A DNA stretch of 56,095 bases from Candidatus Levyibacteriota bacterium. Its GTDB lineage: Bacteria; Patescibacteriota; Microgenomatia; Levybacterales; UBA12049. The stretch is taken from positions 190,707-246,801 of the forward strand of contig JAJDCG010000002.1 in NCBI GenBank assembly GCA_029260965.1, in the 5' to 3' direction. Shown piece by piece: positions 1-56,095 of the stretch; position 1 is the first letter of the stretch, and every line of letters begins with the position of its first letter. The notes beneath the pieces were generated by a model. It had not been told where the DNA came from. It worked only from the letters and a program-made list of their open reading frames with translations, and searched no databases. Both the position numbers and the translations under genes were made by a program.

Positions 1-378
1 AAAGGTTTTATTGACTGGGTAGTAAGATATGGACACATATTAGCTGTTGTTTTTGGTGCGCTAGGTGTACTCGGAGCAATTCAAGCATATTCTGCTTACT
101 CAGTTATATCAGCAAATCCATTCTACGCAAGTGTTGGTTACGGAACATTTGCAGGTAAATATTATATTTCATTAATTGCGGGAGGCATCTCATCACTTCT
201 AGTTTTGCTATCTTACTCAGGTCTTAAAGCGCGAAAATTAAGTGGATGGAATATGCTTTCCTGGAGTGTGGTTGTTAGCGTTGTGGGTTCAGTTATCGCG
301 GGACAGTTGGTTGGTGCCCTTATCTCTTTTCTTATTGGTTTTTACGTTTTATTTCAACTAAAACCTCACTACAAATAA
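1..378 (+). CDS. Membrane protein, 5'-truncated by window edge
   Basis: Frame 1 is open from base 1 (KGFIDWVVRYG...) to TAA at 376-378 and has several hydrophobic segments. Confidence 0.8.
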   Translation, partial: KGFIDWVVRYGHILAVVFGALGVLGAIQAYSAYSVISANPFYASVGYGTFAGKYYISLIAGGISSLLVLLSYSGLKARKLSGWNMLSWSVVVSVVGSVIAGQLVGALISFLIGFYVLFQLKPHYK

Positions 379-410
379 ATATATAACCTGACTTTATCTA
401 TTAATCTTAA

Positions 411-425
411 TGTGATACGATCACA
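411..425. promoter_or_regulatory. Palindrome TGTGAT-ACG-ATCACA, possible operator
   Basis: Perfect 6-3-6 inverted repeat just upstream of the dehydrogenase start. Confidence 0.35.
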
Positions 426-442
426 GTATATTTTTGTGCTTT

Positions 443-1573
443 ATGAAGAAAATATTGATTGCACTTTTTTTAATGACTTTGGTTTTGATTGCTGGCAGTT
501 TTTTTGTAACTAACGAGACAAAGCAGGAAAAAGTAAATCCCAGTCCTACGGGTCTTAATATTGCAGATAAGGGGTCAGATGAATCTTCTCCCTCAGTTGT
601 TACAGAAAATCTCGATACACCATGGAGCATGGTTTTTTTACCATCAAAAGATCTTTTGATAACAGAAAGAAATGGTGCTGTGAGGTTGGTAAGGAATGGT
701 CAGGAAAATGCTGTTCAGATTGCAAGAGTGCCTGGTGCTTATGAAGTAGGAGAAGGAGGGCTTTTGGGTGTCACACTAGATCCTGATTTTGAGAAAAATA
801 GTTTTGTTTATTTTTACTTCACCTATAGCCAGAGCAATGGAAACACTCTCAATCGAGTGATAAGGATGAAATACACAGATGGTTCTCTAGGTGAAGAAGA
901 GATGGTCCTAGATAATATTCCTGGTGCCTCCAATCATAATGGCGGTAGAATAAAATTTGGTCCTGACGGTTTGCTCTATATAGCAACAGGAGATGCACAA
1001 AATCCATCATCCGCACAAGATACTGAATCACTTGCAGGTAAGATCCTGAGGGTTACACCTGATGGCTCCCCTGCTCCAGGAAATAAATTTAATAACAGAA
1101 TTTACTCATATGGTCATCGAAATGTACAGGGATTAACCTGGGATGATGAAGCTAGATTATGGGCTACAGAGCATGGTCGTTCTGGTGTTTTGTCGGGGTT
1201 GGATGAATTGAATCAGATTGATTCTGGTAAGAATTATGGATGGCCTGAGATACAGGGAGATGAGAACCTAATTGGGATGGAAACAGCAAAGAAGAATTCG
1301 GGAAATACCACCTGGGCTCCTGCTGGTGCTGTATTCTATGATGGTTCAGTTTTCTTCACTGGGCTTAGAGGCGCAGCATTATATGAAGCTGTGCTTGATG
1401 GTACCAGCGTTATGCAAATTAAGGAACATTTCAAAGGAGAGTTCGGACGTCTCCGCGACGTAATTTTAGGTCCTGACAATATGCTCTATGTTGCAACCAG
1501 CAACATGGACGGGAGAGGAAGCCCTAAAAAAGGCGATGACAAAATCATCAAAATCAATCCGTCTAACCTTTAG
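443..1573 (+). CDS. PQQ-dependent sugar dehydrogenase (GSDH beta-propeller family), N-terminal anchor
   Basis: GEGGLLG, HNGGRIKFGPDG, YGHRNVQG, NYGWP and GRLRDV motifs; ATG at 443 preferred. Confidence 0.9.
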   Translation: MKKILIALFLMTLVLIAGSFFVTNETKQEKVNPSPTGLNIADKGSDESSPSVVTENLDTPWSMVFLPSKDLLITERNGAVRLVRNGQENAVQIARVPGAYEVGEGGLLGVTLDPDFEKNSFVYFYFTYSQSNGNTLNRVIRMKYTDGSLGEEEMVLDNIPGASNHNGGRIKFGPDGLLYIATGDAQNPSSAQDTESLAGKILRVTPDGSPAPGNKFNNRIYSYGHRNVQGLTWDDEARLWATEHGRSGVLSGLDELNQIDSGKNYGWPEIQGDENLIGMETAKKNSGNTTWAPAGAVFYDGSVFFTGLRGAALYEAVLDGTSVMQIKEHFKGEFGRLRDVILGPDNMLYVATSNMDGRGSPKKGDDKIIKINPSNL

Positions 1574-1617
1574 TTTGTTCACACAATATTTATGTAATTA
1601 ATGCTATTATCTAGGTA

Positions 1618-3420
1618 ATGAAAAAAATCCTCATTTTATTTTTTTGTTTGATACTTCATTTATTTCCTTCTTTAGCATTTGCCCAGGAGGGCTGGGTTAT
1701 CAATAACTTTCATTCTGAAATTCAGATAAAGAAAACTGGTGAAGTGTCAGTTGTCGAGAAAATTGATGTTGATTTTGGCAAACTTTCAAAGCATGGAATT
1801 TATCGCGATATTCCATATATTTACCAGGATAAGTATGGAAATAAAACATATACGGAAATAGACATTAAAGAGGTTACTCAAAATTATGCCCCTGCGAAAT
1901 ATGAAGTTTTAAGAAATGGTTATAATCTTCAAATTAAGATTGGGAATCCTGACTTTACAATTTCAGGACAGAACTCTTATACAATCGAATACATCGCAAG
2001 GGGTGTGCTTCGGAGTGTTCCGGAATACGATGAATTATACTGGAATGCTACGGGTAACTATTGGCCAGTGCAGATAAGTAGTGCTAGTGCTAGCGTTAAG
2101 TTGCCGGAAGGCGGAATTATCAAAACTTCTTGTTTTGAGGGATATGCGGGATCAAGCAGCGTTTGCAAATCAACCACTGAATCCTCTTCTGCAAGCTTTG
2201 TAGCAAATCAAGTACTGAATGAAAATCAAGGAATGACAATTGTTGTCGGTTACAAAAAAGATTTGGTTCCGCTTATTACTATCGAAGAGCCAAAATCATT
2301 TTGGGAGAAATTTACCGAGAGAGAATCTTTAACAAAGCTATTTTTGGGCTTAGCTTTTATAGTTATTGTAGCTTTTGGCGTATGGCTGAAGTATGGTCGC
2401 GATTATTGGTTTGGTGATGGAATATTTGGAAGTAAAAAAGATCAGGGTGAGGCTAAGCCGATGGGAGCACATGAAACAACAGTTGTTGAATTCACACCGC
2501 CTGAGAAGTTAAGGCCAGCCGAGCTTGGGGTTCTGATGGATGAGAAAGCAGATACACTGGATGTAGTCTCAACTATTATAGATTTGGCTCAAAGAGGTTT
2601 TCTGACAATTACAGAAATTCCGAAAAAATGGGTTTTTGGAGAAACAGATCACGTTTTGAAAAAGTTGAAAAAGGACAAAACGGGATTATTGTCGTATGAA
2701 AATATACTATTAAACAAACTGTTTGAAGGAAGAAGCGAAATTGCCATATCTGATCTTAAATCAAGCTTTTCTGAAGAGCTAACAGAAGTAAAAAAGGAAC
2801 TATATAAAGAGGTGGTTTCAAAGGGGCTATTTCCTTCAGATCCTGAAAAAGTACGAAAAAAGTATACAATTGTTGCTCCGACCCTGTTTGTATGGGGAAT
2901 TTTGATGATAGTAATTATGATTTATGAACTGGATAACGTCGTAGCAAATGATAAACAGCTAACAAACTCAGTCAATCTTGTTAATATTGGCATTGTTTTA
3001 GTTTTTCTTGGAATAGTGCTCTTAATCGTAGGACGCTATATGCCTAGGCGCACTGCTTATGGCCGTGATTTATACAGAAGAATAAAAGGATACCGCCTAT
3101 TTATTGAAAAAGCTGAAAAACATAGACAAAAATTCTTTGAAAAGAAGAATTTGATAAATGAAGTTTTACCATATGCAATAGTTTTTGGTCTAACAGGCAA
3201 ATTTGCAAAAGCAATGGAAAGTATGGGCATATCCCCTGCTGCAACTGGTTGGTACAGTGGTACACATCATATGAATATGCACGCGCTTGGATCAAGTATG
3301 GATAGTTTTTCTAAATCTATATCAACTGCTATTGCATCTACTCCTTCCTCAAGTGGTGGTTTTTCTGGAGGTGGATCATCTGGTGGTGGTTTTGGTGGTG
3401 GTGGAGGTGGGAGTTGGTAA
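1618..3420 (+). CDS. DUF2207 domain membrane protein
   Basis: Signal peptide, HGIYRDIP, ELYWNATG, LPYAIVFG and C-terminal GGGFGGGGGGSW. Confidence 0.9.
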   Translation: MKKILILFFCLILHLFPSLAFAQEGWVINNFHSEIQIKKTGEVSVVEKIDVDFGKLSKHGIYRDIPYIYQDKYGNKTYTEIDIKEVTQNYAPAKYEVLRNGYNLQIKIGNPDFTISGQNSYTIEYIARGVLRSVPEYDELYWNATGNYWPVQISSASASVKLPEGGIIKTSCFEGYAGSSSVCKSTTESSSASFVANQVLNENQGMTIVVGYKKDLVPLITIEEPKSFWEKFTERESLTKLFLGLAFIVIVAFGVWLKYGRDYWFGDGIFGSKKDQGEAKPMGAHETTVVEFTPPEKLRPAELGVLMDEKADTLDVVSTIIDLAQRGFLTITEIPKKWVFGETDHVLKKLKKDKTGLLSYENILLNKLFEGRSEIAISDLKSSFSEELTEVKKELYKEVVSKGLFPSDPEKVRKKYTIVAPTLFVWGILMIVIMIYELDNVVANDKQLTNSVNLVNIGIVLVFLGIVLLIVGRYMPRRTAYGRDLYRRIKGYRLFIEKAEKHRQKFFEKKNLINEVLPYAIVFGLTGKFAKAMESMGISPAATGWYSGTHHMNMHALGSSMDSFSKSISTAIASTPSSSGGFSGGGSSGGGFGGGGGGSW

Positions 3421-3548
3421 AATCCTATAGCGAGATTGCTTTTTATTTGTATAGCTGCTATAATGTGTCTTATATCTATAAAGATATGAGCTTCATTCGA
3501 CTCCTTCAAAAGGTTTATGTCTGATACTCTTAGCAAAAGACATAAATT

Positions 3549-4742
3549 ATGTATAAAAAATACAATACAAACAGGTCTGGTGGTGGATCCAATGGGAATT
3601 TTAAAAACAGATTCTCTCAGAATCGAAACAGACGAGCCATCAAGGTGATAAATCCTCAGCTTTTTGTCAATAAAGCACGAGAGGTAGCGCCTCAGGATGT
3701 GTATGTTGCAGAAAACAGGTTTTCAGATTTTGAAATTTCAGATATCCTAAAGAAAAATATCAGTGATAAAGGCTATTCTATTCCGACTCAAATTCAGGAT
3801 CAATCAATACCTCATATAATATCAGGGCGTGATGTGATAGGGATTGCAAATACAGGTACTGGTAAAACAGCAGCTTTTTTGATTCCTCTTCTTGATAAGG
3901 TATATAAAAATATGCAGGAGCGAGTTCTTATCGTTGCTCCTACTCGTGAGCTTGCATTTCAGATAAATGAAGAACTGAATGCATTTGCAAAGGGAATTAA
4001 TATTTCAACATGCCTGGCTATTGGTGGATCATCAATGATAAGGCAAATTGAAAGGATCAAGAGAAATCCACAATTTATAATAGGAACACCAGGTAGGATA
4101 AATGACCTTATAAAAAGAAAAAGTCTTCAGTTGTCAGGATTTAAAAATATTGTTCTTGATGAGGTAGACCGTATGGTTGATATTGGATTTATTCAGGATA
4201 TTAAATTTATGATTTCGTTTTTACCAACTCCCAGGCAATCTCTTTTTTTCTCAGCAACTGTTGATCAAAAAACACGCGAAATTTTATCTAATTTTGTTAA
4301 TGACCCTGTTACAGTATCAATAAAAAAGACTGAAACCTCAGAAAGTGTTCACCAGGATATCGTCAAGATCAAAAACGGGCAGAAAGTTGATCAATTACAC
4401 GATCTTTTGAACATGGATAGTTATGAAAAGGTAATGATTTTTGGTAGAACTAAGCATGGAATTGAGAAGCTGACAAAAATGCTTATTGCCCGTGGTTTTA
4501 AGGCGGTATCTATTCATGGAAATAAATCTCAAGGTCAGCGCCAGAGAGCGCTTGCTGATTTTAAACAAGGTAGAACAAACATTCTTCTTGCGACAGATGT
4601 CGCCTCCCGTGGAATTGATGTTGATGATGTTTCTCATGTAATAAATTATGATGCACCAGAAAGTTATGATGATTATGTTCACAGAATAGGACGGACTGGC
4701 AGGGCAGGTAAAAAAGGTTTTGCAGTAACATTTGTTGACTAG
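3549..4742 (+). CDS. DEAD-box RNA helicase
   Basis: Q motif, TGTGKT, PTRELA, TPGR, DEVD, SAT, HRIGRTGRAG. Confidence 0.95.
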   Translation: MYKKYNTNRSGGGSNGNFKNRFSQNRNRRAIKVINPQLFVNKAREVAPQDVYVAENRFSDFEISDILKKNISDKGYSIPTQIQDQSIPHIISGRDVIGIANTGTGKTAAFLIPLLDKVYKNMQERVLIVAPTRELAFQINEELNAFAKGINISTCLAIGGSSMIRQIERIKRNPQFIIGTPGRINDLIKRKSLQLSGFKNIVLDEVDRMVDIGFIQDIKFMISFLPTPRQSLFFSATVDQKTREILSNFVNDPVTVSIKKTETSESVHQDIVKIKNGQKVDQLHDLLNMDSYEKVMIFGRTKHGIEKLTKMLIARGFKAVSIHGNKSQGQRQRALADFKQGRTNILLATDVASRGIDVDDVSHVINYDAPESYDDYVHRIGRTGRAGKKGFAVTFVD

Positions 4743-4787
4743 CTTCCAATTGTTGTAAACAGATTTTATTCAGGTTAGAATAAATCT

Positions 4788-6296
4788 ATGCTTAAAGGAC
4801 TTGATAGTCTCCTCAACAGAGTAACGATCTACCGTTTGATGCTTTATTTTCTATTTGCGTTGTGGACGATTGCATTAATTTTTAGTTTTTTGAAAATACT
4901 ACCCTATGATTTTATTAATCTTTTTTTAACAAGCATATTTATAGTTTTCGCCTGCTTATCTTTTAATCAAATATTTGCCAAAATATCCAAAGTAAGTCCC
5001 AATATTGAATCGCAATTAATAACAGGATATATTTTGGCATTCATTGTGGGCCCGTTAGAGTTTTTGCCAAACGTGTTGTTTCTCATGTTGGTTTCAGCAA
5101 TCGCAATGGCCTCAAAATATGTATTACTTTTCAGAAAGCAGCATTTTTTCAACCCAGCAGCACTTGCTGTAGTTATTACTGCTATTTTCCTCGGTCGTGG
5201 CGCTAGTTGGTGGATTGGCGATCCTTTGATGTTGCCATTTGTTCTTATATTTGGGCTTGTGATGGTTCGTAAACTAAAAAGATTTCACTTGATTATAAGC
5301 TTTTTGTTAAGTTTTTTGGTAGCTTTATCGGTTTTAAATTTGGAGACCTTTTTAACCAATCCTGCATTTTTGCGCTCAGTTCTTCTATCTCCTCCGCTTC
5401 TTTTCTTTACGTTTGTGATGCTGACAGAGCCTATTACTTCTCCTGCTGATCGAAGAATGAGAATTTACTTTGGTGTATTTACAGGTATTATTTATGCTTT
5501 TTATACTCTGTATCTTGATGTTTTTTATACACTAGAACTATCGCTACTTAGCGCCAATCTGGTATTCAGATTTCTTAGCTCCAATAAGCGATATATGCTT
5601 GTGCTAAAAGAAAAACGTGAAATTGCAAAAAGTATTTGGGAGTTTATTTTTGAACCCGAAAAGAACTTTAATTTTACACCTGGACAATTTATGGAGTGGA
5701 CTGTACCTCATAAAAGACCTGATGCCAGAGGTGTCAGGCGTTATTTTACAATTGCTTCATCCCCTACTGAGAAGAATATAAAAATTGCTGTTAAAGTCCC
5801 TGATGAACCTAGCACCTTTAAAAAATCCTTAAAAGACATGAAGAAAGGGGACGAGGTGTATACTGCCAACCTGGAGGGAGACTTCATCCTACAAAAAGAC
5901 CCAAACCTGCATTATGTTTTTATAGCAGGAGGAATTGGCGTGACTCCATATAGAAGCATCATCAAATATATGCTTGATAACAGGGAAAATCATCCTGTTA
6001 CTCTTTTTTATATTGCTAAAAATGATAAAGAGTTTGTGTATGATGAGCTTTTTGAGACTGCAAAATCAGTAGGTGTCAATACAATACGCGTAATATCTGA
6101 TACGCCTCCAGATAGATGGAAGGGTGAAACGGGGCATCTGAATGCTGATATTATAAAACGGCATGTTGATGATCCTGAGAGTGCGCTATACTACATATCA
6201 GGCCCTCCAATGATGGTTGATGCCTACAAGGATCTTCTCCATCAAATGGGGCTAAAAGGCTCTCAAATAAAAACAGATTACTTCCCAGGGTATTAG
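4788..6296 (+). CDS. RnfD/NqrB-like membrane domain fused to FNR-type FAD/NAD(P) oxidoreductase
   Basis: N-terminal TM region with FNPAA and MLTEPITSP; C-terminal RYFTIASSP, AGGIGVTP, YISGPPMMV. Confidence 0.85.
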   Translation: MLKGLDSLLNRVTIYRLMLYFLFALWTIALIFSFLKILPYDFINLFLTSIFIVFACLSFNQIFAKISKVSPNIESQLITGYILAFIVGPLEFLPNVLFLMLVSAIAMASKYVLLFRKQHFFNPAALAVVITAIFLGRGASWWIGDPLMLPFVLIFGLVMVRKLKRFHLIISFLLSFLVALSVLNLETFLTNPAFLRSVLLSPPLLFFTFVMLTEPITSPADRRMRIYFGVFTGIIYAFYTLYLDVFYTLELSLLSANLVFRFLSSNKRYMLVLKEKREIAKSIWEFIFEPEKNFNFTPGQFMEWTVPHKRPDARGVRRYFTIASSPTEKNIKIAVKVPDEPSTFKKSLKDMKKGDEVYTANLEGDFILQKDPNLHYVFIAGGIGVTPYRSIIKYMLDNRENHPVTLFYIAKNDKEFVYDELFETAKSVGVNTIRVISDTPPDRWKGETGHLNADIIKRHVDDPESALYYISGPPMMVDAYKDLLHQMGLKGSQIKTDYFPGY

Positions 6297-6340
6297 GCTA
6301 ATTAATTGACAATATAGGATAAAAAGCTATAATTCCCCTA

Positions 6341-7042
6341 ATGACTGAAAGTCAACCAAGAACAGAGCAGGGTGAAAAGGCAAAGCGCGTTTTTTCAGAG
6401 GCTGTTAAAAGTACTGCTGAAAAAGGCAATACAACGCTTGGTATAAGTGGTAATGTGATTTCTGTTGGCGGTTTGGACGTGGGAGTTATTTACAGTGGAG
6501 ATCCACCCTTCTATGGTGTTTTTATTCAAGAAAAGCAAGACGGCTATACTGCTGTTCCGCTTTATGAAATTGGCTTAAGCTATGATCTACCTGATTCAGA
6601 TACACATAAGGTAAGAAAAGAAGTAGAGTTTAATAACAATGGCAGAACTATAAAAGAAATGGTCGATTCTTCTGTTAGCATTTTGAATATGCAAAAGCGC
6701 AAGCCAAGCAGTGGATCCGGAAGAAGAGCGATAGATACAAGAGATTTTTTGGAGCAAGCTTTGAGGAGTATTGAAGAGACTGAGCCAACCCATGAAGACC
6801 CCACAGACCCTGATATTAGTGCTTTATTTGATGAAACACTTTTTGTTGAAAAAGCTGAGAGGCATGCAGATGAAGGAGCTGAAAATATGGCGCTAAGGGA
6901 AGAGCAGGGGGATGCAGGATTTTTTGATATGGAACCAGGTGATGTGATGGAGATTGCAAGAGCTATAAGCATGTCCGTTTCTTCGAACCAAGAGGAAAAA
7001 GAAAAAGCAGAAAAAATTTTTAGAAAAGTTTTGGATATTTAA
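6341..7042 (+). CDS. Hypothetical acidic protein
   Basis: 233-aa ORF preceded by TTGACA-16-TATAAT; no recognised motif. Confidence 0.7.
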   Translation: MTESQPRTEQGEKAKRVFSEAVKSTAEKGNTTLGISGNVISVGGLDVGVIYSGDPPFYGVFIQEKQDGYTAVPLYEIGLSYDLPDSDTHKVRKEVEFNNNGRTIKEMVDSSVSILNMQKRKPSSGSGRRAIDTRDFLEQALRSIEETEPTHEDPTDPDISALFDETLFVEKAERHADEGAENMALREEQGDAGFFDMEPGDVMEIARAISMSVSSNQEEKEKAEKIFRKVLDI

Positions 7043-7066
7043 AATTTTTCCCGGAAAAAGCTGATA

Positions 7067-7711
7067 TTATTTTACAAATTCTTCAGATGGCAATTTGTAT
7101 AGGGTCGAAGGTTTTTTGTCAGGATGTCTGGCAAGGTAGTCTTTCACCAATTTGTAACCGATAGAATAAAGCGCGCGCTGGGGAATGTTTTCTTCTATTG
7201 AACCGTAAAACCATTTCCAATTCTTTGCTGATGCATGATCAAATTCTTCTTTTGCTTTTTCCATCAGCCCGTCTATTTGGTTTCTGTCAACAGCTTTTGT
7301 CCACCTACCGGCCGGCTTGCCTGAAATTTCTACTTCGAAATGATCCGCCAGACCCTCGTTTATAAACGATTCCAAAAGTGTAGGTTTTTTATCAAAAGTG
7401 TATTCTCTCAAACAATGGTAAAGCTCATGTGCGATAGTTCTAGGCAATTCTGTTTTTATCATTTGTTTTATTTTAGGAAAATCAGGGTCAAGCGGAATCA
7501 TTATAAAATTCTTCGTTAGTGCGTATCCTCCAACTCCGAGGTTTTTAATTATGCTTGGATCTTTTGGGAGATCAGCTATGACAATATCGACATTATCGAC
7601 AGGTATTTTAGAGGAAATTTTTTTTATTGCTTCCTGTGAAGCTTTATCAATAGCTTCTTTAAGCTCATTAAGCCTGCCACCTGTATTGAGAATGTGAGTG
7701 CATATATTCAT
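7067..7711 (-). CDS. DUF2268-like Zn-dependent protease
   Basis: AHELYH, then NEGLADHF, and YSIGY. Confidence 0.8.
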   Translation of the reverse strand: MNICTHILNTGGRLNELKEAIDKASQEAIKKISSKIPVDNVDIVIADLPKDPSIIKNLGVGGYALTKNFIMIPLDPDFPKIKQMIKTELPRTIAHELYHCLREYTFDKKPTLLESFINEGLADHFEVEISGKPAGRWTKAVDRNQIDGLMEKAKEEFDHASAKNWKWFYGSIEENIPQRALYSIGYKLVKDYLARHPDKKPSTLYKLPSEEFVK

Positions 7712-7714
7712 GGT

Positions 7715-8254
7715 TTAGAACTTTTCCGGGAAGAGTGAGCGGAGGGTTGGGTTTTGTTTATCTTTTTCTGATAAATTTGGATTTTTGGTATCCCATTTGA
7801 TATTTAAATCAGGATCATTCCAGAGCACACTATTTTCTTTTCCTGGACTCCATTCCTCGTCTGTTAAATATGTATAGTCTGCATCATCTGAAAGAACTAA
7901 ATAGGAGTTTCCAATCCCTACAGGGATAAAAATGCTTGATTTATTCTCGTCTCCCAGTATGAAAGATTCATATTTGCCAAAATTTCTTGAATTGATTCTG
8001 AGATCTACGACAACTGTTTGAACTCTGCCTCTTGTTACATAGATTAGCTTGTTCCATGGCGCAGTATGAATTCCCCTGAGTGTATTTTTTTTAGATCTTG
8101 CGTGATTTGATTGGACGATACGAAAATGCTGTCCAGTTGCTTTTTCAAGATCGTTTAGCCTCATTGATTCACGAAAAAACCCCCTATTGTCCTCATGCGT
8201 AGGTCTTTCAATTCGGAATACACCATCAAGAGTTGTTTTAAATACAGTTTCCAT
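7715..8254 (-). CDS. rmlC: dTDP-4-dehydrorhamnose 3,5-epimerase
   Basis: DNRGFFRES, TLRGIH, VVVDLR, WNDPDLNIKW, LSEKD; true start is probably ATG 8254, 7 nt after TATAAT. Confidence 0.9.
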   Translation of the reverse strand: METVFKTTLDGVFRIERPTHEDNRGFFRESMRLNDLEKATGQHFRIVQSNHARSKKNTLRGIHTAPWNKLIYVTRGRVQTVVVDLRINSRNFGKYESFILGDENKSSIFIPVGIGNSYLVLSDDADYTYLTDEEWSPGKENSVLWNDPDLNIKWDTKNPNLSEKDKQNPTLRSLFPEKF

Positions 8255-8312
8255 TACAGATATTATACACGATTTATTAAAAACTGAAAATTTGCTACTA
8301 TGTGTATAGCGC

Positions 8313-9593
8313 ATGGATTTTTTAGTAATATTTTCTCTCATACTTTTAAATGGTGTATTTGCCATGGCTGAGACAGCAGTGGTTGCATCGCGTAACTCCA
8401 AACTTAAACTGATGGCTAAGGATGGATCAGAAAATGCGCAAGCAGCGTTGGAGCTTTCAAGTTCACCAAACAGGTTTTTATCAACAATTCAAATTGGTAT
8501 CACCCTTATTGCAATATTTGCCGGCGCTTTTGGTGAGGCAACGATTGCTAGTTCATTTGAAAAGATCTTCTCTAGTATTCCGTTTATTTCTTCCTATGCC
8601 AATGCCCTGGCACTGGTAGTGGTGGTTGCAGGTATTTCTTTTCTTTCTCTTGTATTTGGCGAGCTTTTTCCAAAACGTGTTGCGCTCTCAAGTCCTGAAA
8701 AAATTGCAACAATTGTTGCGAAGCCGATGAATCTGCTTTCAATTCTTGCACGTCCTGGTGTAAATCTTCTTAGCAATTCTACAGATTTTCTTTTGAATGT
8801 TTTTGGAATAAAACATGGTAATGAGTTGCCTGTTAGCGAGGAAGAAATAAGAATGCTTATAAAAGATGGTGCTAGAGCTGGGGTTTTTAATCATGTAGAA
8901 AAAAATATCTTTGAGCGAATTTTCAGACTAGGTGATAAAAAAGTTAGTATGATTATGACTCCAAAACATGAGGTTGTCTGGATTGATATAAAAAATACAG
9001 ATAAAGAAATTAGGACGCTTGTTACAAAAAATCCTTTTTCATATTATCCTGTTTGTGATGACAGTCTTGATAAGGTAGTGGGTCTCCTCTTGACGGAGGA
9101 AGCATTGACACATTTTTTGACTGATAAAGAAATAGATCTGAAAAAACTTCTTCACAAACCTATTTTCATACCCGAGAGTATGGAAGCAATAAAAGTTCTC
9201 GAACTTTTTAAGGTAACTGGAATTCATATGGCAATTGTCATTGATGAATACGGCGGAATGATGGGTATTCTTTCACTAACAGATGTTTTGGAAGAGATTG
9301 TGGGTGATATACCGAGTCTGGATGAGGTGAAAGATAAGGATATACTCGAGAGAAAAGACGGTACATTTCTGGTTGATGGCTTAGTGTCAGTTAGTGAGTT
9401 CAAGGAATTTTTTAATGTAAAAAAAATTCCTGAGGATAAAACAGGGAGTTTTCAGACAGTTGGTGGGTTTGTTATGGATATGATGGATAAAATTCCTGTA
9501 CCTGGTGATAATTTTGAATGGGAGAGGTTTTATTTTGAGGTGATGGATATGGACAAAAATCGTGTTGACAAGGTATTGATAAAAAAAATTTAA
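8313..9593 (+). CDS. Hemolysin-family CNNM/CBS/CorC-HlyC protein
   Basis: AMAETAVV, LSTIQIGIT, GELFPK, VIDEYGG, DVLEEIVGDI. Confidence 0.92.
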   Translation: MDFLVIFSLILLNGVFAMAETAVVASRNSKLKLMAKDGSENAQAALELSSSPNRFLSTIQIGITLIAIFAGAFGEATIASSFEKIFSSIPFISSYANALALVVVVAGISFLSLVFGELFPKRVALSSPEKIATIVAKPMNLLSILARPGVNLLSNSTDFLLNVFGIKHGNELPVSEEEIRMLIKDGARAGVFNHVEKNIFERIFRLGDKKVSMIMTPKHEVVWIDIKNTDKEIRTLVTKNPFSYYPVCDDSLDKVVGLLLTEEALTHFLTDKEIDLKKLLHKPIFIPESMEAIKVLELFKVTGIHMAIVIDEYGGMMGILSLTDVLEEIVGDIPSLDEVKDKDILERKDGTFLVDGLVSVSEFKEFFNVKKIPEDKTGSFQTVGGFVMDMMDKIPVPGDNFEWERFYFEVMDMDKNRVDKVLIKKI

Positions 9594-9597
9594 ATTA

Positions 9598-10365
9598 CTA
9601 GTGTGCGTGACCAAGTAGAGTTGTTGAAGCATAGATAACTAGTACTCCAATCAGGAGCAACACGCTTTCAATGAGCGCATGTCCTTTTCTTTTTTCAAAA
9701 TGTATTTCAGGGATAAGATCAGATGTTGCTATATAGATGAAAAAACCTGCTGTGAGAGCAAGCAGTACAGGAATATTCCCCTGGATTTTATCTCCTATGA
9801 GATATGTTCCGATTGCACCTATAAATGAGATTCCAGCGCTCATGATATTGACTAGGATTACTTTTTTACGTTTTAAGCCCTTGTGCAGCATGAGCCCGAA
9901 GTCCCCTATCTCCTGTGGCAACTCATGTGCGAATACAGCAAGTGCTGTAACAATTCCCAGCTGAATATTTGTCATAAAAGTTGCAGCAATGATGACTCCG
10001 TCTATAAAATTATGCATACTGTCCCCAATTATGATAAGTGGTAAAGTCGTTTTTGTTTCCTTTTCATGCATGTGGTGTTCTTCGTGGTGATGGAACCAAT
10101 GGATACCTCTCTCAATTAGGAAAAACAGGATAATACCGAACAGGGTCCATGAAAAGACGTCAATCCCAAGTTCTTCACTTTCATGTACAGCTTCAGGTAA
10201 TAGATCAAAAAATGCGCTTCCCAAAAGCACACCAGCTGCAAATGATGAAAGAAAATGAGATATTTTTAAAGCAAGTTTTTCTTTGGACAAAAGTATAATT
10301 CCACCAATTAGAGCACCTAAGCTCCCTATAAATGTAAATAATAATATGTATGTTAGCGTTGACAT
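9598..10365 (-). CDS. ZIP family metal (Zn) transporter
   Basis: FAAGVLL, His-rich loop, HNFIDG, HELPQEIGDF. Confidence 0.92.
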   Translation of the reverse strand: MSTLTYILLFTFIGSLGALIGGIILLSKEKLALKISHFLSSFAAGVLLGSAFFDLLPEAVHESEELGIDVFSWTLFGIILFFLIERGIHWFHHHEEHHMHEKETKTTLPLIIIGDSMHNFIDGVIIAATFMTNIQLGIVTALAVFAHELPQEIGDFGLMLHKGLKRKKVILVNIMSAGISFIGAIGTYLIGDKIQGNIPVLLALTAGFFIYIATSDLIPEIHFEKRKGHALIESVLLLIGVLVIYASTTLLGHAH

Positions 10366-10778
10366 GATTTACAAAGTCCAAAAAATTCCAGTCTGTGTCT
10401 TTTTATTAGCAATCCCTTTTTTTGATTAATTTCTTTCTCAATAGCTTCAATGTTGCAATCAGAAATATCTTCAATCGTGCCACAGTTGTCACAAATAAAA
10501 TGATGATGATCGATTTTGTCAGCAAGCTCATATCTAAATTTGTTTTCGTTTAGTTGAATTTGCTTTGTAAGCCCTTTTTGTGTAAATGTGTTTACGATTC
10601 TAAATACTGTTGCCGAATCTGCTTTTATTTTTTGTTTATGTAGATAAGTTTTAAGCATTTGCACATCTGCAGGCTTGTCAGTCTGCTCAAAATATCTCAT
10701 AGCTGCGATTCTCGCAGGCGTTGCTCTTAGTTCTGTTTCTTGAAGTTCTTCTTTGCAATTGTGTTGTCGTGTATTCAT
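10353..10778 (-). CDS. Fur family regulator (probably Zur-like)
   Basis: ATPAR, ATVFR, HHHFICDNCG and C-terminal CKSC; overlaps and is co-oriented with the ZIP gene. Confidence 0.9.
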   Translation of the reverse strand: MNTRQHNCKEELQETELRATPARIAAMRYFEQTDKPADVQMLKTYLHKQKIKADSATVFRIVNTFTQKGLTKQIQLNENKFRYELADKIDHHHFICDNCGTIEDISDCNIEAIEKEINQKKGLLIKRHRLEFFGLCKSCQR

Positions 10779-10791
10779 AGCTCAATTATAG

Positions 10792-10839
10792 ATGCAAGCG
10801 TATTGCATGTAGTATATGCGAGTAGTTCGCATTTGTCAA
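10792..10839 (-). promoter_or_regulatory. fur promoter(s) with two palindromic operator candidates
   Basis: ATGCAA-N5-TTGCAT (10792-10808) and ATGCGA-N5-TCGCAT (10816-10832); minus-strand TTGACA(10839-34)-17-TATACT(10816-11). Confidence 0.7.
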
Positions 10840-10892
10840 CTAGCAATTTTTATTAGGTATAAAATTGTTCTGGTATAATTAGATATATAATT

Positions 10893-12002
10893 ATGTTAAG
10901 AAAAGTTCTCTTATTTTTTATAATTTTCTTTTTATTTTTTGATTCAACTGTTTCTGTTTTGGCCCAGTCCCCTGCTCTTGAGCATGAGGAAAGGCTGGAA
11001 GGGGAAGTGGTTGCAGTATTGGAAGAAAAAACAATTATTGAAAATACTAGCAGCAGACCTTATCAAAAGCTTGAAATACTAGTTACAAGCAATGGCAAAA
11101 AGGGAGATAAAATCATAGTTGAAAATGGAAAAATTGAACAGATTGGCCTCAAAAAGTACAAAGTAGGAGATAAAATGATTATTACAGCAATTGATGACAA
11201 TGGTGAAAATCAATATTTTATAAATGATTCAATTAGGCGTGATCAAATATATCAGCTTTTTATAGTTTTCCTGGTCGCTGTTATTGTTGTTGGTGGGTTG
11301 AGAGGAGTTCTTGCACTTGTAGGTATGGTGATTACTTTTGCCGTGATTTTTCTTTTTATATTGCCACAAATTATTTCTGGGAAAGATCCAGTGCTTGTCT
11401 CAATATTAGCCTCGCTTTTTATAATTCCAATAACCTTTATTTTATCACATGGCGTCAGTAGGAAAACTTTTTCAGCGATGATCGGGACTGTGCTCGGACT
11501 TATAATTACAGGAGTATTTGCAACTATATTCGTTGACGCAGCACGACTCACTGGTTTTTCTTCAGAAGAAGCAAGCTTTCTCGCAAACATGAATAGTGGA
11601 TCTGTAAATATTCGTGGACTTCTTTTGGCTGGAATTATACTTGGCGCACTGGGTGTTTTGGATGATATAACAATTTCTCAGGCATCTGTAATACAAGAGA
11701 TTAAGAAAAGCTCCTCAAATCTTAGCCCTTTCCAGCTTTATAAAAAAGCTATGGTGGTTGGGCGAGATCATATTTCATCAATGGTCAATACACTTTTTTT
11801 AGTTTACACAGGTGCCTCTCTTCCCCTCCTGCTTTTATTTATAAATAGTACTGTTTCGTTTGAAACAGTAGTAAATTATGAGATAATAGCCGAAGAAATA
11901 ATAAGAACGCTTATTGCAAGCATTGGACTTATTGCTGCGGTTCCTATCACCACAGTGATAGCTAGTCTATTAATAGCAAAGGAAAGGAAGAAAATTAATT
12001 AA
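10893..12002 (+). CDS. YibE/F family membrane protein
   Basis: LGVLDDITISQAS, GRDHISSMVNTL, YTGASLPLLL. Confidence 0.9.
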   Translation: MLRKVLLFFIIFFLFFDSTVSVLAQSPALEHEERLEGEVVAVLEEKTIIENTSSRPYQKLEILVTSNGKKGDKIIVENGKIEQIGLKKYKVGDKMIITAIDDNGENQYFINDSIRRDQIYQLFIVFLVAVIVVGGLRGVLALVGMVITFAVIFLFILPQIISGKDPVLVSILASLFIIPITFILSHGVSRKTFSAMIGTVLGLIITGVFATIFVDAARLTGFSSEEASFLANMNSGSVNIRGLLLAGIILGALGVLDDITISQASVIQEIKKSSSNLSPFQLYKKAMVVGRDHISSMVNTLFLVYTGASLPLLLLFINSTVSFETVVNYEIIAEEIIRTLIASIGLIAAVPITTVIASLLIAKERKKIN

Positions 12003-12004
12003 TT

Positions 12005-12820
12005 ATGAATATATCAGTCTCGCTTCTCTTAACAGATGTGTTACCACACAAAAAACGTTTTCTGAACAGGTTTGTAAAGAGCAGAATTTTTGACAAATTA
12101 AGTCACTCGGAAATATTTTCTCAGTTAAAAAACGCTGGCGTAGATGGGGTTGAACTACTTCTTCCTGCTGATGCTTCATTCGATGATTTGGTTGAAGCTA
12201 GAAATTTACTGGAGAAGCACAATATAAAAGTTTTTAGCGTTCATCAAGCTCTTAGATTCATAACAAAAACAAAGCCAGAAGAGGTCGCAGAACTGTTTAC
12301 TGCTGCAGATATTTTTAAATCAAAGGTTGTTGTGCTTCATATGAATACAGTTGGCAGACAAATTTTCAAAAAAAACTACATTTCAACACTCAAGATGCTT
12401 GAAAAAAAACATAAAATAAAAATCGGTTTTGAGAATCGAGAAAAATTTTTTGCTTCACGTCTGAGTACTCATGGTTGGGATGAGATAAGGTTTCCATCTC
12501 TGATGGAAAAAGTGGGATTTAAGATGACTCTTGATACTTGTCATCTTGGTCAAACGGGAGGGGATATTATTAACTTTTTTAAAAAAAATAAAAAAAGAAT
12601 AGTAAATATTCACCTTAGCGATTACAGGGCTCATTATCTTAATAATAGTTTACGTCCGTTAAGGTTTAAACATTTGCCGCTTGGACATGGAGATTTACCT
12701 ATTAAAGAATTTATCAAGGTTTTAAAAACTGAAAAATATCAAGGTCTTCTTACTCTTGAGATTAACTCCGATCTGGATGAGATATTAAATAGCCTCAGAT
12801 TTATTAAAAATAGTAAATAG
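12005..12820 (+). CDS. Sugar phosphate isomerase/epimerase (xylose isomerase-like TIM barrel)
   Basis: GFEN, LDTCH, IHLSD, HLPLGHG, LTLE metal-ligand motifs. Confidence 0.85.
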   Translation: MNISVSLLLTDVLPHKKRFLNRFVKSRIFDKLSHSEIFSQLKNAGVDGVELLLPADASFDDLVEARNLLEKHNIKVFSVHQALRFITKTKPEEVAELFTAADIFKSKVVVLHMNTVGRQIFKKNYISTLKMLEKKHKIKIGFENREKFFASRLSTHGWDEIRFPSLMEKVGFKMTLDTCHLGQTGGDIINFFKKNKKRIVNIHLSDYRAHYLNNSLRPLRFKHLPLGHGDLPIKEFIKVLKTEKYQGLLTLEINSDLDEILNSLRFIKNSK

Positions 12821-12888
12821 GTAAATTGCTATTTTTAGCCTGAAATGATAAGATACTTATGCCTTGCAAGATGCGAGGTTATTTTTTT

Positions 12889-14703
12889 ATGGATATTCGC
12901 AATATAGCAATTATCGCACACGTTGATCATGGCAAGACCACATTGGTCGACGCACTTCTCAGACAGTCAGAAACAAAGCTGAACAAAGAAGTAGATGCAT
13001 CTGCAAGTTTAATCATGGATAGTAATGAGCTTGAACGGGAACGAGGAATAACAATTTTTTCCAAAAATGCATCTGTCATGTGGGGAAATACAAAAATAAA
13101 CATTATTGACACTCCTGGGCATGCAGACTTCGGAGGAGAAGTAGAGCGTGTTTTAACTATGGCTGATGGATGTCTTCTTTTAATTGATGCAAAAGAGGGC
13201 CCCATGCCTCAAACCAGATTTGTACTGAAGCATGCTTTGTCCAAGGGTTTAAAAATAATTGTTGTTGTCAATAAAATTGACAGGCCTGATGCGAGAATAA
13301 CTGAAGTTCTAGATAAGACTTTAGACTTATTTATAGATCTAGGTGCAGACGAGGAAACTGCTGACTTTCCTATTGTCTATGCTTCAGCCAAAGAGGGAAA
13401 AGCAGGGCTTGAATCTGATTTATCGAAAATGACCGATATTGTTCCTGTTTTTGAATCCATACTTAAACACACCCCATCCCCTCTTGGAGATCCTACTAGC
13501 TCGCTGCAAATGCTCGTGACCACTCTTTCCAAAGATACTCACAAAGGAAGGGTAGCAACAGGAAAAATTTATAACGGTACATTAAAGAAAAATCAGGAAG
13601 TAATATGGATAAATCGTAAAAACGAACACAAAAAACATAGACTTACATCTCTTATAACTTTTGTAGGGCTTGAGAAGCTTGAGGTTGAAGAGGCGCAGGC
13701 GGGTGACATAGTAGCTATTTCAGGTATTCCTGATATTACGATTGGTGAAACAATCACAGATGTTGACAACCCATCAGCGCTTCCTCTTCTAGCGATAGAG
13801 GAACCAACAGTAAGGATGATTTTTCAAGTAAATGATTCGCCTTTTGCAGGCCGTGAGGGTGAGTTCAAGACTTCTCGACAAATCGCTGAAAGACTTTATA
13901 AAGAGCTTGAGACAGATACTGCTCTGAGAGTTGAGGACACAGAGGATGGTAAGTGGTCTGTTTCAGGAAGAGGAGAATTACATTTGGCGATTTTAATCGA
14001 GAGATTGAGACGCGAGGGGTATGAGCTACAAGTTGGTAGGCCACAGGTAATTATTAAAGAAATAAATGGTGTAAAAATGGCTCCATTTGAACGGGTTTTT
14101 ATAGAAGTTCCCCAAGAACATTCTGGAGCAGTGATGCAAAAAATGGGTGCACGGCGCGCAACGTTGAATGATATGAAAACTGATGAGAATAATATTGTTT
14201 ATTTGAATTTTTTCATTCCTACAAGTGCATTTTTTGGGTATCGTTCAGAGTTTATCACAGACACAAGAGGGCTAGGAATAATTAATACTACATTTTATAA
14301 ATATGATGAAGATAAGGGTGAGGCAATAAGACGGGAGCATGGTTCGCTTGTTTCACATGAAACGGGAATGAGCAACCTCTATGGCATGTTAAACGCACAG
14401 GAACGTGGTACGCTTTTTATAGAACCAGCAGTACCTGTCTATAAAGGTCAAGTAATTGGAGAAAATGCGAGGTCAGAAGACATGAGTGTTAATGTCTGTA
14501 AAGCCAAACAGCTTTCAAATATGAGGTCAAAGGGAGATGGTAAAGCAGATCATTTTAACACGCCTCGCGTGATGTCTCTTGAGGATGCACTGGAGTATGT
14601 GTCAGATGATGAGTTGGTTGAAATAACTCCTCAAAATATACGGATTAGGAAAATTATACTTGATGAGATGATGGCCAAGAAAATGAAGGCTCAAGGAAAG
14701 TAG
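12889..14703 (+). CDS. typA: Translational GTPase TypA/BipA
   Basis: IRNIAIIAHVDHGKTT, DTPGHADFGGEVER, NKID, GRGELHLAILIE; start ATG 12889. Confidence 0.97.
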   Translation: MDIRNIAIIAHVDHGKTTLVDALLRQSETKLNKEVDASASLIMDSNELERERGITIFSKNASVMWGNTKINIIDTPGHADFGGEVERVLTMADGCLLLIDAKEGPMPQTRFVLKHALSKGLKIIVVVNKIDRPDARITEVLDKTLDLFIDLGADEETADFPIVYASAKEGKAGLESDLSKMTDIVPVFESILKHTPSPLGDPTSSLQMLVTTLSKDTHKGRVATGKIYNGTLKKNQEVIWINRKNEHKKHRLTSLITFVGLEKLEVEEAQAGDIVAISGIPDITIGETITDVDNPSALPLLAIEEPTVRMIFQVNDSPFAGREGEFKTSRQIAERLYKELETDTALRVEDTEDGKWSVSGRGELHLAILIERLRREGYELQVGRPQVIIKEINGVKMAPFERVFIEVPQEHSGAVMQKMGARRATLNDMKTDENNIVYLNFFIPTSAFFGYRSEFITDTRGLGIINTTFYKYDEDKGEAIRREHGSLVSHETGMSNLYGMLNAQERGTLFIEPAVPVYKGQVIGENARSEDMSVNVCKAKQLSNMRSKGDGKADHFNTPRVMSLEDALEYVSDDELVEITPQNIRIRKIILDEMMAKKMKAQGK

Positions 14704-14767
14704 CCTTACTCCAGAGTAAGCACAATGTATTGTGTATAATTACTTAAAATTTCCCATTTCACTTTTC

Positions 14768-15391
14768 TTAGTCAGGGCACAAATTACCCAGTGGGCAGTC
14801 TACGCATTTGTGAAGCCGGGCTGGGCAATAATCCCGCCCAAAATTTATCAATAAATTTGAAAAATCAATCCAGTTATTTTTTGGAACTATCTTCATCAGA
14901 TCTTGCTCGATTCTTACTGGATCTTTTTGTTTGGTTAGGCCCAGTTTGCCCGAAAGCCTCATGACGTGTGTGTCAACCACAATTCCTTCCGCCTTACCAA
15001 ACGCGTTCCCAAGAACCACATTGGCTGTTTTCCTGGCAACACCAGGTAGTGAATCAAGATCTTTCATATTGTCAGGAATTTTTCCAGCAAAAGTGTTCAC
15101 AATCATATCTGATGCAGCCTTAATAGACCGTGATTTGTTCACATGGAAGTTAACACGTTTTATCATCTGATCTATATCATCCACAGATGCTGAAGCAAAA
15201 TCAGTTGGGGTTTTGTATTTTTTAAATAGATCAGGTGTGACAGTGTTGACTGTTTTGTCAGTTGTTTGAGCAGAAAGTATGGTTGCGATGAGAAGTTCAA
15301 ATGAATTGCTGAATTTTAGAGCAGTTTTTGGATGAAGATAAAACTTTTTAAGTCTTTTAATAACCTCTTTTGCTTTATTTTCTCTTGTCAT
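14768..15391 (-). CDS. nth: Endonuclease III
   Basis: LSAQTTD, LPGVARKTANVVL HhH, VDTH, C-X6-C-X2-C-X5-C Fe-S motif. Confidence 0.95.
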   Translation of the reverse strand: MTRENKAKEVIKRLKKFYLHPKTALKFSNSFELLIATILSAQTTDKTVNTVTPDLFKKYKTPTDFASASVDDIDQMIKRVNFHVNKSRSIKAASDMIVNTFAGKIPDNMKDLDSLPGVARKTANVVLGNAFGKAEGIVVDTHVMRLSGKLGLTKQKDPVRIEQDLMKIVPKNNWIDFSNLLINFGRDYCPARLHKCVDCPLGNLCPD

Positions 15392-15509
15392 AGCTAATTT
15401 TCTCTAAATGCAAATTAACATATATTTTTAATAGAAGTACCAGATCAGGCAATTTGTATTATTTTCGTAAAATTTTTACCATCATATTAGCACCTGTAGG
15501 TATTGTATG

Positions 15510-16166
15510 CTAATTTTGATTCAATTCAGCTTCAATTATGGTTTTGAATTGATCATACGGAAGCCCTCCTGCTTGCCTCTTGCCATTAATAAAAAAAGTC
15601 GGAGTAGAGCGAACGCCAGCAGCGTTACCATCTGCGATATCTGAGTTTATTCTCTCGCTAAGAGATTTGTTTTTAGCATCGGCATTAAATTTTTCTACAT
15701 TCAGTTGTAGTTTTTCAGCATAACTTACGAATATATCTTTTGCATTTTTTTTGTCGGACCATTCTGCTTGATTGGCAAAAAGCATATCATGCATTTCGAA
15801 AAATTTTCCTTGCTCTCCTGCTGCCTCTGCTGCCAGTGCAGCATCGAATGCATTGGGGTGGATTGATGAAAGAGGATAGTTCCTATAAACAAACTGCATT
15901 CTATCACCGTAATCATCTTTTAATTTTTTTACTGTTGGGTGTGCTGCTTTGCAAGCGGGACATTGGAAATCACCAAATTCAACAAGAGTTATCTCTGCGC
16001 TTGCTGACCCTGTTTTGTGACTATCATTTTTGATGAGCAAATTTTCGTCAACGGTCTCTGATACCTCAGGTGTGCTCTGTTTATTTCCAATAAAAAAAAT
16101 AGCTCCTACTATTATGAGTACTGTGGCAATTCCGATACCAATTAAAACTTTGATTTCTTGGTTCAT
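15510..16166 (-). CDS. DsbA-family thiol:disulfide oxidoreductase, membrane anchored
   Basis: EFGDFQCPAC and GVRSTPTFFING. Confidence 0.92.
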   Translation of the reverse strand: MNQEIKVLIGIGIATVLIIVGAIFFIGNKQSTPEVSETVDENLLIKNDSHKTGSASAEITLVEFGDFQCPACKAAHPTVKKLKDDYGDRMQFVYRNYPLSSIHPNAFDAALAAEAAGEQGKFFEMHDMLFANQAEWSDKKNAKDIFVSYAEKLQLNVEKFNADAKNKSLSERINSDIADGNAAGVRSTPTFFINGKRQAGGLPYDQFKTIIEAELNQN

Positions 16167-16253
16167 GGAATTATACTAGCATTTTGTTGGTATTGCTGCA
16201 ACAATTAGCTTTTTATTGTTAAGTTTAAGTTGCAGGTGTAAATTTATTTTCAC

Positions 16254-16299
16254 AAAAAACCTCCTGAACTTTTCCCAAAAACAAAAGTCCAAGAGGTTT
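16254..16299 (-). terminator. Intrinsic terminator
   Basis: AAACCTCTTGGACTTTT pairs with AAAAGTTCAGGAGGTTT using 2 G-U wobbles that work only on the minus strand; U-tract follows. Confidence 0.75.
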
Positions 16300-16382
16300 A
16301 TCTTCCTGAAAAATGATTCGGACAGTAAATCACTTCACCCATCATCCCGCATATTTTATTTAAAATAATGCCGAATAAGGTT
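16254..16382 (-). ncRNA. Candidate structured RNA (sRNA or orphan riboswitch-like leader)
   Basis: TTGACA(16417-12)-17-TAGCAT(16394-89) promoter, a three-way-junction fold and a terminator; family not recognised. Confidence 0.5.
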
Positions 16383-16442
16383 AATAACATGCTAAGTTAC
16401 GACATAATTTTTGTCAATTGATGCAAAGAGAATTAAACTATA

Positions 16443-17291
16443 TCAAATTGTAGAAAAAGTAATTTTTAGTCCTACGTGGTCGGATAAATAAACCAATTTG
16501 CTTTTTTTGATGATATATCTACCTGTAAATATATGTGAACGGTTAGTAATTTGAATTCTTGATTCATTTGAACTAATAAAAATATAATCTAATCTTCTCG
16601 CCTTTTTAGGTTTAGGTAAAAAAAATTGATGCATTGTTGGTGATTCATGTTTGGCGAATGTGTCAATGAGATCACCAGATTTAATAAAGGTTTTATAAAG
16701 TGTAGATTTTTTATCTAGGTTAAAGTCTCCAGTTAAGATCGTAAATCTACTCTCATTAGATAAGTTTTTAATTAGTTTTAAGATTTGAACCAGTTGAGAT
16801 TTTATATATTTATAAAATCTATTTTTATTCCCCCAGTCAAAGTCAGAGTTTTGAGTTAGATGTGTATTTAAAATAAAAAAATTCATATTCGTTGTTTTTG
16901 CAAAAAGAACACCACTCCTTCTCAAAATTGCAACAATTGATGAGTTGAAGACAGTTCCTCTATCTTGGAAATTTTGATAAATTGGTTTTTCCAAAGGGAT
17001 TTTAGATAGGATTACCAGTCCACCACGTGGACCTAGAATCGAGCGTACATAACAACTGTATTTATACCTCGTAAGTCTTGATTTAATTGCTGTTAAGAAT
17101 TTATAGGTATGCACCTCCTGGAGGGAGATGATGTCAGCATTCTCTTTCAATAACACGTCAGATATTTTTTTACCTCGTTCTATTGAGTCCCAAGACATTA
17201 AAAAACCTTTGAATGAATCAAAATTGAAAAGCCCCATGGTATTGAGGCTTGTGATTGTAATTTCATTTTTTTTATTTGTTGTTTTGTTCAT
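16443..17291 (-). CDS. Endonuclease/exonuclease/phosphatase (EEP) family protein
   Basis: DIISLQEV, NTHL, GDFN, RLDYIF, LSDH. Confidence 0.9.
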   Translation of the reverse strand: MNKTTNKKNEITITSLNTMGLFNFDSFKGFLMSWDSIERGKKISDVLLKENADIISLQEVHTYKFLTAIKSRLTRYKYSCYVRSILGPRGGLVILSKIPLEKPIYQNFQDRGTVFNSSIVAILRRSGVLFAKTTNMNFFILNTHLTQNSDFDWGNKNRFYKYIKSQLVQILKLIKNLSNESRFTILTGDFNLDKKSTLYKTFIKSGDLIDTFAKHESPTMHQFFLPKPKKARRLDYIFISSNESRIQITNRSHIFTGRYIIKKSKLVYLSDHVGLKITFSTI

Positions 17292-17362
17292 CTTTCTTTA
17301 ATCATTCGCTTGAAAATTTAACCAGAACATTATAACATATAAAACATAAAGCCTCTTTATAA

Positions 17363-18331
17363 ATGAAAAAAATATTTCTTTATACCTTTTTTGTTATTCT
17401 TATTTCTATATTTTTTGCAGTCTCTTTATGGTATTTATTTCCGAGAAGTAGAATTGTTAATTCGGAATCTGTATCCCCTCTTCCAGATTTTTTGACTATG
17501 AGCAAAAATAATCAGGTCAGATTTCTCGACATCTGGTTTCCTGCATTGGCTAGAGGAAATAGTAATGCCTCAGTTGCGGGACTCACTGCTAAATCTGCAT
17601 TAATTTACGACCTGACTACAGACAGGGTAATTTTTGAAAAAGATGCAAACAAGAGGTATCCAATGGCATCGCTTACGAAAATAATGACAGCAATTGTTAC
17701 TTTGGAAAATCCAAAGTATGACGACAGATATGTCGTAAGTGTAGAGGATTTAGTTGGAGAAGATAGTATGGGAATTGGTACGGGTGAGATTTTTACCCAG
17801 GAAGAGTTGCTGTATGGACTTTTATTGCCATCTGGCAATGATACTGCTGAAACGCTGGCAAACAACTTTCCTACAGGTAGAAACGGCTTTATTGATGCGA
17901 TGAATGATAAGGCTCGTTCTTTGGGGCTTACAGATACTTACTTCACAAATCCTTCAGGTTTACAGGGTGATGGTGAGCAGTACACTACAGCATATAATCT
18001 TTTGGTAATTACCAGGTATGCATTGGAGAATTTTCCCCTTTTTGCAAAAATTGTATCAACACCACAGTATATAATTCCAGTAACTGAAACTCATGAATCA
18101 TATTTGCTGACAAATGCAACAAATTTGCTTACAACCTATGCTGGAGTGAAGGGTGTAAAAACAGGTTATACACCCGAGGCTGGCTTATGTCTGGTCACCT
18201 ATATCGATTACGGTGGGCACAAGATGATAGGGATTATCCTCAATAGTGAGAACAGGAGAGATGAAATGCGTGCACTTCTTGATTATGCTCTCCGCTCACT
18301 CAACATCGAGCCACCTGAATATAAAGGATAG
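17363..18331 (+). CDS. D-alanyl-D-alanine carboxypeptidase (peptidase S11)
   Basis: ASLTK (SxxK), SGN and KTG motifs; N-terminal TM. Confidence 0.92.
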   Translation: MKKIFLYTFFVILISIFFAVSLWYLFPRSRIVNSESVSPLPDFLTMSKNNQVRFLDIWFPALARGNSNASVAGLTAKSALIYDLTTDRVIFEKDANKRYPMASLTKIMTAIVTLENPKYDDRYVVSVEDLVGEDSMGIGTGEIFTQEELLYGLLLPSGNDTAETLANNFPTGRNGFIDAMNDKARSLGLTDTYFTNPSGLQGDGEQYTTAYNLLVITRYALENFPLFAKIVSTPQYIIPVTETHESYLLTNATNLLTTYAGVKGVKTGYTPEAGLCLVTYIDYGGHKMIGIILNSENRRDEMRALLDYALRSLNIEPPEYKG

Positions 18332-18456
18332 GTGGGTATTGCCCTTAGTTGATGTTTTCAGAATTAGATCATCTGATAGTAATATTTTGATATTTCTGGA
18401 GCAAGCGTAGTTAACTACACCATTATTTCTGTTGTTTTTTGATATATAATTACCTT

Positions 18457-19563
18457 ATGTCGCAAAAAGATGGTGTAGAAGCTAAAGAACAACGCGACCA
18501 TCTTCCAGTTTATCCTGAAACACTTCAAAAAATGGTTGTGTTTGTTAGAAATAATGGAGGTAGAGTCAGGTTTGATAGGTACATGAATGAAAGCTTGTTT
18601 GGAGAAGAAGGATTTTACTCCAATAGGGTCAAAATTGCGTTCGGAGGAGATTTTGCTACGAATGCACTAGATTCACAATTTGCTGAGTTAATCTCAGATC
18701 ATGTTACTGCTCTTGGATCCTCAGGTAATACATTTATTGAAATAGGAGGTGGAGATGGTACTTTTAAAAGAAATTTTTTAGGGTTAAATCCTGAAGTTAA
18801 TTACGTTTCTGTTGAAGCCTCTCCTAAGCTAGCTGCATTGCAGCAAAGCGTTGATGGAAAATCAACTATAAGATCATCAGTTACTTCGTTACCTTTCCCA
18901 ACCTCGTCTGTTGAGGGAACGATTTTTGGCAATGAGTTGTTGGATGCACTTCCATGCAGAGTTTTTAAGCTTTATACGCAAGATGATGGTCGCATAGAAG
19001 TTGTGAGTGAAGGAGTGGTGACAACAAGTTCAGATAATGAATCATTAAAATTAAACTTTGAGGATATAGAAAAAGATGAGTTTGTAATTGAATATGAGGA
19101 ATTTTTAAATGCATATGGCAGACAGGTGGAGCAGCAGGGAGAGGTAGTTTCAGTATCCCCACATTTTAGAAAACTATTAACAGAATTAGATCGAGTTTTA
19201 AATAAGGGTATGATAGTGTTAATCGATTATGGATTCCATGAAAACTATGTAACAATGATGGGAAAGGATAATCAAGAATTGCCATATTTTAAAGGACAGA
19301 GGGGAATATATGGGATTGATAAAATTTTAGAAAGACCATATGAAACAGATATAACATATGCCATAGATTTCAAGTATCTTAAATGGCTTGCAAAAAGAGT
19401 TAACCCTAAAACAATTGTTAGTTTTCGGCCTCAACATTACTTATTTAGAGAAGTTAGGTCCAAGAGTGGAAAAGAATACAATGATAAATGGATGCAACCA
19501 ATACCTAATGTTAGATTTGGTGTACTTGAAATAGGAAAGTTAAATCAACAGGAGAATGTGTAA
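18457..19563 (+). CDS. SAM-dependent methyltransferase, MidA/NDUFAF7 family
   Basis: FDRYM, GDFAT, EIGGGDG, NELLDALP, IDYG, DITY; start ATG 18457. Confidence 0.85.
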   Translation: MSQKDGVEAKEQRDHLPVYPETLQKMVVFVRNNGGRVRFDRYMNESLFGEEGFYSNRVKIAFGGDFATNALDSQFAELISDHVTALGSSGNTFIEIGGGDGTFKRNFLGLNPEVNYVSVEASPKLAALQQSVDGKSTIRSSVTSLPFPTSSVEGTIFGNELLDALPCRVFKLYTQDDGRIEVVSEGVVTTSSDNESLKLNFEDIEKDEFVIEYEEFLNAYGRQVEQQGEVVSVSPHFRKLLTELDRVLNKGMIVLIDYGFHENYVTMMGKDNQELPYFKGQRGIYGIDKILERPYETDITYAIDFKYLKWLAKRVNPKTIVSFRPQHYLFREVRSKSGKEYNDKWMQPIPNVRFGVLEIGKLNQQENV

Positions 19564-19615
19564 ATCCAATTTGGTATATTATTTATCTTGACATATCACC
19601 CCAATCGCTAATGTG

Positions 19616-19688
19616 TCGGGGAGACAGGATTCGAACCTGCGACCTCACGGTCCCAAACCGCGCGCGCTACCAACTGCGCCACTCCCCG
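19616..19688 (-). tRNA. tRNA-Pro(TGG)
   Basis: CGGGGAGTGGCGCAG...TT-TGG-GA...GGTTCGAATCC...CCCCGA cloverleaf. Confidence 0.95.
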
Positions 19689-19711
19689 CTTCGTCGCTGA
19701 GTTTCTCAGCG
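19687..19711. repeat. REP-like hairpin abutting the tRNA-Pro 5' end
   Basis: Minus strand CGCTGAG-AAA-CTCAGCG-ACGAAGCG; shares the NNNTGAG...GAAGNG frame of the copy at 19934. Confidence 0.45.
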
Positions 19712-19719
19712 TTAACTAT

Positions 19720-19868
19720 TTATTAATATCTGTTTTCTTTCTCTATCCTTTAGTTTCATTTTCTCTTTTATATACTAGTTTAACAGGTTGTTTATTTTTC
19801 GTTTAAGGCGTATAGCCTAATTTGTACCTCAATAAAGATTTTAATCTCACTTGTAAACATACATAATA
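19720..19868 (-). pseudogene. Decayed small GIY-YIG nuclease (UPF0213-like)
   Basis: Fragments YYV..LQ, NKQPVKLVYK (PVKLVYK at 19787-19767) and ERKQI lie in family order but are broken by frameshifts and stops. Confidence 0.45.
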
Positions 19869-19933
19869 ATTATCTATAGATTCTAGGATATTTTACCTAA
19901 AGAATCCTTATTTAGATTCTAATATATAGCTTG

Positions 19934-19952
19934 CACTGAGCGTAGTGAAGTG
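19934..19952. repeat. REP-like hairpin abutting the tRNA-Leu 3' end
   Basis: CACTGAGCGTAGTGAAGTG with a CACT/AGTG stem, similar to 38515-38533. Confidence 0.55.
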
Positions 19953-20033
19953 CCGCGGGAGAGAGTCGAACTCTCACGCCCTTACGGACGGGGGCTCTTA
20001 AGGCCCCTGTGTCTACCATTCCACCACCGCGGC
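19951..20033 (-). tRNA. tRNA-Leu(TAA)
   Basis: GCCGCGG acceptor stem, GGGGC-CT-TAA-GA-GCCCC anticodon arm, long variable arm. Confidence 0.95.
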
Positions 20034-20087
20034 ACAATTATATTATGTAATTGTACTTAAAGTAGTGGTAATATTCAAGGCTGAGGA

Positions 20088-20378
20088 TTACTTCTTCTTT
20101 TTAGTCAGAGATTTTATTTTTTTGTCTTTTGCTATTTTTTTGTTTTTTGCACTCTCAATTGCCCTATCTTCCCTATCTCTTTTAATTTTATCTCTTTTTG
20201 CTTTTTGTTTTCGAAGTTCTTTATCTACCTCTTTTTGACATTCGGGATCGGGACAAATTGTTTTACCACGTGTAACCTCTATAGTTTTTCCTGAGATGGA
20301 TTTGATTTTTTCAGTCCAGGTCTTGACTAGAAGCCTTTCTTTACCGCAGCGTATACAGGGGTTAGTGTAGGTGTTCAT
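20088..20378 (-). CDS. Small basic Cys4 zinc-ribbon-like protein
   Basis: CIRC...CPDPEC and a Lys-rich tail. Confidence 0.75.
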   Translation of the reverse strand: MNTYTNPCIRCGKERLLVKTWTEKIKSISGKTIEVTRGKTICPDPECQKEVDKELRKQKAKRDKIKRDREDRAIESAKNKKIAKDKKIKSLTKKKK

Positions 20379-20492
20379 AAATAGGATAAATTCTCAATTA
20401 ATTAGAGCCTAGGTATTATAGCAGATTTTTGAGGCCAGGTCAATTTACTGGGCTTTGCAAAACAAAGTAAATTGTTATAAAATTAGTTGCTT

Positions 20493-20563
20493 GCGGGTGT
20501 AGTTCAATGGTAGAACAGCAGATTTCCAATCTGCATACGAGGGTTCGATTCCCTTCACCCGCT
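20493..20563 (+). tRNA. tRNA-Gly(TCC)
   Basis: GCGGGTGTAGTTCAATGGTAGAAC...TT-TCC-AA...GGTTCGATTCC...CACCCGCT. Confidence 0.95.
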
Positions 20564-20579
20564 CATTTAATTGAAAAAT

Positions 20580-21182
20580 ATGGCAAAAAAAATCACAACA
20601 ACAAATCTTGAGAAACATAAAGAAAAAAATCCTATATCAAGATTTTTTCTGAATAATTTTTACACAGTACTTTTTGCACAAATTAGAAAAGCAAATCCAA
20701 AATCCATTTTAGATGTAGGCTGCGGAGAGGGTTTTACGCTTAAGAGGCTCGAAAAAGAAAAATTGGGCAAAAGAAATGAAGGTATAGACTCCATGGATGA
20801 TGCAATAAAACTTGCAAAAAAAATCCATCCAGAATTGATAATAAAAAAAGGAGATATTTACAAATTGCCATATAAAGCAAACAGTTTTGATATGGTTGTG
20901 TGCAATGAGGTCTTAGAGCATCTGGAGAGACCTATGGATGCGCTGGCTGAATTGAGACGGGTTACTAGGAAGTATGTGGTTTTATCAGTTCCTAATGAGC
21001 CCTTATTTACTATCTCGCGTATGCTACGGGGAAAGAATCTGTCTAAATTTGGAGATCATCCAGAACACATTCAGCATTGGAGCGAGGGTAAGTTTGCTCA
21101 ATTTATTGGAAAAAATAATTTAGAAATAATCTGCATGGAGACTCCCCTGCCTTGGACTTTGATAGTTGCTAAAAAGAAATAA
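20580..21182 (+). CDS. Class I SAM-dependent methyltransferase
   Basis: ILDVGCGEG, FDMVVCNEVLEHL, SVPNEP. Confidence 0.9.
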   Translation: MAKKITTTNLEKHKEKNPISRFFLNNFYTVLFAQIRKANPKSILDVGCGEGFTLKRLEKEKLGKRNEGIDSMDDAIKLAKKIHPELIIKKGDIYKLPYKANSFDMVVCNEVLEHLERPMDALAELRRVTRKYVVLSVPNEPLFTISRMLRGKNLSKFGDHPEHIQHWSEGKFAQFIGKNNLEIICMETPLPWTLIVAKKK

Positions 21183-22178
21183 TTATTTAGTTGCTTTTCC
21201 TTCTAAGCTTTTGAAGATTACAATTACGAATGAGATAAATGGAATTGCCAAAAGCGCTCCTGCTATTCCCATTAAATTTGCACCTATCATGACTGAAAGT
21301 ATGACAATCACCGGGTTAAGCCCTACTGCTTTTTCCATAATCTTGGGTACAAGAAGCTGATTCTCAACTGTCTGAATAAGAAGGTATAGGACTATGACTG
21401 TGAGTGCCATGGTTGGAGAGATGGTAAGTGCTATGATAACTGCAGGAACAGCAGATAGAATAGGACCCAGAGTTGGAACCACTTCTAATATCCCTGCTAA
21501 TAGCGCTAGTGGTAGGGCAAATGGAAGTCCTAAAATAGTAAGTCCAATCCAAGATAACGTTCCTACAAAGAGTGATAGCACAGCCTGTCCTCTGAGCCAT
21601 GCGCCTAGCTTGTTGTTCACTTTTCCTACTGTATGTAGTATATAGTCTCGTGAGCTATGGTGAAAAAGTTTTGCAAGAAATTTCTTGAAATTGTCATCAT
21701 ACATTAGGAGATAAAAACTAACAACTAAAATTGTAATAACTGAGAAAAGACCTCCAAATACTTTTGATGTGACATTTACTGCGTTGTGACTTAGGTTGTT
21801 GAATTCAGATGCAAAATATGAATCCAGTTGTTTTGGATCTGTTGAGAATCCAAATGTTGCACCTGATTGTTCAATAAATTTTGGAAATCGGATAATAAGT
21901 GAGCTTATTTGATCGATAACAAAAGGAACTAGCGGTACAACCAGTAAGACAATTGTAGTTAGAAAACTTAGGTATGGGATTAGTACAGCCAAAATTTTGG
22001 GAACACCTTTTTTTCTCAGATAATCAACTGCTGGGAGAAGTGCTGCCATTATGATGTAAGACAGAAAAAGAGAAACCATGATGTCTCTGAGTTGTACTAT
22101 TAGCCAGAAAAAAACGATCAAAAAGAGCGCAAAAATTACCTGATTTTTAAGAAGATATTTAAAAAAATTGTGTAACAT
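21183..22178 (-). CDS. AI-2E family transporter
   Basis: WLRGQ, VPTLGP, QTVENQLLVPKIM, GIAGALLAIP. Confidence 0.92.
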   Translation of the reverse strand: MLHNFFKYLLKNQVIFALFLIVFFWLIVQLRDIMVSLFLSYIIMAALLPAVDYLRKKGVPKILAVLIPYLSFLTTIVLLVVPLVPFVIDQISSLIIRFPKFIEQSGATFGFSTDPKQLDSYFASEFNNLSHNAVNVTSKVFGGLFSVITILVVSFYLLMYDDNFKKFLAKLFHHSSRDYILHTVGKVNNKLGAWLRGQAVLSLFVGTLSWIGLTILGLPFALPLALLAGILEVVPTLGPILSAVPAVIIALTISPTMALTVIVLYLLIQTVENQLLVPKIMEKAVGLNPVIVILSVMIGANLMGIAGALLAIPFISFVIVIFKSLEGKATK

Positions 22179-22223
22179 TGTTATTGATTTAACTATAGTG
22201 TGAATTGATATAGTTTGTCAATG

Positions 22224-22296
22224 TACGCCCGGAGGGAGTCGAACCCCCAACCGACTCGTTAGAACCGAGCTGCTCTATCCATTGAGCTACGGGCGC
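22224..22296 (-). tRNA. tRNA-Arg(TCT)
   Basis: GCGCCCG acceptor stem and GCTCG-GT-TCT-AA-CGAGT anticodon arm. Confidence 0.9.
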
Positions 22297-22368
22297 TTTA
22301 TGCTCTTTAAGCTCATTCATTATAACAAAACATGTCCAAAAACTGTAGTTATTGTTATAATTAAGAAA

Positions 22369-22749
22369 GTGAAGTCATTATTTATTGTCAAGGGGAAAGT
22401 TGTAGAGGGTAAGAAAAGGGGTAAACAAATGGGATTTCCCACTGCCAATCTTCAAATCTCTCCATCAACACCTCAGGGGACATATGTGTCACAAACCAAA
22501 GCAGATGGTGGTTTATATAAATCAATTACTTTTATAGGTAGGGTTGAGACTTTTGATGAAACAGAATTTGTGGCTGAAACAACATTATTAGATTTTGAGG
22601 GTAATTTATATGAGAAAGACATAGAAATACAAATATTAAAAAAATTAAGAAATAACAAAAAATTTGAATCATTAGATTCTCTCATTAGACAGATGAAAAA
22701 GGATAAAATAAATACCGTCAGATACTTTGATAAGCTGAGCAACAAATGA
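22369..22749 (+). CDS. Stand-alone riboflavin kinase
   Basis: GKVVEGKKRGKQMGFPTANL, ETTLLDFEGNLY, KLRNNKKF; GTG 22369 lies after an extended -10 and avoids the tRNA overlap. Confidence 0.85.
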   Translation: MKSLFIVKGKVVEGKKRGKQMGFPTANLQISPSTPQGTYVSQTKADGGLYKSITFIGRVETFDETEFVAETTLLDFEGNLYEKDIEIQILKKLRNNKKFESLDSLIRQMKKDKINTVRYFDKLSNK

Positions 22750-22772
22750 TACCCTATTAAGGGGGGGGGCAT

Positions 22773-24044
22773 ATGAAAAAATTAAAAAGCGCATTCATTT
22801 TTTTAAAAAATCCTATTGGCAATTTCAGGAAATCAAGTATTCGTAATAGAATTTTGATTATTATCTGTTTGATTATCATTGCTCTGTTTGTTAATTCTGT
22901 ACTAAGGGCAAACAAGGTGCCAGATTATGAAAAAGATACTGTAAAAAAAGGAAGTATAACCCAAATAGTAAGCGAAACAGGTAATGTAAAATCTGCAGGA
23001 AGAGTAGATGTATCAAGTACAACAACAGGAATAATTGAAGAAATCTACACAAATAATGGCGATAGTGTCACAACAGGTCAAAACCTTTTTAAAGTTCGTG
23101 CTATTGCAACTGAGCAGGAAAAAGCTAGTGCTTATGCCGGATATCTCTCAGCAAAATCAACTTTAGATGCTGCTAATGCTATGTTGTTTACTTTGCAATC
23201 GCAAATGTTTACTGCATGGGACAAGTACAAAGAGCTTGCAGAAAGCGATGAGTATGCAAATGATGATGGTACAGCAAAAACGCAACAGAGAACGCTTCCA
23301 GAATTTCACATTCCTGAAAAAGACTGGTTCGCAGCTGAGGCAAAATACAAAAACCAGCAAGCAGTTATCAAGCAAGCAGAAGCAGCTGTAAATGCTGCGT
23401 TTCTTGCTTATCAGGCAACTCAAAACTCAATTACCACTTCCCCAACCTCAGGTACTGTTGCAAATCTTTCAGTAAATGTGGGTGATAGTGTGCAAGCTGG
23501 CGGTAACGCTCAGGCAGCGCTTCTCACAGGTGTTTCTCCCAAGCCTGTTTTGACTGTTGCCAATGTGAGTCAGGATTTTTCAGTAGAATTGACGCTTAAT
23601 GAAACAGATATTCCAAAAGTAAAAGAAGGACAAAAAGCAAAAATAGAAGTTGATGCACTTGGAGATAGGCAGTTTGATGGAATAGTAACCCATGTTGATT
23701 CAATTGGAACAGATAATTCAGGCGTTATTACTTATAATGTAGTGATATCACTTCTTGGGACAGATACAGATATAAGACCTGGCATGACTGTTGGAATAGA
23801 GATAGAGGTTGATAGGAGAAAAGATGTGTTAACAGTTTCTAGCTCAGCTATAAAACCGTATAAAGGCGGACGGGCAGTCAGGGTTTATGATAAAAAAACC
23901 AAGAAAATTGACTTCATCCCTGTAACACCTGGAATAAAAGGAGATAGCAGAACTGAGATTAAAAAAGGTCTTACAGAAGGTCAGGAGATAGTTGTATCGC
24001 TTCCGAATGAAGAAATATCACGACCCGGACTTTTTGGTAATTAA
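22773..24044 (+). CDS. Efflux membrane-fusion/adaptor protein (MacA/YknX-like)
   Basis: N-terminal TM, lipoyl-like halves, NETDIPKVKEGQ, IRPGMT. Confidence 0.9.
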   Translation: MKKLKSAFIFLKNPIGNFRKSSIRNRILIIICLIIIALFVNSVLRANKVPDYEKDTVKKGSITQIVSETGNVKSAGRVDVSSTTTGIIEEIYTNNGDSVTTGQNLFKVRAIATEQEKASAYAGYLSAKSTLDAANAMLFTLQSQMFTAWDKYKELAESDEYANDDGTAKTQQRTLPEFHIPEKDWFAAEAKYKNQQAVIKQAEAAVNAAFLAYQATQNSITTSPTSGTVANLSVNVGDSVQAGGNAQAALLTGVSPKPVLTVANVSQDFSVELTLNETDIPKVKEGQKAKIEVDALGDRQFDGIVTHVDSIGTDNSGVITYNVVISLLGTDTDIRPGMTVGIEIEVDRRKDVLTVSSSAIKPYKGGRAVRVYDKKTKKIDFIPVTPGIKGDSRTEIKKGLTEGQEIVVSLPNEEISRPGLFGN

Positions 24045-24739
24045 TGGCAACTAAAATCCCACTTATCAAACTAGAAAAAGTGACAAAACGCTATCCCCTG
24101 GCAGATGGTGAATCTTATCAAGCGCTAAATGGTGTTTCTTTAATAGTTGAAAAAGGTGAATTTGTTGCAATCATGGGACCATCAGGATCTGGTAAATCAA
24201 CATTTATGCACATCATGGGGCTTTTGGATATTCCGAGCACAGGTAAGTATTTATTAAAGGGAAAAGATGTAAAATCATATACATCAGATGAGCTGGCAGA
24301 CATACGAAATAAAGATATTGGTTTTGTTTTTCAATCTTTTAATCTTTTATCTCGTACAACTGTTATTAAAAATGTAGAACGCCCCATGATGTATGCTGGG
24401 ATTTCACAAGAGGAGCGGACAAAGCGCGCTATGGATGCTCTCAGGCTAGTTCAGATTGATAATAAGGCTGAGAATCTTTCAAATCATATCTCAGGTGGTC
24501 AAATTCAACGAGTTGCTATAGCACGAGCCATGGTCATGGAGCCATCAATTCTTCTGGCAGATGAGCCAACTGGTAATTTGGATACCAAGACCTCGAAAGA
24601 AATAATGAACCACATAAAAGATCTAAATAAAAAAGGGACAACTGTAATTTTAATTACACATGAGGAAGATATAGCAGATTTCGCAAAAAGAATCATAAAA
24701 ATTGTGGATGGAAAAATAGTGACAGACAGGAAAAAATAA
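24044..24739 (+). CDS. ABC transporter ATP-binding subunit (MacB/LolD-type)
   Basis: GPSGSGKST, ISGGQ, LADEPTGNLD. Confidence 0.95.
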   Translation: MATKIPLIKLEKVTKRYPLADGESYQALNGVSLIVEKGEFVAIMGPSGSGKSTFMHIMGLLDIPSTGKYLLKGKDVKSYTSDELADIRNKDIGFVFQSFNLLSRTTVIKNVERPMMYAGISQEERTKRAMDALRLVQIDNKAENLSNHISGGQIQRVAIARAMVMEPSILLADEPTGNLDTKTSKEIMNHIKDLNKKGTTVILITHEEDIADFAKRIIKIVDGKIVTDRKK

Positions 24740-24741
24740 TT

Positions 24742-25953
24742 ATGGATTATAGAGAAATAGTTAAAACTTCACTTCAGGTTCTAAGACGAAACGTCATGAG
24801 GACATCTTTAACTATGCTTGGAATCATAATTGGTATTACATCAGTTATTTTAATCGTCTCCATTGGACAGGGCGCTGTAAAGTTCATAACTGATGAGTTA
24901 TCTAGTTTTGGTACTGATTATTTTCAGATAAGTCCTGGCGCTGATCAATTTAGCACGCTTACAGGTTCAAATACCCTAACGCTTGATGATGTAGAAGCTA
25001 TAAAAACTGATCCATCGCTTACAAATGTTAATAAGGTTATACCTGTTTCTCTTCAAGCAGCAAGAGTTACTGCCAATGATGAAGATGAAACAGTTAATAT
25101 ATCAGGAACTACAACCGATGCTCCAGCTATTTTAAGGCCTGAAATACTTTATGGTGAATTTTTAAGTAGTGAAAATAATACTGCCTCAGAACATGTGGCT
25201 GTGATGGGTTCTGATGCATCTGAAACGTTTTTTGGTGAAGATACAAATCCCACAGGCGAGCGAATAAGAATTAACGGAACACCCTACCTCGTAATAGGTG
25301 TTGCGCATTTTGAATCAGCCTTAGCAGGTTCTGTTCTTAGTAATTCTATCTTTGTACCTATAAATGTGATGTTTCGCGAGATACAAGGACAAGAAAGAAT
25401 ACAGGAAATAAATGTCAGTGTTCACAACACTGAGCTTATAAATCAGACAATTGATGATATAGAGGTTCTTTTGAGAGATAGGCATGATTTGAATGAGGGA
25501 AATGAAAATGATTTTCGTATATCTAGTGCGCAGGACATACTTAGTACAGTTGAGACAATCACAAGTCTTTTAACTCTGATGATTGCTGCAATATCTGGTA
25601 TCTCACTTATTGTCGGAGGAGTAGGTGTGATGAACATCATGCTGGTATCAGTCACAGAGCGCACCAAAGAAATAGGGCTTTTGAAAGCAATTGGCGCTAA
25701 AGAAAAAGATATTTTGACTCAATTTTTGATTGAGGCGGTGGTGATGACAGTATTTGGTGGGATAATAGGTATAATTCTTGGAATAAGTGGAGCGTTTGTA
25801 GTATCTAGCCTTGTAGGAATTCCATTTGTGGTCAGTCCTGTTGCAATTCTACTGGCAGTTGGTGTTTCATCACTTGTAGGCATAGCCTTTGGTCTTTATC
25901 CTGCGCGCAAAGCAGCCCGTCTCTCGCCCATCGACGCATTGAGGTATGAGTGA
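24742..25953 (+). CDS. ABC permease, MacB/FtsX family
   Basis: GVMNIMLVSVTERTKEIG, YPARKAARLSPIDALRYE. Confidence 0.95.
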   Translation: MDYREIVKTSLQVLRRNVMRTSLTMLGIIIGITSVILIVSIGQGAVKFITDELSSFGTDYFQISPGADQFSTLTGSNTLTLDDVEAIKTDPSLTNVNKVIPVSLQAARVTANDEDETVNISGTTTDAPAILRPEILYGEFLSSENNTASEHVAVMGSDASETFFGEDTNPTGERIRINGTPYLVIGVAHFESALAGSVLSNSIFVPINVMFREIQGQERIQEINVSVHNTELINQTIDDIEVLLRDRHDLNEGNENDFRISSAQDILSTVETITSLLTLMIAAISGISLIVGGVGVMNIMLVSVTERTKEIGLLKAIGAKEKDILTQFLIEAVVMTVFGGIIGIILGISGAFVVSSLVGIPFVVSPVAILLAVGVSSLVGIAFGLYPARKAARLSPIDALRYE

Positions 25954-25956
25954 GAT

Positions 25957-26226
25957 TTACTTTCTATAAACCTTGTCGTGGTTGCCTATTTTAAAAAATA
26001 TAGCCTCATTTTCTTTAAAAGTATAGATTAGTCGGATATTACCCTCTACAGATATGCTCCTTGTATTTTTTAGGCTTCCTCTTAATTTGTGAGTTCTGAG
26101 TGATGGATGTTTGGTGTTTTTTTGAAAAAGTTTTAATTGTTTTTGGACCTTTTTAAATAATTGTGGTTGTTTTCTTTTAATTTTTTTGAGTTCAGAGGTA
26201 AGTTCTTTTGAAAAAGAAATGTCCAT
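25957..26226 (-). CDS. Type II toxin, RelE/YafQ superfamily
   Basis: HPSLRTHKL, IRLIY, IGNHDKVY. Confidence 0.85.
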   Translation of the reverse strand: MDISFSKELTSELKKIKRKQPQLFKKVQKQLKLFQKNTKHPSLRTHKLRGSLKNTRSISVEGNIRLIYTFKENEAIFFKIGNHDKVYRK

Positions 26227-26229
26227 AGA

Positions 26230-26490
26230 TTAGAGTTTTTCAAAAAAGGCGTCTATATCTTTTACTTTTGTAGTTTTTCCCACATTATGTTCTATAACAG
26301 CTTTGTCATAAGCTTCTTCGGTCTCTGCGGATGCTTGATAAATGGGATAGTCCATGTCTTCTACATCTTTGAGGATTAGGTGCTTGATATATCCCGCAAC
26401 AGGCACGCCAAATTTATCGGCTTTACTGTCCAGAAAACTCTTCAAAGGAAGTGGGATGTTTATTTTAATTTGTGCCTGTTGAGTATTCAT
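26230..26490 (-). CDS. Cognate antitoxin (RHH/RelB-like)
   Basis: Small acidic-tailed ORF immediately upstream of the toxin; N-terminal strand-helix-helix pattern; ATG 26490. Confidence 0.75.
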   Translation of the reverse strand: MNTQQAQIKINIPLPLKSFLDSKADKFGVPVAGYIKHLILKDVEDMDYPIYQASAETEEAYDKAVIEHNVGKTTKVKDIDAFFEKL

Positions 26491-26513
26491 ACACTTATAA
26501 TAGCACCAATTAC

Positions 26514-26530
26514 AGTACTTTTCAAGTACT
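26514..26530. promoter_or_regulatory. TA operator candidate overlapping the -35 box
   Basis: AGTACTT-TTC-AAGTACT inverted repeat over a minus-strand TTGAAA-17-TATTAT promoter. Confidence 0.6.
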
Positions 26531-26533
26531 TTT

Positions 26534-27076
26534 TTATGCATTTAGCACCCAGTTTTTTGATACTTCTGGTACTGAGCAGAGATTGCGGTTAAAGCAGCAG
26601 GGGCGTCTCATTCCTTTGTTCAATTTATCTAGCATTACTTCTATATGTTTTTGTCTGGTTTCAGGTGTCTTGACCGCCCTGATCCAGCGGATCCAGTCCC
26701 ATCTGGCACTTGGAGTGATATCCTCCCACAAGGCTTTTGCTTTTGGAGATACTGATAGAGCCTTTTTTACATCAGTTGGGATAACTGGTTCTATCCATTC
26801 TTTGGTTGGTTCAATTACGATACTTACCATGTCCCCTGCCACGGCATGAGCTTTATCAAGAAGTCTTTTATCAGGCGCAAACCAATGACTTGGCCTCAGC
26901 CCTGGTCCATACCTCCCATCTGGCTCAAGTAGGGTTTTGAAAGGAACGCCGTTTAATTTTCCTGACACCATTGTCATAGCTCTGGTTGGGAGCTGAGCTG
27001 ACGCCTCCTCAGGCAGTCTGAGAATAGTCCAGTCGTTGATCTTAGAAAGCCTGGTTTCAAAGCGAATTTCGGACAT
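26534..27076 (-). CDS. DUF1905 + YdeI/OmdA-like protein
   Basis: PTDVKKAL...WIRWIRAVKTPETRQK; RPCCF tail. Confidence 0.8.
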   Translation of the reverse strand: MSEIRFETRLSKINDWTILRLPEEASAQLPTRAMTMVSGKLNGVPFKTLLEPDGRYGPGLRPSHWFAPDKRLLDKAHAVAGDMVSIVIEPTKEWIEPVIPTDVKKALSVSPKAKALWEDITPSARWDWIRWIRAVKTPETRQKHIEVMLDKLNKGMRRPCCFNRNLCSVPEVSKNWVLNA

Positions 27077-27187
27077 AAAGATAGTATACCAAACTAAGGC
27101 TGAGATGTTAATTTATGTGTAAAGTTAAATTAATTAAACAAAGGGATTAGGTTGACTTTTCAATTTAAATGAATCTATAATTGCAAA

Positions 27188-27706
27188 ATGACAAGGCGCG
27201 AAGTAGACATCAGGTCATCAAAAGAATATTACAGAGATAGATTAGTAGAGAAAGAGTATAAGAGTAAAAAACTCTCTGCTTTAATTGCTCTGTCAATATG
27301 GCCTATTTTTTCAGGTATAAAAATGAGCAAAAATGATAACGATCTAGCTATTTTATGTGTTGGGAAAAAATTTCAAGTTTTTAAAAATGAAAATAGAGTT
27401 AATAGGATGCGTCAGGGAAATTTGGGATTAGTAAGTGAAAGAGGAGAGTTAATAATGGAAGCTGGTGAAATAGCTGCGTCTAGATTTGATACAGAAATAG
27501 TTGAATCTAAAAAAAATTTCTTTAAAGATTATGAAGAAAGGGCGTCCACAATTGAGAATGCAGTTAATGATTTTTTTGTTCAAATGGTGGTAAGAACTGA
27601 CTCGAAAAGTTATAAGATCAAGAAGCTACCAAAGCGTAGTGTGCTTAGGGCATGGAGGAATGAATGGGTTCCTAAGCTTAATAATGTTCAGGACTCCTCA
27701 GGCTAG
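27188..27706 (+). CDS. Hypothetical protein
   Basis: 172-aa ORF preceded by TTGACT and TATAAT, with ATG 6 nt after the -10. Confidence 0.65.
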   Translation: MTRREVDIRSSKEYYRDRLVEKEYKSKKLSALIALSIWPIFSGIKMSKNDNDLAILCVGKKFQVFKNENRVNRMRQGNLGLVSERGELIMEAGEIAASRFDTEIVESKKNFFKDYEERASTIENAVNDFFVQMVVRTDSKSYKIKKLPKRSVLRAWRNEWVPKLNNVQDSSG

Positions 27707-27905
27707 TGCATATTTTCATCACGAAGAAAACAAATTGTATTGGCCCTGATAGCCACCAAGACTCTTCACGCAATTGGGGTACCCTACCGAATGACGTTAG
27801 GACTCACTTTAGTACATTATCGCAGAAAGACATAGCCTTTTTCAAACACTCCTACGCCGTTCTTTACGCTTAACACCTCTTTCATAGTCACTTTCCTAGA
27901 TAATA

Positions 27906-27918
27906 TGTAATCATTACA
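27906..27918. repeat. 13-bp palindrome TGTAATCATTACA, copy 1
   Basis: Identical to 31619-31631. Confidence 0.8.
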
Positions 27919-28067
27919 CGCCCTCCTGTTGCGAGGAGGTAGGTAGTGACAGTTGCCAGCCTATCTTAGGGGTATGGGGTGGCAGGGATAAAAAACTGCC
28001 TGGGAGTCCCAATGGTGACCTGGGCGGGAGTGAAGCAGGAGTGTTGCGCAGCTTTAGATATGCCCTT

Positions 28068-31000
28068 TTACTTTATTGACTCAGGGTCGATATCTTTCAT
28101 CCATCGTAACAACGAGTTAATTACTTTGTCTACCTCGCCATCTGCATCATGAGCAGCAGACTCTTGCATCCTGTTTCCTTGGAGTTCTGGAACGCCTTCC
28201 ATCTTCCAATCATCTTTTGAGATTTTGTATGTAGCAAGAAACATAAATTGAAGATTTGTTTTTTCTTCTCTTTCAGAGAAATGGTAAAGCTCTTTTTTTA
28301 TATCAAATCCACCAGTACTACATATACGTTTCCTGTATCTCAGTGAACCAATAACTATCATAAATTTCGATTTTGGTAGGTTTATATTAATTTTATCTTT
28401 TATAGTGGGTGCAGGATACTCTGCATCAAGAAACGTTATGTAACCTTTATCTTTCAGTTTTTTATTCAACTTTGTTACAAAAGAATTTTCTCCAACTGCA
28501 GCATCTGTTCCAGCAGAAGCATGACTAATAAAAATATCAACCGTCTGTTCCGAACCGATTTCGTTCATCCTGTCTCTGACAAGTGGATAAGTCCATACGA
28601 TAGTTTTACCATCAATAAACGCTAACGCATTTGCACTATCAACAACTTTTATAACCAAGTTATGTTTTGCACTCAGTTCAGAAATACGCTTTAACAGCCA
28701 GTTTATTTCTGGTACTTCAAGGTGTTGTTCTGCCCACGATTTCAATACTGTAAGGGCATCAAGAGATAAGAGGAATTCATCTCTTGCAACAAAGTCTATT
28801 ACTACGCTCCATAAGTAGGACGCATACTCTTTATGGTCAGGTTTTTCGACTAAAGTCAAAGAGAAATCCAAGAGGTCGATAAAACGGTCTAGATAGCCTT
28901 CGTCATCCAATTCAACAAGTGGCTTGGCAAATGATTTCGTATCAAGTTCCATCTCCAAGTTTCCAACTGAATGAGCGCCTTCCTGCCTACGGAATGGAGT
29001 TGCTGAAGACTTTAATGTGTCAAACCGCCATGCTATTGCGTTTTCATTGCGAAACACTGAAACTAGAAGTCCATTTGCCAAATCAGAAAGTCTACTTCTC
29101 GCATCGGGTGTCCAAAGTTTTTTGAGAAGCGTTTCGACATCAGCATCTTCTTTTGAAATATATTTCTCTAAATTTTCCAAAGCATATTCACGGTCATGAG
29201 CTGCAATCAGCGTGTCTTCAATAAATGAAATTAATACTTCTTTTGGCGATGACAATCCTGGTGAAACGCTTGCAAGATATATATATGTTTGAGGAATAAG
29301 GTATCGTAAGTCCTTTGTTTTATCGAGCATTATTTCATTCAATGGAGCCAAATCTTCATCAGATATCTCCCCCAGCATTTCTTTGAAATTTTTAAACTCG
29401 GAAAGATAAGAAAAAGGTACGAAGGTGAACAGTTTTTTTCGATTTTCTGGCTGCTGAAGTATGGCTGGGTTGAGTTCATGAATGACTTCAAGCACGGCAG
29501 GGAAATATGAAGCGATAGAGCTGATTGTGTATTCACCAGATTTTGTTTCTGGGTTGTTGTAGTGCATCTCGAGTTTGGCAGGGTCGATTTTTTCTAAATT
29601 ACTTTCCACAGCAAGTTTTAAGAGCCGTTCCTTTTCCGCCGAGGTTGCTTTTGTAAGTAAGAATTTTTTATTTTCAATGAAGTAACGAAAAACTTGAGGG
29701 AAGTATTTATCTTCTCCAGGACTTAGGAATTTCTGAAATTGTTTATAAATTTTATCGTTCTGTTCAGTTTGATAATCTTTTTGTTCCCGTGGTACGTTAG
29801 GGTCTGCAGTTACTCCCAGTTCAATACCTTTCTTGAGTACTGCATCTCCATCTGGATTTCCTGTATGTGGCGCAAGTCTTACCGCTTGGGCAAGTGCATA
29901 TAGTGCATATCCAGCATGGTGGTGCAGTTGGTCTTTAAAAATACCACGGAGTTTCTCAAGCTTTTCAGGCTTTAATAAAACAGAAAGGGTTCCTTCTATG
30001 TCATTAATAAATAAAATCTGTTGCTGCTCTTTGCCGAGGTCTTTTATTGTTTGAATAAATTCATCGAGGTATTCTGGCTCCCCATCTTGAATGATTAGGG
30101 CGGATTGCTGTAAAAACCAAGATTTTCCAGCGTCATAATTCCGTTCGCCTGTAAATGACGAGATAATTATCTTTTTAAGTAAAGAAATTATTTCTGCGTT
30201 TTTATATTTTTTAATGTTTTCGACTAAGGTATCGTCAGCTTGCTTGTCTTCTTTATTGAAAATTGACTCATTATCAAGGAACTCATGAATAAAGTCTGGA
30301 TTTATAGAAAACTGCCGAAGGAAATATTCAATTCCAGCCTGCGTATCTATAGAGTACAGTGCATTTCGTGCATAAATGTGAGCGGTGTCACTGGCAATCG
30401 CTTTAACAAAAACATCAATAGAGGCAGGCTCATTTGCATCTATTGCACGACACATACTTATAAAGGCTTCTCTTACTAAGGAGTCACCGCTATCTGCGTT
30501 CTTTTTTACCTGAAGAATAATATCAACCTCTCCTTTGAAGTTTTCGAGAGCTGCCATAGAGTGGCGATTGAGGACTTCATTTTCGTTAGCCTCGTTTGCG
30601 TAAGAGATAAGTTTCTCTTTCCAAAATTTTCTCTCAGCCTCATTAAGGAGCCTATTATTGTTTTGCAGCATGCCGTCAATTGTTGCGGCAATATTTCCTT
30701 TATGAACATATTCTTTATCATCAGAGTTTGCTTTTAACTCTTTATAAATTGGTTCGTCGATGAACTTATACAAGTTATGGTATACCCACACAGGAAGCCA
30801 AAATTTCTTATTTTGGTATCTGTTGAATACTAGGTAAAACAATTCTTTTTGCAGTGCAGAAGGAATTGCTTGAGGTGTAGTGAATATTAGCGTCTCTGCT
30901 ACTTGGTCAACTAAAGAGTCGTCATTCTTTGAAAGAAATTTTGCAGACCAGGTGGTATAAGTGTTTGCGTCCTGTTCTATCAAAAATCGAAAAACACCTG

Positions 31001-31568
31001 TCCATGAAGGTTTCAAAACGGGTGTTCCTGTTTGTTCAGAAACGACCAGATTTTCCATTTCTTCGATAGGTTTATCCTGGCTCAGAATATGGTCTGAAAC
31101 TAAAAACTCAGTTAAAGTATGATGAGCCCAAGTTACTATTTCGTCATTCTCTTCTGTTTTTCGAGATACAAATCCAATTTCTTCCAGGAATTCGAGAGTT
31201 AAAGTACTAGGTGCATTGATTTTACTCAGTACGTCAGAAAATTCTTTAGCTGGTAGCTGGTTTTTCTCTACTTGCTCAAAATAAAGACCAAGCTTTTGAA
31301 AAACTTCACGCAAGTTTTTATACTGGGGAACTGTTTTGTTAAAAAAGTAATAGTAATAATTAAAGCGAGAAAAGGTGTCGGGTTTAGTATCTTTTAAAAA
31401 TTCCTTGAGGACATTAAAATGCTTTGGATTAGAAATGAAGCTGTTGTACGCATCGTGAAACCAGAACTGCTCTATGACTGCATCGATAAGCTCATTGCTG
31501 TATCCGAGCTCTGATAATTCTTTCCTAATGTCTTCATTTGAGAGTAAATCTGGGTTGTCAAATAACAT
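28068..31568 (-). CDS. Large helical-repeat protein with STAND-like winged-helix motif and C-terminal TIR domain
   Basis: WAHHTLTEFL...SWTGVFRFL near the N-terminus; C-terminal DIFISHAS...GYITFLD...SKFMIVIGS...KKEL; likely start ATG 31568. Confidence 0.8.
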   Translation of the reverse strand: MLFDNPDLLSNEDIRKELSELGYSNELIDAVIEQFWFHDAYNSFISNPKHFNVLKEFLKDTKPDTFSRFNYYYYFFNKTVPQYKNLREVFQKLGLYFEQVEKNQLPAKEFSDVLSKINAPSTLTLEFLEEIGFVSRKTEENDEIVTWAHHTLTEFLVSDHILSQDKPIEEMENLVVSEQTGTPVLKPSWTGVFRFLIEQDANTYTTWSAKFLSKNDDSLVDQVAETLIFTTPQAIPSALQKELFYLVFNRYQNKKFWLPVWVYHNLYKFIDEPIYKELKANSDDKEYVHKGNIAATIDGMLQNNNRLLNEAERKFWKEKLISYANEANENEVLNRHSMAALENFKGEVDIILQVKKNADSGDSLVREAFISMCRAIDANEPASIDVFVKAIASDTAHIYARNALYSIDTQAGIEYFLRQFSINPDFIHEFLDNESIFNKEDKQADDTLVENIKKYKNAEIISLLKKIIISSFTGERNYDAGKSWFLQQSALIIQDGEPEYLDEFIQTIKDLGKEQQQILFINDIEGTLSVLLKPEKLEKLRGIFKDQLHHHAGYALYALAQAVRLAPHTGNPDGDAVLKKGIELGVTADPNVPREQKDYQTEQNDKIYKQFQKFLSPGEDKYFPQVFRYFIENKKFLLTKATSAEKERLLKLAVESNLEKIDPAKLEMHYNNPETKSGEYTISSIASYFPAVLEVIHELNPAILQQPENRKKLFTFVPFSYLSEFKNFKEMLGEISDEDLAPLNEIMLDKTKDLRYLIPQTYIYLASVSPGLSSPKEVLISFIEDTLIAAHDREYALENLEKYISKEDADVETLLKKLWTPDARSRLSDLANGLLVSVFRNENAIAWRFDTLKSSATPFRRQEGAHSVGNLEMELDTKSFAKPLVELDDEGYLDRFIDLLDFSLTLVEKPDHKEYASYLWSVVIDFVARDEFLLSLDALTVLKSWAEQHLEVPEINWLLKRISELSAKHNLVIKVVDSANALAFIDGKTIVWTYPLVRDRMNEIGSEQTVDIFISHASAGTDAAVGENSFVTKLNKKLKDKGYITFLDAEYPAPTIKDKININLPKSKFMIVIGSLRYRKRICSTGGFDIKKELYHFSEREEKTNLQFMFLATYKISKDDWKMEGVPELQGNRMQESAAHDADGEVDKVINSLLRWMKDIDPESIK

Positions 31569-31618
31569 AGTTTTCTGCGTATATTTTATCAAAATTACGC
31601 CTCGAGCGATATGGGGTG

Positions 31619-31631
31619 TGTAATCATTACA
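31619..31631. repeat. 13-bp palindrome TGTAATCATTACA, copy 2
   Basis: Identical to 27906-27918; lies between divergent genes. Confidence 0.8.
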
Positions 31632-31661
31632 TTCACACCTTTTCATTGAGATAATTAGGAT

Positions 31662-31807
31662 ATGGAAGAATTGACCATATCACTTAAACGAGGAAGACCA
31701 ACTAAGTACACCAAGGAAACACCACGACGTGTACTAAATTACATAAAGAGGTGCCAAGAAATTGGTGAATTTCCCACAATAGAGCACTTAGCGTCTGAAT
31801 TAGGGGT
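31662..31807 (+). pseudogene. N-terminal fragment of a phage terminase-small-subunit-like HTH protein, cut at the tRNA
   Basis: RGRPTKY...PTIEHLASELGV, then the frame continues into antisense tRNA-His to a stop at 31865. Confidence 0.55.
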
Positions 31808-31877
31808 GAGTGACGGGGATCGAACCCGCGGCATCCAGCTCCACAAGCTAGCGCTCTACCACTGAGCTACACCCACC
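31805..31877 (-). tRNA. tRNA-His(GTG)
   Basis: Encoded G-1, C73, CTAGC-TT-GTG-GA-GCTGG anticodon arm. Confidence 0.95.
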
Positions 31878-32027
31878 ATGTGGAAATTATATCAAATTTA
31901 GAGCCTACTTGAAAGGTAATCAGGTGTATTGATTTTTATAAGCTAAAATTTCCCTCTTGTCATTTATACCAATTTGGAGTTATTGTTGAAACAAGAGCAT
32001 GAAATCAGACCAGATCCATAATGGATT

Positions 32028-32059
32028 TTTACAAAAAACTTACAAACAAGGGATATAAT
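32028..32059 (+). promoter_or_regulatory. YTTACA direct repeats (11-bp period) 9 nt before TATAAT
   Basis: TTTACA 32028, CTTACA 32039, TATAAT 32054. Confidence 0.45.
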
Positions 32060-32083
32060 TAGCTTTTATTGATAGAAAGTGGT

Positions 32084-32455
32084 ATGAGCAAGGGAAAAAA
32101 GATTCTTGTAATAGATGATGATGAAGATATACTAAATGCACTTGGCATGCTGCTTTCTGGTGTCGGGTTTGATGTGACAACGTCTTCTACCCCAAATATT
32201 CTTGAATCTCTAGGGAAAGAATCTATACTCCCAGACTTGATACTTCTAGATGTAGTGCTGGTAGAAAATGATGGCCGAGAGTTATCAAAGAGATTAAAAG
32301 AAAAAAAGGAAACAAAACATATACCGATTCTCCTCATGTCTGCTCATCCAAATATAGCCGAGAGTGTGGAGGAATCAAAAGCAGATGGTTTTCTCTCTAA
32401 ACCTTTTCAGGTTGATCGGCTCCTGACTGAGATTGATAGATTTGCTTTGAATTGA
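32084..32455 (+). CDS. Single-domain response regulator receiver (CheY-like)
   Basis: ILVIDDD, PDLILLD, MSA, FLSKPF. Confidence 0.92.
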   Translation: MSKGKKILVIDDDEDILNALGMLLSGVGFDVTTSSTPNILESLGKESILPDLILLDVVLVENDGRELSKRLKEKKETKHIPILLMSAHPNIAESVEESKADGFLSKPFQVDRLLTEIDRFALN

Positions 32456-32503
32456 TGATTTTGATCTCTTGTTTTTCGTATAATTTTTACCTAGACTGTT
32501 AAG

Positions 32504-33811
32504 GTGAGTAAGGTTATTCTCCATATAGATTTTGATTCTTTTTTCGCAAGCGTTGCCCAGCAGGATAATCCAATCCTCCGTGGTCGTCCTATCGGAGTTA
32601 CTGCTACAAATGGCAGAACAGTTATCATAGCAGCCTCTCGTGAAGCCAAGGCGCTTGGAGTGAGGTCTCCCTCACGTACTTTTGATGCCCAAAAAATATG
32701 CCCTTCTATAATATTTGTAGCTGGAGATTTTAACCGCTATTGGAAAATAAGTAAAGCTTTTATAAACATTGTCCGTGAATACTCCCCCTATGTTGAGGTC
32801 TTCTCACTTGATGAAGTATTTATAGATGTTACGGCTACCCATCATCTATTCGGTGGTGTTTATCCTCTGATCGAGAATATAAAAAAACGCTTGAAGAATG
32901 AGATTGGAGAATATGTTACAGCTTCAGTTGGTATTTCTCATAATAAAATGCTCTCCAAACTCGGATCAGGAATGAGGAAACCCAATGGTGTTTTTGAAAT
33001 AAATAAAGACAATTTGGCAGATGTTTATAAAGAAGTAAAACTTTCTGATATTTGTGGAATAGGTCGCAGGATTGAAGCACGCCTAAATCAAATGGGTATC
33101 TATAGTCTTGTCCAGCTTTCAAAATGTCCGTTAAATTATTTAATTGCTGAGTTTGGAGAATCTGAAGGGCATTTTCTTTTCAATGTTGGTCGTGGTGTTG
33201 ATCCAAGCGATGTTATCCCTTATTCCCAATTTTTAGGTGTCAAATCAGTTGGTCGCAATTATTGTTTGAGCCAAAATGAATTTGATATGAGAAAAGCAAC
33301 TCAAAATGTTTATGAGCTTTGCGAAGAGGTTGCTTTGAAGCTCAGGCGTCTTGATAAAAAAGCAAGAGGCGTAGGATTTTATTTTCGTGGAGATAAAGAC
33401 ATTTCAGGACGAAAAACATTTGATAACTATATAGATAGTGGAAAAGAATTATTTGAAAGCATTCAGCTTATATTGAATCAGGAGTCAGGAATTAAAAATT
33501 ATAGCTATTCTTTCCTAATTCCTAATTCATTATTCATAAATCTTAATTATCTTCGTCAGGTCAATATTTGGACTTTTAGCTTGAAAGATGCAGACAGCGT
33601 GCCTTTATCTATTTTTGAAACAGAACAAAAAAATCAAAAAATCACAAAAGTTATTGACAATATAAATGAAAAATACGGAGATCACACGATAAGAAACGGT
33701 TTTCTTCTCTATGCTGATAAGCTAACCACGCTCCCAAACGGTTTTATGGCTGATAAATACGAAAGGCAAAAACTAGCAGAAGAAGAGCAGGCTAAGTCAC
33801 TTTTGACCTGA
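32504..33811 (+). CDS. dinB: DNA polymerase IV (Y family)
   Basis: HIDFDSFFASV, SLDEVFID, KPNG, ICGIG. Confidence 0.92.
   Translation: MSKVILHIDFDSFFASVAQQDNPILRGRPIGVTATNGRTVIIAASREAKALGVRSPSRTFDAQKICPSIIFVAGDFNRYWKISKAFINIVREYSPYVEVFSLDEVFIDVTATHHLFGGVYPLIENIKKRLKNEIGEYVTASVGISHNKMLSKLGSGMRKPNGVFEINKDNLADVYKEVKLSDICGIGRRIEARLNQMGIYSLVQLSKCPLNYLIAEFGESEGHFLFNVGRGVDPSDVIPYSQFLGVKSVGRNYCLSQNEFDMRKATQNVYELCEEVALKLRRLDKKARGVGFYFRGDKDISGRKTFDNYIDSGKELFESIQLILNQESGIKNYSYSFLIPNSLFINLNYLRQVNIWTFSLKDADSVPLSIFETEQKNQKITKVIDNINEKYGDHTIRNGFLLYADKLTTLPNGFMADKYERQKLAEEEQAKSLLT
33475..33546. repeat. Inverted heptamer tandem repeats inside dinB
   Basis: GAATCAG-GAGTCAG-GAATTAA ... TTCCTAA-TTCCTAA-TTCATTA-TTCATAA. 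Confidence 0.65.
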
Positions 33812-33832
33812 ACCTGCTCCACTTACATTTTA

Positions 33833-34087
33833 CTAAGCCCTGTGTGTAAACATCTGATAAATCCAGAGAAGGACAACAGCGCCCAGAATAGCAACAAATG
33901 TGCTATAAAAATTAAAACCAGTAACTCCTGGTTGCTCAAAAAAATTCATGATAAAGCCTCCCAGAAAGGCACCTATCACGCCTACTATTATATTTCCAAT
34001 TGCGCCCTGTTTTTCATTTCTACCCATGATTATGGATGCTATCCATCCGACTAGCGCTCCAAAAATTATCCAAAGTAAAATACTCAT
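33833..34087 (-). CDS. GlsB/YeaQ/YmgE family stress membrane protein
   Basis: WIIFGALVGWIAS...NIIVGVIGA...VAILGAVVLL; strong SD AAAGGAGGTGA. Confidence 0.92.
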   Translation of the reverse strand: MSILLWIIFGALVGWIASIIMGRNEKQGAIGNIIVGVIGAFLGGFIMNFFEQPGVTGFNFYSTFVAILGAVVLLWIYQMFTHRA

Positions 34088-34139
34088 AAAGTACGATTCA
34101 CCTCCTTTCTCAGAGTTTATCTCTGTTTAATCCCCATTT

Positions 34140-34343
34140 TTAAGGGTTTTGATTGACATTTACATCAATCTGCTCAGGTACTTGTATATTTGTTCCACCT
34201 GACTGTTGACCACCTCTCTGTAGAAGGGGTAGTCCGTAAAAAATAAATAAAATTATAAATAGAACTACTAGGATCATCCCCACGAAAAACCCCCCACCAC
34301 TATCCTTTTCATTTTGGGGAGGATTATTTACTATTGTTGCCAT
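34140..34343 (-). CDS. Small single-TM protein
   Basis: MATIVNNP...TM...VPEQIDVNV; SD AAAGGTGGTGA. Confidence 0.8.
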   Translation of the reverse strand: MATIVNNPPQNEKDSGGGFFVGMILVVLFIILFIFYGLPLLQRGGQQSGGTNIQVPEQIDVNVNQNP

Positions 34344-34379
34344 ATATTACATCACCACCTTTCTTTGCAAGATTCAACT

Positions 34380-34422
34380 AGCATATACCTATCTAGTAAG
34401 AGGGGTGTGAAGCTAATGTAAG
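34380..34422 (-). promoter_or_regulatory. Three 11-bp-period repeats 9 nt before the -10 (TATGCT)
   Basis: Minus strand CTTACA-N5-TTCACA-N5-CTTACT-N9-TATGCT. Confidence 0.45.
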
Positions 34423-34429
34423 AAAAGGA

Positions 34430-35251
34430 TTAGAAATTTTGTTCTGTAGAGCAAACGAAACGTGCTTCGTCCAAAATTTTCTCTTTATCCTCTCTGGATA
34501 TTGCTAATCTGTCGATAATTGATGAGTCACGGCATATATCCCTACACATAACAATACTATTCTTCAATAATTCGCTTTTGTTTTTTTCAGAGATGGTTGA
34601 TAGCGCAGTTATGGGATGAAGCCCAGATCTGTCAATCATATCTCTGAGTGAATCTCCATCAGGATAATTCCAGCTTATGACTTTCATTCCTACGCATTTG
34701 GCGTAGGTATTTACATCTATAGTTGTCTTGGTATTGGTTACGATCCACGCTTCATCAAATGCATGCTGTTCCTTTATGTCGTCAAATCTCGCCTTGGTAT
34801 ACAGAGCTACGTGTACTTGAGAGCGAGTTCCTGGATTGTTATGAAATTTTGCCTCAACCATACTTTTCTTGCCATCTTTTTCAGCAATTACATCAATTTC
34901 ATGTGATATACACTTTCCCATTATATTTTGTCTAACTTTTGTTTCATATCCCATGTCTTCAAGAATTTTTGCTATAAAGTCTTCAAACGGATAGCCTGTT
35001 GGACCCAGGTCCATAATCGATTGTTTGAGGCTGTATTTAGATTTTGCAAATGGCTCTGGAGATCTATCTAGAAATTCAAGAATATGACGGTATATTTCTT
35101 TTGTTGATATTTGATCTTTAAGTCGTTCTTGTATGTGTATGAGTGCCTCATCCTGAAGAGCTTTTGGTATTCCTGACCTTTTAATAGACGATAGAACTTT
35201 TTCCTGACTAAATGGTTCTGTTTCTCCGTTTGCTTTTACGACTGTAATCAT
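34430..35251 (-). CDS. ATP-cone + Mrr-like PD-(D/E)XK endonuclease protein
   Basis: VVKANGETEPF ATP cone; FEDFIA, EIDVIA, VEAKFH, VTNT. Confidence 0.85.
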   Translation of the reverse strand: MITVVKANGETEPFSQEKVLSSIKRSGIPKALQDEALIHIQERLKDQISTKEIYRHILEFLDRSPEPFAKSKYSLKQSIMDLGPTGYPFEDFIAKILEDMGYETKVRQNIMGKCISHEIDVIAEKDGKKSMVEAKFHNNPGTRSQVHVALYTKARFDDIKEQHAFDEAWIVTNTKTTIDVNTYAKCVGMKVISWNYPDGDSLRDMIDRSGLHPITALSTISEKNKSELLKNSIVMCRDICRDSSIIDRLAISREDKEKILDEARFVCSTEQNF

Positions 35252-35264
35252 AGATTTATTATAG

Positions 35265-37592
35265 CTATTTTTTCTTGAAAACTACAAATTCGTCTTTTTC
35301 TATTTCCAGAATATATCTATTATCTTTTCTTAAATTTTTTACTATTTCCATTTCCGCACTTAGCGAATCAGATGGTTCTGTGTGATTCATTAAAAGTATT
35401 ATGTAGCTAGCATCTCCTATGCCATGGGGAAGCATATAAATCGTTTCCCTCTCGGCCATATGAGAACCAATGTTATTGGAAGTAGATATTGATTTTTCTG
35501 TTGGGACATTTCTTATGTATTCATTTATGAAATCCTTATTTTCTACTTGGTGAGTGAACATGTCTAGATTTGCCGATTTACTACCAGGTAGCGGACCAAA
35601 CATGTATGCTGCTGAAATACTCGTTGTTGCGATAAAGCTCGTAATTAAGACCATCGGAATTTTGGGTAATAATCGTCTAAGATTTTTTATGCCATATATA
35701 GCAGAAATAAAAACAAATGGAGTAATTGCAGCTGTGTATTGATAGTAGATTTGGTGTAGTTTGGGATTACTGCTGAGCAAGTTGATTCCAAGATCCGGTA
35801 GTGCAAACAAAAGCATCATGGGAGACATGTAGGATAGATATCCAAGTGAAGAAAAAATTTGTGTCAGATATTTGAGATGATCTTTCTCAAAAGCAATAGC
35901 CACAAGTTTGTCCGGGGATGAAAATATAGTACCAATGATTTCTTGGGGGTTTGACCCGAATTCAGAAAAATACGAAAGCGCAAAATGATCCCCTCCTCTG
36001 GCACCAGGTATAGCAACCGAAATAAGATAATAAAAAATGGCAATGCTTAATAAAAATACTGATCCTCCAACCACGCGTTTTTTATCATTATAAAAAATAA
36101 ATAAACCAAATATTGAGATTATGAGCCAAATTTGCTCCTTGGTAATGGCTGCGAGAATCGCAAATACTGTAAATCCGATCCATTTTTTTTGCAGGTAAAA
36201 ATAATATGTTCCCAAAAGTAATGTGGTTGATAAAACAACAGCATGAAAATCATATATATTTGCTCTTTGAACAGCTGGATTTATGAGATAAGCAAAGGAA
36301 AGCATAAGTGAGATGTTTTTATTTTTTAAAACAGTTTTTGCTATAGCAAATATAAAAAAACTTCCTAATCCTACAATCAAAACCTGGATCAAAAGCAACA
36401 TCCGTGGATCCTCCCACAGTGCGTAAAATGGCGCTAGAACTATCAGGATAAAATCTGCATGATATGAAAGCCTTGAAAGATTCTCTACTCCTGCTGGATC
36501 TGTGAATTGAAAAATTCTTCCCTGAGTTGTATTCCAGACAGTCTGGACCATGTTGCCCAGATCAAATCTACCCGTATAAAAATTTTCATATCTGAGAAAG
36601 CTAACAACTGAAAAATAAAGAATGTAAATAAGTGTTATGCTTGCCAAAATTGCTTCGTGTTTGTGTCGGCCGATCCACGTCTCGATCCTTAAAAAAAGTT
36701 TATTTTTTGCATTGTGAATGATAAATGCAAACAATACAAATAGAAGCTCAGACAGAACCAGCATAAAACGTGCAAAAAGAGCAGTAAAGCTTGCCTCAGC
36801 AGTTGAGATAATCTTTTGAAGCCCGATTATAATAAGACCCTCCCTCACCCCAAACCCAGCAGGAGTTATCAGAGAAAGTGCTCCAATCAAAAAACTGAGC
36901 GCAAAAAACCCGCTAAGTGTAAAGAAAAGCTCAATTGGAAGATATGCAATCGCCGATATTGCAAAGTAGTAACCAAATCCAAAAAACAATACTGCAAGCG
37001 AGGCAGATAAAAGGATCAGTAGATTATCAATAGGGCTAAATTTTTTCCAAAGCTTATGAATTTTGAAGTTATATAAATAAATTACAGATCCAAATAGCAT
37101 CACACTCCACGCAATCTGTCCATAATATACTGGTATTTCTGGAAAAACTGTTGTTCTTAAAAAAGGAACAGCCAATAGAGAGATAATAGACGTACCCATT
37201 ACGAACACGCCTGCCTCAATAAGGATAAGCCTAGCAATGTCTTTTTTTTCTATGCCAATTTCTGAAAAGCTAAAGGTACGTGCTAAGAAGCCCCAAATGT
37301 TGCCTGGAATATAGCGTTTGAGTTCAGATGCTGACCAATAATATGCAGAAGCTTTATATCTTATATTTCCTTTATAGACCTTGAGTAATAAATGCCAAAC
37401 TACGCTTCGCATAAAGTAAAATAATAAAAAGCAAATAGTTGAGATTCCAAGTAGTGTGAAGTTTGGATTTGTAAGCCTAGTAAGAATTTGAGACGCTTGA
37501 GGGGTGATAACTCGGATTATAAAAACAAAAGCCAATATAGAAAATGGCCATCCAAGAAGATATTTTAAAATGTTAAGAATTTTGTCCCGCAT
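35265..37592 (-). CDS. Lysylphosphatidylglycerol-synthase-TM (flippase-like) domain fused to DUF2079 domain
   Basis: RYIPGNIW and PAGFGVREG in the N-terminal part; FDLGNMVQ, YDFH, KE and YYQY in the C-terminal part. Confidence 0.8.
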   Translation of the reverse strand: MRDKILNILKYLLGWPFSILAFVFIIRVITPQASQILTRLTNPNFTLLGISTICFLLFYFMRSVVWHLLLKVYKGNIRYKASAYYWSASELKRYIPGNIWGFLARTFSFSEIGIEKKDIARLILIEAGVFVMGTSIISLLAVPFLRTTVFPEIPVYYGQIAWSVMLFGSVIYLYNFKIHKLWKKFSPIDNLLILLSASLAVLFFGFGYYFAISAIAYLPIELFFTLSGFFALSFLIGALSLITPAGFGVREGLIIIGLQKIISTAEASFTALFARFMLVLSELLFVLFAFIIHNAKNKLFLRIETWIGRHKHEAILASITLIYILYFSVVSFLRYENFYTGRFDLGNMVQTVWNTTQGRIFQFTDPAGVENLSRLSYHADFILIVLAPFYALWEDPRMLLLIQVLIVGLGSFFIFAIAKTVLKNKNISLMLSFAYLINPAVQRANIYDFHAVVLSTTLLLGTYYFYLQKKWIGFTVFAILAAITKEQIWLIISIFGLFIFYNDKKRVVGGSVFLLSIAIFYYLISVAIPGARGGDHFALSYFSEFGSNPQEIIGTIFSSPDKLVAIAFEKDHLKYLTQIFSSLGYLSYMSPMMLLFALPDLGINLLSSNPKLHQIYYQYTAAITPFVFISAIYGIKNLRRLLPKIPMVLITSFIATTSISAAYMFGPLPGSKSANLDMFTHQVENKDFINEYIRNVPTEKSISTSNNIGSHMAERETIYMLPHGIGDASYIILLMNHTEPSDSLSAEMEIVKNLRKDNRYILEIEKDEFVVFKKK

Positions 37593-37673
37593 TGAATCTA
37601 ATTGTACTAAATTTAAGGCTTTTTTGCATGTTTTAATTGTGCTTTGCGGGAAGACTTGTTAAAATTAACATGC

Positions 37674-37748
37674 GCGCCTGTAGCTCAGCGGATTTAGAGC
37701 ACTTCGCTTCGGACGAAGGGGCCGGGGGTTCGAATCCCTCCAGGCGTA
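37674..37748 (+). tRNA. tRNA-Arg(TCG)
   Basis: GCGCCTG acceptor stem and CTTCG-CT-TCG-GA-CGAAG anticodon arm. Confidence 0.92.
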
Positions 37749-37873
37749 CTATCATTGACTAAGGCTGCAGACTAGTTGTTATTTTCTATATATTCTTTAC
37801 AATAAAACAACCCAAAGGTATTATGTTGGATATGCTCCAGATTTAAAGAATTGCTTGGAATTGCACAAATTTA

Positions 37874-38410
37874 TTACGAAGAATGCTTTGCGGATTCAAG
37901 CACTGTAAGTCTCTCCTCGTGATCTTCAACTTTCAGCTGCAACTCTCTAGTCTGATGTGTGCCAATTTCGTTTTCATCTCTAAGTGTATCCACAGATCCG
38001 ACAAACCCATCTAACGTATTCATGATTCTATCAAGCTTGGAGTTCATTAAGTTTTGACCATCTTCAAGTCTTTCAATCCTCTCTTCATTTCGCAATGCGT
38101 CTTTTCTTATAAATCTAAATTCGTCTTTTGTTGCCTTCCTAGATAATTCTATTTCTGACTTGGTTGATTTTTGTAATCCCTGAACTGCATTGTCGAGGTC
38201 TGACTTGGTTGATTTTTGTAATCCCTGAACTGCATTGTCGAGGTCTGATTTGGTTGATTTTTGTAATCCCACAATAGCGCTGTCTAAATCTGATCTGGTT
38301 GATTTCTGCAGTCCCACAATAGCACTGTCTAAATCTGACTTGGTTGATTTTTGTAATCCCTGAACTGCATTGTCGAGGTCTGATTTGGTCGCTGGGGTAG
38401 AGCTGTTCAT
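37874..38410 (-). CDS. Coiled-coil protein with 15-aa TKSDL repeats
   Basis: Five TKSDLD(N/S)A(VQ/IV)GLQKS units followed by a coiled coil. Confidence 0.85.
   Translation of the reverse strand: MNSSTPATKSDLDNAVQGLQKSTKSDLDSAIVGLQKSTRSDLDSAIVGLQKSTKSDLDNAVQGLQKSTKSDLDNAVQGLQKSTKSEIELSRKATKDEFRFIRKDALRNEERIERLEDGQNLMNSKLDRIMNTLDGFVGSVDTLRDENEIGTHQTRELQLKVEDHEERLTVLESAKHSS
38156..38389 (-). repeat. 45-bp coding tandem repeat, about 5.2 copies
   Basis: Two unit variants in the order A-B-B-A-A; no spacers. Confidence 0.9.
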
Positions 38411-38514
38411 GTGGGGATTAGTATAGCACTTTTGACTATATTCAAGTCAAGATAACAAACAATATCAAAACAAAAACAATGATACTAAACTCTGGATAGA
38501 TGCCGAGTTGTTTG

Positions 38515-38533
38515 CGCAGAGCTTGTCAAAGTG
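38515..38533. repeat. REP-like element abutting the tRNA-Lys(CTT) 3' end
   Basis: CGCAGAGCTTGTCAAAGTG; same position and orientation relative to the tRNA as 19934-19952. Confidence 0.45.
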
Positions 38534-38603
38534 AGCCGGGAGGGATTCGAACCCACAACCAATACCTTAAGAGGGTACTGCTCTACCGTTGAGCTACCGG
38601 CCC
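38532..38603 (-). tRNA. tRNA-Lys(CTT)
   Basis: GGGCCGG acceptor stem and GTACC-CT-CTT-AA-GGTAT anticodon arm. Confidence 0.95.
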
Positions 38604-38668
38604 TGATAGTTTAATTTTAACAGTCTTTGACCCTAAGCACAATAAAGCTATACTTTTAACAAAAGTAG

Positions 38669-38921
38669 TTTATTTTGGTAGTTTTTCAAAACGTGTATAT
38701 TTCCCCGAGAAGAGATTTACCAAATTTTTGCCTATATTTCCTATCGCAGGACGTTCTCGCCTACATTCCAATTACCCATTAGAAGATTAGTCCTAAATAC
38801 TCCTTCACTTTTCTTCTTCCAACACCACTCTCAAGATAGTTACATGTCATAAGTTTCTATAACCATTTAGTTCTTCGTAGCCATTTTTATATTGGCTTTT
38901 GTCTTTCATTCTTTCTGTCAT
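38669..38921 (-). pseudogene. Possible decayed small gene
   Basis: MTERMKDKSQY... followed by short purine-rich coding-like frames broken by stops. Confidence 0.25.
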
Positions 38922-39028
38922 AATATAGACGAATATTAACAAATGCACAACCATTGCGCAAGCTAAAATTTTACTTTATAATAGACCCCGTTAACATCTT
39001 GCTCTTTAAGCATGATTAAACCTCAAGT

Positions 39029-41917
39029 ATGGATAAAATTACTATCAAAGGAGCTAGAGAACACAACCTCAAAAACATAGACTTAGAAATTCCCAAAAAT
39101 AAATTGGTTGTTTTGACAGGGCTTTCGGGATCTGGCAAGTCCTCACTTGCTTTTGACACGGTCTACGCAGAAGGTCAGAGAAGATATGTTGAAAGCTTAT
39201 CCTCCTACGCCAGACAATTTCTGGGAACTATGAAAAAACCAGATGTAGATTTAATAGAAGGGCTTTCCCCTGCAATTTCTATTGACCAGAAATCAACCTC
39301 ACACAATCCTCGTTCAACGGTTGGCACTGTTACTGAGATATATGACTACATGAGGCTTCTTTTTGCTAGAACTGGGCATCCACATTGCCCAAATTGTGGC
39401 AGAGAAATAGAACGACAATCCAAAGAGCAAATAGTTGATGCTATCTACAGGATGCCCCTGAATCATAAAGAAGCTGGAAAAAAACCATTTCGCCTTTTGA
39501 TACTTGCACCCCTGGTTAAAGACCGTAAGGGTGAATATGCAGAGCTTTTTAAATCATTGATAAAGCGTGGTTATCACAAGGTCAGAATTGATGGGAAGGT
39601 ATATAACCTGACAGATGATTTTGTACTGATAAAGACAAACAAACACAGTATAGATCTTGTAATTGATGCCCTCAATATTAGTAAAGAAACAGATCGTGTA
39701 AGACTAGCAACTGATGTAGAGCAGGCATTACAATTTGGAAATGGTGAAATGATTGCTTCCCGCATCATGGATGCATCCCTTAATATGCCAGAATTGCCAA
39801 AAGAACTGGATGATAAACTTTTTTCGGAAAAATTCGCTTGCCCAGTTTGTAACATTTCGCTTCCTGAGATAGAGCCACGCATATTTTCATTCAACACACC
39901 TCATGGTGCATGCCCCACCTGCTCAGGACTAGGTCGAGTATTGGATGCTGATCCTGAACTGGTATTTAACGAAAATCTATCAATAAACGAGGGTGGCATA
40001 ACACCATTTTTTAATCTTGGAACAAATGACACATGGTTTTCTAGAACTGTTAGAACATTCTGTAGAGAAAACGACATTTCTATGACAATTCCTTTTTCTC
40101 AGATATCAGATTCAAAAAAACAGTTACTGCTCAACGGGACTGGTGATAAAGAGTATTCAGTAGATGGTGAAAATCGTTGGGGAAAACAAACTACTATATC
40201 TGAACCATTTCGAGGTGTTTCTGGCGAACTAAAGAGACGTCATGCAGAATCTGATTCACAGTTTGTAAAAACTCAACTAGATAAATTTATGCGCTATGAA
40301 ACATGTCCTGACTGTAAAGGAGGACGACTTAAAAAAGAAGCATTATCCGTTACTATTAGAGATAAATCAATTGTTGATGTCTCAAGCATGTCTATAGAGA
40401 AGGCCTATGCATTTATAGAAAGTCTTAAGACAGAGATGAATAAAAGAGAACAAGAAATAGGAAAAATGATAATTCGGGAGGTGCTTTTACGAATGGGCTT
40501 TCTTTTGGATGTCGGACTTGATTATCTAACGCTCTCTCGCACTGCTGCGACGCTTGCGGGAGGAGAGGCACAACGCATCAGGTTAGCGTCACAAATTGGA
40601 TCTGGCCTCACAGGCGTGCTATATGTTTTGGATGAACCATCAATTGGGCTTCACCAGAGAGATAATAGCAAATTAATTCAGACTCTCAAAAAGCTTCGCG
40701 ATCTTGACAACACCGTGTTGGTTGTTGAGCACGATGAGGAAACGATGGAGGCAAGTGATTATATATTTGATTTTGGGCCAGGCGCCGGTGAAAATGGAGG
40801 CAATATTATTGCTCAAGGAACAATATCTGAAATTAAAAAAGACAAGAATTCCATAACTGGTGCGTATCTCTCGGGAAGAAAAAAAATAAACATTCAAAAG
40901 AGCACTACGAGCACGACTAATACTGGGAGCATACAGCTTTTAGGAGCAAGCGAACATAATCTAAAAAATATTGATGTTGAGTTTCCTCTGAACAAACTAA
41001 CGGTAGTCACTGGTGTCTCGGGTTCAGGGAAGTCAACACTGGTAAATGATATTCTTTTCCATGCGCTTATGCAGGCAAAGAATTCTTATCATTCGCAAAA
41101 GCCAGGCGAATACAAGGCTCTCAGAGGACATGAAAATATAAAAAATATTTTTGCTATAGATCAATCCCCCATCGGAAGAACACCCAGAAGTAATCCCGCT
41201 ACATACACAGGAGCATTTACGTATATCAGGACTCTTTTTTCCCAAACTAAAGAAGCAAAATTGAGAGGCTATGGACCTGGAAGATTTTCATTCAACGTTA
41301 AGGGCGGCAGGTGCGAAGCATGCGAAGGAGAAGGACAGATAAAAATCGAAATGCAATTCATGCCAGATGTCTACATCACTTGTGAAGTTTGTCAGGGTAA
41401 GCAATATAACAACGAAGCACTGGAGGTTCTTTTTAATGGAAAAAACATAGCTGAAGTCTTGGATATGAGTGTGAAAGAGGCTGTAAATTTCTTTTCATTT
41501 GTTCCTGCACTATCTCACAAATTGGCAACTCTGAATGAAGTCGGATTATCATATATCAAGTTGGGTCAACCTGCTCCTACTCTCTCTGGAGGAGAAGCAC
41601 AGCGTGTGAAATTGGCCACAGAACTTTCCAAGAAAGGTAAAGGCGCTCTTTATTTACTGGATGAGCCAACAACAGGACTTCATTTTGCGGATCTCGAAAA
41701 ACTTCTCTACGTTCTCAGGAGTCTTGTTGATGCAGGAAATTCAGTGATTGTAATAGAACACAATCTGGATGTTATAAAAAATGCAGATCACATCATTGAC
41801 CTGGGTCCTGAAGGAGGAGAAAAAGGTGGAGAGATAATCGCAACAGGTAAACCTCAAGAGATAGCAAAAAATACACGTTCATACACGGGAATGTTTTTAA
41901 AAAAAGTACTAGGTTGA
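39029..41917 (+). CDS. uvrA: Excinuclease ABC subunit A
   Basis: [10 protein letters not shown], two Walker A motifs, zinc fingers, LSGGEAQR. Confidence 0.98.
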
Positions 41918-41941
41918 AGGTATAAAAAATACCACAAGTTT

Positions 41942-43747
41942 ATGTTTGTTAAATTTTTAATTTCTTTAGTAATAATTTCTCTGTTTTTTAGTAAACCTGT
42001 ATACTCTTCTGAAAATTTTAAAACAAATTATGATGTTGTTTATGAAATTAACAATACAGGAATAACCAATGCTAACTTTTCTGTAACACTTACAAATACT
42101 ACTCCCCAATACTTTGCATCTTCTTATAAAATGATATTTGGATTTGATGACATCACAAATTTAAAGGCGTTTGATGCTGAAGGAGAGATAGAAACAAGCC
42201 TAAAAAAAACAAATGATGGTTCAGAAATTGAGCTTATTTTTAACAAAAAACCGATTGGAATCGGCTCAAGCCTTACTTTTAATCTCGAATTTGAAACGAA
42301 AAACATTGTCCAGAAATACGGCAATGTTTGGGAGGTGAATATACCAGGGGTTTCAGACATTCGTGATTTTGATGAGTATTTTCTGGAGGTTAAAACCCCT
42401 CCTTCATTTGGAAAACCCATCTTTATAAAACCAGAACATGGTGGAGAAAAACTGAAATTCGATAAAAACCAGATCGGCAATTCAGGAATATCAATGACAT
42501 TTGGAGACAAGCAGGTTATTGATTTTTCACTCGAATACGACTTGCAAAATTCAAATTTTCATCCAATAAAAAGTCAGATTGCACTTCCCCCATCGACAAA
42601 CTATCAAACTGTATTTATCACACAGATGGAACCAAAACCTAATAATGTAATTCTTGATTTTGATGGTAATTGGATAGCGGAATATTCTCTAAAAAAAGGT
42701 ACTAATAAAAAAATTAAAGTAAAAGGACAGGCTGTAATTAATTTATCGCCCAAAAACGTTAAAATAACTGAAAAAGAAAAAAATGAGTATACAAAAAGTA
42801 AATCAAGTTGGCAAACATCTAATAATGAAGTAGTGAAACTTGCAGAGAAATTAAAAACACCCGAAGCAATTTATAACTATGTTGTTGAGTACCTCAGCTA
42901 TGATTTCTCAGGGATAAACTCTAAAAAAGAACGGTTAGGTGCTGTAAAATCACTTAAGAATCCTGATAAAGCAGTCTGCCGTGAATTTACAGATCTTTTT
43001 ATAGCAATTGCCAGAGCAGCTGAGATCCCAGCCCGTGAAATAAATGGATACGCAAATACAAACAACTCCAGCAATCGTCCACTCTCCCTCGTAGAGGATG
43101 TTCTTCATGCCTGGCCAGAATACTATGATTATAAAAAGAAAACATGGGTAATGGTTGATCCTACATGGGGTTCCACTACAGGAGGTGTTGATTATTTTCA
43201 CACACTTGATATCAATCATTTCACATTTGTCAGAAAAGGAACGGATGATAATTATCCAATACCTGCTGGGGGCTACAAGTCAGCTGCTGTAAACAGCAAG
43301 AAATATATAAATATCAATTTTTCTGAAAAAATACCTGAGTATAAATCATCATCAGATATAAGAACATCAATAAATAATACTCATATTGCAGGAATCCCGC
43401 TTACCACAGAAATTACAGTTACAAATACAGGATCGGGTTTTATTCCTCCACAAGTTTTAAGCTTAAGCTCAGACAAGCTGGAGCCAGTAAAAAATAAGTT
43501 TGACATTGCAGGTATACCACCCTTTGGTAGAATTGTTATAAATGCAAAATTTGAACCAACTGATCCTTTGACAAACATGGATGCAGGGTTTAAAATTTCA
43601 TACTCAGACAAAATATACAATCAGGATGTAAAAATTGCGCCTTTTTATATGACTTTGTCTGGAATTGGAGGTATATTAATTGTATTATTCACGATCATCA
43701 CGATTATCTTTGCCACAAAAACCTGGGGTTTACGTATTTCGAAATAA
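41942..43747 (+). CDS. Exported transglutaminase-like domain protein with C-terminal TM
   Basis: Catalytic-type motifs AVCREF, HAWPEYY, DPTW; signal peptide. Confidence 0.85.
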   Translation: MFVKFLISLVIISLFFSKPVYSSENFKTNYDVVYEINNTGITNANFSVTLTNTTPQYFASSYKMIFGFDDITNLKAFDAEGEIETSLKKTNDGSEIELIFNKKPIGIGSSLTFNLEFETKNIVQKYGNVWEVNIPGVSDIRDFDEYFLEVKTPPSFGKPIFIKPEHGGEKLKFDKNQIGNSGISMTFGDKQVIDFSLEYDLQNSNFHPIKSQIALPPSTNYQTVFITQMEPKPNNVILDFDGNWIAEYSLKKGTNKKIKVKGQAVINLSPKNVKITEKEKNEYTKSKSSWQTSNNEVVKLAEKLKTPEAIYNYVVEYLSYDFSGINSKKERLGAVKSLKNPDKAVCREFTDLFIAIARAAEIPAREINGYANTNNSSNRPLSLVEDVLHAWPEYYDYKKKTWVMVDPTWGSTTGGVDYFHTLDINHFTFVRKGTDDNYPIPAGGYKSAAVNSKKYININFSEKIPEYKSSSDIRTSINNTHIAGIPLTTEITVTNTGSGFIPPQVLSLSSDKLEPVKNKFDIAGIPPFGRIVINAKFEPTDPLTNMDAGFKISYSDKIYNQDVKIAPFYMTLSGIGGILIVLFTIITIIFATKTWGLRISK

Positions 43748-45020
43748 AGAAAATAAAATTCTTTACGTCGGAAAGGCTAAAAACCTTAAATCACGTGTAT
43801 CATCTTACTTTCTAAAAAAAGCAGACCTGGGAGAAAAAACAAAAAGTCTAGTTAGTTTGATTGAAAAAATTGAAATTACAATTGTTGAATCAGAACTAGA
43901 GGCGCTTTTGCTAGAAGCATTTTTTATAAATAAATATCAGCCAAAATATAACATCAGATTCTCAGATGACAAGTCTTATATTAGAATAAAAATAAATAAA
44001 AAAGATAAATACCCTCCTGTTCTTCTGGTACACAAAGAATCTGATCCTAACACAACATATTTTGGTCCATATCCCAATGGTAGGGCTGTAAGATTAGTTT
44101 TGCGCACAATAAGAAAGGCATTTCCATATGTATCAACTAAAAATCACGCAAAAAGGATTTGTCTTTATAATCATCTAGGACTTTGTCCTTGCCCGCCCAT
44201 ATTTGCATCAAAAACTCTTGAAAAAGAATATAAACATAATATCAAAAATATAATACGCATTTTTGAAGGAGAGGCTAGTAAAATTGTAGCTGAGCTTGAA
44301 AGAGCGAGGAATAAATATTCAAAAAATGAAAACTATGAAAAAGCAAAGGAGCTTCAAGAAAAAATATATGCTCTAAAAACGATTACAGAACCATTCCATA
44401 AGCCATTTGAATATGAAATAAATCCGAATTTGAGATCAGACATGAGACAAAAAGAGTTAAATGAATTAAAGCAAGTCTTGACTCCTCACCTTGGAAGTGA
44501 ATCTAGTACACAGCTTGGTAATTTAGACAGGATAGAATGCTATGATATTTCCAACACTCAGGGTACAAATGCAACCGGTTCTATGGTGGTTCTCACGAAT
44601 GGCGAAATTGATAAATCTGAATATCGAAGATTCAAAATAAAAAAAGATGGTAAACCAAATGATTTTGAGATGATGGGAGAAATGTTGACCAGAAGGTTCA
44701 AGAAACTTGATTGGACCGAGCCTAATTTAGTGATCGTTGACGGAGGAAAGGGCCAGGTATCATCTGCTCTAAAAACTCTCGCTTCCACTGATTTGGAGTA
44801 TCCTATCATCGGTCTTGCAAAGCGCGTAGAAACAATAGTAATACCAGCAATAAAACAGCATGGGGAAAAAATTTCCGGAATACCTGAGAGCCTCTTTACA
44901 GAAATCTCGCTTCCTAAAAATTCAAAAGCGCTGCATCTAATTATGCGCATCAGAGATGAAGCACATCGTTTCGCTATTACATACCACCGTAAACTAAGGA
45001 ACAAATCTAGTTTCTTGTAA
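43680..45020 (+). CDS. uvrC: Excinuclease ABC subunit C, lacking the C-terminal HhH
   Basis: PGVY...YVGKAKNLKSRV, RIECYDISN, VDGGKGQ, RDEAHRFA; exact start uncertain. Confidence 0.92.
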   Translation: MYYSRSSRLSLPQKPGVYVFRNKENKILYVGKAKNLKSRVSSYFLKKADLGEKTKSLVSLIEKIEITIVESELEALLLEAFFINKYQPKYNIRFSDDKSYIRIKINKKDKYPPVLLVHKESDPNTTYFGPYPNGRAVRLVLRTIRKAFPYVSTKNHAKRICLYNHLGLCPCPPIFASKTLEKEYKHNIKNIIRIFEGEASKIVAELERARNKYSKNENYEKAKELQEKIYALKTITEPFHKPFEYEINPNLRSDMRQKELNELKQVLTPHLGSESSTQLGNLDRIECYDISNTQGTNATGSMVVLTNGEIDKSEYRRFKIKKDGKPNDFEMMGEMLTRRFKKLDWTEPNLVIVDGGKGQVSSALKTLASTDLEYPIIGLAKRVETIVIPAIKQHGEKISGIPESLFTEISLPKNSKALHLIMRIRDEAHRFAITYHRKLRNKSSFL

Positions 45021-46344
45021 TTTTGTATTTGTAGGGATAGTAGAGAAAAGCTGCTGGAGCATCTTCGAGCAGATATCTTTGAAAATCCGCATATATCTTC
45101 TGCCTTTCAGGTACTGAGCTTACTTTTCTTCCGTCTTCAAGCAGCTTGTCTATTCTCAGGTTTCTATATTTTGAAATATTATTTGACTGCGCTGAATGCC
45201 ACAGTGAATATTGATCTGGATCTTTGGGTATTGTGAAGTCACCTAAAAATATCTGAAATCTTGCAGGAACTGAATCAACCTCTTCGATTGTTGTACTTAT
45301 TCCAACTTTTTCCCATGATTTTGCAACTTCTTTTGCAATCTCAGTATATTTACTTAAAGTCGTAATAGTAAGATTGATCGGTGGTTCAGGCAGGAGAAGC
45401 TTTGCATGATCATAGTCAAGACTTCTTTTTTCGATATCTTTATTAAAATAAATACTTGTAGGTGGATACGGAACATTAGCGGATTCACCTCCTGAAAATT
45501 TTTCAGGCAAAGCATATCCCAAACCTAATCTTACTTTTTTATCAGAAAGAATTTTGTCATTATTATCGTAAAAAAGTGTCACGAGCTTGGTGTGGTCTGT
45601 TTCCTTAATAACACTTGTACCTGGAAAATTATCAAATTGAGTATTTTTTACGTTTATATTAGTAAGACCTTCAGCCTGTGTTATTTCACCCATTAGATAT
45701 GCGTTTTTCAGCGCATCCTCTGTAGGATAAAAAAGATATTTAATTGTATCAAACCTGTTGTTTTTTGCAGCCAAAGTAATAGACTGTACAAAATCTCCAT
45801 TAAGAACAATATCAGATAAATTATAATCACCTGCGCCACTGAAAGATTTGCCATATATTGGTTGAGATGCAGTAGCAAGAAATGGTGAATAAGCATCCTT
45901 CAACTTAAAAACAATCACATAGTCTTCAGGTTTTTCCATGACGACATCTGAAAAATTATAAGAAATATTGGCTGATGTAATTTTCTTTTTATCGTTATAA
46001 GTTAAATCTTTTTTAAGATTAAAAACATAGGTTTTGCCCAAATCTTTTATTTCCCAATTTTCAGCCAAATCAGGCTCAATGCTATAGTCAGAATTGAGCT
46101 TTGTAAGACCACGGGATAGCTTTGAGTATACAACAGGTGGCAGATTATCCTGTCTGTATGAACCCACAATGCCAATTACAGGCTTTCGTTCAATTGGTAT
46201 GAGTTTTGTTATGTATTGAGAAAAAAAGATTAAACCAAAAAAAAGAAGAAGTCCTAAAATAAATGAAAAAATAAGCGTTTTGCCTGATTTTTTCATGTAT
46301 GCTTTAATTAGCCAAAATATAAGCCTTTTTCTGAATACAACCAT
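45007..46344 (-). CDS. ABC transporter substrate-binding protein, family 5 (OppA-like)
   Basis: PDLAENW, DPDQYSLWHS, IDKLLEDGR...ERQKIY. Confidence 0.88.
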   Translation of the reverse strand: MVVFRKRLIFWLIKAYMKKSGKTLIFSFILGLLLFFGLIFFSQYITKLIPIERKPVIGIVGSYRQDNLPPVVYSKLSRGLTKLNSDYSIEPDLAENWEIKDLGKTYVFNLKKDLTYNDKKKITSANISYNFSDVVMEKPEDYVIVFKLKDAYSPFLATASQPIYGKSFSGAGDYNLSDIVLNGDFVQSITLAAKNNRFDTIKYLFYPTEDALKNAYLMGEITQAEGLTNINVKNTQFDNFPGTSVIKETDHTKLVTLFYDNNDKILSDKKVRLGLGYALPEKFSGGESANVPYPPTSIYFNKDIEKRSLDYDHAKLLLPEPPINLTITTLSKYTEIAKEVAKSWEKVGISTTIEEVDSVPARFQIFLGDFTIPKDPDQYSLWHSAQSNNISKYRNLRIDKLLEDGRKVSSVPERQKIYADFQRYLLEDAPAAFLYYPYKYKITRN

Positions 46345-46354
46345 AATTTATCTT

Positions 46355-46582
46355 TTAATTTGCTTGAGGGAACAGAAGTATAAGCGATAATGCAACCAAT
46401 AAAATGGCAAGAAAAATAGTAATCCATATCAAGAATTTTTCTACATTTCTTTTACTTCTATACGCTTCCCCTCCTCCACCAAAAACAGGTGAAAGTCCTG
46501 ATTCGGGAGCTTGCAAGAGTATTGCAGCAATAAGAAGAACTGATACAATTATTTGGAGGACTGATAAAATTGACTGAATCAT
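46355..46582 (-). CDS. secG: Preprotein translocase subunit SecG
   Basis: ILLQ...GLSPVFGG...YRSKRNVEKFL; two TM segments. Confidence 0.9.
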   Translation of the reverse strand: MIQSILSVLQIIVSVLLIAAILLQAPESGLSPVFGGGGEAYRSKRNVEKFLIWITIFLAILLVALSLILLFPQAN

Positions 46583-46627
46583 AAATGAGTATCAATTATA
46601 TAACTTTTTAAATTACCATACAAGCAT

Positions 46628-47029
46628 TTATTCTAAAAGCCATACTAAGGATGATTCAATTATTGAAAGCATAAATGCAGTGTATATATATGAATAAAAA
46701 GTATTAAAAAATAGAACTGGAGTGATAAAACCAAAAATTTCTACTCTCTGATATGTAAATTCAGTAATACTTACGTTTGGAAGAAAAATTGTCAATAAAT
46801 AAATAATTAATACATTTGTAAACACAGAAAAAAGTCCTAATGTTAGCAGATTAATGGGAAAGCTGAGTAGATTTAGAATAGGTTTTAGCACAAGAAACAT
46901 AAGTGCAAGAAGTAATCCTCCCAAAAAAAGTGTGTCTAATCCCCCAGATATTTCAACGCCAGGTACAATAAATGGCAAAACGTAGAGAGTGAATGAATAA
47001 ATGGCTATTTTTCTGACGAGTGACTTCAT
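46628..47029 (-). CDS. 4-TM phage holin superfamily IV / YvlD-like membrane protein
   Basis: LKPILNLLSFPINLLTLGLF motif. Confidence 0.85.
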   Translation of the reverse strand: MKSLVRKIAIYSFTLYVLPFIVPGVEISGGLDTLFLGGLLLALMFLVLKPILNLLSFPINLLTLGLFSVFTNVLIIYLLTIFLPNVSITEFTYQRVEIFGFITPVLFFNTFYSYIYTAFMLSIIESSLVWLLE

Positions 47030-47100
47030 AAAATTAATTGTATCACAAGACTTGTTCCTTGATAAAAAACTCTTCCTGGGGTATTATGAAAATTAAATTA

Positions 47101-48234
47101 ATGAATACTGTAATATGTCCACATTGTAAGAAACAAGTAGAGCTTTCTGAAGCAATTCTGCATGAATTTCAAGACAAAATCAGGCTTGAAGTGAAGAAAA
47201 ATCTCAGTGTAGAATTTGAAAAAAAGCAAGCAGAAGAGACAGAGTTAAATAACAAAAAAATTCGACAACAATTTGAAGAAGAAAATAAAAATAAAAAGCT
47301 AGAGCTAAAAGAAACAAAAGAACAAAATAAAAAACTAATTGAACAAATAGAAGCAATGAATCAAACACTCAAAGATCTAAATGAAAATCAAAGAAAAAGA
47401 GAATATGAATTAAGAGAAAATTTGGAAAAAGAACTCTCTGATAAAACTAGACTGGAAAAACTAGAATATGAGAAAAAAATTAATGACATGCAGAAAGCAC
47501 TGGAAGAAGCGCAAAGAAAAGGAAAGCAAGGATCACAACAGTTGCAAGGGGATGTTTTAGAGCTTGACCTTGAACAAAGACTCAGGGAAGCATTCCCATA
47601 CGATGAATTTAGACCTGTACCAACAGGTGTGAAGGGAGGAGACATAATTCAGGAGATGAGGAACAAATTTGGTGACAGCGCAGGATTTATTCTTTGGGAA
47701 ACAAAAAGAACAAAAACATGGGACAAAAAATGGCTCACAAAACTAAAAGATGACATGAGAAACGTGAAGGCAAACGACTGTATACTCGTATCAGACGTGC
47801 TCCCAAATAATATAAAACACTATGATAGGGTTGAAAATGTATGGGTAGCATCATACGAATTTGCTATTAAACTTGCAGCAGTTGTCAGACACGGACTTCT
47901 CAACGTTGCAATAGTGAGATCTTCAGCATCCAGAGATGATTCAGAGTTGAGGGAGCTTTACAATGTAATTACTAGCGATTCATTTAGACAGATGTTTGAA
48001 TCCAGAGATGAAACAATAAACGCACTCAGAACTGAATTGGATGCTGACAAAAGAGGTGCAGAGAAACGCTGGAAAAGACAGGGCGCGTATATTGATAAAC
48101 TGGATAGAAACAATAGCCAACTATATGGAGAACTCCAGGCGCACATTCCTTCCCTGAAACCACTTCAAAGCGACAATATTGAGCTTTCCAGTGGAGTAGC
48201 AGCAGATGATGACGATCAAGAAAGCCTCTTCTAA
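47101..48234 (+). CDS. DUF2130 domain protein
   Basis: ICPHC, coiled coil, GSQQLQGDVLE, ILWETKRTK; start is 47086 or 47101. Confidence 0.88.
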   Translation: MNTVICPHCKKQVELSEAILHEFQDKIRLEVKKNLSVEFEKKQAEETELNNKKIRQQFEEENKNKKLELKETKEQNKKLIEQIEAMNQTLKDLNENQRKREYELRENLEKELSDKTRLEKLEYEKKINDMQKALEEAQRKGKQGSQQLQGDVLELDLEQRLREAFPYDEFRPVPTGVKGGDIIQEMRNKFGDSAGFILWETKRTKTWDKKWLTKLKDDMRNVKANDCILVSDVLPNNIKHYDRVENVWVASYEFAIKLAAVVRHGLLNVAIVRSSASRDDSELRELYNVITSDSFRQMFESRDETINALRTELDADKRGAEKRWKRQGAYIDKLDRNNSQLYGELQAHIPSLKPLQSDNIELSSGVAADDDDQESLF

Positions 48235-49955
48235 GCCCCTGAGAGGCTTCTGTAGTTATCCAAAATCAGATTGTAGTCTACTACGTCTACCTTGCCGTTA
48301 TCATTTATATCCAAGCCATAAGGATATTCAAAGTTACATAGAACATTCTGAAGTAAACAATCAACATAGAGATTATAATCATCAAGCGTAATTGTATTCC
48401 AGTCGCTAGTTTGTGCATATGCACCCTGCATCAGGGTAACCTGGGGCAATTTATTGAGTGTACCGTTTTGGATTTTTTGAAATTCTGGCTTTACAGCTTT
48501 CAACAGTGTCCATGGACCTGCCACCCTTATGTAATAAGTGCCGGATTCAACTCCACCCAAATTTAATATGCCTCTAAATAAATCCTTTCCATCATAAGTT
48601 GCAAAACCGTTACCTATGGCAATGAAATTATTTTCTAGATTATATATAGCAATCATGACTGGCCTGCTTAGATTCTTTGGCAATTTGTTGCCACCTAGAC
48701 CTATTCCATGTATTTTTATACTTACTTCTGCCTGTGTATTCGGTAAATTTGGATTTATTCCACCTGGTACTGGACTAATACTTGGAAGTGGTGGAGAAGG
48801 TGTAACTGGAGTTGAGTTGCCATCACAAATCAGACCTCCCCTTAGCTCACCGCCAACCTGATTCTCTGTATCAATTCTGATAAAAGATGCTTGCTTTTTT
48901 AATTCTTCAAGCACGTTTACGGTCATATAATCAACACCATTGTATTCTTTTTTATTTATCCCATCTAACAGGGATGCACCTATACCAAGAGTAGAAACAG
49001 GAGGACCAGGATTGGTAATAAACATGTCAATAATTTCGCTTTGGGGAAGTCCATCAAAAACAATTGAATAATTGAATTTGACTTCATTTGCCGTTTGGTC
49101 AATGTTTATTATTGTTATTTTAGCACTACCCCTCGCACTTGTTATCACGCCGCTTACTGGCTGAAGATCTGCCAAGAAGATACTACATCCCTGAGGAGCA
49201 AGTGTTGGTGTTGTAGTTACACCATGTGTAATGGTTGGATTATTGGATGGACTTTTTGTAATTGTTGCTTTTGAGTCAGCAGGTGTTGAAAAAGTCTTCA
49301 GCATACTCTCTAGCTCCTGAGTCATGCTCCCTGTTTGTTTTTCGATCTTATTTATAACTAATATATTTCCATTAGAGAGCTTTGCTACATATAGATTTAT
49401 AGGAAAATCACCATACCCAATAACATTCAGCCATTGAATTGAGTTATGAATCTGCGCAACTGCGATTGCATTATAGCTTTCTTGCGTATAATAAGAGAAA
49501 CCTCTTGAGAGAATAGACATATATTCCCGGGTCCAATCAGCAAGAGAAAGATCAGATGTATTTGAAAAAATAAGTAGATTAAAACCATCATACCTAACCC
49601 CAGTATCTATATTATTTCTCTTCAAATTTGGATTCTCTACATACGTTGATATATCCGCAAATGTATTTTGATATTCTACATTGTCTCCTGTGTGTTGTGG
49701 CATGAGCACACCATATGTACCCTGGGGTTTTTCCGTAAGTCTTTGAGGGTATTTAAAAGAAAAAGAGCCATCTCCAGCTACAAACAGGGTCCAATCTAGA
49801 GGATCTAAAACCGTTTGAGCTCTTTGCCTTAGATCTTGTTTCTTTTGAAGGAATGGAATCAAAACTACTCCAGTGATGAACAAAACTAATAGTATTACTA
49901 CTGTTGTTGTAAAATTCCTTCTTTGTTTTATTTTCTTTTCTTTTTTCATATTCAA
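48231..49955 (-). CDS. Membrane-anchored surface protein with CHRD-like domain and C-terminal dockerin/EF-hand-like repeat
   Basis: TM + QDLRQRA; ARGSA...GGELRG; P/T-rich linkers; DINDNGKVDVVDY. Confidence 0.75.
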   Translation of the reverse strand: MNMKKEKKIKQRRNFTTTVVILLVLFITGVVLIPFLQKKQDLRQRAQTVLDPLDWTLFVAGDGSFSFKYPQRLTEKPQGTYGVLMPQHTGDNVEYQNTFADISTYVENPNLKRNNIDTGVRYDGFNLLIFSNTSDLSLADWTREYMSILSRGFSYYTQESYNAIAVAQIHNSIQWLNVIGYGDFPINLYVAKLSNGNILVINKIEKQTGSMTQELESMLKTFSTPADSKATITKSPSNNPTITHGVTTTPTLAPQGCSIFLADLQPVSGVITSARGSAKITIINIDQTANEVKFNYSIVFDGLPQSEIIDMFITNPGPPVSTLGIGASLLDGINKKEYNGVDYMTVNVLEELKKQASFIRIDTENQVGGELRGGLICDGNSTPVTPSPPLPSISPVPGGINPNLPNTQAEVSIKIHGIGLGGNKLPKNLSRPVMIAIYNLENNFIAIGNGFATYDGKDLFRGILNLGGVESGTYYIRVAGPWTLLKAVKPEFQKIQNGTLNKLPQVTLMQGAYAQTSDWNTITLDDYNLYVDCLLQNVLCNFEYPYGLDINDNGKVDVVDYNLILDNYRSLSGA

Positions 49956-51139
49956 TCTCCTGCTAATTTTGCAAAACTATCGAGAAAAACATTATAATCA
50001 ATTATATCAATATCTCCATTATCATTGAGATCAACATTGAAATTGCCACTGCATCCTGTGATTAGACAGTCAAGTATTTCGGTTGTAAAATTTGCAACAT
50101 CATCCTGATCAAGTACATTATTGTTATCAGTATCTCCTGGCTTCAGTTCAACAATCGGTAGCTTATTGTCTTTTTTACTATCAAATTCCTGAAATTCAGG
50201 CACAACAAGGGTTAATAAGGTATTGTCACCTTTTATTTTAACAGAATAAACTCCACTTTGAAGCTCGCCCAAATTTATCAAACCACTAAAAAGATCTTTA
50301 CCATCATATTGTAAAAAATTGGTTCCACTTGCGCGGATATTATTTACTGAATCATAAACATCTACAGTTATTCTTCTTGATAAATTTTGTGGAGATTTGT
50401 TGCCAAACTGACCTATGCCTGGAAATCTTACGGATGCCCACACTCTTATATTATCTGTATTGATAATTGTCGGATTTGGAGTAAGATTGATTGTAGGTGA
50501 GATATTTATAGATGGAGATGGGTAATTTGTAACCGAGGGATTTATGGTTATCGTTGTTACTGGCGATACTGTAGGAGCTGGACTTTGGGTAGTTGATGAA
50601 GCAGCTCCAAGATCAAGCACCCAGTGAGATCCTTTATTTGAAACAGCAGCCTCAGTAATATTTGATTCCAACATATTTTTATTATGTTCTACTGAATTTT
50701 TCCACCAGTTAAAAGCATTTTGCGGATTATCACTACCTTTGTAAATATTTTCACCCCAAGCAATATACGCATAGCCACAGTCGCTATATCTCACAGGTAC
50801 ATTCCTCCCAAGTGAGTCAGCATGGCTAAATCTATTATTAGAAAGCATGTCCTGTACCATCCAGGCTGAAGAGTTTTTTAACTTCTCAGACCACAGCAAC
50901 GGTAATAGTTCATTGTCTACTCTATATTTATTAACCAGATCGAACAATTCTTTATCTTTATCTGTTTTAACTAAGTCGTTATCCGCTACGCTACATTCGT
51001 TTGCGCTTGCACGGGACCTGGGGTCCTGCCTATTATTGAGGGTTGATACCGATAAAAAAACAGCGACAAATAATAAAAAAAGGGCAAAAAAAGGAAAAAG
51101 AAGATGTGATTTGTTATTGTAGATTTCTTTGTCTATCAT
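49952..51139 (-). CDS. Membrane-anchored CAP/SCP-domain protein with dockerin-like C-terminus
   Basis: LVNKYR, FSH, GENI, WKNSVEHNKNML; GDTDNNNVLD and DLNDNGDIDIIDY. Confidence 0.85.
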   Translation of the reverse strand: MIDKEIYNNKSHLLFPFFALFLLFVAVFLSVSTLNNRQDPRSRASANECSVADNDLVKTDKDKELFDLVNKYRVDNELLPLLWSEKLKNSSAWMVQDMLSNNRFSHADSLGRNVPVRYSDCGYAYIAWGENIYKGSDNPQNAFNWWKNSVEHNKNMLESNITEAAVSNKGSHWVLDLGAASSTTQSPAPTVSPVTTITINPSVTNYPSPSINISPTINLTPNPTIINTDNIRVWASVRFPGIGQFGNKSPQNLSRRITVDVYDSVNNIRASGTNFLQYDGKDLFSGLINLGELQSGVYSVKIKGDNTLLTLVVPEFQEFDSKKDNKLPIVELKPGDTDNNNVLDQDDVANFTTEILDCLITGCSGNFNVDLNDNGDIDIIDYNVFLDSFAKLAGD

Positions 51140-51193
51140 TTAGCTTCAGGCACTATATTGATAGTATCTCTTTTAACAAAAGTAATCAAGAAG

Positions 51194-51267
51194 TGACCCG
51201 TATGGGAGTCGAACCCATGATTTCGGGGATGAAAGCCCCGCGTCCTAGACCACTAGACGAACGGGCC
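51194..51267 (-). tRNA. tRNA-Glu(TTC)
   Basis: GGCCCGT acceptor stem and CGGGG-CT-TTC-AT-CCCCG anticodon arm. Confidence 0.95.
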
Positions 51268-51286
51268 AAAAGATCACGAAAGGCAA

Positions 51287-51324
51287 CCAAAATGGCGCCA
51301 TAACGTTATTATAGCGCCATTTGG
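51287..51324 (-). terminator. Hairpin, probable terminator
   Basis: AAATGGCGCCATAA/TTATAGCGCCATTT inverted repeat downstream of the 51359 gene. Confidence 0.55.
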
Positions 51325-51358
51325 TCTCGTATTCAACAAGCTCTATGAGCCATTGACA

Positions 51359-52021
51359 TTACTTGAGTTTTTTACGTGCCTCATCTACCACTGTTTTAGC
51401 TGCACTTTGGCCTCCTAGACCAAAAGCAATTCCGCCAGCTAGAGCAATCATAGCAACAAAACCAGTAAAGAGAATTCTAACTAGGTCTTGTGCAACTCCG
51501 AGCTGATTAAGAACAGCAAGCAAAACAAAGATTGTAATTGCAACCCTCGTCACAGATGCCATAGTCGATGATGCATCAGACGAAAGATCTCTTGTTGATG
51601 CAAGCACCAGGTTTGATCCAAGTCTTGCGAAAACTAATCCAACCAATCCGATTATTGCTGCTACAAAGACGTTTGGTAAATAGAGAAGGAAAGTATTAAG
51701 AACTGACGTAATCTGAGGAAGTCCCCAGACGTCCGCTGTTGGAATAAGAAATAAAATAAGTACAAACCAGCGGGCTATTTCCGCTAGAATATTTGTCCAA
51801 CTAAACTCTCCTTTTGCTTCAGGAACGCCGTATTTCTTCAAATATGCTTCGACTTTGAGCATTTTCAAAAGCTCAACTAGCACGCGTCTTACGATAGATG
51901 CAAGTATTACTCCTATCAAAAAGATCACGAGTCCTATTAAAAAATTAGGAAGAAATGCTGCAGCTCCAGCAACTCCTGCGTTCAGAGATTGTAGAAATGT
52001 GTTTGCGATATTTGGTGTCAT
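51359..52021 (-). CDS. TM-helix repeat / MscS-associated (CmpX-like) membrane protein
   Basis: YLPNVFVA, LNQLGVA, AGGIAFGLGG; SD AAAGGAGGTGA before ATG 52021. Confidence 0.85.
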   Translation of the reverse strand: MTPNIANTFLQSLNAGVAGAAAFLPNFLIGLVIFLIGVILASIVRRVLVELLKMLKVEAYLKKYGVPEAKGEFSWTNILAEIARWFVLILFLIPTADVWGLPQITSVLNTFLLYLPNVFVAAIIGLVGLVFARLGSNLVLASTRDLSSDASSTMASVTRVAITIFVLLAVLNQLGVAQDLVRILFTGFVAMIALAGGIAFGLGGQSAAKTVVDEARKKLK

Positions 52022-52168
52022 ATTATCACCTCCTTTCTGCATTAAAATCAATAAAGATATTATCTTTTCAACCTAAACAACATATCGCGGTGTTAAGAAA
52101 AGTATTGCACTTATCCCATTTGCTTGTCAATAGGGCATATAGCTTGGTATAATCATGTTTATGTCAAG

Positions 52169-52240
52169 GGGCCGGTAGCTCAGCGGTAGAGCAGGAGCCT
52201 TTTAAGCTCTTGGTCGCGGGTTCGATCCCCGCCCGGCTCA
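52169..52240 (+). tRNA. tRNA-Lys(TTT)
   Basis: GGGCCGG acceptor stem and GGAGC-CT-TTT-AA-GCTCT anticodon arm. Confidence 0.95.
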
Positions 52241-52259
52241 CTGAAAAGTAAATTGAGGA

Positions 52260-53141
52260 TTATTTTGCAGCTTCTTTACCAATCACTACCACTATATCTG
52301 CTTCGTCGCTTGCGACTTTCAAACCCTTACTAACTACATAATATTTTTCTAGTTCACTCCTTAATTTCTTGATGTATTCTTGATCAGCATCTTTTTTTAC
52401 AGAAATCTCTGTTTCCTCATAATCATCACGCTCAGCATTTCCTACATCTCCTACTCTAAAGCCAACCTCCTCAAGACTCTCTTGCAATTCAGCTGCAGCC
52501 CCCCTGACCCCACTTCCGTTCAAAATATCTACGCTGTACGAGGATAAATCAACTGGTTTAGGAGTTGGTTTTTCTTCTTTTATCTCTGCAGTCGGAGTAG
52601 GACTATTGATAAATTGCGGAATGGAAAAACTAAAGTCTTTTGACATAAAAAAAACATAACCTGCAAATATCAATACGCTTATCAGGAATGTAGATAAGGC
52701 AACTTTTATAAAATACCCCAACATTCCTTTCCTTGGCTGATCATACTCCTCAGGAGGTTTACTAAATGAGTCCCCTTCATTTTCTGCTGCCTCGGATGCA
52801 GTTATTCCACTGTAGTCTTCATCAATTTTTTCTTTTTCTTCATCCTCCACTATCTCACTTTTTGATTTTTTCAAATCTTCTTCGTCACTATCTTTATCAA
52901 AAATTTCTGCCACACCAACTTCTGAAACACTCATGACACTTGATGCGCCAGTCTCGTGATCTTTATCAATTATTTTTCCAGATTCTTTTGGGTGTTTTTC
53001 TTTTGCAGTTTTCTCAGGCTGTTTTTCTTCTTTCTTAGAAGAAGCCTGTTTTTTATCAAGCTTTTTTGTAGATTTTTTTTCTTGCTCTTCCTTGGCTTTT
53101 TCACCAAACTTTACTGGTTTTGCACGTTTTCTACTTTGCAT
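52260..53141 (-). CDS. LytR C-terminal domain protein
   Basis: Charged N-terminus, one TM, ILNGSGVRGAA, VGNA, DIVVVIG. Confidence 0.88.
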   Translation of the reverse strand: MQSRKRAKPVKFGEKAKEEQEKKSTKKLDKKQASSKKEEKQPEKTAKEKHPKESGKIIDKDHETGASSVMSVSEVGVAEIFDKDSDEEDLKKSKSEIVEDEEKEKIDEDYSGITASEAAENEGDSFSKPPEEYDQPRKGMLGYFIKVALSTFLISVLIFAGYVFFMSKDFSFSIPQFINSPTPTAEIKEEKPTPKPVDLSSYSVDILNGSGVRGAAAELQESLEEVGFRVGDVGNAERDDYEETEISVKKDADQEYIKKLRSELEKYYVVSKGLKVASDEADIVVVIGKEAAK

Positions 53142-53257
53142 AGGACAGGATTATGTTCTATTTCTATTTTAAGAAGAATCCTGCATAGTTGTCAACTATA
53201 CTGAGTCATTTTAAATACTTTCTTGTCAAGTTGCTACGAAAAAAGTATTATTGAGCT

Positions 53258-53602
53258 ATGGACAATAAATACGGAGGTGTTATCTGGACAAACCACGCTC
53301 TTGATAGACTTGCCGAACGCGGACTTACTCAGTCTATAGCACTTCATGCTTTTAACAGACCAGACGAAGAAGAAACAGGAGACAATGGAAGCATGAAATA
53401 CAAAAAACAAATCGGTGGCTCTCTGGTTAGTATTGTTGCTAAAAAAAATGAAAGAAGTGAGTGGGTAATACTTTCAACATGGGCCAATCCTCCTATCCCA
53501 GGCAGTCGTGATGCACGCTATAAAAAATCATTAAAAGAATACAACAAAGCGTCAAATTTAGGAAAATTTTGGTTTACCCTCAAACGTCAATTAGGTTTTT
53601 AA
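53258..53602 (+). CDS. DUF4258-like small protein
   Basis: IWTNHALDRLAERG...WVILSTW. Confidence 0.65.
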   Translation: MDNKYGGVIWTNHALDRLAERGLTQSIALHAFNRPDEEETGDNGSMKYKKQIGGSLVSIVAKKNERSEWVILSTWANPPIPGSRDARYKKSLKEYNKASNLGKFWFTLKRQLGF

Positions 53603-53633
53603 CAATTTCAAAGAGTGTTATAATGAACTCTCT

Positions 53634-54791
53634 ATGAAAAAGTTATTTACAATCTTTTTTTTGTTGATAAGCCTCTTTGTGTATAAAAATCCTATTACTG
53701 CACACGCTGTAGATAATCCTCTGCTGCTTCCAAATAATAAGATGGGGATACATATACTTTTTGATCACGAACTCGAAAATGCTGCTGAATTGGTGAATTC
53801 CAATGGAGGCAAATGGGGATATGTCCTAATCCCTATCCAGTCTGGTGATAAGGATCTAGTCAGATGGCAAAAATTTATGGATCAAGCAAAGAAGAACCAT
53901 GTAATCCCTATTATCAGGCTCTCTACAGAAGGTGATTACTTCAATAGTAAAGTCTGGCGCAAACCAGATGAAAATGACATAATTGATTTTGCAAACTTTC
54001 TTGATTCTCTTGAATGGCCAGTTAAAAATAGATACATAATAGTTTTTAATGAGGTAAACAGAGGAGATGAATGGGGAGGGGCTGCAAATCCAGCAGAATA
54101 CGCAAATCTACTCAGTTTTGCCGTTACGGTATTCAAATCAAAAAGTCCTGATTTTTTTATAATCTCTGCAGGACTTGACAATGCTGCGCCAAATCAAGAA
54201 TTTGAATATATAAATCAGTACAGCTATATCCGTCATCTGAACAACGCAGTACCTGGTATTTTTAATCAAATAGACGGTATGGCAAGTCACTCATATCCAA
54301 ATCCAGGATTTTCTCAACCACCCAGCAATACGAGCCCTACTGGTACTGGGAGTTTTATTTTTGAAAGACAACTAATTGAATATCTTTCTGGAAAAAGGCT
54401 GCCTGTATTTATAACCGAAACAGGATGGTCTTCAGACGCACTCCCCTTCTCAACTATAAACTCGTACTATAATGCAGCACTTACCCAGGTGTGGAACGAT
54501 CCTGGAATCGTAGCAATTGCACCATTTGTGCTCCAGGGTTCAGGTGGTCCATTTAACAAATTTTCTTTTCTTGATGAGAATGGTAATCCATTAGAACCAT
54601 ATAATTTATGGAAAAACTTTCCAAAAAATTTAGGAAAACCTAGTTCTCCTGCTAAAATTCTTGCTGCTGAAACAACTACAAAAACCACTGCAATACCAAA
54701 GATAGATTTTAAAGATGAAAAAAAATCTGATGAACAAAATTTATCACCAAAATCAGTTGGATTTATTTTTAAATGGCTGTTGGGTATATAA
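53634..54791 (+). CDS. Exported clan GH-A glycoside hydrolase-like protein
   Basis: FNEVN acid/base, SHSYP, FITETGW nucleophile motifs. Confidence 0.8.
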   Translation: MKKLFTIFFLLISLFVYKNPITAHAVDNPLLLPNNKMGIHILFDHELENAAELVNSNGGKWGYVLIPIQSGDKDLVRWQKFMDQAKKNHVIPIIRLSTEGDYFNSKVWRKPDENDIIDFANFLDSLEWPVKNRYIIVFNEVNRGDEWGGAANPAEYANLLSFAVTVFKSKSPDFFIISAGLDNAAPNQEFEYINQYSYIRHLNNAVPGIFNQIDGMASHSYPNPGFSQPPSNTSPTGTGSFIFERQLIEYLSGKRLPVFITETGWSSDALPFSTINSYYNAALTQVWNDPGIVAIAPFVLQGSGGPFNKFSFLDENGNPLEPYNLWKNFPKNLGKPSSPAKILAAETTTKTTAIPKIDFKDEKKSDEQNLSPKSVGFIFKWLLGI

Positions 54792-54795
54792 ATTT

Positions 54796-55182
54796 ATGGA
54801 ATGGGATGATGCAAAAGACATAAAGAAAGATTTGAAAGAAATTCTCAGAGTAATTGACATGCCTCACATACAGATTTCCAAAATCTATTGCTATAGAACA
54901 ACAGGATCTAAAGTCAGGGCATACGCACGCACCTGGGCCTTTCCCAAGATCTTTCAAAGAGCACTGGGCATAGAACCAGCATATGTAATTGAGATACTTT
55001 CCAAGCACTACGACAAGCTGGATGATGATAATAAAAAAAGAGTACTTATTCACGAACTACTACATATTCCCAAAAACTTTTCAGGTGCGCTTCTCGCCCA
55101 CCGCGGTAAATCAAGAAATATTCACAAAATGACAAATGAGCTATTCAAAGAATACAAAAAAAATATTAAAATAAATCAATAA
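54796..55182 (+). CDS. Putative metallopeptidase (HExxH)
   Basis: LIHELLHIP; start ATG 54796. Confidence 0.8.
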   Translation: MEWDDAKDIKKDLKEILRVIDMPHIQISKIYCYRTTGSKVRAYARTWAFPKIFQRALGIEPAYVIEILSKHYDKLDDDNKKRVLIHELLHIPKNFSGALLAHRGKSRNIHKMTNELFKEYKKNIKINQ

Positions 55183-55242
55183 CAAATCATCTAATTTCAA
55201 ATTAACTAATTATTTGTTAAATTGGCTGATTAGATAATTTTT

Positions 55243-55932
55243 ATGATCACTATTATTCACGGTACAGATAATGTCACATCAAGAAGATACTTTTTTGATC
55301 TCAAAGAAAAAAGTTCTGATGCTGAAATCTATCAAGGAGACAAAATAACCATTACTGATCTTATTCAGATTTTAGATGGAGGAGGGCTTTTTTCCGACAT
55401 CAAAACAATTTTTATTGAAAATTTATTTGGCAAAAGAAAATCTGATTCTGAAATAAAAGAGATAATAAGGATTCTGAATAAAAATTCAGAAAATTGTGAT
55501 ATATTTATTTGGGAATCAAAAGAGCTAACCAAAGTTCAGACAGTAAAGCTAAAAGATGCAGTTGTCAAACCATTCAAGCTCCCCAACACTCTATTCACCT
55601 TGCTTGACAGTATAAAACCGAAAAATGGTAATAAGCTAGTTATGCTTTTCAATCAAACAGCTCAAGAAGCAGATCCCGAAATGATATTTTTTATGATAGT
55701 GAGACAGTTTCGCCTCATGCTTGCTGTGAGAGAGGCTGGAAGAGAGCAGGTAGATGAGCTCAAACGAATGAGTTGGCAAATGGGAAAACTAAAATCCCAG
55801 GCTTCCCTTTTTGATATCAAAGACTTAAAGAAACTTTATGCAGATTTGTTTGAGATCGAAAAAGCGCAAAAAACAGGAAATCTCTCAATGCCGATGAAAC
55901 AGACAATTGACATTTTTTTACTGTCGATTTAA
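55243..55932 (+). CDS. holA: DNA polymerase III delta subunit, short form
   Basis: MITIIHG, GLF, LFTLLD, RQFR and KTG C-terminal pattern. Confidence 0.7.
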   Translation: MITIIHGTDNVTSRRYFFDLKEKSSDAEIYQGDKITITDLIQILDGGGLFSDIKTIFIENLFGKRKSDSEIKEIIRILNKNSENCDIFIWESKELTKVQTVKLKDAVVKPFKLPNTLFTLLDSIKPKNGNKLVMLFNQTAQEADPEMIFFMIVRQFRLMLAVREAGREQVDELKRMSWQMGKLKSQASLFDIKDLKKLYADLFEIEKAQKTGNLSMPMKQTIDIFLLSI

Positions 55933-55944
55933 GATAAAGGAATA

Positions 55945-56095
55945 ATGCTATCTGCAATTGACCCCAAAATTTTTAAAGCCTATGATATACGAGCAATATA
56001 CCCCGATCAGATCAATGAAGAAAATATAGTTCCTATTATTCGAGCTATCTACAAATTCTTTCTTGAAAAAACAAATAAAAAGCACCTATCTGTAG
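55945..56095 (+). CDS. Phosphomannomutase/phosphoglucomutase, 3'-truncated by window edge
   Basis: IFKAYDIRAIYP N-terminal signature. Confidence 0.85.
   Translation, partial: MLSAIDPKIFKAYDIRAIYPDQINEENIVPIIRAIYKFFLEKTNKKHLSV

Follow-up and report, generated by a model that had tools for sequence, protein, structure and literature searches.

Several described systems end transcription within a leader ahead of the genes that they control. In the classical leader-peptide attenuators (trpL, pheL, and hisL, which are represented by Rfam leader families) a short reading frame precedes the terminator. In the pyrBI operon of E. coli a ribosome on the leader frame (pyrL), which spans the terminator, prevents formation of the terminator hairpin, and in Listeria the SreA and SreB RNAs are riboswitch-derived terminated leaders that double as small RNAs. 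To our knowledge, the regulation of genes in the Patescibacteria is still almost entirely undescribed. Promoter-proximal leaders causing premature termination are transcription attenuators in the broad sense, and they have been found by terminator surveys and Term-seq (cf. PMC2965389).

The locus described here lies in a 56,095-nt stretch of DNA (the window) from a Candidatus Levyibacteriota bacterium (GCA_029260965.1, contig JAJDCG010000002.1, positions 190,707–246,801 of the forward strand), and all positions given below are those of the window. It holds a genuine short RNA unit of uncultured Levybacteria that had not been catalogued before, and literature searches at the level of listings and abstracts yielded no description of such an RNA, or of a similar one, in this group. 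The proposed module would consist of a variable 5' part, a hairpin (H1) with a start-type codon and a CUGYCC loop, and a strong terminator (T). Similar to the premature-termination leaders, it combines a strong promoter and a short structured leader with a terminator that, in relatives, precedes co-oriented genes without a recognizable promoter of their own, and its putative sensor parts are fast evolving and lineage specific; it differs from them in that no alternative antiterminator fold is present, two loop motifs are conserved amid covarying stems, and the cargo is gone in this copy. With trpL, pheL, and hisL it shares the order of a (here putative) short frame, terminator, and operon, and some copies (genus g25) are near-leaderless, but it has a single Cys codon, no tandem regulatory codons, no 2:3 antiterminator, and no Rfam leader match. 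It likewise resembles SreA and SreB as a cis leader whose prematurely terminated product would be a discrete small RNA (an orphan copy would make only that), whereas no ligand-binding aptamer or trans target is known for it.

Identity and fold of the predicted transcript

The primary transcript, as predicted from the promoter and terminator, is about 130 nt long and would occupy positions 16254..16385 of the minus strand, from a start at about 16385–16382, which we infer from the promoter, to the end of the U-tract. An earlier note on this DNA had proposed an unannotated structured RNA that is read from the minus strand and has a promoter and a terminator of its own, and this is supported by our results. 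The whole transcript folds on this strand with an energy of −44.4 kcal/mol (z −5.3; 0/200 shuffles), compared with −20.5 kcal/mol for the plus-strand fold of the flagged stretch (z −2.55; 3/200 shuffles). Given this large difference in favor of the minus strand, the inference about orientation that had been drawn from the G-U wobble pairs holds. The minimum-energy fold of the transcript consists of three serial hairpins.

No Rfam family corresponds to this RNA. The covariance scan recommended in the earlier note was carried out for the whole window with Rfam 15 at the gathering threshold, and it returned nine tRNAs located elsewhere and nothing else. For the region 16100–16500 at E <= 10, 19 matches were obtained, all of which were below threshold and judged to be noise. 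The best of these was mir-186 (21.9 bits vs. a cut-off of 70), the sole leader-type row was the ribosomal S15 leader (12.5 bits vs. a cut-off of 39.5), and none of the 19 belonged to a riboswitch, T-box, or amino-acid leader family. A scan of 12 related loci at E <= 1 gave four irrelevant matches. The loose echo of glycine aptamers that had been pointed out in this sequence was not borne out, as no glycine riboswitch was matched in the Rfam scans. SRP RNA was also considered as a candidate because none is detectable in this genome (RF00169, RF01854, and RF00013 gave no match in it). An SRP RNA or 6S RNA in disguise was rejected, as there was no match to a model, three serial hairpins are the wrong architecture, and the genome is without Ffh (neither the Ffh M domain nor an SRP54-type GTPase was found in it).

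Distribution of the RNA unit in Levybacteria

A single copy of the unit was found in each of 35 genomes from 12 genera, all of one Candidatus Levybacteria family, and it was found in none of 51 genomes from two sister families. With the exact terminator pattern, 12 of the 194 genomes of the family each gave one match, compared with two matches for a control in which the pattern was reversed. A covariance model (R1) matched 23 of the 151 family genomes scanned, a single time in each, representing 13 of 89 genera; as R1 was built on an RNAalifold structure of only six pairs, it is mostly a sequence profile. One of its matches (in G084) looks like a chance occurrence. In an order-wide sample, R1 matched 19 of the 99 genomes from its own family and none from the sister families (0/49 and 0/2). 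The element is also present in 13 further metagenome stretches. A loose promoter-box pattern matched 70 of the 194 genomes, but its reversed control also matched many, and true members were picked by eye according to the form of the match.

When the whole structure is considered, 91.0% of the cells in the alignment are paired, as against 78.5 ± 0.8% in shuffled alignments (0/500), and controls in which the structure was slid along the alignment gave 42–56%. The comparison with relatives demonstrates the restriction of the unit to a single family, its single copy, the conservation of the promoter, H1, and T, the covariation of T, and the downstream context. The earlier note had suggested that a covariance model be built from relatives and that the downstream genes be tabulated; this yielded homologs, and the stem of T covaries in them.

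Promoter and terminator

Upstream of the element is a gene for a protein of the EEP (endonuclease/exonuclease/phosphatase) family (16443..17291, minus strand; Pfam Exo_endo_phos 4.4e-14), which adjoins the element in genera g1, g2, g25, g26, and g82 but not everywhere. The stop codon of this gene is overlapped by a conserved upstream box, GATATAGTT (16436..16444, minus strand). This box precedes AATTGACA by 18 nt, or by 28 nt in genus g2, and it is also present in the aligned relatives G001, G002, G026, and G025, as well as in further loci. The sigma-70-type promoter (16389..16417, minus strand) has the −35 hexamer TTGACA at 16417–16412 and the −10 hexamer TAGCAT at 16394–16389, separated by the 17-nt spacer that the earlier note had described, and it matches 10 of the 12 consensus positions. 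At the same place, the pattern TTGAC[AT]-17-TAnnnT is found in all 11 loci for which upstream sequence is available, and in further loci. Promoter-like sites are not rarer than expected by chance in this AT-rich region (12 found vs. 9.7 ± 2.5 expected), and hence it is the conservation of this promoter, and not the promoter scan, that makes it credible.

The terminator T is located at 16254..16299 on the minus strand, with the 5' arm starting at 16299/16297, the 3' arm extending to 16257/16259, and the U-tract at 16259–16254. Its loop region, GUUUUUGGG, includes UUGGG. The hairpin has 15 pairs in the fold of the whole transcript, and 17+2 bp with −21.7 kcal/mol when folded alone, and six U follow it. 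A stable hairpin followed by a U-tract is what characterizes intrinsic (Rho-independent) terminators, and T is predicted to be one of these; the 17-bp terminator reported earlier is thus present, ends at 16254, and is conserved. Across the relatives, T has energies of −15 to −23 kcal/mol and is followed by 4–9 U. After removal of the reverse-strand matches that a palindromic terminator gives, compensatory changes were observed in 14 of the 16 pairs of its stem over 40 distinct rows, with 92.7% of the cells canonical, and a second alignment showed such changes in 12 of the 16 pairs over 30 rows. The loop motif UUGG[AG], counted on the printed rows, is present in 39 of 42 elements, those without it being G001, G090, and G022. 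A simple terminator scan did not list the T hairpin; we think that it was missed because the scan has a loop limit of 3–8, which the apical loop of 9 nt and the bulge would not satisfy.

Hairpin H1 and the variable 5' part

Hairpin H1 (16310..16336, minus strand) has a 10-bp stem, GAAGUGAUUU/GAAUCAUUUU, and the loop ACUGUCC at 16326–16320, which carries the conserved CUGYCC. Compared with shuffled flanks, a stem of 10 bp has a P of 0.021. In the relatives the 5' arm begins with an invariant AUG/GUG/UUG, which here is GUG at 16333–16331, and this codon at the 5' base is kept in G149, G153, and M040 though its pairing partner is lost. Compensatory changes are seen in G017 (AUGCGUU/AACGUAU) and in G128 (GUGGUU/AACCAU). 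All eight pairs of H1 are changed on both sides, but in an alignment that was fitted to the model, and by a strict test only 11 of 38 distinct sequences form a clear H1 hairpin. Each of the 38 distinct H1-bearing elements contains UGY, although the motif search itself required it; four elements are without the H1 motif. In genus g25, H1 directly abuts the terminator. Between YCC of the H1 loop and GGR of the T loop, only three to eight pairs of a putative kissing interaction are possible by eye, and both motifs are invariant, without covariation between them.

The 5' part, where the earlier note had placed the helices P1 and P2, ranges from 0 to about 190 nt in length among the relatives. In this copy the minimum-energy fold forms a lineage-specific 5' hairpin (16339..16380, minus strand) that holds P2, GCAUUAUUUUA/UAAAAUAUGC. 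The P1/P2 region and this hairpin are absent from G001, which is of the same genus, and from genus g25, where the entire leader ahead of the terminator is 32–50 nt long. The three-way junction of P1, P2, and P3 that had been proposed is therefore not supported: the hairpins are serial, with P1 and P3 replaced by H1 and P2 surviving in the 5' hairpin, the enforcement of P1 costs 7.2 kcal/mol (−37.2 vs. −44.4 kcal/mol), and the region is not conserved. The antiterminator that was thought to be mutually exclusive with T fares no better. Its local energy is −3.9 kcal/mol vs. −21.7 kcal/mol for the terminator, and enforcing it gives a fold of −27.3 vs. −44.4 kcal/mol. For this copy the antiterminator duplex (region 2 to region 3) has an energy of −6.6 kcal/mol, compared with −5.4 ± 2.2 for shuffled sequence (P 0.28), and across 25 representatives such duplexes behaved like shuffled sequence (mean z 0.11; 2/25 below −1.64).

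Short reading frame in the leader

The statement that the RNA contains no sizeable ORF is correct, yet a short frame of 11 codons, MIYCPNHFSGR, is predicted at 16298..16333 of the minus strand (GUG-AUU-UAC-UGU-CCG-AAU-CAU-UUU-UCA-GGA-AGA-UAA). It starts with GUG at 16333 and ends with UAA at 16300–16298, the stop ending 2 nt before the terminator segment as delimited in the comparison among relatives. In-frame AUG codons are also present at 16345 and 16342. No clear Shine-Dalgarno sequence was found ahead of this frame, and most short-frame starts in the relatives are also without one, whereas ordinary genes of the same genomes have one. Of the 39 tabulated sequences, 28 (G152 counted) have the start-type codon of H1 and UGY-CCN in one reading frame, the spacing being 5, 8, or 11 nt. 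Across lineages, CUGYCC is read in three frames, as Cys-Pro, Leu-Pro-Cys, and Thr-Ala-Gln. There is one Cys codon here, without tandem regulatory codons, and the relatives have between zero and six. The g25 copies are near-leaderless, with AUG 12 nt after the −10 hexamer.

In a manner that recalls pyrBI, the putative leader frame runs up to or through the U-tailed terminator in 21 of the 23 lineage representatives, where 12.4 would be expected (P about 1e-4), U-rich tracts occur before and inside T, and no antiterminator would be needed. The +1 control frame, however, is open to T in 20 of the 23 (P 4e-4), and the +2 frame in seven; as the +1 frame behaves alike, the result for the short frame is no proof of translation. 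Other differences from pyrBI are that the cargo consists of secreted surface proteins and not pyrimidine genes, and that most copies are without a Shine-Dalgarno sequence. The stop of the frame is located at +7 inside the 5' arm of T in 17 sequences and beyond T in genera g2, g3, g80, and g92, and its phase with respect to T varies, with 7, 3, and 3 lineages falling into the three possible phases. Frames of 41–65 codons that pass through T occur in genera g80, g92, and g53, and all eight sequences have the stop at an identical position within a second hairpin. When the linkers of these long frames were shuffled, the probability of an open frame was about 0.43–0.65 for each, and it was 0.027 only for G085. 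No codon-position bias was detected, the numbers of extra base types at positions 1, 2, and 3 being 35, 37, and 37.

Genes downstream of the unit

The gene that follows the element in the window is dsbA (15510..16166, minus strand), encoding a DsbA-like protein of the thioredoxin fold that carries a membrane anchor at its N terminus (Pfam Thioredoxin_4 3.8e-28; DSBA 3.2e-15). Its start is 87 nt after the U-tract, and it has no Shine-Dalgarno sequence. The promoter-like sequence TTGCAG-17-TAGTAT ahead of dsbA matches seven of the 12 consensus positions by hand count and was not listed in the promoter scan; a leaderless promoter of its own for dsbA, as had been suggested earlier, is possible, but the case for it is weak. 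A metagenome relative (L045/L047) has the same order of the element followed by dsbA.

Of 42 loci compared, 26 have within 450 nt a co-oriented gene that is preceded by a Shine-Dalgarno sequence and encodes a signal peptide. For 20 of them, where the gene follows T by 20–380 nt, no promoter-like site was seen in the gap by a simple consensus match, which could miss real promoters. Two cargo families recur, viz. a protein of about 200 aa with two repeats and the TasA/camelysin-like proteins. Large secreted proteins are also found among the downstream genes. At locus L109, a promoter of the same type drives a homologous TasA-like gene directly, without the module. When eight cargo proteins were used as queries in tblastn searches, nothing was found in the present genome. 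Several loci that have no co-oriented downstream gene nevertheless keep the unit, and those in G001, G131, and G128 face a convergent sortase gene or operon; this persistence would fit an independent RNA gene.

Proposed explanation

The reading that we prefer, which we consider to have an even chance of being right, is that this locus is the local copy of a single-copy, family-restricted RNA module that serves as a promoter-proximal attenuator in the relatives and is orphaned, or acts on dsbA alone, here. In such a module, the near-consensus promoter together with the conserved upstream box would drive a short transcript, with which, in most relatives, the 5' leader of genes encoding secreted proteins of the surface or of fibres would begin. 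T would then function as a gate of premature termination close to the promoter, with the downstream genes depending upon read-through; that T may work as an attenuator is suggested by the usual lack of an own promoter for the signal-peptide genes downstream in the relatives. As the genome is without the usual cargo families and has only dsbA after the unit, this copy appears to be orphaned or retargeted, and it would yield mainly a terminated RNA of the predicted length, whose start and stop sites are both read from the sequence. Of the two possibilities that the earlier note had left, a small RNA or an orphan switch, the latter fits best in that the unit of the relatives precedes secreted-protein genes whose families are missing here, but the switch architecture envisaged for it did not stand.

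With regard to how read-through might be controlled, the leading idea, for which the evidence is mixed and to which we give roughly one chance in three, is occlusion by translation. A ribosome on the short frame, moving from H1 up to or through T, would block the terminator hairpin without any antiterminator, and the conserved Cys-Pro codons in the H1 loop could be the sensitive step. Occlusion leaves the conserved terminator loop UUGGR unexplained.

The unit constitutes a clean RNA family whose promoter is fixed and whose hairpin and covarying terminator both have invariant loops, and its addition to the RNA family libraries would end the non-annotation of such loci. The cargo in the relatives comprises the genes that are likeliest to shape the cell surface, and their products are plausible host-contact factors in episymbionts. 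The present copy would show a leader after the loss of its cargo; as the promoter and terminator are kept, a copy of this kind can only make a small RNA, and this may be one route by which small RNA genes arise.

Alternative explanations

A different account, rather unlikely in our view but deserving serious weight, is that the locus is a stand-alone gene for a trans-acting small RNA of about 130 nt that acts via the H1 loop (CUGYCC) and the T loop (UUGGR), its position relative to other genes being secondary. Its own conserved promoter and strong terminator (−15 to −23 kcal/mol, 4–9 U), the lack of an alternative antiterminator, the conservation of both loop motifs while the stems covary, a 5' part that is variable as in many small RNAs, the persistence of the unit opposite convergent sortase genes, and the absence of the cargo families from this genome would all agree with it. 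It does not account for the co-oriented genes without a promoter-like site that follow T at 20 of 26 loci. Furthermore, Hfq (PF17209) and CsrA (PF02599) have no Pfam match in five of five genomes in which the controls respond, the single copy per genome comes with no sign of a partner locus, and no convincing target emerged when the H1 loop region was scanned for duplexes with 554 crudely called start regions from this genome, the best duplex (−16.1 kcal/mol) being at a mis-called start inside a DnaK-like frame. Improbable, though less readily dismissed than the readings considered after it, is an attenuator in which a protein or RNA factor recognizes both conserved loops and decides termination at T. 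The presence of UGY in every H1-bearing element (as required by the motif search), the retention of UUGG[AG] in 39 of 42 T loops in spite of change in 14 of 16 stem pairs, and the abutment of H1 on T in genus g25 point in this direction. Against this, no candidate binding protein was found, and the BglG-type CAT domain, Hfq, and CsrA are absent from all five genomes searched; moreover, three elements are without UUGGR and four without the H1 motif. Antitermination of the RAT/BglG kind was rejected, as CAT_RBD (PF03123) is absent in 5/5 genomes; the UUACUG...CAGGAA of this copy resembles RAT only partially. In one version of the factor reading, to which we attach a very slim chance, the unit would be a minimal sensor of tRNA-Cys, in which UGY of the H1 loop reads the anticodon, UGGR of the T loop pairs with U73-CCA, and the stacked H1 and T serve as a ruler. 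R is only A or G, both of which pair with U, and tRNA-Cys(GCA) here has a U discriminator. Such a sensor would resemble the T-box riboswitches in having a codon-like UGY in one loop and a UGGR able to pair with U73-CCA in another, within a terminator-ended leader, but it would differ from them in being far smaller and in lacking a T-box sequence, Stem I, an antiterminator, and an Rfam T-box match, with UGGR in the terminator loop and not in an antiterminator bulge. The match to the tRNA was noticed after the fact, and as tRNA-Cys is expected to keep U73, no informative covariation is to be expected. If true, it would mean a T-box-like function in about 70 nt without the T-box architecture, controlling surface-protein genes in ultra-small bacteria.

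It is very improbable that the RNA serves as the message for a very small peptide with Cys (M-x-x-C-P...), which would itself be the product. The start codon is conserved, most lineages have Cys-Pro in frame with it, the spacings of 5, 8, and 11 nt keep this frame, and G093, G094, and G177 have 2–6 Cys in 22–45 codons; however, the codon positions show no bias, the frames vary from 10 to 65 codons and their peptides cannot be aligned outside close relatives, the conserved nucleotides are read in three frames, no Shine-Dalgarno sequence is present, and the U-tailed terminator, through which the frame extends in many lineages, would cut the message. The model drawn in the earlier note, a ligand-sensing aptamer with a three-way junction coupled to a terminator and antiterminator (an orphan riboswitch), is already contradicted by the comparative data, and its probability is minimal. 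The complementary segments on which it was built do exist, P2 is part of the minimum-energy fold, and genera g80, g92, and g53 carry a different aptamer-like domain of three helices at the 5' end. In addition to the cost of P1 and its loss with P2 from G001 and g25, P3 would compete with the conserved H1, the antiterminator is at the level of chance both here and across the 25 representatives, and no Rfam family matches. Lastly, T might be a mere terminator of the upstream EEP gene accompanied by a chance promoter-like site, a proposal with hardly any likelihood left. T is indeed located 144 nt downstream of the stop codon of this gene on the same strand, and promoter-like sites are common in DNA this rich in AT (12 vs. 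9.7 expected), but the promoter hexamers, their spacing, and the upstream box are conserved across genera. In G181 (genus g80) the unit is about 5 kb from the EEP gene, G129 has a different and divergent neighbor, and in more distant Levybacteria the EEP gene is followed directly by an uppP-like gene, without the unit.

Locus, promoter and fold of the element

The promoter-H1-T module at 16254-16417 (minus strand; T, intrinsic terminator) is a real, conserved and uncatalogued RNA unit, and it belongs to the premature-termination leaders, which are a known kind. It lies in a spacer of 276 nt (16167-16442) between two minus-strand genes, of which the upstream one (16443-17291) is of the endonuclease/exonuclease/phosphatase family (Pfam, 4.4e-14) and the downstream one (15510-16166) is DsbA-like (Thioredoxin_4, 3.8e-28). 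The promoter described in an earlier note, TTGACA-17-TAGCAT, was confirmed on the minus strand at 16417-16389 (TTGACA at 16417-16412, a 17-nt spacer, TAGCAT at 16394-16389), and its place and spacing are kept in relatives. The form TTGAC[AT]-17 nt-TAnnnT was observed at the identical place in all 11 loci with upstream sequence, as well as in loci found later; among the loci compared for promoter-like sites, the element's own promoter scores 8-10 of 12. Upstream of it is a GATATAGTT box (16436-16444, minus strand), which is also present in loci L027-L038 and L082-L094. This box precedes AATTGACA by 18 nt, or by 28 nt in the genus g2, where the distance is longer by one helical turn; a shift of one turn would fit a UP-like or protein-binding site. 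The window's own genome (G000) is one of several in which the GATATAGTT box and the upstream gene's stop codon overlap.

The minus strand folds with an energy of -44.4 kcal/mol (z -5.3; equalled by 0 of 200 shuffles) versus -20.5 kcal/mol for the plus strand (z -2.55; equalled by 3 of 200), and because it folds far more stably, the minus-strand assignment made in the note is right. The terminator proposed there was also recovered, as a long hairpin whose tail of six U residues ends at 16254. The minimum-energy fold, however, is not the three-way junction that had been described, but three serial hairpins, viz. a 5' hairpin (16380-16339, minus strand), H1 (16336-16310, minus strand; 10 bp with the 7-nt loop ACUGUCC) and T. 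The helix P2 of the earlier model is present inside the 5' hairpin, whereas P1 is disfavoured, its enforcement costing 7.2 kcal/mol. The mutually exclusive antiterminator of that model is similarly disfavoured, with -3.9 kcal/mol locally versus -21.7 for T, and -27.3 versus -44.4 for the whole RNA when it is enforced. Overall, the promoter, strand and terminator of the earlier description stand, but its fold and switch do not.

The Rfam search that had been proposed returned no family for the element. At gathering thresholds only 9 tRNAs were detected in the whole window, all of them outside the element, and a search of the element with its flanks (401 bases) at E <= 10 gave 19 weak matches, none of them credible. 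Most were to eukaryotic microRNA/snoRNA families; the others were to a small number of bacterial sRNA families and, once, to the ribosomal S15 leader (12.5 bits versus a cut-off of 39.5).

Distribution among related genomes

BLAST searches with the spacer against 60 related genomes revealed two conserved blocks, the promoter region and the terminator, in 4 genomes from 4 genera; within G000 the element is present only once. The terminator pattern ACCTCTTG-N5-9-GTTTTTGG had exactly one occurrence each in 12 of 194 family genomes (5 of 89 genera), its reversed control giving 2 matches, and a stricter terminator pattern led to 13 metagenome stretches. A promoter-box pattern was noisy and pointed to members in the genera g25, g80 and g53 with terminators of different sequence. 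A covariance model of the element (R1) matched 23 of the 151 family genomes, once in each, spread over 13 of 89 genera; of these matches, the one in G084 looks spurious. The genera g92, g17, g3, g22 and g56 were newly gained through this model. When R1 was applied to a sample of the order, the matches were 19/99 in the element's own family and 0/49 and 0/2 in two other families. In total, the element was examined in 35 family genomes (12 genera) and 8 distinct metagenome versions, and the homologs that the note had proposed to seek show compensatory stem changes.

Conserved and variable parts of the RNA

In an alignment of 30 rows, which was fitted to the model and hence favours the structure, H1 above all, 91.0% of the cells were paired versus 78.5 +/- 0.8 in shuffled alignments (0/500), compensatory changes were seen in 20 of 24 pairs (shuffled mean 10.8; H1 8/8, T 12/16), and slid controls were 42-56% paired. 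Our own count for the T stem over 40 distinct rows gave two-sided changes in 14 of 16 pairs, with 92.7% of the cells canonical. UUGG[AG] is retained in the T loop of 39 of the 42 elements, also in those whose stems have a wholly different sequence, the exceptions being GUGGAG in G022 and other loops in G001 and G090. The CUGYCC motif, with AUG, GUG or UUG 4-11 nt upstream, was found in 38 distinct sequences and is missing from the metagenome versions M043, M045 and M048. Eleven of the 38 distinct sequences, that of G000 among them (10 bp, P 0.021), form H1 as a strong uninterrupted hairpin (P < 0.05 versus shuffled flanks), and in part of g25 H1 is weak; its clear compensatory variants include AUGCGUU/AACGUAU (G017) and GUGGUU/AACCAU (G128).

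The region from promoter to H1 is variable, measuring 0-10 nt in g25, ~60 nt in G000 and ~100-190 nt in g80/g92/g53, and in g25 the total leader ahead of T is only 32-50 nt. In G001, a genome of the same genus as G000, the promoter and H1 are present and the terminator is different, but P1 and P2 of the earlier model have no counterpart.

Additional structured regions were observed in some genera. The g80, g53 and g92 versions (L089-L094, L139, L143) contain a conserved three-helix domain from the predicted start to ~90 nt downstream, in the order AUGGGUAA, CCGUCAACGG hairpin, second hairpin, AUCAGGCAA and CCC-N-AGAAGUGC. This domain looks aptamer-like and matched no Rfam family; in RNAalifold its 5' UGGGUA pairs with the CUGCCC motif downstream. 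Further conserved leader hairpins occur between T and the downstream gene in g25, g2, g80 and g92. In g25 and g2 (L082-L088, L030, L032, L040) a GGCUGGG...GAAGUGC...CCCAGCC hairpin is located 10-150 nt past T, and its apical part can pair with GCACUUC downstream, while g80 and g92 (L089-L093, L139, L143) carry CCCGCUCUCA...UAAGAGCGGG past T, followed in some by U runs. The GAAGUGC motif is also found upstream of H1 in g80, g92 and g3.

Downstream genes and the proposed role as a leader

In 26 of 42 loci, T is followed within 450 nt by the start of a co-oriented gene that has a Shine-Dalgarno sequence and encodes a signal peptide, and for 20 of those 26 the gap is devoid of any promoter-like site scoring at least 9 of 12; among the remaining 16 loci, 9 are truncated by contig ends. 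No Pfam family could be assigned to any of these cargo genes. One cargo is a ~200-aa protein with two Asn/Thr/Ser/Gly-rich repeats, found in g25, g82 and g80 and, with its gene in second place, in G178 and G085 (copies at L036:603-1208(-), L037:1566-2165(+), L125:673-1275(+), L126:1956-2561(+) and L127:1881-2471(-)). This secreted family, which recurs after the element in four genera, has a Cys-x-Cys motif between the repeats in most copies. Other cargo comprises TasA/camelysin-like proteins with SipW-type signal peptides (g2, g26, g3, g56, M039) and secreted proteins of 378-455 aa (g80, g53), with a gene of similar N-terminus in g92; the 455-aa protein of G178 has Gly/Asp-rich repeats. At L109 a TasA-like gene lies directly under a similar promoter, with neither H1 nor T, and in three loci (G001, G131, G128) a convergent sortase operon faces the element.

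None of eight cargo proteins tested by tblastn was found in G000, where dsbA is located 87 nt past T and has no Shine-Dalgarno sequence and only a weak promoter-like site. The order element-dsbA also occurs in one metagenome relative. On the basis of the cargo context in relatives and the absence of cargo from G000, the family is read as a promoter-proximal attenuator and the G000 copy as orphaned or retargeted. We infer that the element is expressed and that there is read-through past T; the element may be a small RNA as well. The weak site before dsbA (16166-16215, minus strand) is TTGCAG-17-TAGTAT; a start from it would fall on the A of the dsbA ATG, so that the mRNA would be leaderless. 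In the metagenome relative L045/L047, dsbA likewise lacks a Shine-Dalgarno sequence.

Proposed control of read-through

A classical antiterminator is not supported, as the best pairing of the segment after CUGYCC with the 5' half of T was no better than in shuffled sequences (mean z 0.11), with z below -1.64 in 2 of 25 representatives and P 0.28 for the G000 copy. We favour the alternative that a ribosome on a short frame starting from H1 would occlude T. At the 5' base of H1, only the first letter of the start-type codon varies, and this codon is kept even without a pairing partner; in 28 of 39 tabulated sequences UGY-CCN (Cys-Pro) lies in the same frame as the codon, with a spacing of 5, 8 or 11 nt. 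Although the frame extends to T in 21 of 23 lineage representatives versus 12.4 expected, this openness is not frame-specific, because the +1 control frame is open in almost as many representatives (20/23), the +2 frame in few (7/23). In g80/g92/g53 the frames, of 41-65 codons, pass through T, and in all 8 sequences they stop at one and the same place within the hairpin that follows. However, codon-position variability is flat (35, 37 and 37), CUGYCC is read in three frames and most copies are missing a Shine-Dalgarno sequence.

Occlusion also leaves the conserved T loop unexplained. The T and H1 loops suggest a trans factor, but domains of the Hfq, CsrA and BglG type are absent from the 5 genomes searched. 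More speculatively, the RNA could match tRNA-Cys, with UGY reading the anticodon and UGGR pairing with the end after a U discriminator, which the tRNA-Cys of G000 does possess. Overall, the evidence for ribosome occlusion, the reading that we favour, is mixed.

Other observations

In whole-genome searches of G000 and its relatives, the signal recognition particle (SRP) pathway seems to be absent from the order. The small SRP RNA model found nothing in 6 genomes and the large one nothing in 5; the Ffh M domain was not found in G000, nor was a credible DTAGR-type motif in its six-frame scan. For the SRP54-type GTPase (Ffh or FtsY), nothing rose above noise in 5 genomes, and 61 order-wide genomes at least 90% complete gave only 3 partial P-loop matches (25-28 bits). 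Controls for these searches were positive in 12-14 of 14 known genomes. In the portion of the literature that our search covered, no report of a missing SRP in this order was found; its absence, if real, would be unusual for free-standing bacteria.

Eight records carrying the element (L101, L103, L105, L108, L111, L112, L116, L120) bear titles such as 'uncultured Gammaproteobacteria bacterium'. Their element, neighbours and contigs are the same as those of the family genomes, and these titles look wrong for records that are clearly of this Levybacteria family.

Follow-up and report, generated by a model that had tools for sequence, protein, structure and literature searches.

A P-loop-less NACHT descendant with a C-terminal TIR domain: probably a single-gene defence module of unusual kind in a Patescibacteria genome

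STAND/NLR immune receptors have been described as NTP-dependent switches. According to the preprint of Kibby et al., bacterial NACHT proteins carry the Walker B signature D[GAS]hDE, some of them have C-terminal effectors after their repeats, and one, bNACHT01, loses defence upon mutation of the Walker A lysine; the NACHT-associated effectors listed there include TIR, HEPN and REase, which are also the types of the family described below. Avs (AVAST) proteins are reported as STAND-type sensors with exchangeable effectors, among which KpAvs8 has degenerate Walker motifs and probably acts independently of ATPase activity (bioRxiv 10.64898/2026.01.04.697583). The protein analyzed here is related to the bNACHT/NLR type, since its residues 1-965 share homology, across 954 columns, with the post-P-loop region and repeats of a NACHT-HEAT-C-terminal-domain family found in this work. 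However, the whole P-loop core is absent, whereas the defence function of bNACHT01 reportedly requires the Walker A lysine. KpAvs8 is described as having an ATPase domain with degenerate motifs, whereas here the domain is deleted throughout a clade.

Another described system with comparable features is DSR2, a single large protein of similar size (its domain map extends to residue 1005) that combines an NAD+-cleaving effector with a long HEAT-repeat sensor (PMC11263360), the corresponding activity of our TIR domain being a prediction. A phage tail tube protein that binds the HEAT/C-terminal cavity is reported to activate DSR2, which depends on dimerisation for activity, and ATPase is not mentioned in the text of that paper (PMC11263360). 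Its effector differs in being SIR2 and N-terminal, whereas ours is TIR and C-terminal; moreover, no sequence relation between the two is detected in PDB profile searches, and DSR2 is without NACHT origin. SARM1 has helical repeats N-terminal to a TIR NADase, with ARM repeats described as auto-inhibitory and a TIR active site that spans two TIR molecules. The initial reading of the sequence alone (hereafter the sequence-only reading) had called the present order SARM1-like, which holds for repeats followed by TIR but not for the ARM-tandem SAM-TIR arrangement. The likeness is one of analogy only, because Pfam finds no SAM domain here, whereas SARM1 forms an octamer via its SAM domains; in addition, the activator of SARM1 is a metabolite and no homology was shown outside the TIR domain. 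The best solved matches of the TIR tail are AbTir, BtpA (TcpB) and PdTIR, with which the catalytic Glu aligns, but these are reported to pair TIR with a coiled-coil, not with a scaffold of 1000 aa, and their WxxxE Trp is not kept here. Finally, there is a difference from Thoeris in that no ThsA-type conserved effector gene lies beside the fused-TIR loci, and PADLOC gives the candidate PDC-S66 only.

The window, namely the whole stretch of 56,095 nucleotides analyzed from Candidatus Levyibacteriota bacterium, contains the gene under study on its minus strand, with the following features.

28068..31568, minus strand: gene for P-loop-less NACHT remnant, helical scaffold and TIR domain, 1166 aa, stop codon at 28068-28070
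31134..31568, minus strand: residues 1-145, helical, homologous to the NACHT segment directly C-terminal of the P-loop core (hhalign); includes FWFHD (residues 35-39)
30864..31133, minus strand: residues 146-235, winged-helix-signature region with WAHHTLTEFLVS and PSWTGVFRFL, from alignment to relatives
31095-31130, minus strand: WAHHTLTEFLVS, residues 147-158
30981-31010, minus strand: PSWTGVFRFL, residues 187-196
28674..30863, minus strand: residues 236-965, helical scaffold, conserved evenly along its length
28545..28673, minus strand: residues 966-1008, linker from scaffold to TIR, about where tail-less relatives stop
28071..28544, minus strand: residues 1009-1166, TIR domain
28515-28541, minus strand: VDIFISHAS, residues 1010-1018
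28290-28292, minus strand: codon GAG for E1093 of IKKEL, invariant Glu aligned with AbTir E208

The full open reading frame covers 28068..31646 on the same strand (1192 aa from the first ATG); we prefer the start at 31568 because the N-termini of close homologs fall at the equivalent residue, which sustains the length of about 1166 aa originally proposed. The gene thus takes 3.5 kb of a 796-kb genome.

The sequence-only reading had noted that no Walker A is visible in this protein, and our analysis agrees. A P-loop domain is not detected by Pfam within the 1166 residues, which contain neither a Walker A motif (GxxxxGK[ST]) nor a Walker B of the D[GAS]hDE type, and tblastn searches of the whole window with six P-loop domains of relatives reveal no remnant (best E 0.69). 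Equally, tblastn finds no P-loop gene or remnant beside 13 P-loop-less loci. The possibility of a split-off P-loop gene upstream was dropped, for the recurrent upstream gene encodes a PLD-family nuclease and no P-loop is found by tblastn. Relatives that retain the P-loop have an invariant Walker A G-x-GK and a Walker B of the form D-[AG]-L-D-E, which is invariant across 34 of them (D126, D129, E130) and matches the NACHT signature mentioned above. When the two groups are aligned (hhalign, probability 100%, E 1e-140, 954 columns), columns 18-1009 of the P-loop-less proteins pair with columns 186-1174 of the P-loop-bearing ones, and homology begins right after the P-loop core; the missing core corresponds to Walker A, Walker B and the sensor region, about 185 aa. 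The winged-helix-like signature previously seen near the N-terminus finds its equivalent in this alignment, where WxHHTLTEFL pairs with FQEYLAA(KEI) and the PSWTGVFRFL region with PSWFNTL. On these alignments, the sequence homology of residues 1-235 to the NACHT region downstream of the P-loop core is certain, and a helical/winged-helix fold is predicted for them. The results support the view that the protein is a NACHT/STAND descendant from which the P-loop core has been cleanly lost, in line with the loss of the nucleotide switch proposed earlier.

The long region that follows is less uniform than the approximately 800 aa of HEAT/ARM-like sequence first suggested. HEAT-type repeats are demonstrated for about 100 residues only, namely ~316-420, on which hhalign places the match of the relatives' profile to HEAT-type alphaRep proteins (E 1.3e-13), the remainder being helical scaffold; Pfam HEAT_2 is recorded in 3 of 55 homologs. 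C-terminal superstructure-forming repeats, a feature of NACHT/STAND proteins, are thus present around residues 316-420. The profile of the P-loop-less family gives two chance-level matches only in the PDB (E 0.46 and 0.79), and the scaffold has no hypervariable stretch such as that of many diversifying sensors.

We then consider the phylogenetic tree of 153 proteins, 98 of which are P-loop-less and 55 of which have intact NACHT Walker motifs. A single branch with support 100 divides the two groups. The N-termini of the P-loop-less proteins all lie within ~23 residues of the start of the window protein, and the 98 cluster representatives keep 38 invariant columns even if their identity falls to ~25%. 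Since all P-loop-less proteins fall into a single stable clade, the protein is not a relic: homologs with the same ATPase-less N-terminus exist, a point on which the sequence-only reading had suggested a check, and the contrary situation in which every homolog has an N-terminal NACHT, of which this would be a truncated form, is not the case. Swapping of C-terminal effectors among homologs is also verified. The fused tails are TIR in 15 of the 98 proteins, HEPN-like in 10 and of other types in 3 (Mrr-like is among the types found), with 70 proteins having none, and a minimum of 11 changes is needed to explain the distribution of tails over the tree. At 18 of 19 tail-less loci, a same-strand gene begins between -8 and +20 nt from the stop codon; these abutting small genes encode TIR (6), nuclease-like proteins with a D...(E/D)xK motif (7) or unknown proteins (5). 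By this spacing, tail-less forms are translationally coupled to downstream effector genes. Some of these labels have to be read narrowly. The HEPN-like tail has no sequence match in Pfam or the PDB and its Atlas feature scores (0.85-0.87) count as no more than leads, 'nuclease-like' refers to the D...(E/D)xK motif alone in the 'ECKNY' downstream genes and in the C-terminal tail of P-loop-bearing relatives, neither of which has a Pfam or PDB match, and the third group of downstream genes has no match in the PDB. No neighbour family is conserved across the fused-TIR loci, a result that supports a one-gene system for the fused form. Conversely, the order of repeats followed by effector did not arise from loss of the ATPase, as had been surmised, because 53 of the 55 P-loop-bearing relatives already have a C-terminal domain after the repeats.

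The C-terminal domain of the window protein matches TIR_2 with 20.5 bits in the whole protein and 23.5 bits as a tail alone, below the Pfam cut-off of 28, and 10 of 11 family tails match the same model (best E 1.8e-9). At E<=1 the tail profile recovers 15 sequences from the PDB, every one a TIR protein, the best being 4lzp (E 2.6e-11) and AbTIR 8g83 (E 1.3e-9); the AbTir, BtpA (TcpB) and PdTIR structures 8g83, 7uwg, 4lzp and 3h16 lie between E 2.6e-11 and 4.2e-7. E1093 is invariant in all 11 tails, which belong to three TIR-bearing lineages, and aligns with the Glu of AbTIR W-T-N-Y-E, namely E208, whose replacement in the E208A mutant is reported to inactivate AbTir. Both the TIR assignment and the Glu at the expected catalytic position, as initially read, are thus substantiated. 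The WxxxE motif has lost its Trp, the position of which is occupied by Asp with a Phe one residue earlier (family consensus x-I-x-T-E); separate TIR genes at two sister loci (L114 and L115) retain WxxxE. Because the W204A mutation is reported to lower the activity of AbTir, TIR activity or its product may differ in the present protein. PADLOC recognizes candidate PDC-S66 over the TIR part only (E 6.8e-7) and nothing in the scaffold. Altogether, these comparisons support a TIR domain with a catalytic Glu, the NADase activity of which is predicted.

Given that the P-loop is lost, that scaffold and TIR are kept and that the surrounding DNA is a variable insertion next to a tRNA gene, we probably deal with a single-gene defence module of unusual kind. 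The reading that we favour, and regard as reasonably probable, is that of an NTP-independent single-chain sensor-effector derived from a NACHT-HEAT-effector STAND ancestor, in which a TIR NADase would stop the infected cell. By analogy with described systems, the TIR domain may be occluded or held apart by the scaffold in the resting state. Once the scaffold binds a protein from a phage or mobile element, its conformation would change or copies would be brought together, and the paired TIR domains would form a joint active site, cleave NAD+ and thereby stop the infected cell; the NADase activity of TIR domains is indeed reported to require self-association. No NTP switch would be involved, as in DSR2 (SIR2 NADase with HEAT sensor) or SARM1 (ARM-inhibited TIR). 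Against this background, loss of the NTPase might be expected to abolish signalling of the NLR type, because bNACHT01 reportedly needs its Walker A lysine for defence.

The genomic context of the gene, which the sequence-only reading had described as a tRNA island, has the following features.

27096..31802, no strand: inserted segment of ~4.7 kb, bounded by the YdeI/OmdA gene on one side and the tRNA-His 3' end on the other
31803..31876, minus strand: tRNA-His (GTG), its 3' end abutting the inserted segment
31662..31811, plus strand: start of a gp3-type gene (terminase-small-subunit-like, HTH), ~50 codons, by similarity to the L001 protein
27188..27706, plus strand: 172-aa ORF, co-inserted with the TIR gene and convergent to it
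31619..31631, no strand: palindrome TGTAATCATTACA, lying 51 nt 5' of the start codon, in an intergenic region conserved with L001
27906..27918, no strand: second copy of the palindrome TGTAATCATTACA, ~150 nt downstream of the stop codon
28000..28012, minus strand: terminator-like hairpin with a T-run after it, 56 nt past the stop codon, conserved 3' of the L001 homolog

The segment is absent from the syntenic site of a same-genus genome (G001), which has ~155 bp in its place, and the same interval is variable in two other genomes as well (G002 and G005); location of the gene in a variable segment at the 3' end of tRNA-His is supported. The tRNA is the sole Rfam match in 27000-32100, and no direct repeat of its 3' end was found as an att site. 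The gp3-like remnant points away from the TIR gene and ends abruptly where tRNA-His begins to overlap the segment boundary. It was identified solely via its full-length homolog at L001 (71% identity over 55 aa, E 3e-26), which matches Pfam GP3_package (E 4e-15), and it has no match in PHROG or phage records. The homolog of our protein at L001 is adjoined by the full gp3 gene together with a serine recombinase, 10 of 79 flanks contain serine recombinases, and a homolog with 74% identity adjoins type I R-M genes and a PLD nuclease. The 172-aa ORF has no relatives that we could find, and terminator-like sites in the region are not above chance in number. A YafQ/ParE toxin-antitoxin pair is inserted nearby. 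We infer that the element bearing the TIR gene was integrative, at the 3' end of tRNA-His, and has since decayed; the gene would thus have arrived as its cargo.

These mobile-element traces, namely the gp3-like vestige, the full gp3 and recombinase genes at L001 and the recombinases in other flanks, would also fit a conflict module serving chiefly some purpose other than phage defence, for instance in stabilising or arming its integrative carrier element, by addiction or by exclusion of rival elements, or in the action of an episymbiotic CPR bacterium against host cells. The toxin-antitoxin pair and the presence of virulence-type TIR proteins among the closest solved matches could be taken in the same sense. 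We consider this rather unlikely, since Pfam finds no secretion or delivery domain, the element has decayed in the window while the TIR gene remains intact, relatives adjoin type I R-M and PLD nuclease genes in a typical defence-island setting, and the architecture of the parent family is NLR-like, as in anti-phage proteins reported as tested.

The chemistry of the TIR domain raises another alternative, in which the cell would not be killed by NAD+ depletion: the TIR product would be a signalling nucleotide that activates, as in Thoeris, another effector encoded at a different place in the genome. Bacterial TIR domains are reported to produce cADPR isomers or His-ADPR signals, the closest solved matches (AbTIR, BtpA/TcpB-type) are described as producers of cADPR isomers, and the lost Trp of WxxxE could mean changed chemistry. 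Nevertheless, the fused TIR forms have no conserved adjoining gene, the position of TIR is interchangeable with nuclease-like and HEPN-like domains that are terminal effectors, and the window protein is itself the only TIR match in the 796-kb genome; moreover, the study that discovered Thoeris is reported to have set TIRs of standalone proteins aside as likely NAD-depleting. A signalling role thus appears unlikely.

The nucleotide switch might have been outsourced rather than abandoned, with an NTPase provided in trans, as could be expected from the reported requirement for NTP binding of tested bacterial NACHT proteins and for NB-ARC in TIR self-association of plant TNL receptors. This is very improbable in a genome that is 93% complete and contains no family paralog and no Pfam NACHT above cut-off (the best weak match being a ClpB/ClpC-type chaperone), the more so since neither the window nor 13 P-loop-less loci have a P-loop gene or remnant and no conserved neighbour was found. 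Lastly, a decaying, non-functional NACHT remnant, or a housekeeping scaffold with TIR as a binding module only, is hardly credible despite the missing NTPase, the TIR score under Pfam cut-offs and the absent Trp, because the frame of 1166 aa is intact, 98 representatives down to ~25% identity share start and 38 invariant columns, the Glu is invariant across the three TIR-bearing lineages, tail-less forms are coupled translationally to effector genes, and a housekeeping role does not fit a family as sporadic as this, which is present in 3 of 41 related genomes and missing from a same-genus genome.

Returning to the favoured NTP-independent sensor-effector, its extension to the whole clade is a more tentative proposition, which we would put somewhat short of probable. 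The NACHT helical/winged-helix remnant and HEAT scaffold would form an NTP-independent sensor that drives several effectors, either fused or encoded by a translationally coupled downstream gene, with TIR, HEPN-like RNase and PD-(D/E)xK-like nuclease as candidates. If this is true, target sensing and effector release of STAND proteins would be separable from NTP-driven oligomerisation. The family itself is a natural case in which the entire NTPase core has been deleted and the deletion has been stable in evolution, while the remaining receptor and its effectors are retained. With a sister clade that has the NTPase, and with effectors in both split and fused versions, it offers a comparative system for the need of the nucleotide switch.

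The results also point to a NACHT-HEAT-C-terminal-domain family that is widespread and goes unrecognized by PADLOC 2.0: with or without P-loop it is unmatched except for weak mad8 matches to the P-loop. Among 13 relatives, PADLOC returns nothing for 8, and weak matches or matches confined to P-loop/HTH parts for the others; for the window protein, no PADLOC defence-system model beyond candidate PDC-S66 applies. Phage records, IMG/VR contigs and plasmids yielded no homolog, and a search of the literature on NTPase-less STAND/NACHT derivatives and on NACHT/HEAT/TIR in Patescibacteria did not find a description of the family, which supplements of NACHT/Avs surveys may list. It would add a candidate defence family for CPR/Patescibacteria, bacteria with tiny genomes. 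The earlier remark on the scarcity of described defence systems in this lineage is at odds with an aquifer survey reporting that CPR bacteria have a higher density of defence.

The open frame that holds the gene would encode 1192 residues when counted from its first ATG. The later start used in the sequence-only reading was preferred for two reasons: its Met is equivalent to the one at which the closest homologs start, and it fits the spacing of the conserved FWFHD motif in the homologs, 55 of 55 first-round sequences having 34-50 residues ahead of it. The features of the gene are the following.

28068..31646, minus strand: open frame, 1192 aa counted from the first ATG
31568, minus strand: start used in the sequence-only reading, 1166 aa
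31095-31130, minus strand: winged-helix-signature motif WAHHTLTEFLVS, residues 147-158
28515-28541, minus strand: TIR beta-A motif VDIFISHAS, residues 1010-1018
28290-28292, minus strand: codon of E1093, the Glu of IKKEL

Against Pfam, the whole protein gave weak TIR matches alone (TIR_2, E 7e-4, 20.5 bits, the cut-off being 28), and a P-loop domain was not detected anywhere in it; the NCBIfam scan gave no meaningful match. The PADLOC search proposed in the sequence-only reading gave a single match, to the candidate family PDC-S66 (E 6.8e-7), confined to the TIR part, and nothing elsewhere.

Among 1.84 billion cluster representatives searched, 289 were relatives at E<=1e-3, of which 141 reached E<=1e-30. 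The close relatives (950-1040 aa) share the start of the window protein; many of the distant ones (23-28% identity, ~1310-1435 aa) can be aligned throughout the core and have 150-290 extra N-terminal residues. These extensions contain Walker A (EPGxGK[TS]), Walker B (D-[AG]-L-D-E) and an ISCR sensor-like strand, with G49, G51, K52, D126, D129, E130 and R160 invariant in the 34 aligned long relatives. A D[GAS]hDE signature sets NACHT apart from other STAND NTPases, as stated in the preprint by Kibby et al. Pfam NACHT was matched in six of ten long forms scanned, every time below the gathering cut-off, and a MerR- or XRE-type HTH is present at the N-terminus of four of ten. Profile-profile comparison of 55 P-loop-less sequences (alignment A1) with 34 P-loop-bearing ones (alignment A5) gave a probability of 100% (E 1e-140) over 954 columns, positions 18-1009 of A1 corresponding to 186-1174 of A5. 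From the boundaries of this match, the window protein therefore starts at the first residues past the P-loop core. The winged-helix signature noticed previously was recovered in the same region, since WxHHTLTEFL of the window protein aligns with FQEYLAAKEI of the P-loop-bearing relatives. A split-off P-loop gene was also considered near the P-loop-less loci and rejected: when six P-loop domains were compared by tblastn to 13 such loci and the whole window, the best E was 0.69, so neither a P-loop remnant nor a separate P-loop gene is present there.

In an unrooted FastTree tree of 153 near-full-length cluster representatives (958 columns; only rows that span query positions 90-900), a single branch with support of 100 splits 98 P-loop-less from 55 P-loop-bearing proteins. 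Since NACHT modules ancestrally possess a P-loop, we infer that it was lost in the P-loop-less clade. The alternative that all homologs have an N-terminal NACHT, which would make the window protein a truncated relic, fails on these 98 proteins: they share the ATPase-less N-terminus, a point that the sequence-only reading had proposed to check, and form one stable clade, of which the window protein is a member rather than a relic. A 1130-aa relative (locus L149, 263-3655) has the same nuclease-like tail as the P-loop-bearing clade and an in-frame stop upstream, with only 262 nt of contig left ahead of the gene; it represents either a second, independent loss of the P-loop or a frameshifted gene.

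The P-loop-bearing relatives (80 loci) span many phyla, including Patescibacteria, Nitrospirota, Planctomycetota and Bacteroidota, the latter with cultured members such as Pedobacter, Mucilaginibacter and Chitinophaga. The P-loop-less genome loci all (12 of 12) carry Patescibacteria-type labels or doubtful MAG labels. The MAG records of L001, L007, L010 and L012 are titled 'uncultured Gammaproteobacteria' or 'Pseudomonadales', labels that we consider doubtful because the gene content and nearest relatives look like those of Patescibacteria. The parent family (loci L025-L104; proteins P0099-P0204) is laid out as a NACHT P-loop, a HEAT-like scaffold and a conserved C-terminal domain of ~200 aa with E, D and ExK; it is annotated as hypothetical in databases, and PADLOC 2.0 returned nothing for it past weak mad8 P-loop matches.

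This C-terminal domain, with invariant E, D and E-x-K (alignment A4), is present in 53 of the 55 P-loop-bearing proteins; neither Pfam nor PDB gave a match for it, and it may be called nuclease-like by motif only. Its presence in relatives that retain the P-loop contradicts the earlier proposal that loss of the ATPase explains the C-terminal effector, an order which is known in any case. The tails of the 98 P-loop-less proteins are more varied: 70 have none, 15 have a TIR, ten have a helical tail of ~165 aa and three have other long tails, one of which (P0090) matches Mrr_cat. On the tree, the tail state must change at least 11 times within this clade, with three placements for TIR, and the swapping of C-terminal effectors among homologs, which the sequence-only reading had proposed to look for, is thus observed. 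The helical tail (alignment A3) has an invariant R-N-x-F-x-H with an upstream E-x3-R, and appears HEPN-like in that it fits the motifs described by Anantharaman et al., Rx4-6H with a polar residue after R plus Ex3[KR]; it has no sequence match in Pfam or PDB, and Atlas gave leads alone (0.85-0.87).

The loci examined were 66 from metagenome contigs, 12 from genomes and the window, 79 altogether or 73 without six duplicates. Downstream regions were scored for the 19 non-duplicate tail-less genes whose stop codon is present and followed by 200 nt or more of sequence; three of these genes are cut at the 5' end, with unseen N-termini. A same-strand ORF starts -8 to +20 nt from the stop in 18 of these 19 genes, L169 being the sole locus without one. 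Six of the abutting ORFs encode TIR proteins, of which that of L004 matches Pfam TIR_2 above cut-off (3.4e-11) and the other five match the model of the fused TIR tails (alignment A2). Another seven form a single family of ~225-240 aa in which D and (E/D)-x-K-N are invariant (alignment A8); the motif recurs in the P0106 fused tail, and neither Pfam nor PDB has a match to this family. The remaining five (L124 7991-8674, L144 7934-8605, L141 6175-6996, L137 3483-4217 and L138 3389-3610), which are translationally coupled to their scaffold genes, are neither TIR nor nuclease-like and have no PDB match. Four of them have a weak F-L-x-x-x-G-L motif in common, and the L141 ORF and the 73-aa L138 ORF contain a hydrophobic, membrane-like stretch. 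Among fused TIR or HEPN-like genes with equal downstream room, none of 20 has a neighbour at -8 to +20 nt; for six, the gap to a downstream ORF is -31 or lies between +43 and +141. Between fused tails and abutting ORFs, the scaffold is thus always accompanied by an effector. The fused TIR clade holding the window protein nests among tail-less genes, some of which are partnered by a TIR gene of their own, as in the split pairs of L114 and L115 (scaffold and a TIR of 188 aa); the fused tail and the separate TIR of L114 share just 23% identity, with the Glu aligned.

We analyzed the TIR domain with the C-terminal tails of 11 family members from three lineages (A2), which have seven invariant columns including the Glu and, within the ISHA motif, S-H. 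Taken singly, 10 of the 11 tails match Pfam TIR_2 (best E 1.8e-9) and eight match TIR. All 15 PDB sequences found by the A2 profile at E<=1 are TIR-domain proteins, led by 4lzp (2.6e-11), AbTIR 8g83 (1.3e-9), 7uwg, 4c7m, 4lqc and 7uxr, with PdTIR 3h16 and the plant receptor Roq1 also among the leading matches. In profile alignments the family Glu pairs with that of W-T-N-Y-E in AbTIR, namely E208, the E208A variant of which is reported as inactive. The C-terminal domain of the window protein is, on these alignments, a TIR with the predicted catalytic Glu. The Trp of the WxxxE motif is absent from the window protein and its fused relatives and, because W204A reportedly lowers AbTir activity, the rate or product of the window TIR may differ from those of AbTir.

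The scaffold shows a HEAT-type signal in one part: A5 positions 505-610, equivalent to residues ~316-420 of the window protein through the A1/A5 alignment, match designed alphaRep proteins (E 1.3e-13), and HEAT_2 is on record for three of 55 homologs and was detected in some further relatives. The other ~600 scaffold residues are conserved, and the A1 profile has no PDB match above chance level. Column entropy varies little from one end of the protein to the other, and hypervariable stretches were not seen.

Regarding the genomic setting, the gene is present in single copy in a genome of 796 kb (two contigs, 93% complete), in which we found no second TIR match and no NACHT match above cut-off, the best weak match being a ClpB/ClpC-type chaperone. 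The family profile occurs in three of 41 related genomes, source genome counted, and was not found in G001, a genome of the same genus (94% complete). Two genomes of the same taxonomic family carry different forms, the P-loop-less form with a HEPN-like tail in G023 and the full P-loop form (1363 aa) in G005. The window and G001 keep the same order of HlyD/ABC/FtsX (84% identity), YdeI/OmdA (79%), tRNA-His (95%) and DinB, whereas the distance from YdeI to the 3' end of tRNA-His is ~155 bp in G001 and 4.7 kb in the window, where this segment contains the TIR gene and an orphan ORF:

27188-27706, plus strand: orphan ORF, 172 aa, inserted along with the TIR gene

This ORF may not be a real gene; its sole relative in 5.8 billion clusters is itself, and it has no match in Pfam, PHROG or PADLOC. 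The YdeI-tRNA-His interval holds one ORF in G002 and ~3.4 kb in G005, and such differing contents among genomes make it a variable spot. GC content is not deviant, and no att-like repeat of the tRNA-His end was found. Between the TIR gene and tRNA-His, a 67-codon ORF on the opposite strand resembles over its first ~50 residues (71% identity, E 3e-26) a 142-aa protein of L001, which is encoded divergently upstream of the homolog there, matches Pfam GP3_package (4e-15) and has a large serine recombinase after it. The gp3-type gene in the window is cut, ending at the tRNA boundary, and is probably left over from a mobile element. The genome has a single large serine recombinase, ~45 kb away from the window gene; 10 of the 79 loci have serine-recombinase homologs within their fetched flanks. 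The 74%-identical homolog of L002 has as neighbours a PLD-family nuclease and, in complete form, a type I restriction-modification system, and L008 has a methylase-specificity fusion upstream. Searches of phage records, IMG/VR contigs and plasmids yielded no homolog.

The 13-nt palindrome TGTAATCATTACA, a putative operator or recombination site, has two copies in the 56-kb window (0.19 expected), one on either side of the gene (27906-27918 and 31619-31631). L001 has an exact copy (9593-9605) ~90 nt downstream of its 52%-identical homolog and a one-mismatch copy in the upstream region. Despite just 52% protein identity, the window (31569-31661 and 27780-28067) and L001 (5850-6010 and 9505-9760) have conserved non-coding flanks, in which a terminator-like hairpin and its T-run are included, and this suggests that the gene moves as a cassette together with its control regions. 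The sequence-only reading was largely correct as to anatomy and context.

Computation shows how the protein is built, that the catalytic Glu is conserved, that effectors are modular and that the setting is accessory and associated with an insertion; the mechanism that follows is a proposal. The scaffold would sense a phage or mobile-element protein, the TIR would be held inactive until then, and activation would gather TIR domains, with NAD+ cleavage to follow. TIR assembly is reported to depend on the NB-ARC domain in plant TNLs and on the SAM ring in SARM1; the window protein has neither, and assembly must therefore come from the scaffold, the NACHT remnant or a multivalent target. The SARM1 parallel drawn earlier consequently holds for the order of repeats then TIR and overstates the closeness, the SAM ring being absent here. 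A precedent is offered by DSR2, a HEAT sensor joined to an NADase and switched on by phage tail tube protein (PMC11263360); the word ATPase is absent from the text of that paper. Against the proposed mechanism stand the requirement of bNACHT01 for its Walker A lysine, as stated in the Kibby et al. preprint, the missing Trp of WxxxE and a scaffold without a diversifying segment. TIR effectors, NLR-like sensors, effectors C-terminal to repeats and ATPase-free HEAT-NADase proteins are already known. We found no description in the literature of a monophyletic NACHT-derived set with the NTPase core deleted and the rest kept together with effectors, although supplements of NACHT/Avs surveys may list the family.

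The supposed scarcity of defence systems in CPR bacteria is contradicted by the abstract of an aquifer survey, which gives a higher defence density. Another defence-type nuclease may be encoded 3 kb from the TIR gene:

34430-35251, minus strand: 273-aa protein with ATP-cone, Mrr_cat restriction-endonuclease and AF1548-like C-terminal domain

This protein has weak PADLOC matches to the PDC-S02 and CARF-PD-(D/E)xK models. A likely toxin-antitoxin pair at 25957-26541, made up of a YafQ/ParE-type toxin gene and a small gene upstream of it, separates FtsX from YdeI; this second small insertion is missing from the syntenic site of G001 (~85 bp there).
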